Source: an uncultured Planctomycetota bacterium
GTDB lineage: Bacteria; Planctomycetota; Planctomycetia; Isosphaerales; Isosphaeraceae
Assembly (NCBI GenBank): GCA_963845755.1
Contig: CAWJTV010000005.1
Location: 128,001-192,000 of the forward strand
Length of the DNA: 64,000 bases
Reading direction: 5' to 3'
Under the pieces are notes generated by a model. The model made no database searches. It worked only from the letters and a program-made list of their open reading frames with translations, and was not told the DNA's origin. Position numbers and translations under genes: made by a program. Positions 1 to 64,000 of this stretch are shown here, piece after piece (the first letter of the stretch is position 1; each line of letters starts with the position of its first letter).

Positions 1-815
1 GCCAGGATCGACGGTGCCGAGTACCAGACGTCTAGCTGTCGATCGGCCATGAACTCGCCTAGCCGACAAGGGTCCTTGCCTAAAGTCTCGCCGACCAACA
101 CCAGGGTCGCTGCGCTCTGGCAAGACCCAAAGAGGTCGAACACCGAGAGGTCGAAATGCAAGGGAGCGTGCGAGCCGAACCGGTCACCGTCGCGCCAGGG
201 CCCGAGTGCGCCTCGACACCACTCGAGAAAGGTCAAGGCATTGGCGTGGGAGAGCATGACGCCTTTGGGTTGGCCGGTCGAGCCCGAGGTGAAGAGGATG
301 TACGCCAGGTCGTCCTCGGTATGCGGAGTAGGAAGCGGCGAGGGGGCGTCGTCCATCATGACCTCTTTCCAGAGTGCATCGCGATGTGCGCTCAGGTCCG
401 TCGTCATGGTCTCCTCACCGGCGACGATCAAGCGAGGCAGTGGGCCATCGTCCGGCCATGCCCCGCGGAGTGCGGGTGCCAGATGAGCAGCGACGACCAC
501 CGCCTTGACGCCCGCTGAGGCCAGGATTCGCGCGGCCCTTGGGGCCGGGCTCGCGGGGTCGACCGGCACATAGGCCGCGCCCGCGCGGAGGATCCCGTGC
601 ACGGCGGCCACGGCCTCGAGCCCCTTGGGCAGCCACAGGCCAACGCGATCTCCGCGACCGGCACCCCAGCGGACCAGTCGCGTTGACACTCGATCCGCCG
701 CCCAGAGCAATTCTCCGTAACTGAGTACGGCGCCCCGTTCGTCCTCCACAGCCGGACGATCCGGCCGTCGCGCGGCGGCCTCGTCGAGAAGTTGACTTAA
801 ATGGCGTCCATCCAT
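1..815 (-). CDS. Amino-acid adenylation (AMP-binding) enzyme, DltA/NRPS A-domain-like; runs off the window edge
   Basis: Absent from the ORF track; translated by hand from ATG 815: MDGRHLSQLLDEAAARRPDRPAV...GILRAGAAYVPVDP...LAYILFTSGSTGQPKGVMLSH...SHAPLHFDLSVFDLF (A-domain core motifs A2-A4). Confidence 0.9.
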   Translation of the reverse strand, partial: MDGRHLSQLLDEAAARRPDRPAVEDERGAVLSYGELLWAADRVSTRLVRWGAGRGDRVGLWLPKGLEAVAAVHGILRAGAAYVPVDPASPAPRAARILASAGVKAVVVAAHLAPALRGAWPDDGPLPRLIVAGEETMTTDLSAHRDALWKEVMMDDAPSPLPTPHTEDDLAYILFTSGSTGQPKGVMLSHANALTFLEWCRGALGPWRDGDRFGSHAPLHFDLSVFDLFGSCQSAATLVLVGETLGKDPCRLGEFMADRQLDVWYSAPSIL

Positions 816-954
816 GAGCACCCTACCTGCCGCGGCCCTGCCGCAACCGAATGGAAGATTCGAGATTTCAGATCTCTCCAGACTTCAAAAACGATCACTC
901 TTGCAATCTAAAGGCCAGAGTTCGCGACCCCGCCCGATCCACTGCGAGCGGATG

Positions 955-2266
955 TTACGGGCTCAGAATCGGTCCGCCGCTCTCGGAGAGCCGTGAATCG
1001 CCCTCGTTACTACGCTCGGCAGCCTCCGTATCGGAGTGTACGGGGCCGATCGGTCCGTGTCTTGTTGCCTCGCCAGCCGCGGCCTGGCTTTCGGGTCTCA
1101 ACTCCTGGAGACCGGAGGTCTCCGGCGGGAACAGCAGCCGGGACAATGACGCGTCCGCAGCGACGGCCTGGGCCAGGGCAACGAAAAGTCGCTCGTGTCC
1201 CACCGCGTTGGGATGGTCGTCCCAGGCGGCGATCTCGAGCTTCGCCGGGTCATAGGGGTCGAATGTATTTGAAAGGTCGAAGACGGAGATCGCATGGTGG
1301 GCCGCCAGGGCCTTCAGGCGCGAGACCGGTTCGGCCCGGATCTCCGGCGCGTTTCTTTGCCCACTCGCGGAATGATCACCATGACGAGGGGTATGCCCGC
1401 CGAGCGGCATTCCGCTGAGAGCATACCGATCGTCCGATCGTACAAGCCCCAGTAATAGGGCCTTAACATCGCCTTGATCCGATCCTTGTGGATCAACTCC
1501 CGTTGGTCATTCAGTCGAAGGTCACCGGCGGTCACGCCGGCCTCGCTGATCGCCTGCCTCAGGAAAGGGTACCGCAGGTTGACGCCATTTCGGAGCATTT
1601 CGAGCAGGTGGATCTCCATCAGACGGACATCGAGCGTCGTGGCCGAGTAGATGACCAGGTCGGGACAGAACGCGAGTCCGTTGCGGTGAAGTGTCTCGAA
1701 CCTCTGGAGTGGGCTGTAAGCCGCGACGGCGAAATTCAAAACCTCGAATCGGCGCGACCGGAGCGATCCTCGGCCGGTCGAGACGGCATCCAGCCAGTCC
1801 TGCAGCCGATTGGCGTAGGTATCCTGGTATCTCACACCCCATCCCATATCCATCGACGCGCCCAGCACGGCGATCCGGAATGTGCCCTCGGGCTTCTCGA
1901 GCGTAACCTCGCCGTCGTGCATTCCGAACGAATTCGTCACGAACGGCTGACCGCAGAGCGTCCGTTGGACTCGGGGCTTGAGCTCGAATTGGAGGAAGTC
2001 GTCATCGAGGTAACGGACGACGCCGGCTTCCTGAAAGCCGATCCAGCCCTCCGGCCTGCCGACGTTGGACCCGCCGAGGATCTCCTCGTAGTAGCCGACC
2101 ACGTGGGCCTCTCGTTCGCCGAGTCGCGGTCCAGTGGATCGCGCGTATCGAGGAGGGCGTGGATTCCGGACCAGTCGGCCGGCCAGGAGACCAGGCCCAC
2201 GATCAGTAGCACCAGGGGATGAAGTAGTCCGGCCCGGGCTGCTGAGCAGATCTGTTGATAAATCAT
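955..2266 (-). CDS. Membrane-anchored SGNH-fold protein (AlgJ/DltD-like), frameshifted at ~2120 and ~1350
   Basis: Joins ORFs 1937..2266 (N-terminal TM), 1314..2345 (GYYE, NSFGMHD, RIAVLGASMDMG, VLNFAVAAYS) and 955..1410 (WDDHPN, SGNH block V DxH). The start overlaps the stop of the upstream gene. Confidence 0.75.
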
Positions 2267-3465
2267 CGTGACTTGACTCCTGGGAGGGCGATCGAGATGT
2301 TAAGGGCCGTGTTTCGGGTTGCCTTGGCAACGGGGCCTTCGCCACAGAGATGCCGCAACTCAGGTAGCTCGCTCAGGGCTGTGTCGAGGCGGGCGGCGAG
2401 GCAGCGATGGCCCGAGAGATTCGGGTGGAAGTCGTCGGGCTCGACGGCCAGCGCGGACGGTTCGAAGCCATTGAAGGCATCACTCGCGTCGACGATGTGA
2501 GTGAATCCAGCGGCCTGCGCCGCCTCCTGGAGTGCTCGATGGCCGGCCGGCTCGCTGGGACGCCCGACGCGGGGGATCAGAACCCAGATGATCGGTACAT
2601 TTCGAGCTCGGCAGTCATCCGCTATGGCGCGATAGACGCCTGCCAGGATTTCCTGATGGCGCGGTTGCAGCACGCGCTTGTAACGCTCTGGATTCCAGAG
2701 AGGCTCGACTCCAGCCGATGTCAAGACCCCCCGGTACAGAGGCGAGTCGAACCCGAGTCCCCGGGCCAAGACATAGCGGAGCCTCCGCTCGTCCCAGCCG
2801 ATGTCGGCCTCCGTCGATTCGCAGATCACCAGGTCGGGCTGCATCGGCCAGCCGACCTGGCTGAAGTGATGCCAACGCTGGCCGGGCGCATGCCCGGGAA
2901 CGGAAGTGTTAATGATTTCGATTGCCGGGCCGCCCGCTCGTCGCGAACGGGCGTCCCATTCGCGCTCGAGGATCGACTCAAACCGCTGCTCGACGTTGAC
3001 TCCCCAGCCCACGCCGATTGAGTCGCCCACTAGGGCAATGCGGAACGTTCCGGCCGGCTTTTCGATCGCGTAGTCTCGATCGCGCATCCCCTGCGCGTTG
3101 GAGCGCCACTCCACGCCCCATCGCTGGACCGTATCGCCCGTCCTCAAGACGACCTCACGCAGATCGTCGACTCGCACGACCAGGGGCGCCGAGTCCACCG
3201 GGACCGAGAAGGTGCCGCGAGAACCGGGTTGTCGGCGAAGGGCCGGAAGGTCGCCCAGCTCATTGAGCCGGCGACCGGCATTAATCACTTGCTCATAGTA
3301 TCCGCGCTCGATTCGTGAGGCGTCAGCCCGGTTGAACAGGCCGCTTCTGAGGCTGGACCGTAGCCGCGCGGGCCCGCGCCCGGCGAGATCGTCCGGGATC
3401 AATCCGAACGCCAGGATCGCGAGCGTCGCGAACAATTGGCGGCCCATCATCCCGTCATGATCCAT
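2263..3465 (-). CDS. Membrane-anchored SGNH/GDSL hydrolase-fold protein (putative acyltransferase)
   Basis: N-terminal hydrophobic helix, GYYE, SNAQGMRD, RIALVGDSIGVG (block I), INTSVPG, DDFHPN (block V). Confidence 0.85.
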   Translation of the reverse strand: MDHDGMMGRQLFATLAILAFGLIPDDLAGRGPARLRSSLRSGLFNRADASRIERGYYEQVINAGRRLNELGDLPALRRQPGSRGTFSVPVDSAPLVVRVDDLREVVLRTGDTVQRWGVEWRSNAQGMRDRDYAIEKPAGTFRIALVGDSIGVGWGVNVEQRFESILEREWDARSRRAGGPAIEIINTSVPGHAPGQRWHHFSQVGWPMQPDLVICESTEADIGWDERRLRYVLARGLGFDSPLYRGVLTSAGVEPLWNPERYKRVLQPRHQEILAGVYRAIADDCRARNVPIIWVLIPRVGRPSEPAGHRALQEAAQAAGFTHIVDASDAFNGFEPSALAVEPDDFHPNLSGHRCLAARLDTALSELPELRHLCGEGPVAKATRNTALNISIALPGVKSR

Positions 3466-4869
3466 AGAAACCTCGGTGAAGCATGTCCAGCCATGCCGAC
3501 AGGCTGGGGCTCGACCAGAGCGACCAGAGGACGGCGATGGTCATGAAGATCCCGGCGACCCTCACGACACGCACGGCCAGTTCGCGCGGCGCCACGATGT
3601 CGTGCCCGTGTCTCCGGAGGCGCGCCCCGTTCCTGCACGGCTGCGCCGGGCGTCGAACTGGACATTCAGCATTACCAGGATGCCGAGTGTGCCCCAGAAG
3701 AGGGCGTCGGGCACCGTGAAGCCCCAGCTCCCGACCAGCCAGTACCTCTGGTAGGCGTGCAATATCCATGTGGCCAGGAATACCGTGACGATACCCATTG
3801 CGAGTGCCGCCGGTTGCGGCCATCGCTTCAGCCGGAACACCACCGGATTGAAGAACACCCTCACCATGAAATCCTTCCAGTAGATGTTGATTCGCCGCCA
3901 ATAGTCGGTGAAGCTCGTCGCCAGCAGGTAGTGGTGGTGGGTCGCCGGGAGGCGGTATCCGAAGAGGTGGAGCATCCCACAGGCCATGTGAAACTGGCCT
4001 GAGACCTGCAAATAAAGCAGGTAATTGCCGACGATATGGCCCGCCAGTCCGACGAGATCGTGCACATCGCCGGACTGGATCGAATATCGGTTATAGAGCA
4101 GGCGATAGCCCAGAAGATGCACCGTCCCCTGGAACATCATCGCCAGCCCACGCCGCTGGATCGCATGGATGTCGTCAACAAAGTACCCTCGCTGCATCGT
4201 CCGGTAATCGATTACGGGAAAGAGCTGGAAGCAGAAGTTTGGCAGGATGAAGAAATAGCCCAGCGTGTCGGCCAGCGGTTCGGGCGCCGTCGAGTGCTTG
4301 AGTTCATAGAGATAAATAATTATCCGAAACATGAACATGGATGCCACAATGGGCCAGACATTGTCGGGGATGCCGAAGGAGGAAGCTCCGGGTCGGGCCA
4401 GGATCGTGACCGCCGCGATCGCGGCGCAGGCTGACGCGCGAGCTGCCCACGGGATGCGAAGGTAGCAGACGCCGATCAGGACCGCGGCCATCGCCAGTAC
4501 GATGGCGGTGGTCCACGTGCCGCCGACCGAGATCAGGCCGACGATCGAGACCGCGACGAGACAGGGCTTCTTCCAGCGGAATGGAGCTAGGTAGTGTACC
4601 GGAAATGCCAGGAGCGCGATGAGGGCCAGGTTCTGAAAGGTCCGACCCTGATAGGGGCGTTCCTCGAGATGATAAACCTTGAATACCGCCACGAGCAGCG
4701 CGAGGTGAATCAGGTTACGCAGGAACGGGCGGAGGCTCCGACGGCATGACTCGGGCTCATCCGGGTACAGGGCCGAGAAACGCCGGCGCCGGCGAGGCTT
4801 CGATACGGGCACGTACTGATGGTGCGGCGCCCGCTTCGTTGCGACCGTCGTTCGAAATCCTGGCCCCAT
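3455..4869 (-). CDS. MBOAT-family membrane-bound O-acyltransferase (AlgI/DltB-like); frameshift at ~3585, true start possibly ~4760
   Basis: Polytopic; YLLYLQVSG..H, HLFGYRLP, ATSFTDYWRRINIYWKDFM, TWILH. The C-terminal TM helix is in ORF 3455..3901 and ends ...HRGFYGS. Confidence 0.85.
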
Positions 4870-4936
4870 GCGCCGGTCTCCCTCGGCTCATCTGCAACGG
4901 CAAGGGCGTCGACTTCCTCCGCGTCCTTAGCCCGAT

Positions 4937-4987
4937 CGCGCCGGCCCCGATACTCGCGCCGGCCCCATACGCCCTCGCGCCGGCCCC
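4937..4987. repeat. Three short direct repeats of CGCGCCGGCCCC
   Basis: Copies at 4937, 4955 and 4976. Confidence 0.6.
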
Positions 4988-5146
4988 CGCCGTTTTGTAG
5001 ACTGATCACGCTGGGAGCCGGTCCCGGCCGATGGACCTGATCCTCACCTTGTCTACGTGCTCACACCGACGTGTGATCTTCAGGAGCAGCGGTCATACGG
5101 GACGACGGGATCGCAGAAGGTGGGAAGGTCGGGGTGCCTGGAAACG

Positions 5147-5381
5147 GCGGGGACCGGTTCCTCCGTGAACCGGTGAGTTCCCCGCTGCGGCCGCGCCATC
5201 CGTGTTTCGCCTGATATCAATCCTTGTATCGGTTTGCCGCCAGGGAACTGCGGGGACCGGCTCCTCCGTGAACCGGTGAGATTCCCCGCTGCGGCCGCGC
5301 CATCCTTGATACGCATTTATTTCTTTCTTTCAATCTTTGTTTTCGCGGATGTCGCTCGCCGGTTGTCCTCCTTCAGCAACG
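5147..5381 (-). ncRNA. Candidate CsrA/RsmA-binding RNA (CsrB/RsmZ-like sRNA or regulatory 5' leader) built on a 55/56-bp direct repeat
   Basis: Repeat copies at 5147-5201 and 5250-5305. Six ANGGA motifs on the minus strand, most in hairpin loops (e.g. GGUUC-ACGGAG-GAACC). Confidence 0.5.
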
Positions 5382-5387
5382 ATCGCG

Positions 5388-5416
5388 ATTTAACCGAGAT
5401 CCCCCGGCGCTGTCAA
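5388..5416 (-). promoter_or_regulatory. Sigma70-like promoter for the GGA-hairpin element / MBOAT operon
   Basis: Minus strand: TTGACA (5416-5411), 17 nt, TTAAAT (5393-5388). Confidence 0.55.
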
Positions 5417-5675
5417 CCCGACTGGCGCTCCCATCGACGGCCCTTCGAGCGAACCCGATGAAGTGACTTGAGGTTCGGTCGATTCTCAACCGTCGTTTTT
5501 TTGAGAGGACGTAAGAGCGACCCGGCCGTTGCTCGCGGGACGCCGACAAAAACTGCGTTTTCTTTCCCTTCTGGCCGTGTTGGCCGACGCATGGCACGGG
5601 CTTACGCAGCCCTCCGCGCCGGTAATCCTGTTCCTAGTTTCTCGCGACATGTGCAAACCACCGCGGCGATCCTTA

Positions 5676-6587
5676 GAGCGCTCGGAAAAAATGAATCCAC
5701 TGGCACGCTGTCTGCTCTTGAGTCCTTCGGCGAGTGATCTCCCGAACCAAGGAGGACCACCATGAAACCCCTTGTCTCCGATGCGCCTGTGGAACTCCGC
5801 CCTGGAGCCCTTGCTGCCACCCCCGCCTCCGCGCCGCTTCCGCTTCCCGGGACGCAAATCCCTGGACTACCGCAAGATCCTCACCGGCATCTTGTTCGTG
5901 CTCAAGACCGGCATCGCCTGGGACGACTTGCCCGCCGACCTCGGCTGCGGCTGCGGCAAGACCTGCCGGTCCTACCTGCAGGCGTGGCAGCAGGCCGGTG
6001 TCTGGCGCCAGTTGCACGCCGTCTTGCTGGCCGAGCTCAACGGCGATGACGCGATCGACTGGGAGCGGGCGCTGATCGACGCCTCCTTCGCCAAGGCCCC
6101 GGAAGGGGGCGAGGATACCGGCCCGAATCCGACGGACCGGAGCAAATCCGGCAGCAAGCACCACGTGATGACCGACGCCCAAGGCGTGCCGCTGGCGGCG
6201 ACGGTGACCGCCGCCAACGTCCCCGAGATCACCCAGGTCTTCACGACGCTCGACGACATGCCGCCGGTGGGCGGCAAGCCGGGGCCGAAGCGGCAGAAGC
6301 CCGACCGCTTGCAGGGGGATCGGGGCTACGACTCGGAACCGGTGCGGCAGGGTTTGCGCGGCCGGGGGACCACGCCGGTGCTGGCGGCCCGCAATACGGA
6401 GCACGGCAGCGGTTTGGGCAAGTCCCGCTGGTACGTAGAGCGGACCATCGCGTGGCTGCACTCCTTCGGCCGGCTGCGCCGCCGTTTGGATCGGCTCACC
6501 GAGATTCAAGACGCGTTCCTCAAGTTAGCATGTTCCTTGATCTGTTTGAGGCTCCTGGGCCAGTGAACTCATTTTTTCCGAGCGCTC
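5676..6587 (+). mobile_element. IS5-family insertion sequence (912 bp)
   Basis: 29-bp terminal inverted repeats GAGCGCTCGGAAAAAATGA(A/G)T(C/T)CACTGGC (27/29 identical); TTA target duplication at 5673-5675 and 6588-6590; encodes a transposase. Confidence 0.93.
5762..6566 (+). CDS. IS5-family DDE transposase (frameshift near 5785)
   Basis: MKPLVSDA then LWN..LEPLLP..PGRK..ILTGILFVLKTGIAWDDLP; IDAS, GSKHH, GDRGYD, RWYVERTIAWL. Confidence 0.92.
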
Positions 6588-6757
6588 TTAAGCAGTGCAG
6601 GCGGCCCAAACCCACATGACTGGGACTGACCATCGCGTCTTACCGAGTCGGACTGGGTTGAAGTCCTGATGTCATCCCAACCGAAGAGAACATGATAAGG
6701 CTCATTGTGCGCGCGAGCGCCGTCACGGGGAATTGCAACGAGTGGGAGAATTCCAAT

Positions 6758-7312
6758 ATGGTCGTGCCGCTAAGAGGGAAGGTCGGGGGCGTTGTCGTCC
6801 GCGGGCTAGGTTGCCTTGTGGTGTTGTTGGGGGCGATCGGTACTGGGAACGCACGTGGGCAATCACTCGTGTCGGATGGCACGCTCGATCAATTGCTGCG
6901 AATGAGCCCAGGGGACCTGGAGGCGCTCTATCAACGAGGGGTCGTGGCAGCGATCCCGCCGGGCCGCGCCCGAGGGACGGCCCTGTTCGCGCCCGGGACA
7001 TGGCGCACTCAGCTTCTCGCCCGGAGCACTCGGCTCGTTTGGCAGGGGAAGATCATCGAGCCGGGACAGAGCACGGCGGTCAACCGTTTCTTCGGGATAC
7101 GGATGATCCGGGGGCGACTCTCTGAGGGACCAAGTTGGCTCGACGGGGCCCCGACGCTGGTGCTCGACTACAGCGAAACCTCGCGCATCTATGCGCGCAA
7201 TCGCGACGAGATCCGCCAGGTCGCGCCCGGCCTGTTTCTCGGCCTGATGTACGATCGAACGACCACTCCGCCGAGACTCTCGATGTACTTCGCGCTTCAG
7301 ACCTCCGAATAA
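6758..7312 (+). CDS. Conserved hypothetical exported protein
   Basis: Signal-peptide-like N terminus; motifs WQGK, SWLDG.PTLVLDY and RDEIRQVAPGLFLG. Confidence 0.7.
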   Translation: MVVPLRGKVGGVVVRGLGCLVVLLGAIGTGNARGQSLVSDGTLDQLLRMSPGDLEALYQRGVVAAIPPGRARGTALFAPGTWRTQLLARSTRLVWQGKIIEPGQSTAVNRFFGIRMIRGRLSEGPSWLDGAPTLVLDYSETSRIYARNRDEIRQVAPGLFLGLMYDRTTTPPRLSMYFALQTSE

Positions 7313-7585
7313 CCCGAATGCCGACGAAGCGACGCGGCGCCAGGCCGGTTTCCATCTGGACACGCGCGTCGATCGGCGGTATCGTTCGGCCCACACGTCT
7401 CAACTACCAACCTAAGGGTTGACGCGATACAAGACAAACGCGGCGGCTGGATGGCCGTCGCGCCGGGGTGGGCGTCTGGCATGGAAGCTGGGCGTGCCAC
7501 CGACCGGCACGTCGCGATCCGGCGCGTTCGCAGTCCGGTTCTCTCCGGTCCGTCGCTTTTCATGGGACTTTGTGGAGGAGCAAGG

Positions 7586-9841
7586 ATGCCTCCCACGCCG
7601 TCGAGCCCGCTGGGATACCTCCGGGGATTGTTCCTGCCGATCACGATCATCGGTGCGATCCTCGTGTTCGTGGTGCCCATTCCTGCGCCTTTGCTCGACG
7701 TGCTGCTCTCGGCCAACCTGACCGTGGCCGTCGTGGTGCTCTTGACGACCCTCTCGATCCAGTCGCCTCAGGAGTTTAGTGCATTTCCCACCATCTTGTT
7801 GACGACCACGCTGACTCGACTGGTCTTGAACGTCGCAACGACCCGGCTTGTGCTGACCCGGGCCGGCGTGGACCAGCTCGATGCGGCGGGTGGTGTGATC
7901 AGAGCGTTCGGGGAATTCGTGGCGGGAGACCAGGTGATCGTCGGTGTGATCCTGTTTTCGATCCTGGTTGTGATCCAGTTCGTCGTGATCACTCGGGGGG
8001 CGACCCGTATCAGCGAAGTCGCGGCGCGATTCATGCTCGATGGGCTGCCGGGCCGTCAGATGGCGATTGACTCCGATCTGCACGCCGGCCTAATCGACCA
8101 ACACGAGGCCCACCGGCGTCGCGAGGAAGTCTATCGTCAGTCGGATTTCTTCGGCGCGATGGACGGAGCCGGCAAGTTCGTGCGCGGCGACGCCGTGGCC
8201 GGGGTGGTGATTCTGCTGGTAAACATCGCCGCTGGGCTCTACCTGGGGATGGTCAACTACGGGATGAGTGCGAGCGACGCGGTCAACGTCTTCACGAAGT
8301 TGACGATCGGCGATGGGCTGGTCAGTCAAGTACCGGCTTTCTTGATCTCGCTGGCCTCCGGCCTGATCGTCACCCGATCTTCGTCCTCGACCGACCTGAA
8401 TCGCGACGTGATCGAACAATTGTTCACGCGGCCCGGAGTGCTGGGAGTGGCGGCCGTATTCGTGGGACTAATGGCCTTGACTCCGCTGCCCAAGCTACCA
8501 CTACTGGCTCTCGGCGGTGGCCTCGGTGCCGCCGCGCTGTACCTGGGTTCTCGTCGGGCCGATGATACGGTCGAACGGCCGCACGGGGATGCCGGTGTGA
8601 GTCCGGGAGCGGAGACGAGTTCGCCCCGATTCCGTCCCGACGAGAAGGCGGGTGCGACTCTCTCGACTCGGGGCAAGTCGGCCTTGCCGGCGATGAGAGC
8701 CGACGGGGAGTCGGCCGAGAGCGCCTCGGAACGGATGGAGGACTTGCTCCACGTCAATCCACTTGAAATGGAGATCGGGTTCAGGCTCATCGGCCTGGCC
8801 GACCCGACTCGAGGCGGCGACCTGCTCGGCCGGCTCAAGACGGTGCGCCAGCGCGTTGCGCGGGAAATGGGCTTGATCGTGCCCCAGGTGAGGATTCACG
8901 ACGAGATTGGCTTGCCTCCCAACGAATACCGGGTGAAGATCCGAGGAAATCAGGTCGGGCAAGGAATTGCCTACGCCGGGCGACTGTTGGCGGTACCTCC
9001 GGCCGGACTCGTGACGCGGCCTGACGGTCGCGATGGCGTGGACCCGGTCACGGGTCAACCGGCGGTCTGGATTCACGCCGACGGACGCGAGGTGGCCGAG
9101 CTTGCAGGCTGCCGCGTCCTGGATGCCGCGACGGTCGTCGCCGGCCATTTCGGCGAGATCGTCGCCAATCACGCCGACGAGCTCCTCACCCGCGAGCAAG
9201 TCGAGCGGCTGCTCGAGCGGGTCCGAACCACTGCCCCGACGTTGGTCGGAGAAGTTGTGCCCGGTCTGCTCCGCGCCGGCGAGCTTCAGCGGGTCTTGCA
9301 GAACCTGTTAAGGGAGCGAGTCAGCATTCGCGACCTCGAGACAATCCTCGAGACATTGGCCGTTCATGCCGGCAGGACCAAGGATGTCGACGTCCTGACC
9401 GAGGAAGTTCGCCGCAGTCTGGCCCGTCAGATCACTGAGACGTATCGCGGTCCGGACGGGAGACTCCGGATCGTCTCCCTGGATGGTCCGCTGGAGGCGC
9501 GATTGGAAGCGGCAGGGCGCCAGGCCGAGACTCGTCCGGCCGAGGCCTTGGGTGAGGATACGGTCCGGAGCATCATCCGCGCCGTCGCATTGGCTGTTGA
9601 AGCCCTCGTCGACAACGGCTATCCCCCCGTGATCGTCACTGCACCTGCCGCCCGCGCCGTCCTCAAGGATTTGACTCGCGCCGACTTGCCGCGGCTGGTC
9701 GTCCTGGGCCAACGCGAGATCCCCCGCGATACGTCGGTCGAGATCCTCGGCAGTGTCGTGGAGGAGGAACCCGAAGTCGTGACCACTTACACCACGTCTT
9801 CGTCCCTGAATCCTCTCGTCCTCGAGTCCTCAAGTCCGTGA
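7586..9841 (+). CDS. flhA: Flagellar export gate protein FlhA
   Basis: FSAFPTILL, RLVLNVATTR, GATRISEVAARFMLDGLPGRQMAIDSDL, DFFGAMDGAGKFVRGDA, LTIGDGLVSQVPA, LLRERVSIRDL. Confidence 0.95.
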   Translation: MPPTPSSPLGYLRGLFLPITIIGAILVFVVPIPAPLLDVLLSANLTVAVVVLLTTLSIQSPQEFSAFPTILLTTTLTRLVLNVATTRLVLTRAGVDQLDAAGGVIRAFGEFVAGDQVIVGVILFSILVVIQFVVITRGATRISEVAARFMLDGLPGRQMAIDSDLHAGLIDQHEAHRRREEVYRQSDFFGAMDGAGKFVRGDAVAGVVILLVNIAAGLYLGMVNYGMSASDAVNVFTKLTIGDGLVSQVPAFLISLASGLIVTRSSSSTDLNRDVIEQLFTRPGVLGVAAVFVGLMALTPLPKLPLLALGGGLGAAALYLGSRRADDTVERPHGDAGVSPGAETSSPRFRPDEKAGATLSTRGKSALPAMRADGESAESASERMEDLLHVNPLEMEIGFRLIGLADPTRGGDLLGRLKTVRQRVAREMGLIVPQVRIHDEIGLPPNEYRVKIRGNQVGQGIAYAGRLLAVPPAGLVTRPDGRDGVDPVTGQPAVWIHADGREVAELAGCRVLDAATVVAGHFGEIVANHADELLTREQVERLLERVRTTAPTLVGEVVPGLLRAGELQRVLQNLLRERVSIRDLETILETLAVHAGRTKDVDVLTEEVRRSLARQITETYRGPDGRLRIVSLDGPLEARLEAAGRQAETRPAEALGEDTVRSIIRAVALAVEALVDNGYPPVIVTAPAARAVLKDLTRADLPRLVVLGQREIPRDTSVEILGSVVEEEPEVVTTYTTSSSLNPLVLESSSP

Positions 9842-9979
9842 GTCTTTGGTCGGAATGCGGGACAGCCAGGTATCCGGCGGCTAATGAGTCGGAATCCGGT
9901 CCCTGAAATAAGTCGTGAAGTTTCGTGACGAGGCTCAAGGTGTCAAGAACTCGAGTGTCAAAAGGACTTAATGAATCAA

Positions 9980-11140
9980 ATGCGGTCAAAAACGTACCGG
10001 GCGAAGACTATGAAGGAGGCTTTGACGCGAGTGCGTCGGGACCTCGGCGGTGACGCCGTGATCCTCGCGGCGCGGGAAGTTCGGCGCCGCCGGCTCTTCG
10101 GCCTGGGGCCTCGCGCCGAGGTGGAGGTCACGGCGGCGGATCGCATGCCCGAGGACGTGACAGTCGAAGGCATGGCGATGCGTACCGGCACCATAACGAG
10201 GGTCAAGGAGGTGTCGGGGGTTTCGGCCCCGGCCGCCCCCTCACCGGCCTTGCAGGCGCGGTTCGGGGAGCAGCTCAGCCGACTGCACGCCATGGTGGAA
10301 ACCCTGAGCCGGCAGGGGCGGATCGACCACTTGCTACCTGATCTCCCGGGCGAGCTGGTCCCCATTTACTCCCAGTTGATTGAGGCTGACATCCCGGAGG
10401 TGCTGACGCGGCGGCTCGTGCGACATGTGGCCGAGAACCTCGAGCCCGATCAGTTCCGGTACGCCGAGTCTATCCGCGGATCCCTGGGCGAGGCGGTGGC
10501 GCAGTGCATTCCGGTCGCGCCGCCGATCCAGTCGGTCGTCGGCACCCGCCGCATCGTGGCCCTCGTCGGCCCCACCGGTGTGGGAAAGACCACGACCGTG
10601 GCGAAACTGGCTGCCAATTTCAAATTGGCCCACGGCGTCCGCGTGGGACTGATCACCGTTGACACCTACCGAATCGCCGCGGTCGAGCAGCTCAAGACGT
10701 ATGCCGAGATCATTGACCTGCCGCTGGCGGTCGTCAACGACCCGTCGGAGATGACTCGTGCACTCGACGAGCTCGGCAGCGTGGATCTGGTCTTTATCGA
10801 CACCGCCGGACGGAGCCCGCGCGATGAGGTCAAGATCCGCGAGCTCTCCGAGTTCCTCCTCCGGGCTCGACCGGACGAGGTCCACCTGGTCTTGAGCGCC
10901 GTCGCTGGCCACAGGAGCCTCCAGGCTGCCGTCGAGCGATTCGCCCTGGTCCAGGTCGATCGCTTGATCCTGACCAAGCTCGACGAAGCCGACAGCCTGG
11001 GAGGCGTTTTAGCCGTCCTGGCTCTGTCCAGTTAACCCGTAAGCTATTTGACCACGGGCCAGGCTGTCCCCGATGACATCGAGCCGGCCGACCGAATGCG
11101 TCTCGCCCGGCTCATCCTCAAACAGGAAGATCTGGCATGA
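9980..11140 (+). CDS. flhF: Flagellar SRP-family GTPase FlhF with an in-frame TAA at 11033-11035
   Basis: GPTGVGKTTT, DTYRIAAVEQL, DTAGRS, TKLDE. After the TAA the same frame continues PVSYLTTGQAVPDDI to TGA 11140. Confidence 0.9.
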
Positions 11141-11247
11141 ACGAGCGGGTTCCATGGAAATCCTGTCATGGAGAATAGTTTCTATGGGGGTCGGGCCCTC
11201 TTGGCAGAGAGAACCAGGTCACAATTCGGCATTCGAGGTTTCAGGAG

Positions 11248-12222
11248 ATGCTCATGTCCGACCAGGCAGATAGGCTCAGGCAGCTCGTGGTGGCGAGTCG
11301 GGCGGCCCCGGAGTTGTCGCCAGTGACCACGCTGGACGAGGAGGAGCCGCAGGGGGGCGTGATCTCGCTCGCGGAGGCTCCCGTTTCGATTAGCTCGTCT
11401 CGCTCCCTGCTGTTCACCAGCGGCAAAGGGGGCGTGGGGACCTCGAACCTGGTCTTGAACCTGGCAATCGCGATGGGTGAAATGGGGCAGCGTGTCCTGC
11501 TGATCGATGCCGACCTGGGGTTGGCCAACCTGGATCTCCTGTGCGGACTGGCGCCGCGATACGACCTCGGCGACGTGCTGGCCGGACGTTGCCCACTCGG
11601 TGATGCGGTGATGACGGGTCCTGGCGGGATCCGGATCGTGCCGGGTGCCCACGCGATCCGGACCGGTGCGGAGGTTCTGGAGGACGGCCCGGCGCGGTTA
11701 GTGGCGGAGTTGGGAGAGCTCGAGTCGGAGTCCGACTTCGTCCTGGTGGACGCCGGGTCGGGACTGGGACCGGGTGTGCTGTTGCTTGCTGGGGCGGCCG
11801 ACCAGGCGGTGATCGTGACCACGCCCGAGCCGACATCGATCGCCGATGCACACGCGGCGATCGGCCGGTTCCGCCGCGTTGCGTCCCGCCCGAAGATCCG
11901 GGTCGTGGTCAATCAGGTCAGGTCGAGTCTGGAAGGGTCCGAGGTGCTCGACCGACTCGTTGCCTCGAGCCGTCAGTTCCTGGGCGCGGTGGTATCTCCG
12001 CTGGGACCGGGCGCGGTACACGCCGATCCTCACGTCCCGCTGGCCGTCCGCAACCGTCGGCCTTTCCTCATCGTGCACCCTGGTTCGCCCGCTTCGCGCG
12101 GGGTCCGACGACTGGGACGCGCCTTGGTTCGAGAACACCAGAGTCTGCATCGTCGCCGTCGCTCCGGATTCTTCGCGGCGCTGGCCGCCCGCTGGGCACT
12201 GAGTCTCGTGGCCACAGGGTAA
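11248..12222 (+). CDS. fleN: FleN/FlhG MinD-like flagellar number regulator
   Basis: MSDQADRLR, TSGKGGVGTSN, LIDADLGLANLD, VTTPEPTSIADA; located between flhF and fliA. Confidence 0.85.
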   Translation: MLMSDQADRLRQLVVASRAAPELSPVTTLDEEEPQGGVISLAEAPVSISSSRSLLFTSGKGGVGTSNLVLNLAIAMGEMGQRVLLIDADLGLANLDLLCGLAPRYDLGDVLAGRCPLGDAVMTGPGGIRIVPGAHAIRTGAEVLEDGPARLVAELGELESESDFVLVDAGSGLGPGVLLLAGAADQAVIVTTPEPTSIADAHAAIGRFRRVASRPKIRVVVNQVRSSLEGSEVLDRLVASSRQFLGAVVSPLGPGAVHADPHVPLAVRNRRPFLIVHPGSPASRGVRRLGRALVREHQSLHRRRRSGFFAALAARWALSLVATG

Positions 12223-12308
12223 GACGTTTCCCTAACAGGAATCGTGGCGTATCAGGATGCGGGATGGCAGGGTGGATCGGATTTTTCGGGTTGTTGTGAT
12301 GGTATCAT

Positions 12309-12337
12309 TCAAGCCGGATGAACGGCTGGGCCGATAC
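12309..12337 (+). promoter_or_regulatory. Possible sigma28-type promoter upstream of fliA
   Basis: TCAAG (12309) ... GCCGATAC (12330); the spacer is 1-2 nt longer than canonical. Confidence 0.3.
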
Positions 12338-12397
12338 AGGACTGGGTGGAAGTTCCTTGGATGGCGAGGGGAGAAGGGGCCGGACGCGGCTCTCGTC

Positions 12398-12491
12398 GTT
12401 GCTAGTCGCTAGTTCCTAGTTGCTAGCGCAGACGAGACGGATCCATCGGATCTGTTCACAGGCTAGCAACTCGCAACCGGCAACTCGCAAC
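12398..12491. repeat. Inverted heptamer tandem arrays forming a long hairpin in the fliA leader
   Basis: GTTGCTA-like x4 (12398-12425) and TAGCAAC/TCGCAAC-like x4 (12464-12491) around an inner hairpin ACGGATCC-ATC-GGATCTGT. Confidence 0.75.
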
Positions 12492-12552
12492 TCGGAGTGG
12501 CCCTGAGCACAGGATGTGCGTCCCTCTCGCGCAGCCGACATGGAGGTCAGGA

Positions 12553-13329
12553 ATGTCAACTAAGGTGGATGTGGATGTAACCGAACTCTGGCGGGAGTTC
12601 AAGGAACACCCCACCACGGAATTACGCAACCAGTTGGTCGAACGCTACTTACCCTTGGTCAAGTACAATGCCGAACGCATCTGGCAACGCCTCCCCGAGG
12701 GGGTCGATCTCGACGACCTGATCTCCGCCGGGGTCTTCGGGCTAATGGATGCGATCGACGCCTTCGACCTGACCCGAGGTGTTAAGTTCGAGACCTACTG
12801 TGTGCCTCGCATCCGCGGCGCGATGCTCGACGAGCTGCGCACGATGGACTGGGTCCCCAGGCTGGTCCGCTCCAAGGCCACCAAGATGGACGAGGCGCGT
12901 AAAGAGCTCGAGGCCCGACACGGCCGGCCTCCCACGGACATCGAGCTCGCCGATCACCTCGGCCTGCCGATGGAAGAATACGAGAAGATGGCGATGGACG
13001 CCAATGCCGTCGGCTTGATCAGCCTGAACAAGAAATGGTACGAAACCGACAGCTACAAGGATGTCCGCGAGATCGACATCCTCGAGGACAAGAAGGGCGA
13101 GGATCCCACCCGACGGCTCCAGCGCAAGGACCTAATGCGCATGGTCACCAAGGGGCTGAGCCGAAACGAACGCCTCATCATTATCCTCTACTATTATGAA
13201 GAATTGACGATGAAGGAGATCGGCGCGACCCTCGACCTGAGCGAGTCGCGGGTATCCCAGATGCACTCGTCGATCATCCAGCGTCTCCAATCGCAGCTCG
13301 CTTCCCGCCGTCCCGAATTCGGGACCTGA
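12553..13329 (+). CDS. fliA: FliA/WhiG sigma-28 factor
   Basis: RNQLVERYLPLV, DDLISAGVFGL, FETYCVPRIRGAMLDELR, LYYYEELTMKEIGATLDLSESRVSQMH. Confidence 0.95.
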   Translation: MSTKVDVDVTELWREFKEHPTTELRNQLVERYLPLVKYNAERIWQRLPEGVDLDDLISAGVFGLMDAIDAFDLTRGVKFETYCVPRIRGAMLDELRTMDWVPRLVRSKATKMDEARKELEARHGRPPTDIELADHLGLPMEEYEKMAMDANAVGLISLNKKWYETDSYKDVREIDILEDKKGEDPTRRLQRKDLMRMVTKGLSRNERLIIILYYYEELTMKEIGATLDLSESRVSQMHSSIIQRLQSQLASRRPEFGT

Positions 13330-13634
13330 GTCGGTTTGCCTGTGTTTCCCTCCGGAGCGGCTGGACCATCGGCCGCCTCGTCGTTGCGGATTTCTAAAGG
13401 TCAATCCCGGCGTAGATAACGGCGAGAGGCGCAAGCGAAACCATACGATCGAATCCGTCCCAGAGCTGGCGTAAACCATTACGCAAGAACTCGGACGGAT
13501 TCTTGTTTTCCTAAGAAGGTACTGTTCCTTGAGCGATCGCCGTGTAGAATTGATCTAAGGCAGCGGCGGGACTACCGATCGGACGCCGAGGCGTACTCGC
13601 TGCTGGGCCGACGCTCCCACGAGAGGTACCGGCG

Positions 13635-14399
13635 ATGATGTCCACTGCGAAACGGGGGAAAGTCCTGGTGACGGCCTTTGTCGCCGTGTTGGCATCGGGC
13701 TTGGGCTCGGGCCGAGCCCAGCGCAATGGGGCATGGGCGGCATGGGAGTCGGCTTCTTCGGTGGTGGACTTGTCCCGTATGTCCAGCAGCCCGGCAACTT
13801 CTTGAATCAGGTTGCGATTTCCCAGATGGGGCACGTCAAGGGGCCCCCGGGAAGCAACCCATATACCAGCGGCTCCAATCCCTATTCGGGCAACTCCAAC
13901 GCGTACTTCAATCACGTCCGGGACAACGGCTTCGTTGACCAGTACAACGTGTATCGTTGACAGCCGGCCTATTACCGGTCAGCGGCGCCCGCGGTTGGTC
14001 GCGGCGCGACTCCCATCGCCATGACTGTCGCCCAGTCCCAGCCGATCGTACCACTGACGAGTTTTTACAATGCGCAAGGTCAACTCGTCTGGCCCGGCGA
14101 CGCACCCACGGCCGACTTCCTGAAGGACAAGCGCGCGGACGTTGACCAGTTCGACCAAGGCGGTCCTGGATGAGCTCAAGAAGAACGGCGTCGCGTCGAT
14201 CGCCTCGGTCACGGACGCTCGCCAGAGACTGCTCGACTACGGACGACCTGCCTTGAAGTACGTCCGAACTCATGAGACGGCCCGGATCGCGGATGGTTTC
14301 CATGGATTTCTGCTCGAGCTTTATGACTCGCTGGCTCAAGCGGCAAATCCTCCGGTCGCGACGGCCGCCGCGGGAACCCCGGCTTCTCCATCCTCGTGA
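13635..14399 (+). CDS. Hypothetical secreted protein (several frameshifts)
   Basis: Signal peptide MMSTAKRGKVLVTAFVAVLASG..AQ, then a Gly/Asn/Tyr-rich segment (ORF 13733), then a helical C terminus (ORF 14142). Confidence 0.6.
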
Positions 14400-14426
14400 T
14401 GGTCGGCGGGCGAAATAGGTTGACCT

Positions 14427-15529
14427 TTATGGCTTCACAACCGCCCGGGAAATGACCTGGTCCAGGTTCTTCCGCGACAGGTCGATGTGGATCACGGTGC
14501 CCTCGGGACCCACCAGGACGTTGGTTGGAATATCGGTCACTCCATAGGCTTTCGCGAAGTCGTGACCGTCCTGCCCATTGATCACGTTCGGCCAGCGGAC
14601 ATTGTGATCCACGACGAACCGGCGGATGTTGGGCATGACTAACTCCGGATTCGGGTTGCCGCTCTGCAGGGTGTCCAGATTGATGCCCAGGATCCGGAAT
14701 CCCCGGTTACCATAGGCCTCGTAGACCTGATCGAGCCAGACGGTCTCATCGGCGTTGGGGAGGCACCAGCTTGCCCAAAACACGATCAGGACGACCTTAC
14801 CCTTGAGTTCTTCTAAACTCACGGGTTTGCCGTCAAGATCAGTGCCCCGGATGGCGGGAGCAGGCTTTCCGAGCAGATTGAGGTGGTAAAGTCGGGCGAC
14901 GCAGAACTCCTTCACGGCTGTATTAATCGTCTCGTCGGCAATCAGTTGGAACGCCTTGCCGCGATGTCGAATCGGCCGCCCTGGACGAGACGCTGGTAGT
15001 AGGCACCGCAAATACCGAGCATCGAAGGGGTATCCAGCTTCGAGGGAGCCTGGTTCTTCTCGGGGTGTTGGAGGATGGCACTCCGGAGGTCGGCCAGTGA
15101 CTCGTCATACGCGCCACGATCCGCGGTGGCGATGATGTTGATCGTCTGGGCGAGGAACAGGACAACCGGCGACTCGTTGTTCCCGGCTCTCAGGACCCGG
15201 TCGGCGGCCGGTTCAGCCTCAGCGAACAAGTTGTTCGCTATGGCGAGTCGGAAGAGGATCTCGAAGGTCTCGTTCGCATCCTTCGGCGCCTGGAGGGCGG
15301 CCAGTTGGCCAAGCCGCTCCAGCCGCCGTCGTTCGATCTGGAGGAGTTGCCGGTTGTAGTCTTCGTTGATCGACTGGAGGGTCTCAGCGGCTCCGACTTG
15401 AGGACGAGGGGTCGGTTGTGCCGAGGCGAGCTCTTCACGGGTCCTTTGCTGACCAACCGCCACTCCCCAGCAGAGCAAGAGACTTGCGCCAACGATCAGG
15501 CCGATCAGAGGAAGCCGGGATGAGATCAT
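14427..15529 (-). CDS. Exported TlpA/redoxin-domain protein with helical N-domain (frameshift ~14950); active site WCLPN
   Basis: Signal peptide; LLGKPAPAIRGTDLDGKPVSLEELKGKVVLIVFWASWCLPN..ILGINLD..YGVTDIPTNVLV. Confidence 0.85.
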
Positions 15530-15905
15530 CGTCGATGGAACCCTCGAGGTGAGATGGTCATAGACTAAAACCTATGCCGAGCCGGATCCACACGAGCTCG
15601 AACCTCAACGGATAGGTCCGGCCACATACGGTACGGGATAGGCTCGGCGGTGAAGTTGGCGTCCACTTCTTTTCTTGGCTCGCTTGGATCAGGGTGATGA
15701 CAGCTTACTCGGAACGCGTGAAACATCGCAAGTCGCCCTTTCCGGGTCACATGCCGAGCGCGCGAGCGAAGTGCTCGTGGTGAAGCAGAAAACCGATTCC
15801 GACCTCGGGCCTCGCACGCTTGGCGAACCGAAGACTTGCACGTATACTCGGGCTGAATTCGTTGTCAAACACTCCCGAATCTCACACCCGCTCGCGAGCC
15901 TGGCC

Positions 15906-17120
15906 ATGCAACTGCTTCTCTTGCTGCCTCTCGTAATACTCTCTCCCGTACAGAGCGAGCCAAGCACGGGCGTTGCCTCCACGGCAACCTCGCCTTATTC
16001 CCAGTGGAGTCGCGGCCTTCCGGCCGACCCGAGCTTTTTCCCGATCGCTGTCTGGCTTCAGGATCCCGCGAATGCCAGCCGTTACAAACAGGCGGGAATC
16101 AACCTGTATGTGGGGCTCTGGAGAGGTCCCACCGAGAAGCAGCTCGCCGCCCTGAAAGCTGCGGATATGCGGGTGATCTGCCATCAGAACATGCTTGCGC
16201 TGAGCAACAAGGACGACTCGACGATCGTGGGATGGATGCATGGCGACGAGCCTGACAACGCACAGGAGATTCGCGATCCACAAACGGGACGTCGCCGTTA
16301 CGGTCCCCCGATCGCACCAGCGCGAATCGTGGCCGATTACCAGCGGATCCGCGATGCCGACCCGAGCAGGCCAGTGATGCTTAACCTGGGCCAAGGCGTC
16401 GCGAACGACGCGTGGGTCGGCCGAGGTCCCGGAGTCAGCCTGGACGACTATCCCAAGTATGTCCAGGGCGCCGACCTGATCTCGTTCGACGTCTACCCGG
16501 TCGCGGACCTCGATCGGCCGGACGGTGCTGACTACCTCTGGTACGTCCCCAAGGGGGTGGATCGAATGGTCAAATGGACGGCGGGCCGCAAGCCCATCTG
16601 GAACTGCATCGAGTGCACTCACATCCACAATGCCAAGCTCAAGGCCACGCCGGATCAGGTCAAGGCGGAAGTGTGGATGGCCCTCATCCACGGCTCTCGT
16701 GGGATGATCTACTTCGTGCATCAGTTCGCGCCTCGATTCAACGAGCATGCCTTGCTCGACGATCCCGAGATGCTCGCCGCGGTGACGGCAGTCAACCGGC
16801 AGATCCGCGAACTGGCCCCGGTCTTGAACAGTCCCACAGTGGCTGAGGGTGCCACGGTCGGTTTGTCCAACCCGCAGGCTCCGATCGACGTCATGGTCAA
16901 GAAGATGCCCGATGCTGTGTATCTGTTCGCGGTCGGAATGCGGAACAAGCCGGCCGACGGCTCATTCAAGGTTCGGGGTCTGCCCGCCGAGGCGACGGCC
17001 CGTGTGATTGGTGAAGACCGGGAGGTTGTCGTCCGGAATGGACAGTTCGCCGACCGGTTTTCGGCTTACGGCGTCCATTTGTACCGCATCATTCCCGGCG
17101 GCTCCGCTTCGCGAAGGTAG
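15906..17120 (+). CDS. Secreted TIM-barrel glycoside hydrolase-like protein
   Basis: Signal peptide; FFPIAVW, GWMHGDEPDN, ISFDVYP, VWMALIHGSRGMIYF; C-terminal beta domain. Confidence 0.65.
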   Translation: MQLLLLLPLVILSPVQSEPSTGVASTATSPYSQWSRGLPADPSFFPIAVWLQDPANASRYKQAGINLYVGLWRGPTEKQLAALKAADMRVICHQNMLALSNKDDSTIVGWMHGDEPDNAQEIRDPQTGRRRYGPPIAPARIVADYQRIRDADPSRPVMLNLGQGVANDAWVGRGPGVSLDDYPKYVQGADLISFDVYPVADLDRPDGADYLWYVPKGVDRMVKWTAGRKPIWNCIECTHIHNAKLKATPDQVKAEVWMALIHGSRGMIYFVHQFAPRFNEHALLDDPEMLAAVTAVNRQIRELAPVLNSPTVAEGATVGLSNPQAPIDVMVKKMPDAVYLFAVGMRNKPADGSFKVRGLPAEATARVIGEDREVVVRNGQFADRFSAYGVHLYRIIPGGSASRR

Positions 17121-17485
17121 GCGGGACCGGTAATGCTTCGTCCCGAGAGTCCATCAAGACGAACTCGGGTTGAACTCTCGACTTCGTCCCAAGGTTCGGC
17201 CCTGACGGTCTTCGTGACGGCCCGTCGGTTGGGCCCCCGCGGCCTTTGATGGTGCCCGATCCGCCAGACGGCGGCCAGGAACAGCAGACCCACGATGATC
17301 CCGAGAAACCAGAAGAGCACCTTGGTGAAGGCTGACATCGGCCGGGCGGGTGTCTCGCGCAGGTAGACGGGGAACGGCTTCGTCTTGGTCCTCATACCCG
17401 CCGGGTCCTGCTCGACGAACAGCTCGTGCGAACGCGCCTTGATCGAGTGTTCCTGCTCGGGCATGTTGCGCGGGTGGGACGGCAT
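17066..17485 (-). CDS. Small single-pass membrane hypothetical protein
   Basis: KPFPVYLRETPA followed by one TM helix (VLFWFLGIIVGLLFLAAVW). Confidence 0.6.
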   Translation of the reverse strand: MPSHPRNMPEQEHSIKARSHELFVEQDPAGMRTKTKPFPVYLRETPARPMSAFTKVLFWFLGIIVGLLFLAAVWRIGHHQRPRGPNRRAVTKTVRAEPWDEVESSTRVRLDGLSGRSITGPAYLREAEPPGMMRYKWTP

Positions 17486-17960
17486 AGCACCATTTCCTTA
17501 CAGACCGTGGGAGGAAGAGCCGGAAGAGTGCGGTGCATGCATCGTCCCGCGCAGCTTTTCGGGTCTGTCAAAGTTTTTCGAGACCGCCTCCGGGCACCAG
17601 CGGTCTTTCCGGATGCTTTCATCCTATCTCACGAATCTTCCGCCGTCACCAAGGTTTGGTAGCGGGCCGGGCTCTGGAAGGCCAGCCGACCATGCGGTTC
17701 CGTTCGATTCCTAGTCGGCCAGGAAAAGAACACCCAAGGTGATGGGAAGGAATGGGATCGAAGATTCCAGATTCCGCAAACGTGGTGACCTTTCCCGACA
17801 GACCTTACACTTAGTGTATCTCTTGAATCTGTGATTATGAATCGATGCTATGACTACTTCGGCAACTGGCCATTGGGAGGGTTCGCAGTGCTCCTGCCGA
17901 TTGACGCCCTCGCTCAAAGGATGCTCTGGACAGGTGATCCACGCTCCAGATTCGATCTCG

Positions 17961-18743
17961 TTAGGGACTTGCCTGGAAGAACCAATCCCAACTGTGGGGG
18001 CGATCACCCAGCTCGATGCTGCCGGCCAGGTTCTCATCCCAGGGATAAAAAACCTTCCGGTGGACGATTTCGCGAAATCCGGCCTTGGAGAAACGATGCT
18101 CGATTTCGAACGGCTGCCAGAATTTTTGGCGCAGACCTTGGAAGCGAAAGTGTCCGGAGGCGAAGTCGTAATACTGGCGTTCAATCTGGATAGCGGAGCG
18201 TCGTTCGGCCTGTCTGGGCGTCATGCCACGGTCCAAAGCGTTGTCCGTGAGAAGCATCATGTGATAGGCAATGGCGTCGATGGACGGGACGATGCCCAGG
18301 AACTGGCCACTCGGTTTGAGGCTGGCGCGGACGGCACGAAGTGTCCGATCGATGACGCGGACATCGGGCATGACGAGAGAATTCACCGCTACGGCCAAGT
18401 CGATCTGCCCGACAAGGTCGTCGAGCTCATGCATGGGCGCTCGAGGAAAACGACGCGCTCCGCCACTTCGCATCCGACCCGTACCTTGGCCCGCTCGATC
18501 ATTCCGGGGGCGAAGTCGATGCGCAATGACCCGTTCGAACCTCTCGATGAGCCGGGGGAGCAACGGCCCGGTGCCGCAACCGAGATCGGCCACGGTCTTG
18601 TGCTTAGCATCGGGTATGGAATCCAGCACGGCCCATAGTGGATTCTCGACGCCGGGTGCGTACGGGTCGAGGAATACCTCGTCGTACCGCTCGGCGTGCT
18701 GGCTCCATTGACGATCCTGATGTTGAAGCTCGCTCTTGGCCAA
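17961..18743 (-). CDS. Class I SAM-dependent methyltransferase (two compensating frameshifts ~18520/18435; start approximate)
   Basis: VADLGCGTG; IDFAPGMIERAK in the alternate frame; LKPSGQFLG. Confidence 0.85.
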   Translation of the reverse strand: MAKSELQHQDRQWSQHAERYDEVFLDPYAPGVENPLWAVLDSIPDAKHKTVADLGCGTGPLLPRLIERFERVIAHRLRPRNDRAGQGTGRMRSGGARRFPRAPMHELDDLVGQIDLAVAVNSLVMPDVRVIDRTLRAVRASLKPSGQFLGIVPSIDAIAYHMMLLTDNALDRGMTPRQAERRSAIQIERQYYDFASGHFRFQGLRQKFWQPFEIEHRFSKAGFREIVHRKVFYPWDENLAGSIELGDRPHSWDWFFQASP

Positions 18744-18912
18744 GGTCCTGCCCACGCTCTGCACGACGGGTCCGGGCTCTCTTCGGATCGACGGCACTTG
18801 AATCCCTCGAATCCTACTTAAGCATAGGACAGGTTCCTCTCTCAAGCCAGTCGAGACGAGCCGTTCATCTCGCCGATCGGAATCCGTTCGAGTTGTTGAC
18901 TGCGTCGGGGCT

Positions 18913-19440
18913 TCATGGGCTTCGGGGCTTCGAGCCGGCCGGGACGGGTGTCATACTATTGACCTCGATCGCGATACTCAGCGCCGTACCCAGCACATCG
19001 CGGTGGTACCAATGCGGATAGCCCAGCTTCTCGTCCGCCTGGAATCGCATCACGACGCGGGTCCCCTTCGGCTGGCCGAATGGGCGGTCGGACTTCACGA
19101 TGGCGACCTCTTCATCGATGGTACGGATGAGCCCATCCACACCGAAGGTGTCCGGCTTGGCGGAATGCAACTCAACCTTGCTGCCATCGGGCTGGAGCAT
19201 TTCGATTCTGCGGACTTCGCCCCCGCGAACGGTCACCAGGTAATGGGCGTTGTTGGGTCCTCGGATGCTCCAATCCAGGTCATAATCCGGGATGCTGGCC
19301 TGTGTCCAGATTCTCCTGGACCGAGCGATCGCCTCGGGCGTGACGTTCTCTCCGCCCCCACAACCGGTAGACAGAATCAGCGTCGCCGTGATCCCGAATA
19401 CCGCGTGCCACCGCGATCGTCGTTGCAGCGAAGCGTTCAT
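18913..19440 (-). CDS. Putative lipoprotein, DUF6174-like
   Basis: Lipobox-like LSTGC; W....IPDYD, VTVRGGEV, VDGL, LGYP pattern. Confidence 0.6.
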   Translation of the reverse strand: MNASLQRRSRWHAVFGITATLILSTGCGGGENVTPEAIARSRRIWTQASIPDYDLDWSIRGPNNAHYLVTVRGGEVRRIEMLQPDGSKVELHSAKPDTFGVDGLIRTIDEEVAIVKSDRPFGQPKGTRVVMRFQADEKLGYPHWYHRDVLGTALSIAIEVNSMTPVPAGSKPRSP

Positions 19441-19582
19441 GGCGGTGTGAGCTCTCCAGAGATCCAAATCCGGCCCGCAGAATATGACGTCCGCGGGTTT
19501 AGCATGACAGAAGATACATGGGTTGAACAGATCACCTTGCGAAAGGATGGAACGGGATGGCTTAGGCGATGAAGAACCAGCA

Positions 19583-20296
19583 TCAACGATGCGGATCGGC
19601 CGGACCGACGATGAGGTCCGTTGGCTCTCTCCGGATTCCCGCGAGCTTGGGAAAGGCGGCCAGGTCGAATCGGTTCATGTTGTCGAAAGCCCAGGTTGCG
19701 ACCGTGGCCCGAAGGCGGACTTGCCACGGGAGGGTCCGCCACACCAACCTTGCCAGGCTTTCGATCGGCCGGTCCGACTGGACCAGGACCTTGCGGCGCT
19801 GAACGAGGGCATCGACGATCGACTTGAACTGCATGTCGTCATCGGACCAAACCAAGCCACCAGTTCGTCGGAATCTTGCACGACGAATGGTCCGCGGGAT
19901 GTTGGACAGGATTGCATCCTGGTCGGCTGGGCTCCAGTCGCGCCGGAGGAGATCGGAGAAGGCAAACGGGTCAGCGCCGGACCTGGCGTAGGTCCAGTGG
20001 TTGATGAAGAGCCCGTGGAACGCCAGGGCACCCGGTCGGCCCTGATCGTCGCAACCTTGGGGAGAAACGCCTACGATCATCCACGGACCGCGATCGATCC
20101 TCATCGCAAAAAGTGCATCCGACTCGATCGTGCCCGATGGCCGTTCCCCGTACCGCTGACAGGCCTCCTTGAGCGTCGTAACCCAGTCCGGTCGGCATCC
20201 CGACGAATGGGCCAGTACGCCGTATCCCCGTTGCCAGAATGGAAAACTGCCGTAGACGGCTTGCTCGAATGGGACTTTGACGGCACTCGGGACCAT
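19583..20296 (-). CDS. GAP1-N-like protein (GTPase-associated protein 1 N-terminal domain)
   Basis: FEQAVYGS..GYGVLAHS and DDQGRPGALAFH motifs; directly downstream of the GTPase gene. Confidence 0.55.
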   Translation of the reverse strand: MVPSAVKVPFEQAVYGSFPFWQRGYGVLAHSSGCRPDWVTTLKEACQRYGERPSGTIESDALFAMRIDRGPWMIVGVSPQGCDDQGRPGALAFHGLFINHWTYARSGADPFAFSDLLRRDWSPADQDAILSNIPRTIRRARFRRTGGLVWSDDDMQFKSIVDALVQRRKVLVQSDRPIESLARLVWRTLPWQVRLRATVATWAFDNMNRFDLAAFPKLAGIRREPTDLIVGPADPHR

Positions 20297-20423
20297 CAGG
20301 AATCCGAGCCCCCTCGATGGGAACGATCGAGTCCAATCCACTTGTCCTCTCGCCGTTGGTCCCCGTCCTCTCGGACTTCCGGCCCCGCAGGGCTCAACAT
20401 CGCAACTCAGTCGGCGCAACGTC

Positions 20424-22792
20424 TCATTCCGGCTCGCTGAGCTTGGGCATGACGAAGTCGGAGGCAAACACAAGGGTCGTCTTGCCGCCTTTAGAGGGCT
20501 TGACCGTTCCGGAAAGGAGCCGGATCCCCAGAGGGTCGCGCTCACGGCTGTGAAGTGTATAGACCTCGCTTGCCGACCAGTCATAGTCGATCAGGCGAAT
20601 GGTAACGGGGTCTCCCAGTTTCCAGGTGATCGGCTGGGTATACGTATAATCCCAGATCGGATGGTAGGAGTCGCGGATCACCGACGAGGGACCATACACG
20701 TTGCCAGCCACTTCAATGGTCACGCCCAGGTCCGGACCAGAGCCGGCGAGGTACTTGCCGACGGACGGCTCGACCTCGCCGCGACGAAGCGTGACGCGGT
20801 ACTGTCCGGGGACGGAAACCTTATCCCACCATTCCAGGTAGCCGCGCGCGTCGGCGGCATAGTGCCCGTCGGGTTGCTCGCGCAGATATTCGCGCAGCCG
20901 TCGAGCCACCTCAGCCACGTCCTCCGGATGCGAGATGAGGTGGTCGTACGCCTGCCGGTAGGTAGCGAAGTCCCATTCGCGGAGGATGCGGTCCTTGGCC
21001 TCCATCGCCTCGCTGATGAACCGTCCGCCGGCTTGGTGGGCTCTCAGATACTCCTGGTAGCGTTCGATGCGGGCCGCGAAGTGGGAGGGGAACTGGCGCG
21101 AGTAGTCGCGGGCCTTTGCGATATCGCCGTCGTCCAGCCGTTGCAGGTAGACGTCCAGGTGGCGCTGGACCTCTCCGCGCGATGGGCTGTCAGAATGCTC
21201 GACGAGGAACTGACGGGCGCGCTCGATCTGGTCGGCCGGAGAGACATTGGGCAGCGATTCGGAACGGATCAGGTCCTCGACGAATTGGCGATCGAGGGCG
21301 AACCGCTTGGCGTCTCGCTCCGTCTTGAGCGACTGGGCCAGCCTCAGGGCGTGTGTTCGATGAGGGGTGTCGGGGAACTCGCGCAGGAAGGTGTCGATGG
21401 CGGCCAAACCGGTCTGCGGATCCTCGATGGCCGCCAGCGAGCGGGCCTCACCCTGGACGGCCTTCCAACGCTGGTCGTGCCGGACCTGTTCCTGGGCATC
21501 CTCGACCTTCCGGATCGCCGACGTCAGTTGCGGGGCTTGGTCCTTGAGACCGTCAAGCCGAGCGGGGAGATCGGCGGGCGCGGTGCCGTTGGCCACCTGA
21601 ATATCGGCGGCCTTGACCATCCATTCAGCCCGCTTCGAAACGCGCCCGGCGCGCGAGTCGGGGCCAGAAGACTCCGAGTGATGGGTGCCATTCCAGGAAC
21701 TCCGACCATCGCCGCGCGATCGCCGGCGCGGCGCGATCTCCCTCGTGCTCGAAAGCGGTCGCACGCTGGTATCCTAAGATGTCGTAACCGGCCAGCGCCC
21801 CGATCATGAACAGGCCACAGGCGGCCAGTCGCACCATCGATCTCCGTCGCCGTTTCTGTGCGAGTGTCTTGAGCTGCGCGAAACTCGTACGACCGATTCG
21901 ATCGCGGATACCTGTGCTCGTAGGCCTGGACGGATCGCTCGAGCCGGGGACGGTCGTGAGGCGCCAGCTCCCACAGCCGGGTCATCACGGCGCGATCCCG
22001 GGCCTCGAGTTGATCGGCCAGCCAGGAGAGAGGGCCTTCGAGACCCATCGGGTGCAGTTCCGACGGCGGTCGGTTGCCGACAGCCCCCGGGCCGAACGAG
22101 CTGACGGCGAAGATCGCCCCGTCCGGGGCGTGCGCCGCCAGAGCGTGACGGGTCATTCCATAACGCTCGTCGACTAACTTCTCGACTAGGCCTCCGGAGA
22201 GATCGATTGGGGAATCCGGACTCCCTTCCTGCCTCGTTGCGGACGTGCCGCCGTGCACGCGATCGAATTTCGTTAAGAGCAAGGCGACCGGCCGGTCGGT
22301 CGTCGCGTTCTCAGATCGATCGATATAGCGCTCTAAGAGGATCTCCACTTCCTGCTGCCGGCGCCGGCGCTCGGCCGGATCGGTCGAACCTTCCGGGTCG
22401 AGGCAGAGGAGTACCGCGTCACAGTCGGCGAAGAATTCCTGGATCGGCTCTTCCGAACCGAGCGTCACATGCTCGCCCTGATAATCCTTGATGATCAGGT
22501 CGAGTCGGGCGGGGCCATGGTAGAGGCGCAGCTTCAGCTCGGTCTCTGCGAGCGAGCCGGCCATCGGCTGCCCTGACTCGATTTGCGCGATCTTTTCCGC
22601 AAGGTACTCGGCCGTCCGTGCATCCGCCGCGGCCATTCGCAGGCCGGGCACCTGGCCGCTCGACGCTTGGCGGTAAAACATCGCCAGGAGCGTCGTCTTG
22701 CCCACGTTGCGATGGCCGAATAGCGCGACACGGTTCGGCCGGCTCAGTCGCGCCTCCAGCTCATCCAGTCGAATCGTCCGGCGGTTCGTCAT
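20424..22792 (-). CDS. TRAFAC (double-GTPase-like) GTPase fused to a TM helix, helical repeats and a C2-like domain; frameshifts ~21880 and ~21640
   Basis: G1 GHRNVGKTT, G3 DYQG, G4 TKFD, G5 VSSFG; TM in ORF 21625..21837; repeated FL.EFP/HP helical units; C terminus PDLGVTIEV..SSVIRDSYHPIWD..IRLIDYD. Confidence 0.8.
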
Positions 22793-22914
22793 CCTGCGCC
22801 TCGGTCCTGCACATTCCTCAACCCGAGAACTGGTACATCACGTAGGTGTCCCGGTACTTGTCAATCCTTCATTGTACGATCGTCAATAGTCGGGCCTTTA
22901 ATCGAGACGAATCC

Positions 22915-23931
22915 TCACTGCCGAGGAGTTTCCACAAACGGACCGCGCCTCGTGCTGTGCCGGTAGGCGAGCCCCATCGGCCGGAGAATCCATCCGACTG
23001 GTCTGAACATCCACCGAACCGGCAGTCCGACGATGACGAGGAAGGATCCAACGACGACCAATCCCGCCAGACCCATCCCACCGTATCGGAGGATCGGGAC
23101 ATTGAGTCCATACGAGGAGAGGGCCTGGCCGATGGTGTCCTCGATCCCTCGCATGGCACCACCGCCGATGGTCAACACGAGGTGGATTCCGGCCTTGCCG
23201 AATTCGCGAACGGCGTATTCGGTCGCCCGACCGGCATAGTCGACAAACTTCTCCGGGTCGGCGAGGAAGGCGGTAAGGACACCGGCAGCGGCGAGCTTCT
23301 TCTTGTGAGGAAGCACCTGCTTGGTAAAGAACGACCAACCGGTTCGACCGGTCTTGCGCAGGACGCTCAGGCTCTCGGGTCCTTCCTTCACCAAAACCTC
23401 GGCCACGTCATCACCGAAGACTCGGATGGCGCTCAGACCCTCGGGGCCAAGTCGGCGGACCATCGCCTCCGCCTCGGCCGGATAACGACGCGCCAGACGC
23501 TGGGCGGTCTCGCCCAGCTCGACGACCAGGCGCTTCTCCGCGGGTTCGAGTGCCGCGAAGGTACGTAGGCTCTGAGGGTCATGCCGGAGCAGCCGGGAAA
23601 ACCGGCTCTGGAGCAACGTCTCGGCTGGACGATCGATCCGTCGGCCTGCCTGCGCCAACTCGTCAGACCGCCGGATTAGATGTTCCAACCCCTCGTCGGC
23701 CTCGTGTGTCAGGAAGAGCCGGCCGGATCGTCGGATCTCCGCGCAAGCGCCATCCGCCCCAACCTCGCGGACCAATCCCTTGCTGCCGGCCTTGGCCTCA
23801 ACGATCACTTCTTGCACGACGTCGTCGAGCCACGAGAGTTTCCCCGCCCGGACCGCGCTGGGCGAGCCCAGCAGGGTTACCAGGCTCAGGACCATTACGC
23901 CCGCCCAACGCGTCATGCGAGCCATCGCCAT
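22915..23931 (-). CDS. Exported/membrane hypothetical protein, first gene of the GTPase operon (start could be up to 23997)
   Basis: Signal peptide ending AVRA, helical body, hydrophobic LAAAGVLTAFLADP segment and C-terminal TM. Confidence 0.7.
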   Translation of the reverse strand: MAMARMTRWAGVMVLSLVTLLGSPSAVRAGKLSWLDDVVQEVIVEAKAGSKGLVREVGADGACAEIRRSGRLFLTHEADEGLEHLIRRSDELAQAGRRIDRPAETLLQSRFSRLLRHDPQSLRTFAALEPAEKRLVVELGETAQRLARRYPAEAEAMVRRLGPEGLSAIRVFGDDVAEVLVKEGPESLSVLRKTGRTGWSFFTKQVLPHKKKLAAAGVLTAFLADPEKFVDYAGRATEYAVREFGKAGIHLVLTIGGGAMRGIEDTIGQALSSYGLNVPILRYGGMGLAGLVVVGSFLVIVGLPVRWMFRPVGWILRPMGLAYRHSTRRGPFVETPRQ

Positions 23932-24544
23932 CGAAACGACCCCGTTGTTCTGGAGATCCGAGTTCATCGTTACTGGCTCCCGAACCTTCGTTAACACTAT
24001 TTCGTTGTTCGTAGTTCATGGTCCGTTGTTGAACTAGTGCCTTGGGCGCTGGCAGGGGATCACAACGCGCTCGAGCAGCCGATCGCTTCAACCGTGGTTA
24101 TTTCACAGACCACGGCCCATGGCTTCCCAACAGGTCGTCCAACTGCCTCCATGGCCTTCGACGTAAGTCGTGATGATTCCTTAACGATTATACCCTGTGC
24201 CGGGTGAACCGGAGTGCATTTCGCGGGAGAACGTAGGTGGCGCGGTGAAAAGATTACGGCGATCGAACCAATCGACGAGGGAGGTTAGCGATTCGTTAAC
24301 GTCAGTTGGGACAATTACTCCCAACGATTCGGTGTGAGCAAGGCTTCCTGGGACACGCACAAACGCAATTTCCCGATGGTCCGTGAGACGCTGCTTCCGA
24401 ATTTCGGGCCTCGTTCAGATCGCTCGGCTCCAGAGTAACACATTCTTGCGAAGTGTGGCCGGATCTTCCCGGTACAAACTGTTGTAGGGTATTCATTTAC
24501 GGCGAGTGGCCCACGGGCTTTGCGCCGCCAAGTGATTGGCTGGT

Positions 24545-24926
24545 TTGAACCACGCCGGTTTCGACCAGACCTACTCGGGCTTCCTCGCGGACAGGGACGC
24601 CCGCGGGTTGCTCGAGGAGACTCTGGTCGTGACGATGGGTGAGTTGGGCCGCACGCCGAAGATCAATGCGAAAGGGGGTCGCGACCACTGGATGTACTGT
24701 TATTCGGTCCTCTTGTGCGGGCGCCGGGATTCAAGGAGGTATCACGTTCGGCGCCTCGGACGAGCACGCGGCTTTCATCCGAGACCATCCGGTCCACATC
24801 CGCGACATCTGCGTAACGATCTACCACATGCTGGGCATCGACCCCGAGATACTAATCTACGACCGTACCGACCGTGCCATTACCATCGCCCACGGCGGAC
24901 ATCCCATCCAGGTGATCCTGGAGTAA
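24545..24926 (+). pseudogene. 3' remnant of a DUF1501-family gene
   Basis: [11 protein letters not shown]...[47 protein letters not shown]; the N-terminal two thirds are absent. Confidence 0.8.
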
Positions 24927-25227
24927 ACCCAAGATTACGATTGATGAAGCGCGAGGTAGGCCGGCAACGTCGATGGCGTCGCGTGAGGTCGGAGTCGGAC
25001 AAGGCGGAAAGCCGTTTGGGGGTTGCAGGATGGCTGATGGTAGTGCCGGGCAAGCCGTGGTAGGATCATCCTGACCATCTTCGCGGTGAATCCCCGGTGC
25101 TTGAGGGACAGTTCGCCATCTCAACGACGAAGACTGTTCCGGCAATCGACGAGATCTATAAAGACAACGATCGGGTGGTGCTACAGAACGTGCGCTGGAA
25201 ATCCTATGGATGGCGGGCGACGCGGCC

Positions 25228-26713
25228 ATGAGCGTGCTCCTGGAAATGCATGAAGTCAGCAAGACGTTCGGGGCGACCCGGCGCTGGAGCGCGTCTCAAT
25301 GACCGTCGATACGGGCGAGGTGCGCGCGCTGATCGGCGAGAACGGGGCGGGGAAGAGCACCCTGATGAAGATCTTGAGCGGCGCCTATCGGCCCGACTCG
25401 GGGTTCATGACGCTCGCGGGGGATCCATATGCCCCACGGGGACCGCGGGCGGCTCTGGCGGCGGGGTGGCCATGATCTACCAGGAGCTGGCCCTGGCGCC
25501 TCATCTCAGCGTGGAGGCGAATGTCCTGCTTGGCCAGGAGCGAGTGCAGGCCGGGTTGATCCGTCGTCGCGAGCATCGTCGAATCGTGGGAGAGGCGCTC
25601 GAACTGCTCGAACATCCCGACATCCGGCCCGATGCGAAGGTCGGCGATCTGGGCGTGGGGGCTCGGCAACTGGTCGAGGTTGCCCGAGCCCTGATCTCGC
25701 AGGCGCGTGTGATCGTCTTCGACGAACCGACCAGCTCACTGTCGGAACGCGACGCCGAACGACTCTTCGCGATCATCGACCGGCTGCGGCGGCGTGGGCT
25801 GGCGATCGTCTATATCAGCCATTTCCTCGAAGAAGTCCGGCGGGTCGCAGAGACGTATACCGTCCTGCGGGATGGCCGCGCGATCGCCGAGGGCCGACTG
25901 GCGGATACCGAGCTGCGGGCGATCATCGGGCACATGGTCGGTCGCGACCTTGACGATCTTTTCCCGCACGTGCCCCATGAGCCGGGCGGGACGATCCTGG
26001 AATTGGAGGACGTCCGTTCGAAGGGAAGAAGCCGTCCGGCGAGCCTGTCAGTCCGCAGGGGTGAGATCCTCGGCCTTGCCGGTCTCGTCGGAGCCGGACG
26101 AACGCGCCTGATCCGGTCGATCTTCGGTCTCCAGGCGGTTGTCGCGGGGACAGTTCGCGTTGCGCAGGTTTCGGGCGGCTACCAGACGCCCTGGCATCGG
26201 ATCGCCCAGGGGGTGGGATTCCTGAGCGAGGATCGTAAAGGCGAGGGGCTCGCCTTGGGCCTATCCATCGAGGACAACATGACTTATCCGGGCCTGCGGC
26301 GGCACGCGAAAGGAGGCTGGCTGCGGTTGAAGGAGCGTCGAACCGAGGCATCCGCGTGGATGTCCCGATTGCGAATTGCAGCGACCGGCCCACTCCAACC
26401 GGTCGGTAGCCTCTCCGGCGGAAACCAGCAGAAAGTCGCCCTGTCGCGACTCCTCCATCAACAGGCCGATGTCCTCCTGCTCGACGAGCCCACACGCGGG
26501 ATCGACGTCGGATCCAAGGCCGAGATCTATCGCCTCCTCGGTGAGCTCGCCGCACAAGGCAAGGCGATCCTCGTCGTGAGCTCGTATCTACCCGAACTCT
26601 TCGGCATCTGCGATCGAATCGCCGTTATGTCGCGCGGGATCTTGAGCGAGGCCCTGCCCGTCGATCGATGGACTGAGCACAAGGTCATGGAAGTGGCCAC
26701 CCGTGGCGGTTGA
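25228..26713 (+). CDS. Sugar ABC transporter ATP-binding protein (RbsA/MglA-like), 5' frameshifts
   Basis: [12 protein letters not shown] (hand translation), [28 protein letters not shown]. Confidence 0.92.
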
Positions 26714-26801
26714 GTGGGTGACGGGTGGAAACCGGAGTATGGAGAGATCGGAACGCCTCCGATCGCGAATTCCAAATCGCAACGACTGAGGGGACATCGC
26801 G

Positions 26802-27863
26802 GTGTCCATTGATTTCGACGACGACTTCCCCTTGAAGCGTTCGATTGCGTTCCGGCAGACGCTCACCTGGGTCTGGACGGTCTTCGGTCCGTTCCTGGGA
26901 CTCATGCTGATCACTGGCCTATTTACCCTAATGACCCGCGAGTCGGGCCAGTTCCTCACCGCCTATAACTGGCGGACGATCGCCGTGCAGACGGTCATCG
27001 TCGCAACCGCTGCCCTGGGAATGACGCTCATCATGATCGCCGGAGGGATCGATCTCTCGGTCGGCTCGACGGTGGCCTTGGTGACGGTATGCATGGCGCT
27101 GTTCATCAAAAGAGTTGACCCCTTGCTGCCGGAGTTGTTGAGGACATGGAAGATGACAGTTCCGATTGCCCTGATCCTGGGGATCGTCCTCGGTGGATTG
27201 TGTGGCGCGATCAATGGATCCTTGATCGCGGGCCTACGCGTAGTTCCATTCATCATCACGCTGGGTAGCTACCAGGTTTATCGCGGTTTGGCTACATGGC
27301 TGGCTTCGAGCACGACCGTATACTTCCCCGGCGAGGCCAAGCCCGGATGGTTCTCGCAGATCATGGCAGTCGAGCCCGAACCTCGATGGCTCCAAGTGGC
27401 GCCCGGGGTCTGGGCTCTGGCAGTTCTTAGCCTCCTGCTGGCGTTTACCTTGCGCTACAGTCTCCTGGGGCGCTATACCTACGCGATCGGCTCGAATGAG
27501 GCAACGGCGCGGCTCTGCGGGATCAACGTCTCCGGCTTGAAGATTGTCGTCTATGCGCTCGGCGGCCTGGCGACCGGCCTCGCCGGGGTCCTCCAGTTCG
27601 CGTACCTTGGTGGGATCGGTGACCCGACCACGGCCGGAGGTCTCGAACTCCGGGTGATCGCCGCCGTGGTGATCGGCGGGGGCAGCCTCAACGGCGGAGA
27701 AGGGACCGTTGTGGGCACGCTCATCGGCTGCCTCATCATGTCCGTTCTATATAACGGCTGTGTCCACGCGGGGATCCCCAACGCCAGCCAGGATATCATG
27801 ATCGGCATCATCATCGTTGCGGCTGTCGCCCTCGACCGGCTCCGAAGCCGTAACGTAAGCTGA
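26802..27863 (+). CDS. Sugar ABC transporter permease (RbsC-like)
   Basis: GGIDLSVGS, PFIITLG, GRYTYAIGSNE.ARLCG, ELRVIAAVVIGG.SL.GG.G. Confidence 0.93.
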   Translation: MSIDFDDDFPLKRSIAFRQTLTWVWTVFGPFLGLMLITGLFTLMTRESGQFLTAYNWRTIAVQTVIVATAALGMTLIMIAGGIDLSVGSTVALVTVCMALFIKRVDPLLPELLRTWKMTVPIALILGIVLGGLCGAINGSLIAGLRVVPFIITLGSYQVYRGLATWLASSTTVYFPGEAKPGWFSQIMAVEPEPRWLQVAPGVWALAVLSLLLAFTLRYSLLGRYTYAIGSNEATARLCGINVSGLKIVVYALGGLATGLAGVLQFAYLGGIGDPTTAGGLELRVIAAVVIGGGSLNGGEGTVVGTLIGCLIMSVLYNGCVHAGIPNASQDIMIGIIIVAAVALDRLRSRNVS

Positions 27864-27920
27864 ACTGAGTCTGGTTCGATGTACCCATGTTCGCATCGTG
27901 TAGACTGATGCGAGGTTCGA

Positions 27921-27949
27921 TTGACACCGTCGGCATCCCCTACTACCAT
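27921..27949 (+). promoter_or_regulatory. Sigma70-like promoter ~340 bp upstream of the flippase
   Basis: TTGACA-17 nt-TACCAT. Confidence 0.55.
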
Positions 27950-28289
27950 GCGGGCCGAAGACTTCGAGGACATTGACAGTTGTTCCGGAATTCTCGCTCC
28001 TTTGTTCACCAGACAGACCGTCCCGGGAGCAAGCGGGGCTCGTTTATGGCTCATTCGGATGCCAGGATACTCTTCGCATCCGGCAAACCCGGCACGGCGA
28101 AAAGGAGGGCAGTAAGACCAATCTCATTGATCTCGAAGGAGTTTGGCTTCAAAGCCCTGGGCTCAGCGGCCTGCGATCGGGTAAGTTCCCATTAAGGTAG
28201 ACAAGAGGGGCTGTCCGATTAACTTGGGAAGAATGTCAGCGAGCTGGTGATGCTCGTTGTGCTGCGAGCCTTGAACTACGCACAAGGAA

Positions 28290-29850
28290 GTGCCTTCGCG
28301 AATGGTCAGCACATCCGCCAAAGCCCGATCGCTTCGATTTCGGGACAAGAGCCGACGCGCATCTCGGCCAGTGACGAGGCCGGGGAGGCATGACCGCGTC
28401 GATGGTCCCGCCAAGCGAAGGATTGCCTCGAACTTTGCCTGGTTAAGTTTCGCCGAGCTGATCTGCCGGACGACTTCCGTGGGGGTGACTCTGTGGCTAG
28501 CCAGCCGACTGGGAGGCGATGGCTACGGACGGGTCGAGTTCGCCTTCGGCATCGTCTTCTGGCTGGTCTTGCTGCTCCGCGACAGTAGCGACGTGATCGT
28601 CTCGCGCGAACTGTCTCGCCACCCCCGGTTGATCCGTCCCCTGGTCGATCAGGTCCTGGCTTACAAGACACTCTTTGCCCTATTGCTGTACACCGGCCTG
28701 TCGATTATTGGGTTACTGACGCTGTCGGACCGCTCAGACGGTTTCATCCTTTCTCTGTACGGCTTGATGCTATTCACGACCGCGATCGGGTTGGACTACG
28801 TCTATCGCGGTACCGAGCGAATGGGTCTGGTGGCGATCTCGCTCTGCGTGCGGACCGCGATTTACGCCGGGGGTGTCCTTTATTGGGTCCGAGGTCCGGA
28901 GCGGATCGTCTGGGTGCCGATCTGGCTCACGCTGGGCGAGTTGATCGGCATCGCCCTGGTCTGGGGCCATTATCTGTGGAATTATCGCCTGCCGCGACCC
29001 CGGCTCAGTTTTCGCTTCCTTTCCGTGATCGTGCAACGAGGGCGGAACGTTTGTCTGATCCAGCTCTCCCAAGCGATGATCAACTCGGCGGACCTCCTGG
29101 TCGTTGGTATGTTGATGCCTTCGTGGAGCCAGGTCGGACGCTACGGTGCTCCCTACCGGATGGCAACCGCTTTATTGACGTTCGGCTTGATCCTCCAGCA
29201 GGCGTCGTTCCCGACCCTGTCGCGACTCTGGCGACAAACGGCTTGCGCCGGCCGCGAGGCGCTCGATTCCCTCGTGGAAGTCCTGATGACCGGCCTCGTG
29301 CCCGTGTCGGTCGGCGTTACGGTGCTGGCGGATCCCCTGGTTCACTTCCTGCTCCCGGCCAAGGACTACCACGGGTCGGGTTTCCTGCTGGCCCTGGTAA
29401 TCTGGCGGGCGCCCCTCTTGATTCTGGCGTATCTTTACCAGACGACTTTGATCGCGATGAACCGGGAACGTGTTGGAGTCCGGTCGCTGGTAATCGCCGC
29501 AGTAGTGATCGGACCGCTCGTAGCCGTGTTGCAATTGCGATTCGGTTGGCCCGGAGCGGCAATGGCCGTGCTGCTGGTCGGTCTAGGACTCGTTGTAGCG
29601 GGGTACGGCTGCCTGGCGCCGTGAGGGTCAACAACCAGCTTGGCACCATCACCTGGCACGGCCACTGATTGCCTCCATGGTCATGGTACCGGTTTGCCTT
29701 GCCCTTCAGCGATTCCACGTGCACGTAGTTCTGACTGTTGGCGCGGGCGCTCTGGCTTACTCGGCCATGTGGGTGGCGCTTGGGGGCTTGAGACACACAC
29801 GAATGTGGCAAACGGTCTTGCGTCCACCGGACCAGGCGGCCGCGACTTGA
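28290..29850 (+). CDS. Wzx-like oligosaccharide flippase (frameshift ~29620)
   Basis: RIASNFAWL..LASRLGGDGYG, DLLVVG..VGRYGAPYR, FPTLSR; extra TM helices after the shift run to TGA 29850. Confidence 0.88.
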
Positions 29851-29907
29851 TGCGAGGATAGCGATCGGAGCAACCGGGATGGAACGTCTCGCGACAGGAG
29901 GTCGCCG

Positions 29908-31218
29908 ATGAAGTTCTGCATGATCACGACGTTCTTCGGGGCACACAGCTTCGGCGGAGACGCGGCCTACGTCGATCGACTCAGCCAGGCACTCTGCCGG
30001 CGGGGGCATGAAGTCCACGTCTACTACTGTGTCGATGCCTTCAATGCCGTACGCGGGGATCACCCCCTGCGTGAGTATACGCCACCTCGGGGCCTGCACC
30101 TACATCCCCTGAAGAGTCCTTATGGCATCCTCTCGCCACTGGCGACCCAGATGAGCGGCCGCCCCTGGTTCAAGGCCGAGGTCCTCCGAAAAATGATGGA
30201 CGACGTCGAGACCGACGTCGTTCATTTCCACAACATCTCGTTGGCCGGCGGCCCGGGAGTCCTCGGCCTGGGCGCCAACCGGAGGGCCGTGCGAATCATG
30301 ACGGCGCACGAGCACTGGCTGATTTGCCCGATGCACCTGCTCTGGAAATACGACCAGCGGATCTGTGACGCGCCTCATTGTATCCGTTGCAGTCTTGCCG
30401 GGGGCCGGCCACCTCAAGCTTGGCGATGGACGAAGGCCATCGAGCGCGGCTTGCGACACCTCGACGCGCTGGTTTTCCCCAGTCGTCACGCCATGGAAGA
30501 GCACCGCGTCCGCGGACTCGGAGCGTTCGTCCCGATGGTCCAACTTCCCTACTTCCTCCCGGACGGCTGGTCGCGACGTATCGAGGACGAACCACCGGGG
30601 CCTTGCGATCGACCGTACCTCGCGGCCGCAGGGCGGCTGGTCAAGATGAAGGGGTTTCAGCGTCTTATCCCCATGATGCGCTACCTCCCCGAAGCCGACT
30701 TGCGGATCGCGGGTGCCGGCCCATACGAGCCCGAGCTACGTGCGCTGGCACAGGACCTGCCGAATGTGCGCTTCGAGGGGCTACTCGGAAGTTCCGCGTT
30801 GGCCGGGGTCTTCCGAGGCGCCCGCGCCGTGGTCGTCCCCTCTCTGTTCCCCGAAACGTTCGGGTACGTCGTGCTCGAGGCATTTGCGGTACGGACACCG
30901 GTCGTCGTTCACGAGGAGGCTGGCGCCTTGTGGGAGACCGGCGTGCAAAGTGGTGGTGGGCTCGGCTATCGTTCAGACGTCGAGCTGCTCACCGCCCTGC
31001 GCCGGATCATCCACAATCCCGATCTGCGCGATGAGCTGGCCGACCGCGGTTTCGCCAGGCGGATGGGAGAATGGTCCGAAACCTGGCACCTCGACCAGTA
31101 CCTGGCCCTGATCGACCAGGCTCGCACGGCGCGGCCGGGCCGGCCGCTCTATCGTCCCGCACTGCCACGTCTGGCCCGGTGGTCCGAGGCGACGGCCAAC
31201 CGACTGACTCCCGATTGA
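29908..31218 (+). CDS. Glycosyltransferase family 4 (GT-B)
   Basis: DVVHFHN, TAHEHWLICP, GRLVKMKG, PSLFPETFGYVVLEAFA. Confidence 0.92.
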   Translation: MKFCMITTFFGAHSFGGDAAYVDRLSQALCRRGHEVHVYYCVDAFNAVRGDHPLREYTPPRGLHLHPLKSPYGILSPLATQMSGRPWFKAEVLRKMMDDVETDVVHFHNISLAGGPGVLGLGANRRAVRIMTAHEHWLICPMHLLWKYDQRICDAPHCIRCSLAGGRPPQAWRWTKAIERGLRHLDALVFPSRHAMEEHRVRGLGAFVPMVQLPYFLPDGWSRRIEDEPPGPCDRPYLAAAGRLVKMKGFQRLIPMMRYLPEADLRIAGAGPYEPELRALAQDLPNVRFEGLLGSSALAGVFRGARAVVVPSLFPETFGYVVLEAFAVRTPVVVHEEAGALWETGVQSGGGLGYRSDVELLTALRRIIHNPDLRDELADRGFARRMGEWSETWHLDQYLALIDQARTARPGRPLYRPALPRLARWSEATANRLTPD

Positions 31219-31260
31219 TCGTAACTCGGATTGCAGCGAGAGGACGTGAAAAAGCAAGTC

Positions 31261-31360
31261 AAATTAATAAATAAATTTTCTTAAAATTAATTAATTATAA
31301 AATATATATTAAATATTTTTTCTCTTTTTTTAAAATATTTAAATTAAGTATGTGTTAACT
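31261..31360. other. Extremely AT-rich tract (7 G/C in 100 bp)
   Basis: Direct base count, against a GC-rich background. Confidence 0.9.
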
Positions 31361-31386
31361 GAACACCAAACAAGGAGCTGACAACC

Positions 31387-34074
31387 GTGATGCTCGGGCG
31401 ACGTCGATTGGCAGGTCCGCTGATCCCCGCGGCAACCTTGCTGGCCCTTGCCGCAATGTGCTTCGCTCGACTGATCGTCGAGCCCGGGGGCCTGATCGCC
31501 GATGGCCATCGGCCCAGCGTTGACTATGCCAATCGAGGCGATCCGCGTCCCATCGGCAACGACCTGGTTTTCTTGTTCCTCCCGCATCACTGGGCGATCG
31601 GCCAACGTTTCGCCCAGTTCGGCCACTGGCCGGTCTGGGACGCGCACGGATTCGGGGGCCGTCCCTTCAGTGGCAACCCGCAAGGCGGAATGTTCTATCC
31701 TCCGGTCTGGGCGGCATGGCTACTGCAAACCCCTTCTGCGCTCGGCTGGCTGACCGTCGCCCATCTCCTCGGGGGGGGAGCAGGAGTATACGTGCTCGTC
31801 CGGGCAATGGGCCAAGGCCGATGGGCGGCGACGGTTGCTGCCGGCGTCTATCAGGCATCGCCGCTCTTGATGGCCCACACTCTCGAGGGACATTACCCAC
31901 ATATCTGGGCCGCCTGCTGGTATCCCTGGGCGTTCTGGGCGTTCCACGACTGGCGCTATGGCCGTGTTCGGGGACTACTGCTCTTACCGCCGATCCTGAC
32001 TTTGACATATCTGACCGGCCATCCGCAGGAGTGGTTGCTCCTGGTCCTGGCCTTGTCGATCTACTCGATTGTTGGTTTTGGGTCCTGGATTATGAACTTG
32101 GAGGTTGTTCGAAGGTGTCTCTGTCGTTCCACTGCCGTGATCCTGATTCCAGCATCCAGAGAGCGGTCACCTTTTCGACAGCTCGCGGGCTGGTTCGCGA
32201 TCCTGGCTCTCTCGATCGGCATGGCGGCGGTGGAAGTCGTACCTCAGGTGGCGGTTCGCCCCTGGCTGCGCCGGAATCATGATCCCGCGCTGGAGGCCGG
32301 CATTCCTCATCGCTACCACGTGGGCGGCCTGAACCTCTTTCAGTTGGTCAGCCCGACTGCGCTAGGGGGGCCATCCGACTACTTCGGCGACGACAATTAC
32401 TGGGAGACAATCTTCTCGATCGGGCTCGTGGCCCTGACGCTCGTGGTGATCGCAGTGGCTCGCCATCCCGATCGTCACCTTGTCCGGGGTTGGCTCATCC
32501 TGGCCGGCCTGACCATCGCGTTTGCCGCCGGGAGATCCCTGGGTCTGTATCCGTTGTTTTATTCCTCGATTCCTGGGATGGCCTGGTTCCGCGTGCCGGC
32601 CCGTTCCTTATTTCTTGCGAACTTGGCCGCCGCGGTGCTCGCCGGGCTCGGAATCGAGACGCTCCGTGTAAGGATAGCCGACACCGCCTCCTGGCGGCGA
32701 TTCGCCATCCGAATCGCGCTGGCGTCGGTCATCCTGGTGAGTCTTCTCATGCTCATCCGGTACGGGCGTGTGCCCAGCCAGGATGCCGGTCCTCGCTCCC
32801 ATCGGATCGATCTCACGATCGAATCCTCATCACGTTTGAATTTGCTGTCTGCACCAGCCGTGCCGCCTCCATCACAGCGAACGGCACTTGCATCGGCTCG
32901 CGTGCTTCAGGATGGAGGCTTCTGGTTTGCGATGTTGAGCATGGGAACACTGGCCGTCTTGGGATGCCAGCCCTTATGCGACCGCGATCGACAGCATCTC
33001 GGCGGCCTGTTCGGCCTGGTCGCGCTGATCGAGCTGGGCTGGTCGGGATTTGCGCTGATCCCGGTCACGCCGGCGGCGAGGTTTGTGGGTCCGGATCCGA
33101 TCAGTGCAAAGCTCACCGACGATAATCCGAACGTCAACGGTTCCTCGAAGTGTTCCCCTGCCCGCTACCCTCCCGCACGGATCAAGGCGCGCGATTCGTA
33201 CTTCGGCGATCTGCCCGCGGTCGTTCACGGCATCGAGAAGACGAACGTGGACGACGCCTTTCAGCTCGACCATGCTTCGGTTCTCTACGAGACCCTCTAC
33301 CCTATCGCATCACGGGTCCGTCCGATGTCGGAACGGTTGCTGAGCCCTTCGGCCAAGGGCGCCTGGCAACGAATACGCCAGGCGGTCTTCGACCGGCTGA
33401 GCGTCACGCACATCGTCTCGGATCGGGTTGAGCTGGACCCGGGCTGGCCGGTCGTCGATGAGGGCACATGGAACGATTCGCAATTCGTGATCCAGCGTAA
33501 TCCGACAGCCATGCCGCGCGCCTATGTCGTCCCCCGCGCGACGTTCCTCCCCGATCACCCGGGCGTCGTGCTGACTTCTTTCAGCGATCTCGACCCGCAT
33601 GCCTCGGTCGTGATGAGTGCGGACCCACTGGATTCTCTGCCGACCTGGCCTCGTCAGCCGTTCACTCCGGCAGAATGGACCTCAGACGATCCCGACCACC
33701 CTGCCCTGCGAGTGACGACCCTCGCCCCCGGTCTGCTGGTCGTGGCGGATACCTGGATGCCCGGCTGGACGTCGACTGTCGACGGCCACGAGGCCACCGT
33801 TCTGCGCGGCAACCAGTCCCAGCGCGTGATCCCCCTGCCCGGGCCCGGCCGTCACACGATTGTCATGGAATACAAGCCTCCTGGCTGGATCTCCGGTTGT
33901 GTGATTACGGTCCTTAGTTTCATGGGCTGGGTCGTGATCGCGGGATTCCTCGTGAGCCGCGATCGAACAGCTTGCCAGAGCCGGTCTACGCCCCTTCTGC
34001 GCAGGCGACGAGCGTTGAAGCATGGCGTGCTTCATGGACGTTCCATCTCGAACAAGTCAATACTGCGGCAGTAG
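31387..34074 (+). CDS. YfhO-family (GT-C fold) membrane protein
   Basis: GHWPVWD..FGGRPFSGNPQ.GMFYP, GHPQ, FRVPAR, AMPRA, LLVVADTWMPGW...VDG. Confidence 0.88.
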   Translation: MMLGRRRLAGPLIPAATLLALAAMCFARLIVEPGGLIADGHRPSVDYANRGDPRPIGNDLVFLFLPHHWAIGQRFAQFGHWPVWDAHGFGGRPFSGNPQGGMFYPPVWAAWLLQTPSALGWLTVAHLLGGGAGVYVLVRAMGQGRWAATVAAGVYQASPLLMAHTLEGHYPHIWAACWYPWAFWAFHDWRYGRVRGLLLLPPILTLTYLTGHPQEWLLLVLALSIYSIVGFGSWIMNLEVVRRCLCRSTAVILIPASRERSPFRQLAGWFAILALSIGMAAVEVVPQVAVRPWLRRNHDPALEAGIPHRYHVGGLNLFQLVSPTALGGPSDYFGDDNYWETIFSIGLVALTLVVIAVARHPDRHLVRGWLILAGLTIAFAAGRSLGLYPLFYSSIPGMAWFRVPARSLFLANLAAAVLAGLGIETLRVRIADTASWRRFAIRIALASVILVSLLMLIRYGRVPSQDAGPRSHRIDLTIESSSRLNLLSAPAVPPPSQRTALASARVLQDGGFWFAMLSMGTLAVLGCQPLCDRDRQHLGGLFGLVALIELGWSGFALIPVTPAARFVGPDPISAKLTDDNPNVNGSSKCSPARYPPARIKARDSYFGDLPAVVHGIEKTNVDDAFQLDHASVLYETLYPIASRVRPMSERLLSPSAKGAWQRIRQAVFDRLSVTHIVSDRVELDPGWPVVDEGTWNDSQFVIQRNPTAMPRAYVVPRATFLPDHPGVVLTSFSDLDPHASVVMSADPLDSLPTWPRQPFTPAEWTSDDPDHPALRVTTLAPGLLVVADTWMPGWTSTVDGHEATVLRGNQSQRVIPLPGPGRHTIVMEYKPPGWISGCVITVLSFMGWVVIAGFLVSRDRTACQSRSTPLLRRRRALKHGVLHGRSISNKSILRQ

Positions 34075-34637
34075 TCGCTCCCGCCGAGGCGGGCGATCGT
34101 CTTGAGCTTGCGGGGATCGACTCGACCGGATGGGTCGAGCACAGCGTCGTCGATGTGGAGGAGCAGGACCTCGCCAATCACGAGGTTGGCCGCGATTGGT
34201 CCGTCTCCAATTGAGATGAGCTGACGCATGCGACATTCCAGGTGGACGGGCGACTCGGCCACGCGCGGTGGGCAGACCTTGATCGATGGCTGGATCGTTA
34301 GCCCAGCAAATTCGGCCTCACTCTGACCACGAGGTAGTTCCTTCGCGGTCGCGTTCATCTGAGTGGCGAGGTCTTCCACAGCCGCGTTCAGGACGAACTC
34401 CGGCACGATCTCCAAGTTGATCAGCGTGTCCTTCTTCGAGCCATCACGTCGCAGCGTGGGGGAGAAGACGACAATCGGCGGATTGGCGCCAAACGCGTTG
34501 AAGAAGCTGAACGGTGCGAGATTCACCCGGCCCTCGTTGTCGATCGTAGTCACCCATGCGATCGGGCGAGGCGTTACCACTCCGACCAACGCCTGGTAGA
34601 CTGTCACGACATCCGTGGAGGCGACATCGATCTGCAT
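34032..34637 (-). CDS. Flavin reductase family protein (DIM6/NTAB)
   Basis: VTPRPIAWVTT, NLAPFSFFN, KDTLIN, ESPVHLEC, IARLGG. Confidence 0.92.
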   Translation of the reverse strand: MQIDVASTDVVTVYQALVGVVTPRPIAWVTTIDNEGRVNLAPFSFFNAFGANPPIVVFSPTLRRDGSKKDTLINLEIVPEFVLNAAVEDLATQMNATAKELPRGQSEAEFAGLTIQPSIKVCPPRVAESPVHLECRMRQLISIGDGPIAANLVIGEVLLLHIDDAVLDPSGRVDPRKLKTIARLGGSDYCRSIDLFEMERP

Positions 34638-35808
34638 CTAATCGATCCAACTCAAAGGGTAGGAGGGGTCGTCGAGTTGCATGGCCTCCTGCGTCAGCCG
34701 GAGCGGACGGACGGTATCAACCATGACGGCCAGCTCGTCGGTTCGCACCAGTTCCCGACTGGCGTCGATGGTGCCGGGGTGTGGCCCGTGAGGGATGCCG
34801 CGGGGATGGAGCGTGATCGACGACGCCTCGATGCCCCGCCGGCTGCCGAACCGCCCACGGACGTAATACAACACCTCATCGGCCTGGACGTTGGAATGGG
34901 CATAGGGGACCTTGATCGCCTCGGGATGCGTATCGAGCATCCGCGGCGCGAAAGTGCAGAGCACGAAGCCCCGTGACTCGAACGTCTGGTGCACGGGAGG
35001 AGGTTGGTGAACCGTGCCGGTGATCGGCTCGAAGTTCTCGGCGTTGAACGTGTAAGGGTAGACCATCCCGTCCCAGCCGACGACATCGAATGGGTGGCTG
35101 GCCAAAGTGTAGTGAGTTAGTCGCCGTCCGTCCTTGATGAGAACGGGCGTCTCTTCCTCCCGGTCAACGACGCCGAGCTCGCGCGGGCCGTGCAAGTCGC
35201 GCTCGCTATAGGGTGCACCCAGTCGAATCTGCCCGTCCGAGTTGAGATATCGGGCCGGGATCGAGATGTTCCCAGCCGCTTCGATGACGAGGAGATCCGG
35301 TTCGGAACTTGAGTCGAACTCGAGCCGATAAGTCGTACATCGAGGGATGACAATATAATCGAGCGCGCGGAACGCCAACGGCCCGAATAGCGTCTGTAAC
35401 GTACCACGACCGGCGTGGACGAAGACAACCTCGTCGGCGTCGGCGTTGCGGAATAACAGGTCCTGCGGCTTCTCGGGGCGACATCGCGCGAGGATCACGT
35501 CATCGTTGCCGAGGAGGGGGACGCGGCCGGTGATCGGGTCGCCGGCGCGGGGGATGGACCCGGTCTTCAGATGATGATGACGCAGCGCGGGCTCCTCGCC
35601 GAGGTCCAAAGCAACGTTACCGGCCGGCTCGAGCCGGAGCACCGCGGGTCGGTGGGCGAAGGTGGTAGACCAAGCTATAGGCCCGCGAAAACCCGGCAAG
35701 CGTCACGACCTCTTCATAGTAGATCCCCTCACTCCGGAAGCCTGGTAACTGAGGATGGGCAATGTGCCGCTTGCGCGGGATCGATCCGAGTCGCAAATAG
35801 GGCGGCAT
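34638..35808 (-). CDS. hmgA: Homogentisate 1,2-dioxygenase (frameshift ~35650)
   Basis: MPPYLRLGSIPRKRH, FRNADADE, HPFDVVGWDG, HQPPPVHQTF, PYAHSNVQADE, LHPRGIPHGP. Confidence 0.92.
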
Positions 35809-35900
35809 GGGACTCTCTCCTTCCAGGTGCTGCCGGTGCGCGTCGGGAAGTTTCGGATCACCCGGTTTTTCCCACACCCACCGCACGCCACCCGTCAACA

Positions 35901-36614
35901 TCAGGGATGCGCGACGACACGATTCCGCAAGGTCCCGAGTCGCTCGATCGTCAGCTCGACAAGATCGCCGGGCTTGAGCCACCCCCCTGCCCGTTCGGGC
36001 GTCAACTCGAGGATGCAGCCCGTGCCGACGGTTCCGGAGCCGATCACGTCGCCGGATCGGAGCGTTGTATCCCGGCTGGCGTGTGCGAGCAACTGGGGCC
36101 AGGTCCAGTACATGGTCCCGGAGTCGCCCGTTGAGAGCAAGTGTCCGTTGACGCTCGCCTTCATTTCCAGGTGGAACCGGCCGTCGCGGTATCGATCGGC
36201 CAACTCGTCGAAAGTCACGAGCTCGGGACCGAGCGAGGTCGCGAAGTCTTTCCCTTTACTGGGGCCAAGGCCGACGGCCATCTCGATGCGCTGAAGGTCG
36301 CGGGCACTCCAGTCGTTCATGATCGTCCAGCCAGCGACGACGTCGAGTGCATGGTCATCGTCCGGAAGGTCTCGGACTTCGCGGCCGATCACGCAGGCCA
36401 ACTCCAGTTCGTAATCCAATGCCTGGCTACCCCGGGGCGCATGAACCTCCGCCTCGTGGCCGATCAGCCCCGCCGGGTTGGAGAAATAGAACACCGGCAC
36501 CTGATACCACTGAGGGACCATATCGAGCCCGCGGTGGCGCCGGCACGTCGCCACATGCTGCTCGAATGCGTAGAAGTCTCGAATGCCCGTAATTGGGGGA
36601 AGTGGTTGTCGCAT
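35901..36614 (-). CDS. Fumarylacetoacetate hydrolase family protein
   Basis: RDFYAFEQHV, PVFYFSN, LDYELE, NDWSARDLQ, KGKDF, GSGTVG. Confidence 0.92.
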   Translation of the reverse strand: MRQPLPPITGIRDFYAFEQHVATCRRHRGLDMVPQWYQVPVFYFSNPAGLIGHEAEVHAPRGSQALDYELELACVIGREVRDLPDDDHALDVVAGWTIMNDWSARDLQRIEMAVGLGPSKGKDFATSLGPELVTFDELADRYRDGRFHLEMKASVNGHLLSTGDSGTMYWTWPQLLAHASRDTTLRSGDVIGSGTVGTGCILELTPERAGGWLKPGDLVELTIERLGTLRNRVVAHP

Positions 36615-36679
36615 GGGTGCGCCCCAGTATTCAGCGTTCAGTATTTCGAGTCACTTTGCAGACTGAACACCGAAAACTG

Positions 36680-37786
36680 TTACAGCGTTCCCCGCCGTGC
36701 CTGCTCGCGCTCGATGGCCTCGAATAGCGCCTTGAAGTTTCCTTTGCCGAAGCTCTTCGCTCCGCGGCGCTGGATGATCTCGAAGAACAGGGTCGGCCGG
36801 TCTTCGACCGGTTTGGTGAAGATCTGGAGCAAATAGCCCTCGTCATCGCGATCCACGAGGATGCCGAGGTCGGCGAGCTCTCTCAAGTCCTCGCGGATCG
36901 TGCCGACACGTTCCGGCAGCAACTCATAGTACGCGGGGGGTACCCTGAGGAACGAGACGTCGTTGGCGGCCATGGCGCGGACGCTAGCGATGATGTCTCC
37001 AGTCGCCAGCGCGATGTGCTGCACGCCAGGTCCGCCGTAGTAGTCGAGGAACTCCTCGATCTGGGACCGGCGGCGGCCGTGTGCGGGCTCGTTGATCGGG
37101 AACTTGATCCGACCCCGGCCGTCGGCGACGACCTTCGACATCAGGGCCGAGTAGTCGGTGGAGATGTCTTTATCGTCGAAGCTCACGAGCAGCGAGAAAC
37201 CCATGACCTTGCTGTAGTAATCGACCCAGTCCCCCATCCTGCCTTCTTCCACGTTTGCGACGACGTGGTCGATCGCCTTGAGCCCGACCGGGTGGAACGT
37301 GCGAGGGCTGTAACGGTCCGGGTCGAGTGGCTGGAAACCAGGTGCGAAGACGCCGTGATACCGCGAGCGGTCCATCAGCGTGTGCGTGGTGTCTCCATAG
37401 GCATGGATCTCGGCAAATTCATAGGCACCGAACTCGTCTTCGATCGTTTGGGGCGGCGTGGCGGCCTTGGCCCCGCGCGCCACGGCGGCCTCGAATGCCG
37501 CCGGCACATCGTTGACTTCTAGGGCGATCGACTGTACTCCGTCACCGTGATCGATCAGACGAGAGGCGTCGGGATGATCGGCACGCAACGGCGAGGCTAA
37601 TACAAATGTAATATGCCCCTGGCGGAGCACGTAACACGCCTCATGCCGCACGCCGGTCTCGAGCCCCGAATATCCGATGACGTCGAACCCGAACGCGTTC
37701 CTGTAGAAGTACGCGGATTGACGCGCATTGCCCACGAACATTCGTACGTGATCGATACACTTCAATGTCAGAGCATCGGTACTCAT
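36680..37786 (-). CDS. hppD: 4-hydroxyphenylpyruvate dioxygenase
   Basis: IDHVVANV, KFPINEP, SQIEEFL, GVQHIAL, YLLQIFTKP..RPTLFFEIIQR..FGKGNFKALFEAIE. Confidence 0.96.
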   Translation of the reverse strand: MSTDALTLKCIDHVRMFVGNARQSAYFYRNAFGFDVIGYSGLETGVRHEACYVLRQGHITFVLASPLRADHPDASRLIDHGDGVQSIALEVNDVPAAFEAAVARGAKAATPPQTIEDEFGAYEFAEIHAYGDTTHTLMDRSRYHGVFAPGFQPLDPDRYSPRTFHPVGLKAIDHVVANVEEGRMGDWVDYYSKVMGFSLLVSFDDKDISTDYSALMSKVVADGRGRIKFPINEPAHGRRRSQIEEFLDYYGGPGVQHIALATGDIIASVRAMAANDVSFLRVPPAYYELLPERVGTIREDLRELADLGILVDRDDEGYLLQIFTKPVEDRPTLFFEIIQRRGAKSFGKGNFKALFEAIEREQARRGTL

Positions 37787-37920
37787 GGAAGGGGCCTCCC
37801 GACGCATGTCCTGTGGGCTTCACTCACCGAGTAAGAGCGTGGTCTTCCAGCGTCGCCTGGATGACCCCCGCCAGCACTCGCAGCAAGTCGGTGAGTCGCC
37901 CTCATTGTACGATCGATTCG

Positions 37921-38835
37921 TCAACCGACCACACCGTGGATCCGGTCGTCTTCCAGGCCTTCCCAGAACGTCGCGATTGTGTCGAGGACCTCCTGGGCAC
38001 CTTGGAAAAACTTGGCGTCGTCGAAGCGAGGATCGAAGAAGACGGATTCAAGCTCTTCCATGGTGTGGCCGGCATGTTGGGCTTCGACTCGGTTGTGCCA
38101 GGTGAAGAATGCGACTTTCAACCCGCGGAGCCGCGTCGCCTTGATGTGCAGCAGGCCATCTTCCAGCTCCTGCCAGAAACCGGCGGCGGCCCAGTTCTCC
38201 ACCGCGAAGCTGGCTCCCTCGGCGATCCGGTCGTCCTCGCTGCCGTAGAGGCGCTGGAGCTCGTCGCAGAAGTGAAGCGTATAGTCCCGACCATGGCGCC
38301 GCTTGCCCAGGTCGTCGAAACCCAGCCCGAGTGCCTCTCCGACGGCCAGCAGCCACTCGAAGTGCGCGGCTCGAAACCGGAAGAGGCCACCGTCCACCGT
38401 CCCTTCGGTACTGACCAGGTCCGGATCACCCTCACGGTCCCTCGAGTCCTCATCGTCAGCCGATCGTGCAGCACCCGAGGCACCCTCGGTCCGTCGATAG
38501 ATCACGCCTAGCTCGTTCATCAGGATCTCTTTGGCCGCCCGCGCCTGCTGGAGTGTCGGAGCATTGACCACACGCAAGAGCGCAGCAACCAGGAACTGAT
38601 TTGAAAAGACGGAGAACTGGCGTACAAAATGGGCCAGCTCCGCGTCTGTCGCCTCTCCCTCGCGGAACCATCGGGTGTAGGAGTTGTCCGTGATGATGCG
38701 GTGGTGGAGCAGGTCTCGTTCGACGTGATCGAGGAACTCACGGAAATCGTCAACTTGTTCCTTGGTCAATCCACCCTGATTGAGCCGCTGTTCGATGCGA
38801 GGCGAAACCAAGTCGTGATGCATTGCCGTCGTCAT
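37921..38835 (-). CDS. Heme-oxygenase-like diiron protein (TenA/PqqC/CADD superfamily)
   Basis: All-helical; candidate ligands NE, AAH, VE and H-x3-E-x2-H (WHNRVEAQH); C-terminal FWEGL. Confidence 0.7.
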   Translation of the reverse strand: MTTAMHHDLVSPRIEQRLNQGGLTKEQVDDFREFLDHVERDLLHHRIITDNSYTRWFREGEATDAELAHFVRQFSVFSNQFLVAALLRVVNAPTLQQARAAKEILMNELGVIYRRTEGASGAARSADDEDSRDREGDPDLVSTEGTVDGGLFRFRAAHFEWLLAVGEALGLGFDDLGKRRHGRDYTLHFCDELQRLYGSEDDRIAEGASFAVENWAAAGFWQELEDGLLHIKATRLRGLKVAFFTWHNRVEAQHAGHTMEELESVFFDPRFDDAKFFQGAQEVLDTIATFWEGLEDDRIHGVVG

Positions 38836-39073
38836 GAGACATCCCCTGGAGTTGTGAGTTGGTATGGGGGACTTGTCTCTCAATTCTAAGAGGCTGGCGC
38901 GATCGGGGTAGACCCATTCCGCAAAGATACTGTGATGTTACGAAGTCATTGGCTGCAAGCATCAATGGTAGCCTGATTCACTGCGCGTTCGCCTTTCAAG
39001 GCGATCCGGACCGTTTGACGTGTATCGTATCCGTCTCTGATCTCGGCTGGAGTCTGGTTTCGGAACGTCAAGT

Positions 39074-40235
39074 TCAAAGCGCGAAGTCTCCGGTCAGTTC
39101 GCCGATGGGCAATGGCTGCACGGATCGGTTGGGACCGCAAAGCGTCCAAACGCCACCGATGAAGAAAGAATAATCACGGCGGGGCAAGAATGGTGAGCCG
39201 TGCCGCGAGCCGAGGATCATGAAACTGAATACAAAGGCGGCCATGACGGCCTGCACCAGTAGGATCAGTAGGAAGCCGACAGTGAAAGTTGCCCACCCCG
39301 GCATGATCAGATCGGTCGCGAGTCGCACGATGACTGCAGCCAGAATCCCCCCCATGGTCAACAGGGCCAGAACCGCCGAGATGACCAAGAGCCTGACGCC
39401 GACGACGTCGCTATATACCGAGATCGCGCTTAAACCGTGCGTGACAAGAGCGACGAAATTCATGGACGACTCACCGCAAAGGCGCGTGCGAGCGGCTAGT
39501 CGGGATCAGGCAATGGGGCTGGCGGGATCGGATGACCGCAGCCGCATAGTGGTTCCAGAGCTCGGCCACGACGACCAGGCTGGAGAGACGCCGGCGCGGG
39601 ATCGCGCTGAAGTTGCCGACCCGAACCTTCTGGCCGGTGAGGAAGTAGTGGAGTAGCTTGTACAGGGCATAAAAGATCTGGAAGAAGAGGGATTCTGACC
39701 GACGCGTCCGCTCGGCGAAGACGATCCTGGTCTGACCGGACCCCTCGAGTTGATTCAACAGCCGGGGGACATCAGCCGGATCATCCTCGCCATCACCGTC
39801 CATGATCACGACGGCATCGGATCGGAGACAGTCCTCGATATATGCCAGGCCAATCGCGATCGCCCTCTGGTGCCCCAGGTTGCGCCTCAGGCGGAGGACA
39901 TCCACCCGCCGCACGGCGTGGAACGTCGGTTGCGCCGCAGGCGTTTCCGATTCGATGGTCGAACCATCGTCCACGACGAGCACCTCGGCCTCAAGACCTC
40001 GATCGGCCAGGGCCGAATCTAGCCGGGGCATCAGTTGCGCCAGCGAGGCCCAATCGTTGAAAACCGGGATCAGGATGATGATCGACCCCGCTTCGCTGCG
40101 GAGCCAACTCGGTGAGTGCACTCGTTCCGTTTCGTCCCCGAGCAGGGGAGGCATCTCCTCGCGCTCGGCTCCCTCGTGCGGGCCGGCCTCTGTCTCAGGA
40201 TGATCCATCCTGGCGATCCTTCGGCGACGTTCCAT
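39074..40235 (-). CDS. GT2 polyprenol-phosphate glycosyltransferase (GtrB/ArnC-like), frameshift ~39480
   Basis: IPVFND, VVDDGS, RNLGHQRAI..GL, MDGDGEDDP, two C-terminal TM helices. Confidence 0.9.
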
Positions 40236-40859
40236 GTCGGCCTCCCTTATTTCTCTGGGCCCGCTGCGATCATCGCGGCGGAATTCGAGGATGAGGAACA
40301 ACGGATCTAATAGCGTAGAATTATTATATATAAATTTTAATGTATTTTATTGAAAGGTCGGTCTCTCTCGCCACCATGTCGTCCTCGATTCAATTCATGG
40401 ACGTAGCGGGCCACTGTGTCCACTACAGTCGAAGTTTCGCTCCAGGTTCGAGGGGACAGTTGCTGATGGGCGACGAGATGAGGCGCACCGCCGGAAGCAG
40501 TCGAGCCTCGTTGATGCAGCGGGATAGCTCCCCGGGGCACCTCGAATCGGTCTTGGAAATCGGCCAGGGATTCCGGGTGCATCGCAACGACTCTCAGCGA
40601 GGGGACGTCTCGGGAGATGGGCGTTCATGTTGAAGCTCAATTCATCCGTGAAGGAGAGTGTCGAAGCATCCCATCCTGGAGTCACTCCTATACCGGTTCA
40701 GCCGCGAACAGACAAGCGGAACTCGACGATCTTGGAGTGCCCTGAGTGCACGTCAACCTGGGACGTCTCCAGCCGCGTTTCATCAACGTCGAGAGGAATC
40801 AGGGTCGATCGAGCAGCGAAGAGGCCCATGCATCCTGCGGAATGAGTCTGGATACATCA

Positions 40860-42400
40860 TTACCTCGAGTTGGGCTTGGGATCGCGCTCGCCCAGTGCCG
40901 TGTCAAGGGTCCTTCGCCTCCAGACCCGGTAACACTTCGGATCGAGCGGGAGATCCCCCACCTCTACAAATCCGAGTTCACCGAGATTGCTCTCTCCGAG
41001 CTCGGGCGGTAAGGAAAGATCCACGATGTGATCGGCGTTGAGGATCTCGGTCAGGAGTGGCTCGGGCGGGCGGTTTGGCCAATAACCGTTGACCAGGTGG
41101 GTGTCATATTCTGCGCTGAGATTGAGACCAACATACCCCTTGGCGTAGAACGCGATCGTTGGGTCTTCCGGAGAAATGACCTTGCCCGGCAAGGCTTTGG
41201 CGATGGCTACGGCATTCAGGTATTCACGATCCCATTCGGGTCGGGACGCGATTGGATTGTGGCCACGGGTCATGTGAGGGACGGCAGTCATCAGCATCAG
41301 GAGTGACAGAAAGGATCCCAGGGCCAGGCAGGAGCTCCGGCATGAGGAAGGTTGTTCCATTCGGTCCAGGAGTCGGGGCAAACGGAGAACGCAAAACGTC
41401 ATCATGGCCAACAGTGCGGGCAGCAAGCTATTGGACGCGCCCCCAACTTTCCCGGCCGCTACCGCGCTGAAGGGGATCGTCACCACCAAAACGGCGACCA
41501 CCCACAAGACGCGCGGATCCTTCCGGAGCGATCCTCCATCCAGAACCAGCCATTCCCCGAGCAGGACCAAGAACAGAGGCGAATCGAGCAACAAATCCCA
41601 GAGGCATCGCACGGACCGTACCATGTCGAGAGGAAACGACCGGGGCACGTCGATCATGTAGTGATAGATCGTGGGATTCATCGACCGGAGACCCAGGACC
41701 ACTCCGATCGATACAGCCAGAGGGATAACGCCAGACGGAACTCGGATGCAGTCGGCCGCCGCCAGCGCAGGATCAAGGCCAGCAGTGGGACCACTGCGAA
41801 GATGAAGGCCGTCTGCTTGAAAAAGAAGCCAACGACCAGGGAAGCCGTTCCCACGACGACCCAGTGTCCTCGGCGATTCTCCTGGCCATATCCGAGCAAT
41901 AGTATACCTGCGGAGGCGAACATCAGGGCCGTCATATCAGGCCGATTCTCGGCGAAGTATTGGCCGGAACGGTAGTTCACTCCCAGAATTGCCGCCTCGG
42001 CGATCAGGAGAAACCAGGCAGAACGCCGGCCGCGCATCGTCACCGCGAGGATCGTCACCGCCGTCAATGCCGAGATGAGTGAGAGGATACGTCCCGAAAT
42101 GTTATTCGGCCCGACCCAACGGAAAATCGCCCCCTGGACCCACGGTACCAAGGCCCCGTACATGTGCGTGGAGTGGCCGTTCGGCGAAAGCTCGTAAACT
42201 GGCAATCCCCGGAGGCTCCGCCAGGCATCCAGGACTTCGGTTGCTTCCCATGGGTCCCTTGGCGAGTTCGCGGTCGCCAGGCGGCTGACGCTGTATGCAC
42301 TCAGCAGCACAATCAAGGCCGATGCGAGGAGCAGCGGTGCTCGGGACAGCCAGATCCAGCGTACCAACGTCGGGTTTTCGACAGGATGATCCTTCATCAT
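40860..42400 (-). CDS. GT-C-like polytopic membrane glycosyltransferase (ArnT/PMT-like), frameshift ~41710
   Basis: PWE..E, HMYG, GRILS, RPDM, FFKQT, KVGG.SN; adjacent to the GT2 gene. Confidence 0.65.
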
Positions 42401-42607
42401 GGTGCGACTCAACTCGTCCGTGAGCGAGCTTATCGGGAAACTGCAACGTTGCGCGTCTTCCTATAACCGGATCCTTCCATTCCCGCAAGGGCAGTTGCTT
42501 GGAGAGTGACAGTCGAAATGAAACCTCTCCTGGTATTGCGACGCCCGTCCGAGGTCTACGATCTCCTGAGTCGTCGCCCACTTCCTCCACAAGACACGAG
42601 CCCATTC

Positions 42608-44855
42608 TCAGACCCATCCATGGCGCTTTCGAAGCCACCACTCGATGACCAGGAGGGCAGTAAATATCAGGAGGAACGGCCAGTTGTCATAGACGACGTA
42701 TTCCGAGAGGCTGACGTTCTCGGTGTAAGCCGACCGGTCTAGACCCTTGAGGTAGTTGGTGAGCCGCTCCGGGGCGAGGGCCTCGCCATCGGTAATTGTT
42801 GCGATCTGCTGGGCAAGAGAGCGGTCGGCGGAGGGATTCTCGAGTTCGCGGTCATCCTGGTAGACGAGGAAACGGCCGCTGTCACTGCCGATCTGCTGCC
42901 CGTCCCGACGAGCCACGACCGTGACCGTGTAAGTACCGGGCACACCCACCTGCTCGGTGGCATAAACCGCGCCCTTGCCTTCCTCTCCTTGGTTGTAGAT
43001 CTCGACCGGTCTGGAGACGGGCGGATCGGCCTTGTCGCGCTGGACCTTGGCTTCATAAACGACGTTGGGGATCGACGCCCCCTTGGAGTCGCGGGCTGTG
43101 ACTGTCAATTCGACCTTCTCCCCGACGGCGACCCGGCGGGGGTCGAGGGTCAGCTTGACCTGATTATCCCCCTCGTTCTCCTTGTGTGAAAGCCAGAAAA
43201 CGACCTGCCTCCAGAACTTGCGATGGGCGAGCCGGCTCTCCTCCGAGAATCGGTACCAGACCCATGTGTCGCCGCCGTATGCGATGACACGACCGCCGCC
43301 GACTTCCATATCCACCATCAAGGGCTCGGGATTGGGACCCGGCGTCTCGGCGATGATGTTGGCGCCGATCTTCGGCTCGAACCGGTTCGTCCCGAGGATC
43401 GGAGGCATCATGTCCCAGATCCGAGCGGTCTCGGTCTTGTTGGCGCCGACCTGAAGGACGTAGCTATTGAGACCTTTCGTGTTGGGGACGAACTTGAGGC
43501 CGACTTCCGGCTCGTCCTGCCCGTCGCCGCGATGAATTTGAACGGGGAGGATTGCCGCCAAGGGGGTATCAGCCCATTCGCCGGCTCCGAAGCTGGAGTG
43601 TCCGCCGAGCATCATCAGCCCGGCCCCTTTCTTTACGGCCTCGACCAGCAATCGGTGCTGTGTCGGGGTCAGGTAGTCCGCAGGCAGATCGCTCAGGACG
43701 AAAAGATTGTAGCGGCCGGGTGCGAACTCGGCGTCGTTGACCGAGCCGGCTTGGCCCTGTACGGGCGCCCGGATCAGCACTCCCTCGACCTGAATGTCTC
43801 GCGATCCGGCGAGCGAGCCGCATCATGTACTTGTAATCCCAGGACCAGTTCGAACCTTGGAGGAACAGGACGTTCAGGCCGCCACTCAGGACCGTTACGA
43901 ACGTGCTGATCTCGTTGTTCGTCTTGACGAGTTCGCCGTCCTGAACGGCCACCTTGAGCGTGACCTTCTTCTCGCCGGGTGTCTCGGGTATGAACTCCAG
44001 ACCGGTTATGGGAATGACATCGCCGGTCTCGGGGACCTTCACGCGCTTCTTCGCCACGGCCACCGATTTGTCCTCTACCCATAGCTCGACGTCGAGGGTT
44101 CGGTTGGTGAACCCGTGTGCCTGGAGCGTGCCCCGGACCTCGATCTTGTTCTTGACGAACCCGGTCGAGCTGCTGGCGATGTCGCGCATGCGGAGATCGC
44201 GCGAGCCGGCGCCGGCGGCTCTCGGTTCCCAGGGCGACCGTGACCACGGGAACCCCGTTCCTCTTCATCTGGCGCGCGGCCACCATGGGGTTGACGCCGT
44301 TGTTGGAAGCGAAGTCCGAAAAGACGATCATCCGGGCAACCTTCCGGCCTGTCCCCTCCTGGCGTTTGAAAGCTTCCAGCATCGCCGCGCCAGCGCGCTC
44401 GAGCGCCCCTTGGGCTCGGACTTGGCCATCAAGTCAGCTTCCTTGGGCTCGCCGAGGCTCGCATCGAAAATGTAGACCCTGGCGTCGAGGTCCGGCGAGA
44501 GGGGCTTGGCGGCCTCCATCGCCTTCCCCAGGATCTCGGTCGCGACCATCCACCGCGTCTGGCTCCGGACCTCGTCGGTGAAATTCATGCTGCTGCTGTC
44601 GTCCAGGAGGAAGATCAGTGAGGAGGCTTGCTTCTTCTTCTCCTGGAGGGTGACGGAAGGGCGCAAGGCCGCCAGCAGGCAGAGGAAGATCGCGAGGAGC
44701 CGTAGCGTCAGGGCCACCCATCGCCACCCGCCGCTCGTGCCCCGAAGTCGGCGACGATAGGCCCACAGGGTCATCAACGTCACCGTCCCAATGACTCCGA
44801 CCAAGACCGGCCAGGGGACGATCGGACTCACGCTGACGCTGAATTTCGGAATCAT
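42608..44855 (-). CDS. Membrane-anchored VWA + glutamine-amidotransferase-like protein (three frameshifts)
   Basis: N-terminal TMs, LDDSSSM MIDAS, FSD, GAGLMMLGG..SFG.G.W..TPLA.ILPV, HRKFWRQ, EWWLRKRHG. Confidence 0.8.
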
Positions 44856-45002
44856 GGTGCACTTCCTCCTCGCTTCGCTTCGGAGAGGATGGAGGCTGAA
44901 GGATGGAGGCTGAAAAGGAAAAGTATAGAGTGATCAGTTGTTTAGCATGCTGAAAATCAATTGTTTTTCATGCTTCATTGCTGATCCTTTGCCGAAGGAG
45001 GA

Positions 45003-47224
45003 TCAAGCGACCGCACGAGCCGTGGTCGGCTGCGGGGCTTCCTTGTAAAAGGTGTTGGCCAGGAAGTTCTCCAGGGTGACCACGATCAGGATCAGGAACA
45101 TGAGCCAGGGGAATGCCTCGTAACCGTACCGCGCGAGCGTCTCCTCTTGGACGAACGCCTGTGCGTTCTCGGCCAGGACATAACCATCCTTGCCGAAGAT
45201 TGTGTCGAGGTCGGTCTTCTGCAGGAGGGCGAACTGGCTCTCCTGGTGCGGCGAGTTGAGGCTGAAGCCGAGCGCGACGTTTCGTTTGTCGTCGGTCATC
45301 CCGCTCACGGCCCACTGGCCCGGGAGCTGTGCGTTCGGGATCTCCAGGTACTCATGGCCCGAGGGAACCAGAGAGTCGGTGATCTTCTTGTCCGGAGCGG
45401 TGACGGAAAACCGCGCGATACGCAGGTTGGGATCGAGCTTCAGGAACACGCTCTCGCCGGCCTCGAAGTTGAGCTGTTCGGATCCGGTCCCGGCCATGTA
45501 AGGGACGGTCAGATTCATCAACGCGGTGAAGCACCAGAAGGAGGAACTGGGAAGCTCGTTCCAGGCCTCGGGGTCGGTTCGATACTCTCTGCGCGAGAGC
45601 GGGGTGGTCCAGAGCAGTACGCGCCCGGTCCTGGGGCCCTTGAACGCCCGCTCGATCAGGGCGGGTGCTCCGTCGGCGAAGGTCATCAGCGTGCGCGTGC
45701 CTTCGATCGGCTGAGTCGTCGGCTTGATGGTCCAGTAGCGGAACACCGGGATCTGGGAGAGTTGACTGTCCAGGTCTTTGCCATACCTCGAGAACAGCGG
45801 ATGTTCGACGTCGGTGAGCTTGCCGAAGGAAATATCCGGGTTGATGGTCTTTCGCTTCTCGACCTGCGCCGGCAGGAGTTGGGCGGGAGTCTGGCCGTTG
45901 TAATTCGCGGGATCGCATCGGTTCCCCATTCCCACGACGAGTCCGCCCCCCTGGCGGACATAACCGTTGAGCGCCCCCCAGTCGAAGTCGTTGAGTTGAT
46001 TCACGTTCAGCAGGAACACGCATGAGTAGCCGTCCAGTTTCTCCTTGTCGAGGCGGCTGAAGGCCGAGGACAAGACCAGATCCACCTGGTTCGATCGTGA
46101 GGTCAACGGCGAGGAATCCGGGTCGATCGCGGCGATCACGAACTCGGCGTCGGCCGGGCGATCGTAGATGACCAGGACTTTCAAGGGCGGGCGGATCTTG
46201 AACGAGAAGTACCGGCGATCATCGTCCTCGAGCGGGTCAGGGGTTCCGCTGAGCACGACGTAACCGCGATGAAGGACGTCCTGGGTGAGCTGTGCTGGAG
46301 CGGGAAAGCTGACCTCGACCTGACCGTGAGGCGGGATCGGAATGGTCTTCTCGCCCTTTTTCACATCGTCGAGGTAGAACTCGACCGTCCGGGTTGCCGG
46401 TGGCGCCTGCGAGGCTTCGCTGGACGTGTAATATTGAATGCGAGAACGAATCTCGATCGATTCACCTTGAATGGCCACGCTGTGGGACGGCTCGGCCAGG
46501 TCAACGGAGACGTTATGGATCTCCTCGGGCGTCAGCCGGTATATGAGTGTGGCCATCTTGGCACCTTTGGCCGCCTTGATCTTGGCGACCTTGTCGAGCC
46601 CCTCGGCCGGCTTGTCGGGGTTCCACGCCGTCCGGGCGAGGTCGGTCAGGACATAGACGAGGTGGACCGGCTTGTCGGAGTCGGCGACCGCGCCATAAGC
46701 CTCCCCCACTGCGACGTTCAGCTTCCGGCTGGTGGCATGCGCGGTCAGGCCGTCGATTCGCTTCAGGGCGGCCGCCGGCGATAACCCGGTCACTCCCGGC
46801 TCGAATGAGTCCACGACGAACACCAGGCTCGAATCCGGGAGCTTTTCCACGATTTCGCGCGGCGCTCCTTGGCCTCGTCCAGCCTCGTCTTATCCTTGTC
46901 CTTGTACTTCATGGACAGGCTGGTGTCGAAGACCAGTCCCAGCGCCGTCGGGACCGACTGGTCTCCCAGCGGGACCTGGGAATAGATCCGGGGCCTGGCC
47001 AATGCCAGCGCCATCAACGCCAGCACGGCCATCCTGGCCAGCAGCAACAGCCAGTTCTTTACCCGCATTCGCTTCTTCGACCGGCGCTGACGCTCTCGGA
47101 TCAGGCGTATGGCCGGGAAAATCACATGCTTGGGCGTCTGCCGCATGAACAAGTGGAGGATCACTGGCAGAGCGGCCAGGGCCGCACCCGCCGCCAGGCC
47201 CGCATGCATCAACGACATTTCCAT
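45003..47224 (-). CDS. BatA-domain / VWA protein (frameshift ~46860)
   Basis: ALPVILHL..F PAIRLI..WLLLLARM..LALARP, FDTSLSM, YVRQGGGL, C-terminal TM. Confidence 0.85.
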
Positions 47225-47245
47225 GGCCGGTGGCTCCGTGATCAA

Positions 47246-48143
47246 TCAAGCGCGGCCTTGCCGCGTCAACAAATAGCTCATCAGCGCCTTGTCGAACGGC
47301 ATCCCGGTGTGCAGCGGGACGTAGTCGATACGTGCCCGAACGAAGTCGGTTCGATAGGTCGAGCGGAACCGCTCCACCTCCTCGAGGTAATCGACCTTGA
47401 TCGCATCAGCGTCAACCTCGAGGACCTCGTGTGTTTCGTTGTCTTCCAGCCGCATCATCCCTTGGAAAGGGAACTTGGCTTCGGCTTCATCCAGGATGTG
47501 GAAGATGATGATGTCGTGACCGGAGAAACGTAACCGATGCACTGCCCTGAGGATCGAATCCGTGTCACCCAACAGGTCGCTGAAGATCATGACGAGGCTG
47601 CGATGCCGTAGCATGCCGGCGACCTGATGCAGGCTCGCCTCGATCTCGGTCGTGCCCTCGGGCTTGAGCTTGGCCAGTAGCGAGAGGATGTTGCCGAGCT
47701 GCGAACGCTTGCTCCCGGGCGCCAGGCTCTGGGAGACCTTTCGGTCGAAGGCGATCAGACCGACCGGGTCCTGCTGGTGGATCATCAGGTAGCACAAGGC
47801 CGCCGCCAGACTGATGCTGTATTCGAACTTCGTCAGTTCCTGCCGATAAGTGTAACCCATCGAACCGGATAGGTCCATCACCAGATATCCGGTCAAGTTC
47901 GTCTCAGCCTGGAACTTCTTGATGTAGAACCGATCGGTCTTCGCGAATACGTTCCAGTCGATGTCCGAGATGTTGTCTCCCGCGGTGTACTTACGATGCT
48001 CCGAGAACTCGACCGAGAACCCGTGGAACGGGCTGGCATGCAGACCGGCGATGAAGCCCTCGACGATGAACTTGGCGCAAGTCCAGCCGAGAGACCTGGC
48101 GGATCACTTCGGGTTTTAGGTATTTTTCGGCGTTACCGGCCAT
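47246..48143 (-). CDS. DUF58 (MoxR-associated VWA-like) protein, frameshift ~48075
   Basis: VEGFIAGLHASPFHGFSVEFSEHRKYTAGD..IDWNVFAKTDRFYIKKF, DLSGSM, FSDLL. Confidence 0.9.
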
Positions 48144-48467
48144 GATCAACCCTTCAAGGTTGCGAATTCGGGGCAGATGGTCCACGGATCGAATCGGAGA
48201 GTCAATTCCCGGATCACGCGATGGTTCTGGATATTTCGCAACCCACGATCAATACGCGTTTTTCGCAGATCCGGATCATTCTGTTTAATCCTTCCGAACT
48301 TGTGGACCGACGATCAGTATTCATATCGAGAAGGCTTGCATGCGCGCCACCATTGTTATCGATCAGGGAGTCAGATTGGCTCGTCAGGCTCATTCAGCAG
48401 ATTCGGCGCCCGGTGCTCAGGCTCACTTTTCGGTAAACTCATGCTAATTTGCCCAGTCTGACCAAGA

Positions 48468-48604
48468 TTGGGTTCGTTTTCGCATTTCTGACTCAAACCA
48501 GTCCGATTCTGGGTTCGTTTTCGATTGGGGCCGTCGTCGAATGTAGGTTCGCTTTCTCAATCAGCAATAGCCAAAGCCCGCGGTTGGGTTCGTTCAGCGC
48601 ATTT
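48468..48604 (+). repeat. Array of four spaced (T)GGGTTCGTTT-core repeats
   Basis: TTGGGTTCGTTTTCGCATTT 48468, CTGGGTTCGTTTTCGATT 48509, GTAGGTTCGCTTTCTCAAT 48543, TTGGGTTCGTTCAGCGCATTT 48584. Confidence 0.7.
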
Positions 48605-49232
48605 CGGATTCGATGATCGCAGGATTCTACAACTCGGGATTCTCCATGCCTCCACACCTGCTTCCATTCGGTTTCTCATCTGGTATCACCCCGTACTTCA
48701 GTTGCTTGCGCACCCCGATCGCTCAACGGAAGGTCCGACATTCTTAGATTATACGGACTTCCGATGAATCTGGCACCGAGATCCTGTGATTCCGATGAGA
48801 TGAATCCGATTTGCGGCGCGGATCCCTTCCCGTGGTCGGGACGTTCGATCGATCGGAACCGCAAGGATCAAGTGAACTTGAGTCAACCTAGTCGCGAAGT
48901 GGTTTTCGATTGAGTCGCCGTCGAGTGACAACCTTGCCCGGGTGAGCGTTCCTCACATCATCCATGGTACACAATAGACCCGCTGGTGCTTCGTTGCTCT
49001 TGTCCGGAGCTGGCCTCCTGAACGAAGGCGACAGCACGAGGGACGCAATCATGCTGGCCATCGACTTGGAAGATAACGCGGCTCAGGGAGCGCATGAGAC
49101 CGCTGAGGAACGAGCGATCATCGAGCCCTGAAGACCGGCAAGCCTCAAGGGCCGCCAGTGTTCAGGGTGGGGTTTCGACGCCCGTCAGTCGGCTCGAGAA
49201 TGCGGCCTCGGTCAGGACATAGACTTTCGAGC

Positions 49233-50441
49233 TCAACTCAACAGCCGATCGACCTCGGGGAGCAGAGCGGAGAAGTTGATCTTGTGATGACACGCCTCGC
49301 GCGCGGCGACAAGATCGGCATCCTTCCAGTCCCGTTCTTCTTCGGCCAGCTCGGCGTAGGACTCGCGGGCGACGCCTCGCATCCCATGCGATTCGTAGTA
49401 GGTGTAGAACCGGGCGAGATCTCCGAGCCGGGCCTTGGTCCCTCCGGCGAGCGAGCACCGGCCGTCACAGCCGGGACACATCGTCGGGTTCGAGGCCAGG
49501 ACGGCATCGCGAAGCTCATCGATCTCCGCCTGCTTGAGCGGCTCGAAGCGCCGGACTGCATCGGCATTCTCGCGGATCTGCTCGGTGTTCCGGAGGGTCA
49601 CGCAAGAGGCCGAGAATCGTTCGTCGGTCCAGATCGCCTGGAGCAAGCCCTGGGCCGGGGTCAGCCCTTTGACCTTGATCGAAGGGACATGGTCCGCCGT
49701 GAATTTGGTCTGGCCGGCGAGCTGTTTCATCGAGACCAGGCCGATATTCTTCGCATGGCAGGCGTCGAGGGCCTTGTTGAGCGGGGCATCCTTGTCGAGC
49801 CACGGCGTGTACTTGAGCATGATCACGTCAATAAACCCACCCTCTGCGGCGTTCTGGATCTGCTGGGCGATCTTCTGGTCATGGGTCGAGAAGCCGACGA
49901 ATTTGACCTTGCCGGTCTTCTTGAGGGCCTCGGCCGCTTCTTTCAATTCCTTGCTCTTGGGCCAGTCGGTCTCGGTGGACTTGAGGCCGTGGAAGAAGAG
50001 GAGGTCGATATAGTCAGTCTTGAGGGCGGCGAGCCGCTGATCCAGCTTCTTGAGCATGTCAGACGGGGTATTCACATGGCTCTTGGTCGCCAGGAATATC
50101 GATTTGCGGACCTCCGGCATGGCCGTCAGCCAATCGCCAATGACTTTCTCGGAATTCTTGTACCCTTCGGCGGTGTCGAAGTACCGGACACCTTCGAGGT
50201 AGGAAGCACGGAGCAGGCGGTTGAGCCCGGCGGGTTCGCCGACGGTCCCGTGGTTGAGCAGAGTCACCTCGACGCCCGTGTTGCCTAACTTCCGCTTCGG
50301 CAAGATGGGGTTGTGATTTCCCGCCTTGGGCTCCTGCGCGGCCGCGTTGCCGGCGACCAGACCGGTGGTCGCCGCCGTTGCCACCATGCCCGCCTGGAGG
50401 AACACCCGGCGATCCATGGGACTGGAATGCGGTTCGTTCAT
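49233..50441 (-). CDS. Aldo/keto reductase with Tat-like N terminus and a C-terminal Cys cluster
   Basis: MDRRVFLQAG; RKLGNTG, FDTAEGY, LATKS, TDYIDLLFFH, GFSTH; CPGCDGRC...C. Confidence 0.9.
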   Translation of the reverse strand: MNEPHSSPMDRRVFLQAGMVATAATTGLVAGNAAAQEPKAGNHNPILPKRKLGNTGVEVTLLNHGTVGEPAGLNRLLRASYLEGVRYFDTAEGYKNSEKVIGDWLTAMPEVRKSIFLATKSHVNTPSDMLKKLDQRLAALKTDYIDLLFFHGLKSTETDWPKSKELKEAAEALKKTGKVKFVGFSTHDQKIAQQIQNAAEGGFIDVIMLKYTPWLDKDAPLNKALDACHAKNIGLVSMKQLAGQTKFTADHVPSIKVKGLTPAQGLLQAIWTDERFSASCVTLRNTEQIRENADAVRRFEPLKQAEIDELRDAVLASNPTMCPGCDGRCSLAGGTKARLGDLARFYTYYESHGMRGVARESYAELAEEERDWKDADLVAAREACHHKINFSALLPEVDRLLS

Positions 50442-50702
50442 GTCTCGGTTCTCCTCGACGCCTGGAACGGAACTTGACAAAACACCCGTCTCCCCCGCAG
50501 AAATATGGAGGTGCCGCAATCTTAAACGATTAGAGTTAACAATTCACTCGAGTGCCGCCCTGATTCATCGCAGTTAAGGGCGCACTCGGTTCCCTGCCGG
50601 ACGGCGCTGAATTACGTCACGCCGCTACGCGGTTCGGTTCAAGACCGTGGTGGTCACCAGCGTGGAGGTCACCCTCGAAGAAGGACGATGGAAGGAGGAT
50701 CC

Positions 50703-51719
50703 ATGGCGGTCATGCGTGTCGCTCAGGTCTCCCGCGCAAAGGGGCCCTTTGAGATTGTGGAGCGGCCGATACCGGAGCCCGGTGCCGGCTCGGTACGGAT
50801 CAAGGTGCAAGCGTGCGGCGTCTGCCACAGCGATTCACTTACGAAGGAGGGGGGCTTCCCGGGTCTTCAATACCCGCGGGTTCCCGGCCACGAGGTGACC
50901 GGGGTGATCGATTCCGTCGGTCCTGGTGTCGCCGGGTGGCAGGCGGGCCAGAAGGTGGGCGTGGGTTGGAATGGCGGCTATTGCGGGTATTGTGACCCGT
51001 GCCGCCGCGGTGAATTCTTCGCCTGCGTGCGAGGGCAGGTTACCGGCGTCACCTATGACGGCGGCTACGGTGAGTACCTGGTCGCACCGGCCAGCGCGGT
51101 CGCGCTCATGCCCGCAAACTTGTCACCGGTCGAGGCGGCACCGCTGATGTGTGCCGGTCTCACCACGTTCAACGCGCTGCGGAACAGCGGGGCGCGGCCG
51201 GGCGATGTCGTCGCCGTACTCGGGTTGGGCGGTCTCGGCCACCTGGGCGTCCAGTACGCCGCGAGAATGGGTTTTCATACCGTCGGCATCGCTCGAGGGA
51301 CGGACAAAGAGCCGCTCGCCCGCCAGCTCGGGGCCTCGGTCTACATCGATAGCCAGGTGCAGGACCCGGCGGCGGAACTCATCAAGCTGGGAGGTGCCAG
51401 GGTGATCCTGGCAACGGCGACCAGCGGGGACGCGATGAGCGCCGTCCAGGGCGGCCTGGCTGTCAACGGCACGCTGCTGATCGTCGGGGCAGCCGAGTCG
51501 ATGCAAATCTCTCCCCTGCCGATGATCATGGGGTGCCGCTCGGTCAAGGGTTGGTATTCCGGGACCTCGATCGACTCGCAGGACACGCTCGCGTTCAGCC
51601 AGCGGACCGGCGTTCGATCGATGAACGAGATCTATCCGCTCGACCGGGTCTCCGAGGCTTACGATCGGATGATGAGCGGAAAGGCGCGGTTTCGAGTGGT
51701 CCTGACGATCGGGGAGTAG
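50703..51719 (+). CDS. Zinc-dependent alcohol dehydrogenase
   Basis: CGVCHSD, PGHE, CGYCDPC...C, GLGGLG, ARFRVVL. Confidence 0.95.
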   Translation: MAVMRVAQVSRAKGPFEIVERPIPEPGAGSVRIKVQACGVCHSDSLTKEGGFPGLQYPRVPGHEVTGVIDSVGPGVAGWQAGQKVGVGWNGGYCGYCDPCRRGEFFACVRGQVTGVTYDGGYGEYLVAPASAVALMPANLSPVEAAPLMCAGLTTFNALRNSGARPGDVVAVLGLGGLGHLGVQYAARMGFHTVGIARGTDKEPLARQLGASVYIDSQVQDPAAELIKLGGARVILATATSGDAMSAVQGGLAVNGTLLIVGAAESMQISPLPMIMGCRSVKGWYSGTSIDSQDTLAFSQRTGVRSMNEIYPLDRVSEAYDRMMSGKARFRVVLTIGE

Positions 51720-51749
51720 TCAAGAGAAGGCGGAAACGGCCCGATCGAC

Positions 51750-52415
51750 TCAGTAGAGGAACGGCAGCAGCCGCCAGGTGCGCCGACGATAGTCGGCGTA
51801 TCGCTCTCCGAACTCGGACTCGAGCAGGGCCTCCTCGGAGTTCATGCGCACGACGAGCGGCGGGATCAGCAGGAGTGAGACGAGGACGCCGATCGCGCTG
51901 CGGAAGACCAGTGCCCACCCGAAGAGGCCCAGCAGCAGCCCGAGGTAGCTGGGATGGCGGATCATGCGATAAAGTCCGCCGGTCACGAGCTCGTGGCCTT
52001 CCTGGATCGCCACCAGACCGCTGAACCGACGACCCAGAACGAAGACGGGCACCAGCCGAAGGACGCACCCGACAACGAACAGTGCCAGGCCGAGATAGCG
52101 CACCCGATCGCCATCGATCGCCCAGATTTCGCGGCGGTCGGTGTAAGCCGGCAGCCACGCGAGGAGAAAGCCGAGGACCAGGAAGGGCAGGAAGATCCAA
52201 CGATTCCGAGTGTCTTCGCGCCGGCCGCTCGAGATATTGCCACGGGTGAACAACGCCGCGATCGAGGCGACCACGATCGCAACGACGGCCCCGGCCCGCG
52301 CGGGGTGTGCCATGAAAGCGGCCCAGCCGCCCCAGCCCCAGACCGCCAGACCGGTATAGAGCGCCAGGTTCGCCGCAGTGATGAGCATCATGCCCCACTT
52401 CGGCAAGGGTTTCAT
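51750..52415 (-). CDS. Isoprenylcysteine carboxyl methyltransferase family membrane protein
   Basis: LGRRFS, HELVTGGLYRMIRHPSYLG, EEALL..FGERY.DY. Confidence 0.9.
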   Translation of the reverse strand: MKPLPKWGMMLITAANLALYTGLAVWGWGGWAAFMAHPARAGAVVAIVVASIAALFTRGNISSGRREDTRNRWIFLPFLVLGFLLAWLPAYTDRREIWAIDGDRVRYLGLALFVVGCVLRLVPVFVLGRRFSGLVAIQEGHELVTGGLYRMIRHPSYLGLLLGLFGWALVFRSAIGVLVSLLLIPPLVVRMNSEEALLESEFGERYADYRRRTWRLLPFLY

Positions 52416-52550
52416 CGTTCCGGATCTCCATAGGTTGTAAAATCGCCCCACGAACTCGGGACGTATCCCGAGTCGATTCGCCCGCGGATCGTCGTTATTT
52501 GGGGAGAGAGCCAGGATGCACCTAACGCGGCCTTCGGCCGCAACCGAAGA

Positions 52551-52623
52551 GGAATTCCTGATTCGAGATTCCCGATTCCGGAACGGTCTCCATCGGAAAT
52601 CTGGAATGTGGAATTGGGAATTC
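52551..52623. repeat. Inverted heptamer arrays (GATTCCC/GATTCGA vs GGAAT units)
   Basis: GGAATTCCTGATTCGAGATTCCCGATTCCG ... CGGAAATCTGGAATGTGGAATTGGGAATTC. Confidence 0.6.
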
Positions 52624-52772
52624 TCAAGATGCGCGGCATGGCGCAGGGGATCCTACGGAGGAAGACTCGAACGGCTCGCACGTCCTCGACCGACCGTTCG
52701 CTGCTTCTCGCCCGATCGCTCCGGTCGTATACTGCCGTTTCATCGATCGCCGTCCATCCCGGGAGATTCCGA

Positions 52773-54660
52773 ATGCGTGGCACTCTGATCGCTATGGCGT
52801 GTCTGCTGGTATCCGCCGGTCACGCGGCCGGACAGTCCCGGCTTACGGTTGACTGGCCGCGCGTGGGGAATGATCACGGTTGCATGCGATATTCCGAACT
52901 GGAACAGATCAGCCGTCAGAACGTGACCCGGCTCGAGCCGGTCTGGACGTACCACACGGGAGAACTCAAGGGTCGTGAAGGAAAGACCATCGAGTGCACG
53001 CCGATCGTGATCGGCGGTGTGATGTACGTCACGACGGGATATCTCCGTCTCGTGGCGCTCGACGGCGCGACCGGCAAGGAACTCTGGCAGTTCGATCCCC
53101 TCAAGGATCATCCGTTCAAACACCGGCCGGCGTCCGGGGGCGTCAATCGCGGCTGCGCCTACTGGTCCGACGGCAAATCCGACGGTGATCGGCGCATCAT
53201 TCACGGCACGTCGGACGGACGATTATTCTCGCTGGACGCGAAGACCGGCAAGCTCGATCCGAAGTTCGGCGACGAAGGCATCCGGAATCTCCGCAAGGAA
53301 CTCGATCCGAGGGTCGCCGGGCTAAGCTATGGACCGACGTCGGCGCCGGCCATCTGGAAGGATTCGATCATTGTCGGAGTCTCCTGTGATGAGGGGCCCG
53401 GCATCGCCGCGCCCGGAGATATCCGGGCGTTTGACGTCCGCACCGGCGCGGAGGTTTGGCGATTTCGGACCGTGCCCCGTCGGGGAGAATTCGGATTCGA
53501 GACGTGGGACGACGATTCCGGTAAAGTCCGAGGCGCGGCGAACGCCTGGGGTGGGCTCAGCGTTCAACGCGGAACGCGGATTGGTCTTCGCGGGACTGGG
53601 CTCGGCCGCCTTCGACTTCTACGGAGGCGACAGGCAAGGCGACAATCTCTTCGCCAACTGCACCATCGCGCTCGACGCCAGGACGGGAAAGCGCGTCTGG
53701 CACTTCCAGACGCTCCATCATGACCTGTGGGACCACGACCTGCCGGTCTATCCGAACCTGGTCACGGTTACCCACGACGGCAAGTCGGTCGACGCCGTCG
53801 CGCAAGTGACGAAGACCGGCTACGTCTTCCTGTTCGACCGCATGACCGGCAAGCCCCTTTTCGACATCAAGGAGCAACCGGTGCCGGCCTCCGACATCCC
53901 CGGCGAGCGGGCAGCGCCGACGCAGCCCATCCCCGTCAAGCCGCCGCCGTTTTCCGCCCAGTTCCTCGACGAGACGAACGTCACCAACATCGGCGAAGCG
54001 AATCGCGCCTCGGTTCTGGTTCAACTGCGGAGGATCCGGGGCGGGCCGGCCTTCAACCCGCCCAGCCGGCAAGGAACCGTGGTGGTCCCGGGATTCCACG
54101 GAGGCGCGAACTGGTCCGGGGCCTCGTTCGATCCGACGACCGGCTGGCTCTACGTCAACTCGAACAATGTTGCGAACATCCTCACACTCGTCGAATCCCG
54201 GTCGAGCGAGAAGACGAAAAACGGGCCCTACCGAACCACGGGCTATCTTCCGTTCCACGACCAGGAGGGTTATTCCGCGATGAAACCACCCTGGGGGATA
54301 TTGAACGCGATCAACCTGAACACGGGCGAGTTTGCCTGCGCGTTCCACTCGGGGAACATGTCGAATTGACCGCCCGCGGAATCCCGCGAACGGGCACGGA
54401 AAACTTCGGCGGCTCGATCGTGACGGCCGGCGGCCTGGTGTTCATTGCCGGTACCAAGGACGAACGAATCCACGCCTTCGATAAGACGACCGGACGACTG
54501 CTCTGGGAACACTCTCTCCCGGCCGGTGGGTACGCGACCCCTTCGACCTACCAGATAAACGGTGCGCCAGTACGTCGTCATCGCCGCCGGAGGCGCCGGC
54601 AAACTGCGAACGAAGGCCGGGGATGCGTTCGTGTCGTTCAGTCTGCGAAGGGACGAGTAG
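52773..54660 (+). CDS. Periplasmic PQQ-dependent dehydrogenase (quinoprotein glucose dehydrogenase-like), three frameshifts
   Basis: RYS.L.QI...NV, NRG, WHFQTLHHDLWDHD, PGFHGGANWSG, TAGGLVF, LPAGGYATP.TY, YVVIAAGG. Confidence 0.9.
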
Positions 54661-54735
54661 GTTTCTTCCGATCCTAACACAAGTTCTGAGCCCGTCGCAA
54701 AGCACCTGGGCAGCGTTTTCCTGCACTGGGTCCCG

Positions 54736-54800
54736 GGCGAGCGGGGGCGTCAGCCCCCTGTCAGGTCGATCGGACAGGGGGCTGACGCCCCCCGCTCGCC
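54736..54800. repeat. REP-like palindrome
   Basis: GGCGAGCGGGGGCGTCAGCCCCCTGTC - 10 nt - GACAGGGGGCTGACGCCCCCCGCTCGCC. Confidence 0.85.
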
Positions 54801-54969
54801 TCTGGGAACCGCCTCCGAATCCCGAAGAGTGCAAGGAAACCCCGGCCGACTGCTCAGGCCGGAGACAGATCTCCCGGTAGACCGTTGACTTGACTCCCGC
54901 CGAACATCAAACTCGGGGCATTGTTAGACAAGCCTCCAAACAATGTTCAGCAACCGGGAGATCTCGTCG

Positions 54970-56322
54970 ATGCCCGATCCCCGCGTCGAGGACTCGTCCG
55001 CGATACCGATGACGAGGCGCGAGGCGCTCGCCACGGTCCCCGCCGTCCTGGCCGCCGGAGCCGCTGTCGGTCGGGATGCGCCGTCCAAGGCCCCCCCACG
55101 CATCGCCGCGATCGTCACCGAGTACCGCAAGGGGTCGCACGCCCAGGGCATCGTCGATCGCTTTCTCGACGGTTACGGCTGGAACGGCCGGCACCATCGG
55201 CCGGGCGTGGAGATCGTCTCGCTCTATGTTGACCAGAAGCCCAGCAACGACCTGAGCGAAGAGGCGCGCGAAGCGCCACTCGGGGCTGAAGGTCTATCCG
55301 ACAATTGCGGCGACACTGACTCGCGGCGGAGATCGGCTGGCCGTTCACGGAGTGCTCGTGATCGGCGAGCACGGGCGATACCCGCGGAATGAGAAAGGAC
55401 AGCGTCTTTATCCGCGTTACGAGTTCTTTCAGAAGATCGTGGAGGTCTTCCGCCGCAGCGGCCGCAGCGTGCCGGTGTTCAACGACAAGCATCTCTCGTG
55501 GAACTGGGCGTGGGCCAAGGAGATGGTCGAGACGGCTCGGAGCTTCGGATTCCCGCTCATGGCGGGCTCATCGCTCCCTGTCACCTGGCGCCTCCCCGCC
55601 GTGGAGGTCCCGCACGGCGCGGCGGTCTCCGAGATTGTTTGCGTCGGTTACGGCGGGCTGGACAGCTACGACTTTCACGGACTGGAGACGCTCCAGTGCA
55701 TGGCCGAGCGCCGCAAAGGGGGCGAAGCCGGGGTTGTCGCGGTCCGCGCGCTGCGGGTGCGCCGGTGTGGCGGGCCCTGGCGACCGGTTCCTGGGAAGGC
55801 GGCGGCTGCGACCTCGAGCTCTTCGAAGCGTGCCTCTGCCGTAGCTTCCGGCTGAGTTCACCCCGGCCCGGATATGGCAACGCCTATCCGGAACTGGGTC
55901 AGATGCCGGCGCTCGCCCGCAACCCGGCGCTCTATCGCATCGAGTATGCCGATGGTTTAAGGGGGACCTTGTTGATGCTCTCGGGCTTGGTTCAGGACTT
56001 CACGGTCGCCCTGCGGGTCGCCGGTCAGGCCAGACCGCTCTCGACGCAGATGTACCTTCCGGGCCTCTCTCCGGGGCAGACGCTTCCGGATTTCTTCAAC
56101 CCTCTGTCCCGCCATATCGAAACCCTCTTCCTCACCGGAAAGGCGCCATACCCTGTCGAGCGTACCTTGTTGACGACCGGAATCCTCGCCACCGCCATGG
56201 ACTCGCTCCACCGCGGTCAGGAGCGGATCGAGACGCCCGACCTGCGCCGGGTCCGGTATGAGTCGCCTCCTGTGTTGACCTACTGGCAGATGGCGGAGGG
56301 CGGATCGCACGAGGGGAGTTGA
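54970..56322 (+). CDS. Uncharacterised Rossmann/Gfo-Idh-MocA-like protein, paralog 1 (Tat-like leader; frameshifts ~55265, ~55760)
   Basis: MTRREAL; SHAQ, VSLYVDQ, IGEHG.YPRNEKGQ, FNDKHLS, AGSSLP, YDFHGLE, PYPVERTLL. Confidence 0.75.
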
Positions 56323-56326
56323 TGCG

Positions 56327-57562
56327 ATGATTTTATCGAAGGCGAGACGGGAAACCGAGGTCGCACAGGCTCAAACTGAGCGGCCGAGGAAGAAGCTCGC
56401 GATCGTCACCAATGTCTGGCATTACCTGTCGCACGCGCAGCACATGGGTGATCGATTCCTGGTCGGCTACCCGTGGGAAGGTCGCTGGCACAAGCCCGCG
56501 ATTGACGTCGTGTCGCTTTATGTCGATCAGAAGCCGGCGAACGACCAGAGCGCGGAGCGGGCCAAGAGCTTCGGGTTCACGGTGTATCCGACGGTTGCCG
56601 AGGCCCTGCGGTGCGGGGGTGCGACGCTGGCGGTCGATGCGGTGCTGATCATCGGCGAGCACGGGAAATATCCCCGGAACGAGAAGGGGCAGATCCTCTA
56701 TCCCCGGTATGAGTTCTTCCGCGAGGCGGCCCAAGTGTTCGAGAAGGACGGTCGCGCGGTCCCGGTTTTCAACGACAAGCACCTGTCCTACAGCTTCGCC
56801 AAGGCCAAGGAGATGGTCGAAACCTCGCGCCGGCTGAGGTTCCCGTTCCTGGCCGGGTCATCGCTGCCTGTAACCTGGCGGCTGCCGCCTGTCGAGGTGC
56901 CGCTCGGCAGTATCATCGACGACGCCTTGATGGTCGGCGTTGGGGAGTCGGACCCGATGGACTTCCATGCACTCGAGGCCATGCAATGCATGATCGAGCG
57001 TCGAAAGGGGTGGGAGACGGGGGTCAAGGCCGTCCAGCTCGTCACTGGTGAGGCGGTCTGGAAGGCCGGCGACGAGGGCCGGTGGTCCCGCGACCTACTG
57101 GAAGCCGCGCTCTCGCGGTCCGACACCCTCCAGGGGTTGACCGTAACCGACGGGCGGACTCAGAACCTCGCGGCAGGTCATGAGCTCGTCCGACTCGTCC
57201 AGAGGCCGGCCGCCTACTTCATCGAGTACGTTGACGGCACCCGCGCGACCTTGCTCATGCTCAACGGGGCGCTCCGCGACTACAACTTCGCCGCGAGAGT
57301 CCGTGGCATGCCCGAACTCCTCTCGACCCAGTTCCTCCTTCCACCCAATCCCAACGTCGCCTATTCCGCGTGCCTCATGAACAAGGTCGAGGAGATGTTC
57401 GAATCGGGTCAGGCCCCCTACCCCGTCGAACGAACCCTCCTCGTCAGCGGCATCCTCGAAAGCTGTCTCGACTCGAAAGCTCAAGGCGGCCGCCGACTCG
57501 ACACCCCCCACCTGGACGTCCGCTATCGGCCTCCACGGATCTCCCAATTCGGTCAGGCCTGA
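56327..57562 (+). CDS. Uncharacterised Rossmann/Gfo-Idh-MocA-like protein, paralog 2
   Basis: Same motif set as paralog 1; intact 411-aa ORF. Confidence 0.8.
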   Translation: MILSKARRETEVAQAQTERPRKKLAIVTNVWHYLSHAQHMGDRFLVGYPWEGRWHKPAIDVVSLYVDQKPANDQSAERAKSFGFTVYPTVAEALRCGGATLAVDAVLIIGEHGKYPRNEKGQILYPRYEFFREAAQVFEKDGRAVPVFNDKHLSYSFAKAKEMVETSRRLRFPFLAGSSLPVTWRLPPVEVPLGSIIDDALMVGVGESDPMDFHALEAMQCMIERRKGWETGVKAVQLVTGEAVWKAGDEGRWSRDLLEAALSRSDTLQGLTVTDGRTQNLAAGHELVRLVQRPAAYFIEYVDGTRATLLMLNGALRDYNFAARVRGMPELLSTQFLLPPNPNVAYSACLMNKVEEMFESGQAPYPVERTLLVSGILESCLDSKAQGGRRLDTPHLDVRYRPPRISQFGQA

Positions 57563-57592
57563 GCACCACGCCACGGAGATGGGGATCGGAGT

Positions 57593-57659
57593 TCGGGAGT
57601 CCGAGGCTCCGTCCGAGCCTGTTGCTAATGCCGGCTCGCACGGAGGCTCGCGCTCCCGA
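57593..57659. repeat. Degenerate REP-like palindrome
   Basis: TCGGGAGTCCGAGGCTCCGTCCGAGCC ... GGCTCGCACGGAGGCTCGCGCTCCCGA. Confidence 0.7.
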
Positions 57660-57824
57660 GGGAATTCCAGGTCGTTTCTCGGTCGTGCGGTACTGAGGGA
57701 CGGACCGTAAGATGAGGAGGAGAGATTCGTTCGCGACCGCGATGCGCCAATCAGGCGGGTTCATGCGTTGACCACAGGACGGAATGAGGGATTTCGCGCA
57801 AAGTGGCTCCTCGGAAACCATGAT

Positions 57825-57852
57825 TTGACACGTCGGGCCTGCGACCTACACT
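57825..57852 (+). promoter_or_regulatory. Sigma70-like promoter for the FHA-GGDEF gene
   Basis: TTGACA-16 nt-TACACT. Confidence 0.5.
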
Positions 57853-58025
57853 AGCGATGTCAGCGGTTCCGATTGTGCCGTCTCGATTGGTAACGCCGGG
57901 AGTCATCCTTGAGAGGGCCTGGCGGATACCGAGTTGCCCAAGGTTTCAGAGACGTAACCGGAACGGCCCGGCTCTATGCCCCGTCGTTCCGCGCCAGTCC
58001 CAGAATTCCCGGCTCGGACCCACCG

Positions 58026-59010
58026 ATGCATACCATGGACGCGAAAGCCAACACGCATCTCTGCGACAGCCCCTTCAAAGATGCCCTGGGCGAGGAGCAG
58101 GCCGCACTCGCGCCGGCGGCCTTCCTGATCGTCCTCCGCGGCGGGATGCCGGGGACGATGCTCCGGGTCTCGGAGGAGGGCACAACGGTGGGGCGTTCGT
58201 CCGACAACACGTTTCAGTTCCATGACGTCACGATCTCGCGCGCGCCATGCGCTATTGCGGATTGAGTCCGGCGGTACCGTGTCAATGACGGACGAAGGGA
58301 GCACCAACGGTTCGTTCGTCAATGGGCAACGCGTCGAGCTGCGTCGTGCGATCCGTCTGGAACATGGGGACCGGATTCAACTCGGCACGGGCGTGATTTT
58401 GAAGCTCGTCCACCTCGACTCGTCCGACGAGCGGTTCCAGCATGAGATGTTCGAGCGGACGGTGCGCGACGCGATGACCGGCCTGTACAACCGAGCGTAT
58501 TTCCTCAATCAAGTCGGCGGGCTCGGGGCGCGGCACGAGACTCAGGGAAACGGCCTGGCGATCCTGATGATGGACGTGGACCATTTCAAGCGGATCAACG
58601 ACCGATATGGCCATATCGCCGGTGACTGTGTCTTGCGGGAGATCGCGCTGGTGATCCGGGAATCGACCCGGAGTGAGGACCTGGTGGCCCGGTACGGCGG
58701 CGAGGAGTTCGTGGTGGCGCTGCCGGTCTCCGCGCCGGACCTCGCGACCGAGCGGGCCGAGCGGATCCGGTCGGGCGTGGAAAGCCGGACGATCCGGGCT
58801 GGCCGCGAGGAGATCCATATCACGATCAGCGTCGGCCTGGCATTCGGCTCCCACGGACGTCCCCGGAACGACCTGGCCTTGATCGAGGCGGCCGACCAGG
58901 CCCTCTACCAGGCCAAGGCGGACGGACGAAATCGCGTCGTACTCGGCCGGTATCTCCATCCCGTCGAATTCCCCAAGACCCAATCGGCTGAGTTCGTTGC
59001 CACCCCGTAG
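58026..59010 (+). CDS. FHA-domain diguanylate cyclase (frameshift ~58243)
   Basis: FHA: VGR, ISR.HA, STNGSFVNG; GGDEF domain: D.MTGLYNR, DVDHFKRINDRYGH, RSED I-site, RYGGEEF. Confidence 0.92.
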
Positions 59011-59230
59011 CCGCTGTCTCGTCTGCGCGCTTCACGGGGCCTCTTCACGTCGAGTCGCGTTTCGAAGCCACCCGGGAAGATTGACGGAACACCAGTGGCC
59101 GGTGGCGAACGGGTCGTGTAATGTGAGGAAGCGTCGCTGGTCCACCGTCGTGCCCCTCGGGGACGAAGGATCGGGACGAGCCGCCCGTCACTCGACTCAA
59201 CGATTGGAATGATTCCCAAGGGAGGTTCCC

Positions 59231-60095
59231 GTGTCCGAATCGTCCGCCGCGCAGAGCGGCCTGGCGCCCTGGTCCGTCGGCGTCTGCAGTTGGAGCCTCC
59301 AGGTCAAGAGCGTCGCGGAGTTGAAAGGGTTCCTCGATCAGCTCGGGATCAACGTCGTGCAGATCGCGTGCGGCGACCCGCACCACGCGAGCTGGGAGGA
59401 AGGCGATGCTCTGCCGGCGGCCGCGCGGGCTTCGGGCATCGCAATGACCGGCGCCATGCTGGGCTTCCCCGGCGAGGACTACACAACGCCCCAGACCATC
59501 AAGGAGACCGGCGGATTCGGCAACCCGGCGACGCGCGTCGAGCGGATCGAGCGACTCCAGTGGGCACTCGACCGCACGATTGCCCTCGGCCTGAACGACC
59601 TCACGCTCCACGCCGGATTCCTGCCCGAGCACGACGACCCGGACCGCAAGGCGATGCTCGACACACTCGCCAAGGCGGCCCAGCTCGCCGCCGACAAAGG
59701 AATCACGCTCGCATTCGAGACTGGTCAGGAGACCGCCGATTTGCTGCGCCAGACGCTCGACGACCTGAAGTCGCCGAATCTCAAGGTCAACTTCGACCCG
59801 GCGAACATGATCCTCTACGACATGGGGGACCCGATCCGTGCCGTCGAGATCCTCGGTCCGGACATTCGATCCGTGCATTTGAAGGACGGGCGGCGGACCC
59901 GTGTCCGTGGTCAGTGGGGAGACGAAGTGCCCCTGGGTGAAGGGGAAGTCGGGTATCCCGAGGTTCCTTCAGGCATTGAAGAGCGTCGGCTACACGGGGC
60001 CCCTGGTGATCGAGCGCGAAGTCGGCGACCAGGCCGGTCGACTGCGGGATGTAGCCGTGGGGCTGGCGCGGGTCCGCGAATGGCTGGGCCGTTGA
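59231..60095 (+). CDS. Sugar phosphate isomerase/epimerase (xylose-isomerase-like TIM barrel), frameshift ~59950
   Basis: HAGF, FETGQE, VNFDPANM, VHLKD, PLGEG, YTGPLVIERE. Confidence 0.9.
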
Positions 60096-60166
60096 TTCCT
60101 GGTCCTCGGACCTGAGCCGAACCATCCTCGATTGCTTCACTCTCGGGTTGCGCAACAGATACCAAG

Positions 60167-60215
60167 CCGAAGCGTCAGCGAGGGGAATGTCGTCGGACAC
60201 TCGTTGACGCCTCGG
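60167..60215. repeat. REP-like palindrome
   Basis: CCGAAGCGTCAGCGAG ... CTCGTTGACGCCTCGG. Confidence 0.65.
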
Positions 60216-60468
60216 GTGAGTCGGGGTGTCCTTCATGTCGAGCTGTGCGCTATCCCTGCGTGAAGCGCTCTAACCCTTCCGCCTGACCGGTCCGGTCTCC
60301 ACGCTTTCCTGGATAATCCGCTCGCGCCAGAAGGCGGGGTCAGCGTTTGAGGAACGCTGCTGATTTGACGCCCAGCACTTCTCGTGGTCCCTGATGCACG
60401 TTCGCCTCAAGGGTCTGATGTCGATCGAACGATCGCCGGCAGCCGTCAACTCCGATCGAACGTCAGGC

Positions 60469-60909
60469 TTACTGGACTTGCGAAGTCCTTGGTCGATTCT
60501 TGGTAGGCTGAAGTTCCATGGTTCGTGTTGCCAGGCCGGCGGCGTGGGCCGTTGCGTAATCCGGATTCGACGAAGTTCTTCGCCTGGCGCGTTTGGGGCG
60601 ACCACGCGCGACCAGGGTGATTTCCTGCTCCGGTTCGACCGTGAACTCCTCTTCATAGATCATGAGTCGCTCTCGATGCAAGCGGAGGACATGCTTGCCG
60701 GCCTCCAGATCGCAGATCAACAACTTCTCGAAGGATTTGTACGGGTACTCCTGATTGTCGATAGTCAGGACGAGATCCTGTTGAGGGAGGAACACGATCG
60801 CTTTGCCATGCGACGCACTGCCGATGTGAGTGACGTGCCAGACGATCAGACAAAGCACGCAGAAGACGATCGCACGTTGCGCCAGGTTGGCGAGTAACCT
60901 CATAATCAT
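60469..60909 (-). CDS. Small membrane-anchored PEGA-like domain protein
   Basis: N-terminal TM, then a beta pattern LTIDN..LEAGKHVLRL..EEFTVEPEQEITL. Confidence 0.6.
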   Translation of the reverse strand: MIMRLLANLAQRAIVFCVLCLIVWHVTHIGSASHGKAIVFLPQQDLVLTIDNQEYPYKSFEKLLICDLEAGKHVLRLHRERLMIYEEEFTVEPEQEITLVARGRPKRARRRTSSNPDYATAHAAGLATRTMELQPTKNRPRTSQVQ

Positions 60910-61369
60910 TTCGATCTCCCCCATGGAATCGGGCGGTGCGAGCGTCGCTCTGGCGGGACACCGTCCGAGATCAGTCGCCACGAACTGCCATCCACTTCGG
61001 CTCAAACGTGAGTTTGAGAGACCGGATGGACAGAGGGAAAAGCTCAGGTAGGATTGGAGGAAGGCGACGGGGAATGCAGAAAAGTCCGATCGGCTGGAAC
61101 ATCCCGTCTCCAAGGCTCCTGGTGATTATATGCCTGGATACACCACCGGGTTCAAGGCCGAGACACCCCGAATGACTTCGGATTCGCCGATCTCCTTGTG
61201 GCAACTGGATTTCGCGTCGGGCAATTCCTGGGGAACGGCGATGGTGACGACGACTTGACACCCGAGTCAATCCGCGTCTTCCCCTTGACTGAACCCTTCG
61301 TGGGTCGGGAGAATCCAGATTAGAGCGCTTAACTTTTGCATTGCGCACGCCCTGAGGCGCTGCGAATTC

Positions 61370-61462
61370 ACCCCCCCGAACCCCCCCTTGGCAAGGGGGG
61401 GACAGGAAACGGGCTTTTCCCGATCAATATCCCTCCCTTGCGAAGGGGGGGTTCGGGGGGGT
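61370..61462. repeat. REP-like nested palindrome with C/G runs
   Basis: ACCCCCCCGAACCCCCCCTTGGCAAGGGGGGG ... CCCTCCCTTGCGAAGGGGGGGTTCGGGGGGGT. Confidence 0.85.
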
Positions 61463-61578
61463 TCTTCGGGAGCAGGCTTCACGTGTGGGCCACCCAACTG
61501 TGAGGCTCTAGGGACGCCTTCCTCATAGCAACGCTTGATCGTCTCGACGAATCCGACCCGACGAAGGACTGCCTGCCG

Positions 61579-62845
<1,267 letters not shown>

Positions 62846-62959
62846 TTCCGGTCGGTTCACCGGGAGCAGCCGGGTCCGCGGAGTGCTCCGTGAGCACATG
62901 GGTCGTGATGATCGACTGGCATTCCGGATCGGTGCTCGCCGAGCACCTTACATTCTCCC

Positions 62960-63787
62960 ATGAATCGCATTGATCGCCTTTTTTCCAGGCTGCGAACCGA
63001 GAAACGCCGCGCGTTCATGCCGTTCGTGACCGCCGGCGATCCCGACCTCTCCACGACCGGGATGCTCATCAGCGAGCTGGTGAGCCGGGTGGCGCATCTG
63101 ATCGAAGTGGGAATTCCCTATTCCGACCCGATCGCCGACGGTCCCGTGATCGCGGCGAGCTATCACCGTGCACTCGAGCGCGGGGTCAAGGTCGCTCATA
63201 TCTTCCAGACCATACGGACCCTACGCGCCGAGGGCTCGGCGCGTTTCAACGATGCGCCCATGGTCGCGATGGTCTCCTACGCGATCATCCACCGCATGGG
63301 TATCGAGCGCTTCCTCAACGACGCGGCGACCGCCGGGTTCGACGGGCTGATCGTCCCGGATTTACCCATCGAGGAATCGCTGTCGTTGATCGAGAAGGCG
63401 ACCCGGCGTAACCTCAAGCTGATCCAGCTCATCACGCCGACGACCCCGCGTGACCGAGCCGTCGCGATCGCGCGATCGACGACCGGCTTCATCTACTACG
63501 TCACGGTGGCCGGGATCACCGGCGAGCGGAAAACCCTCCCCTCCGAACTGGTGGAGACCGTCGGCTGGCTGCGGACCGAGACGGACCTCCCCATCTGCAT
63601 CGGTTTCGGAATTAGCGGACCCGATCAGGTGCGGCACCTGGCCCCGGTCGCGGACGGCCTCATCATCGGCAGTGCGATCGTACGTTGACTGGCCGAGGCG
63701 ATCAATCGGCCCCGTCCCGAGGTTGTCCGCGAGATCGGCCAGTTCGTGGGCGAACTGGCCAAGGTGCTGGAGAATACCGCACTCTGA
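62960..63787 (+). CDS. trpA: Tryptophan synthase alpha chain with an in-frame TGA at 63686-63688
   Basis: TAGDP, IEVGIPYSDPIADGPVI, VPDLP, GITG, GFGIS, ADGLIIGSA; the last helix continues in frame to TGA 63787. Confidence 0.94.
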
Positions 63788-64000
63788 CATCGGACCGGCC
63801 TCAACGATCGCGAACCGAAGACGTTGCCGACCGTTGGACTCACTCGCGTGGAGGACCTGCTCTCGTCCGGTTCTTCGACTGGACCTGCATTTGAGGTGCG
63901 CCGGAATTCGATGGCGATTCGTGGATCGCGATGGGGATTTCCACCGGATTGGGGACCTCCTGCTTCTGGGCCAGAGCGACCGCCACGGAGATCGCCCTTC

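What the first reader, a model, noticed from the sequence alone, without database searches (positions are those of the whole stretch)
5147..5416. Promoter-driven, duplicated GGA-hairpin RNA: candidate CsrB/RsmZ-like sponge or CsrA-controlled leader in a planctomycete
Seen: a TTGACA-N17-TTAAAT promoter on the minus strand (start ~5381) followed by six ANGGA motifs (plus-strand 5369, 5303, 5265, 5221, 5199, 5162). Five lie in short stem-loops: UCA-AGGA-UGG, GGUUC-ACGGAG-GAGCC, GAUA..CAAGGAUUG..UAUC, CA-CGGA-UG, GGUUC-ACGGAG-GAACC. The core is a 55/56-bp direct repeat that itself folds (GCGGGGA/UCCCCGC outer stem). The single substitution between the copies turns a U-A pair into a U-G wobble only on the minus strand, which fits selection on a minus-strand RNA. 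Known: ANGGA in hairpin loops is the CsrA/RsmA site; CsrB/RsmY/RsmZ are multi-site arrays described mainly in Gammaproteobacteria; planctomycete genomes commonly annotate several csrA paralogs. Inferred: this is either an undescribed antagonist sRNA or a pgaA-like multi-site leader controlling the acylation operon. I saw no clear terminator, so the leader model is open.
Basis: partly seen in the sequence, partly recalled or inferred. Interest (0 to 1): 0.78.

Follow-up and report, generated by a model that had tools for sequence, protein, structure and literature searches.

The report
Conserved CsrA-type leader RNA in Isosphaeraceae
A small, strongly conserved two-hairpin RNA sits in front of a membrane acyltransferase operon in most Isosphaeraceae (Planctomycetes); both of its loops look like binding sites for the regulator CsrA, so it is probably an undescribed CsrA-controlled mRNA leader.

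Summary
The promoter-like TTGACA-N17-TTAAAT, six minus-strand ANGGA motifs and the ~76-nt tandem repeat lie at the stated coordinates. The repeat unit is not mobile: it is unique in the 14.3-Mb genome.

The unit is a conserved, Rfam-absent structured RNA. Covariance models find it in 87-89 of 121 Isosphaeraceae genomes, almost always once. They find it in 0 of 115 genomes of other families of the class, and give 1 doubtful hit in 150 phylum genomes. Sixteen of 19 base pairs covary. Both loops read CANGGANG in 87 of 88 copies.

Eighty-six of 90 matches lie upstream of the same MBOAT-like (AlgI/DltB-like) gene, usually behind a conserved promoter-like motif. It is therefore a cis-acting leader, not a free-standing sponge.

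The genome encodes 14 CsrA paralogs. The family's FliW-linked csrA carries a nearly identical loop hairpin in its own leader.

Best reading (about 0.6): a dual-site CsrA operator. It may act through Rho-dependent attenuation, because a C-rich, G-poor tract follows it. Binding and transcription are untested. Only this genus has the tandem duplication.

The parts
5388..5416 (-). Promoter-like motif: TTGACA (5416-5411), 17-nt spacer, TTAAAT (5393-5388). Predicted transcription start near 5381.
   Evidence: Read from the sequence. The block CAGTCGGGTTGACAG...GGTTA(A/T)ATC is conserved in orthologous loci. An ad hoc regular expression finds it in 78 of 84 loci, with a median of 157 nt from the predicted start to the element. 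The strict consensus scan did not call it. No transcript data exist.
5362..5380 (-). 5'-proximal hairpin GUUG-CUGAAGGAGGA-CAAC with GGA in the loop (first ANGGA, ending at 5369).
   Evidence: Sequence. GGA-containing hairpins occur at this place in many orthologs by eye. GGA in the first 50 nt is not enriched over shuffles: 73 of 78 observed against 70.1 expected. This part is therefore weak.
5250..5314 (-). Element copy A, a genus-specific duplicate. P1 is GCGU/GCGC around the loop AUCAAGGAUG (site 1, GGA at 5305-5303). P2 has an outer stem GCGGGGA/UCCCCGC and an inner stem CCGGUUC/GAGCCGG, closed by the hexaloop ACGGAG (site 2, GGA at 5267-5265).
   Evidence: Model R1 scores it 88.1 bits. 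A second copy exists only in G000 and the same-genus G001.
5213..5230 (-). Spacer hairpin GAUA-CAAGGAUUGA-UAUC between the copies (fourth ANGGA, ending at 5221).
   Evidence: Sequence. A CCAGGAU lies at the same place in G001.
5147..5210 (-). Element copy B, the copy that lies at about the same distance from the promoter-like motif as the single copy of other genera. P1 is GCGA/GCGC around AACACGGAUG (site 1, GGA at 5201-5199). The linker is GGCCGCA. P2 has an outer stem GCGGGGA/UCCCCGC, a 5-nt bulge ACUCA, an inner stem CCGGUUC/GAACCGG and the hexaloop ACGGAG (site 2, GGA at 5164-5162).
   Evidence: Model R1 scores it 95.3 bits. Structure is supported by covariation: 16 of 19 pairs, 93.9% of cells paired. 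The inner stem is also predicted on an alignment not fitted to the model. Promoter-to-element distance is about 200 nt, as in other genera.
5060..5146 (-). C-rich, G-poor tract directly after the element. It is a candidate Rho entry (rut-like) region and holds the block CGUCGUCC, complementary to site 1.
   Evidence: G000 has 27 C against 12 G in the first 60 nt. The mean over 84 leaders is C 0.40 and G 0.25 at offset 0, returning to about 1:1 by +60. Evidence for long-range pairing with site 1 is weak.
4935..4987 (-). Three direct copies of a 14-nt unit (GGGGCCGGCGCGAG on the minus strand) inside the same leader. Species-specific, function unknown.
   Evidence: family D3. Not present in the G001 leader.
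4867..4884 (-). Ribosome-binding region GAGGGAGA (4884-4877) and the ATG (4869-4867) of the MBOAT-like gene.
   Evidence: Conserved block AGCCGAGAGGGG...CCAUGGGG. A full CANGGA overlaps this region in 17 of 80 orthologous leaders, and any GGA in 64 of 80. G000 has GGA but not CANGGA.
3562..4869 (-). Regulated gene P0001 (435 aa), an MBOAT-superfamily-like (AlgI/DltB-like) membrane protein.
   Evidence: No Pfam or NCBIfam hit. JGI names for close relatives are 'AlgI' or 'DltB (MBOAT superfamily)'. The ESM Atlas places it near MBOAT clusters at 0.91-0.92. A homolog is present in 115 of 121 family genomes.
3..3465 (-). Rest of the putative operon inside the window: GDSL/SGNH hydrolase (2263-3465), a second GDSL-like ORF (1314-2345, with a fragment at 955-1410), and the start of an AMP-binding enzyme (3-821). 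Beyond the window come a lipid-A-type acyltransferase and an esterase.
   Evidence: Pfam scans and the ORF list of L172.

Best explanation
The ~65-nt unit is a cis-acting regulatory module in the long 5' leader of an envelope-acylation operon. The operon holds an MBOAT/AlgI-like gene, two SGNH/GDSL genes, an acyl-AMP ligase and an acyltransferase.

The module folds into two hairpins, P1 and P2. Each presents an invariant CANGGANG, and the two GGA triplets are 37-38 nt apart. This geometry suits the two RNA-binding faces of one CsrA dimer.

I propose that a host CsrA, most likely the FliW-linked paralog, binds it and sets expression of the operon. The module lies 55-390 nt from the start codon and is followed by a conserved C-rich, G-poor tract. 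The most likely route in this genome is therefore control of transcript elongation (Rho-dependent attenuation, as in E. coli pgaA) or of mRNA stability, not direct occlusion of the ribosome-binding site. In lineages where the Shine-Dalgarno region itself reads CANGGAGGGG, classical translational repression is likely as well.

In this genus the module was duplicated in tandem. With two further GGA hairpins the leader has six sites.

Shown here: the structure, its conservation, its strand, its gene linkage, the motif match and the presence of CsrA. Inferred: transcription from the promoter-like motif, CsrA binding, and the direction and route of regulation.
For: (1) It is a real structured RNA on the gene's strand. 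Of 19 model pairs, 16 show compensatory changes and 93.9% of cells pair. None of 500 shuffles reach this, and slid controls pair at 37-50%. The many G-U pairs would be A-C mismatches on the other strand. The inner stem is recovered by RNAalifold on a MAFFT-only alignment of 88 copies, where 6 of 10 predicted pairs have double changes.

(2) The loops are the conserved part. Site 1 reads CANGGANG in 87 of 88 copies and site 2 in 87 of 88, and GGA is present in 88 of 88 at both (the site 2 count is read from the printed list). Mean majority fraction is 0.92 and 0.85 for the loops against 0.52 for the internal bulge.

(3) The motif matches published CsrA/RsmE sites: the SELEX consensus RUACARGGAUGU with GGA in a six-nucleotide hairpin loop, the ANGGAN hexaloop of RsmE targets, the CAGGA(U/A/C)G repeats of CsrB, and dimer bridging of sites 10-63 nt apart (passages of PMC7652899).

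(4) It acts in cis. Of 90 matches, 86 are followed on the same strand by a P0001 homolog. Two more are cut by contig ends. A promoter-like motif is found in 78 of 84 loci.

(5) The host has CsrA: 14 paralogs over the Pfam cut-off, all beginning MLVL(S/T)RK and all with an arginine at the place of E. coli R44 (the residue role is recalled). It also has one FliW.

(6) An internal positive control: the FliW-linked csrA ortholog (60 of 61 family genomes) carries in its own leader a hairpin GUGA-UCANGGAUGG-UCAC. Its loop is almost the same as site 1. CANGGA is present in 26 of 30 and GGA in 29 of 30 leaders, and an AAGGAG Shine-Dalgarno site follows in 30 of 30. This is the arrangement expected for CsrA autoregulation (abstract of PMC7652899).

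(7) A rut-like tract follows the element, and Rho is encoded. CsrA-driven Rho termination in the pgaA leader is a precedent (abstract of PMC4052769).
Against: No binding, transcript or expression data exist. No RNA run holds the locus.

The module does not overlap the ribosome-binding site. In G000 it lies about 280 nt from the start codon, beyond the 63-nt bridging range reported for E. coli CsrA. Only 17 of 80 orthologous leaders have a full CANGGA at the Shine-Dalgarno region.

The long-range pairing that would give a pgaA-like switch is weakly supported. Only one covarying pair was found on a hand-picked subset of 38 sequences. Across all 84 leaders the mean z was -0.56, with 11 of 84 at or below 5 of 100 shuffles. 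In G000 itself z was -0.32.

Hairpins of the form C-ANGGAN-G are not enriched genome-wide over permuted loops. No csrA gene lies within the roughly 0.5-1.5 kb of flank held on either side of the element.

About a quarter of family genomes have the gene but no detectable module. The pattern 'invariant loops, covarying stems' would also fit another loop-reading protein.
Confidence: 0.6

Rival explanations
1. It is a riboswitch, or the operator of a different RNA-binding protein. The two-hairpin leader would sense a small molecule linked to envelope acylation, or bind a non-CsrA protein, and the GGA loops would resemble CsrA sites only by coincidence.
For: It is a conserved structured leader tied to one gene family and matches no Rfam family. 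A conserved linker (0.82) and a possible alternative long-range helix are riboswitch-like traits.
Against: The internal bulge, where a pocket would be expected, is variable (0.52), while the two apical loops carry the same invariant motif. Two equal, non-complementary loops fit a homodimeric protein better than a ligand pocket. A nearly identical loop hairpin sits in the csrA leader. No clear expression platform is present: there is no canonical terminator, and evidence for sequestration by pairing is weak.
Confidence: 0.17
2. It is a CsrA-titrating RNA (a sponge). The leader, or a short transcript ending after P2, would act in trans to sequester CsrA, as CsrB/RsmZ do. This would apply especially in this genus, where duplication gives six GGA sites.
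For: G000 has six ANGGA motifs, five of them in hairpin loops. Both copies and the spacer site are kept in the second species of the genus. The stable P2 hairpin is followed by a short U-run: the most U in any 8-nt window over the 10 nt after the hairpin has a median of 3, and 10 of 88 copies have 5 or more.
Against: In 85 of the 87 genomes with an R1 match at E <= 0.01 there is only one unit, that is two sites. CsrB has 22 GGA (PMC7652899). The unit was not found away from the MBOAT-like gene, apart from two weak matches that are probably false. The scanner found no terminator, and there is no Rfam CsrB/Rsm match. A cis role and a trans role do not exclude each other.
Confidence: 0.12
3. It is a protein-independent structural element. 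P2 would act as a leader stabiliser, a processing site or a weak intrinsic attenuator, and the GGAGG-like loops would attract or park ribosomes.
For: P2 is a GC-rich 14-bp hairpin with mild U enrichment after it. The site 2 loop often reads GGAGGA, which is Shine-Dalgarno-like.
Against: This does not explain why the unpaired loop letters C-A-N-G-G-A-N-G are the most conserved positions in both hairpins, with N free. It also does not explain why a nearly identical loop recurs in the csrA leader. No start codon follows either loop at a conserved distance.
Confidence: 0.08

Closest known systems
E. coli pgaABCD leader (CsrA multi-site leader; CsrA-promoted Rho termination; PMC4052769, abstract seen in the listing)
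   Same: It is a long untranslated leader of an envelope-polymer modification or synthesis operon with several GGA sites. A C-rich tract downstream of the sites could serve as a Rho entry site.
   Different: pgaA has six dispersed sites, including ones over the Shine-Dalgarno region and the start codon. Here there is a compact, covarying 65-nt two-hairpin module far from the start codon. There is no sequence homology and the phylum differs. The switch helix is only weakly supported here.
glgC and hcnA type CsrA/RsmE operators (hairpin site plus SD site; RsmE-hcnA structure PDB 2JPP, named in PMC7652899)
   Same: Site 2 is an ANGGAN hexaloop closed by C-G on a short helix. Two sites lie within the 10-63-nt bridging range (37-38 nt).
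   Different: In glgC and hcnA one site overlaps the Shine-Dalgarno region. In G000 neither module site does. Only 17 of 80 orthologous leaders add a CANGGA at the Shine-Dalgarno region.
CsrB/CsrC/RsmY/RsmZ sponge sRNAs
   Same: They carry repeated CAGGA(U/A/C)G-type motifs in hairpin loops. G000's duplicated leader has six.
   Different: This is not an independent gene. It has two sites in most genomes, no terminator and no Rfam match.
csrA autoregulatory leader of the same family (FliW-linked csrA)
   Same: It has almost the same loop (AUCANGGAUGG) on a short stem and occurs in the same organisms.
   Different: In the csrA leader the second site is the Shine-Dalgarno sequence about 30 nt downstream. 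In the element the second site is a separate, very stable hairpin.

Membership tests
CsrA/RsmA-binding mRNA leader | GGA in the loop of a hairpin, ideally an ANGGAN hexaloop or the ACARGGAUG context | tested here: met
   Both loops read CANGGANG in 87 of 88 copies. The stems covary. The consensus is taken from passages of PMC7652899.
CsrA/RsmA-binding mRNA leader | Two or more sites spaced so that one dimer can bridge them (10-63 nt) | tested here: met
   GGA to GGA is 38 nt in copy A and 37 nt in copy B (coordinates).
CsrA/RsmA-binding mRNA leader | A site overlapping the Shine-Dalgarno sequence or start codon (classical repression) | tested here: inconclusive
   G000 has GGA within GAGGGAGA at 4884-4877 but no CANGGA. 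A full CANGGA is present in 17 of 80 orthologous leaders and any GGA in 64 of 80.
CsrA/RsmA-binding mRNA leader | The host encodes CsrA | tested here: met
   There are 14 PF02599 matches over the cut-off in G000. The FliW-linked ortholog is present in 60 of 61 family genomes.
CsrA/RsmA-binding mRNA leader | Direct, GGA-dependent CsrA binding and CsrA-dependent expression | not testable with these tools
   This needs EMSA or ITC, CLIP and reporters. No RNA run was available.
CsrB/RsmZ-type sponge sRNA | An independent transcription unit with its own terminator | tested here: not met
   It lies 5' of the same gene in 86 of 90 matches. The scanner found no terminator. Ten of 88 copies have 5 or more U in 8 nt after P2.
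CsrB/RsmZ-type sponge sRNA | Many GGA sites, well above two | tested here: not met
   There is one two-site unit per genome in 85 of the 87 genomes with an R1 match. Only G000 and G001 have the tandem form. G104's second match is a weak, probably false hit without the gene.
Any Rfam family | A match at or near the gathering score | tested here: not met
   The best match reaches 18.1 bits against a gathering score of 37, and it is a CRISPR repeat model outside the element.
Riboswitch | Conserved internal loop or junction nucleotides forming a pocket, plus an expression platform | tested here: inconclusive
   The bulge is variable (0.52) and the linker is conserved (0.82). No canonical terminator is present. 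The alternative helix is weakly supported.

The most novel reading that the evidence does not exclude
The leader may be a CsrA sponge in the making. The ancestral two-site operator of the acylation operon was duplicated in tandem in this genus and gained extra GGA hairpins, giving six sites. The abundant 5' leader, or an attenuated short transcript ending in the C-rich tract, could now also titrate one or more of the 14 CsrA paralogs in trans. This would link envelope acylation to the whole Csr network in a flagellin-less lineage that still keeps FliW-CsrA. If so, it would show how CsrB-like decoys arise from mRNA operators outside the Proteobacteria.
Probability: 0.12. Interest if true: 0.75.

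Novelty: new member of a known kind. Interest (0 to 1): 0.5.

Why it matters
The Csr system has been worked out mainly in Gammaproteobacteria and Firmicutes. My two searches of open papers and preprints (CsrA + Planctomycetes; Isosphaeraceae + CsrA) turned up no described CsrA target in Planctomycetes.

This element gives a concrete, family-wide and experimentally tractable candidate target. It has a built-in positive control in the csrA leader hairpin. The lineage has an unusual set-up: 14 paralogs, FliW present, and flagellin not found.

It is also a new covariation-supported RNA family suitable for Rfam. In addition, it points to post-transcriptional control of an AlgI/DltB-like envelope acylation pathway in Isosphaeraceae.

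Tried and rejected
1. Dispersed or mobile repeat: rejected. BLAST of the 179-nt pair against the own genome finds only itself; the next best match is 28 nt at E 0.026.

2. Known RNA family: no Rfam match even at E up to 10.

3. Coding repeat or small ORF (5080-5316, minus strand, 78 aa): no Pfam hit. The two copies are out of frame (103 and 104-nt spacing), and 1-2-nt indels occur among orthologs.

4. Folding energy of the whole 286 nt: not significant (z = -1.63).

5. Long-range helix between site 1 and a downstream CGNCAUCC...CG-CC block. RNAalifold predicts it on 38 sequences that I chose because their downstream block was alignable. It pairs in 93% of cells against 24-57% in slid controls, but only one pair covaries. 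RNAduplex against shuffles over all 84 leaders gives mean z -0.56 and 11 of 84 at or below 5 of 100, compared with 1 of 84 for the upstream control. I keep it only as a weak idea.

6. Third conserved GGA site near the 5' end: not enriched over shuffles (73 of 78 against 70.1 expected).

7. Genome-wide enrichment of C-ANGGAN-G hairpins: 313 against 90-329 for permuted loops. The share in regions of low codon periodicity is 0.32 against 0.12-0.38. Uninformative.

8. Flagellin leader as a positive control: not possible. Flagellin_N was not found in G000 and was found in 1 of 121 family genomes.

9. csrA next to the element: none within the loci held.

10. RNA evidence: no RNA holder listed; read laying was not used.

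11. Promoter and terminator scanner: nothing called in 4700-5800.

12. The one hit outside the family (G293, 38.9 bits) has twin GGA hexaloop hairpins but no outer stem and no P0001 homolog downstream. I do not count it as a member.

13. A script meant to collect full-length orthologs for a structure prediction found only one, so I made no structure prediction. The MBOAT assignment rests on source names and the ESM Atlas.

14. My script's automatic count for site 2 (35) was wrong, because the slice took one column too many. The figure 87 of 88 is read from the list printed by that call.

Full report
**What is in the window.** On the minus strand, TTGACA (5416-5411), a 17-nt spacer and TTAAAT (5393-5388) precede a leader that runs about 510 nt to the ATG at 4869 of a 435-aa ORF. 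One lies on the other strand. Nineteen of 2000 dinucleotide shuffles of the 250-nt stretch reach six. Two direct copies, A (5314-5239) and B (5210-5136), share a core of 56 and 55 nt. The cores differ by one substitution and one single-base indel. Each copy can form two hairpins. The first is a short P1 (GCGN/NCGC) around the loop A(U/A)CANGGAUG. The second is a long P2 with an outer stem GCGGGGA/UCCCCGC, a 5-6-nt bulge, an inner stem CCGGUUC/GA(A/G)CCGG and a hexaloop ACGGAG. The folding energy of the whole stretch is not exceptional (z = -1.63).

**Not a mobile repeat, not a known RNA.** The unit occurs nowhere else in the 14.27-Mb genome. It matches no Rfam family even at E up to 10.

**A conserved structured RNA of one family.**
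- BLASTN already found 80-95% identical 65-nt stretches in 13 of 36 same-family genomes. Most had a single copy.
- A covariance model built from 14 copies (R1) finds the unit in 87 of 121 family genomes and 35 of 53 genera. Every genome has one match except G000 and G001 (same genus, two each) and one weak extra hit in G104.
- A second model built from 86 copies (R2) finds it in 89 of 121 genomes and 37 of 53 genera.
- With filters off, R1 also detects divergent versions upstream of the orthologous gene in four genomes that the R1 family search had missed: G034, G010, G109 and G091. The R2 search then found G034 and G010 as well.
- Outside the family, R1 finds none in 115 genomes of 16 other families of the class. 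R2 finds one 38.9-bit hit in 150 genomes of the phylum. That hit lacks the outer stem and the gene context.
- Record titles of 22 exact-pattern matches name Isosphaeraceae or Isosphaerales (10), Aquisphaera insulae JC669 (1), broader planctomycete labels (10) and one 'Actinomycetes' MAG.

**Structure.**
- On the model-fitted alignment of 90 matches, 93.9% of cells pair and 16 of 19 pairs show changes on both sides. No shuffle of 500 reaches any measure, and slid partners pair at 37-50%.
- That alignment leans towards the model, so I also folded a plain MAFFT alignment of 88 copies. For this I dropped two of the 90 matches, L134 and L138, which have no gene downstream. RNAalifold recovers the seven-pair inner stem and part of the outer stem on its own. 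Six of the 10 predicted pairs have double changes.
- The frequent G-U pairs fix the strand as that of the downstream gene.
- The conserved letters are the loops. Site 1 reads CANGGANG in 87 of 88 copies and site 2 in 87 of 88, with N free and GGA present in 88 of 88 at both. The internal bulge is variable: its majority fraction is 0.52, against 0.92 and 0.85 for the loops.

**Context.**
- Of 90 matches, 86 are followed on the same strand by a homolog of the 435-aa protein. Measured from the match end to the first aligned residue, the gap is 58-386 nt. Two more are cut by contig ends, and two weak ones have no such gene and are probably false.
- A promoter-like TTGAC(A/G)-N-T(A/T)(A/T)A(A/T)(T/C) block is found in 78 of 84 loci with a permissive pattern of my own. 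The median distance from the predicted start to the element is 157 nt (alignment). The tool's strict scan does not call it in G000.
- The protein has no Pfam or NCBIfam hit. JGI names its close relatives AlgI or DltB (MBOAT superfamily), and the ESM Atlas places it next to MBOAT clusters at 0.91-0.92. A homolog is present in 115 of 121 family genomes.
- Downstream follow two GDSL/SGNH hydrolases, an AMP-binding enzyme, a lipid-A-type acyltransferase and an esterase. 'Acylation operon' is therefore a fair label.
- The copy that lies at about the same distance from the promoter-like motif (about 200 nt) as the single copy of other genera is B. Copy A fills the otherwise variable stretch between the promoter and B, in G000 and G001 only.

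**Why CsrA.**
- The published high-affinity site is RUACARGGAUGU with GGA in a six-nucleotide hairpin loop. RsmE targets show an ANGGAN hexaloop. CsrB repeats read CAGGA(U/A/C)G. One dimer can bridge sites 10-63 nt apart (passages of PMC7652899).
- Both loops of the element fit these descriptions, and their GGA triplets are 37-38 nt apart.
- G000 encodes 14 CsrA paralogs with the canonical N-terminus and one FliW next to one of them.
- That FliW-linked csrA is conserved in 60 of 61 family genomes. Its own leader carries a hairpin GUGA-UCANGGAUGG-UCAC, whose loop is almost letter for letter site 1 of the element. An AAGGAG ribosome-binding site follows. CANGGA is present in 26 of 30 leaders, GGA in 29 of 30 and AAGGAG in 30 of 30. 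csrA autoregulation by translational inhibition is established in E. coli (abstract of PMC7652899).
- ANGGA is also over-represented upstream of the 14 paralogs (28 observed against 9.4 expected in 2884 nt). Much of that excess is ordinary Shine-Dalgarno sequence.

**How it may work.**
- In G000 the module lies about 280 nt from the start codon, so direct occlusion of the ribosome-binding site by the same dimer is unlikely.
- Directly after P2 comes a C-rich, G-poor tract. The mean over 84 leaders is C 0.40 and G 0.25 in the first 60 nt, returning to parity by +60. G000 has 27 C against 12 G. Rho is encoded.
- This recalls pgaA, where CsrA binding exposes a Rho entry site (abstract of PMC4052769).
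- A helix between site 1 and a conserved downstream block would provide the switch, but its support is weak.
- In 17 of 80 orthologous leaders, mostly those with the module within 140 nt of the start (10 of 20), the ribosome-binding region itself reads CANGGA(G/A)GGG. There the classical repression mode is plausible.
- P2 is followed by a mild U-run: the most U in any 8-nt window over the 10 nt after the hairpin has a median of 3, and 10 of 88 copies have 5 or more. A weak intrinsic pause or attenuator cannot be excluded.

**What speaks against the CsrA reading.**
- Nothing shows binding or transcription. No RNA run lists the locus.
- Hairpins of this type are not enriched genome-wide.
- No csrA gene lies beside the element.
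- About a quarter of family genomes have the gene without a detectable module.
- A riboswitch or another loop-reading protein would produce the same covariation pattern.

**Comparison and novelty.**
- It works most like the multi-site CsrA leaders (pgaA, glgC, hcnA) and meets their sequence-level criteria. It fails the defining features of a CsrB/RsmZ sponge: it is not an independent unit, has no terminator and lacks many sites.
- It is a compact, covarying module rather than loose GGA sites. It lies in a phylum where three searches of open papers and preprints found no described CsrA target or matching RNA motif.
- Earlier notes of this scan report CAUGGAUG-type hairpins at a planctomycete flagellin gene, and a sponge candidate in Phycisphaerales. 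These are unchecked leads that agree with the motif, and I did not test them.
- I file the element as a new member of a known kind, with moderate interest.

Noticed in passing
window 7451-9841 (+); G000:C20:459019-459731 (-): FlhA (FHIPEP, E 4e-231) and a fliW-csrA gene pair are present. No Flagellin_N domain is found in G000 (87.9% complete), and it is found in only 1 of 121 Isosphaeraceae genomes. FliW's usual partner therefore appears to be missing in this family.
   Followed up: partly
L196-L225 (upstream of the FliW-linked csrA orthologs): There is a conserved csrA leader: the hairpin GUGA-UCANGGAUGG-UCAC followed about 30 nt later by GGCAGGAGGAAGGAGCC at the start codon, in 30 loci from 30 genomes. 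It is a probable autoregulatory operator.
   Followed up: partly
G000, 14 places listed: G000 has fourteen CsrA paralogs (61-90 aa), all beginning MLVL(S/T)RK.
   Followed up: partly
window 4935-4987: Three direct copies of a 14-nt GC-rich unit (spacing 18 and 21 nt) lie inside the same leader, between the C-rich tract and the ribosome-binding site. They are absent from the sister species G001.
   Followed up: no
window 955-2345 (-): The second GDSL-like ORF (1314-2345) is followed by an overlapping 151-aa ORF (955-1410) in another frame that matches the C-terminal part of the GDSL domain. This may be a frameshift or a split gene.
   Followed up: no
window 3562-4869 (-): The MBOAT-like protein is 435 aa, while close relatives are 471-475 aa. 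The alignment to an 81%-identical relative ends at residue 426, so the C-terminus differs.
   Followed up: partly
window 5772-6566 (+): An IS4/IS5-family DDE transposase (DUF4096 + DDE_Tnp_1) lies about 350 nt upstream of the promoter-like motif.
   Followed up: no
L226 (G293:C188:8546-8615, minus strand): Another planctomycete family has a pair of hairpins with AUGGAC and AAGGAU hexaloops but no MBOAT-like gene downstream. It may be an unrelated CsrA-type site pair.
   Followed up: partly
L155, L158, L170 and others; 17 of 80 leaders: In several orthologous leaders the ribosome-binding site of the MBOAT-like gene reads CA(G/C/U)GGAGGGG, a full CsrA-type motif over the Shine-Dalgarno sequence. 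L155 and L158 lack the upstream module; L170 has it.
   Followed up: partly
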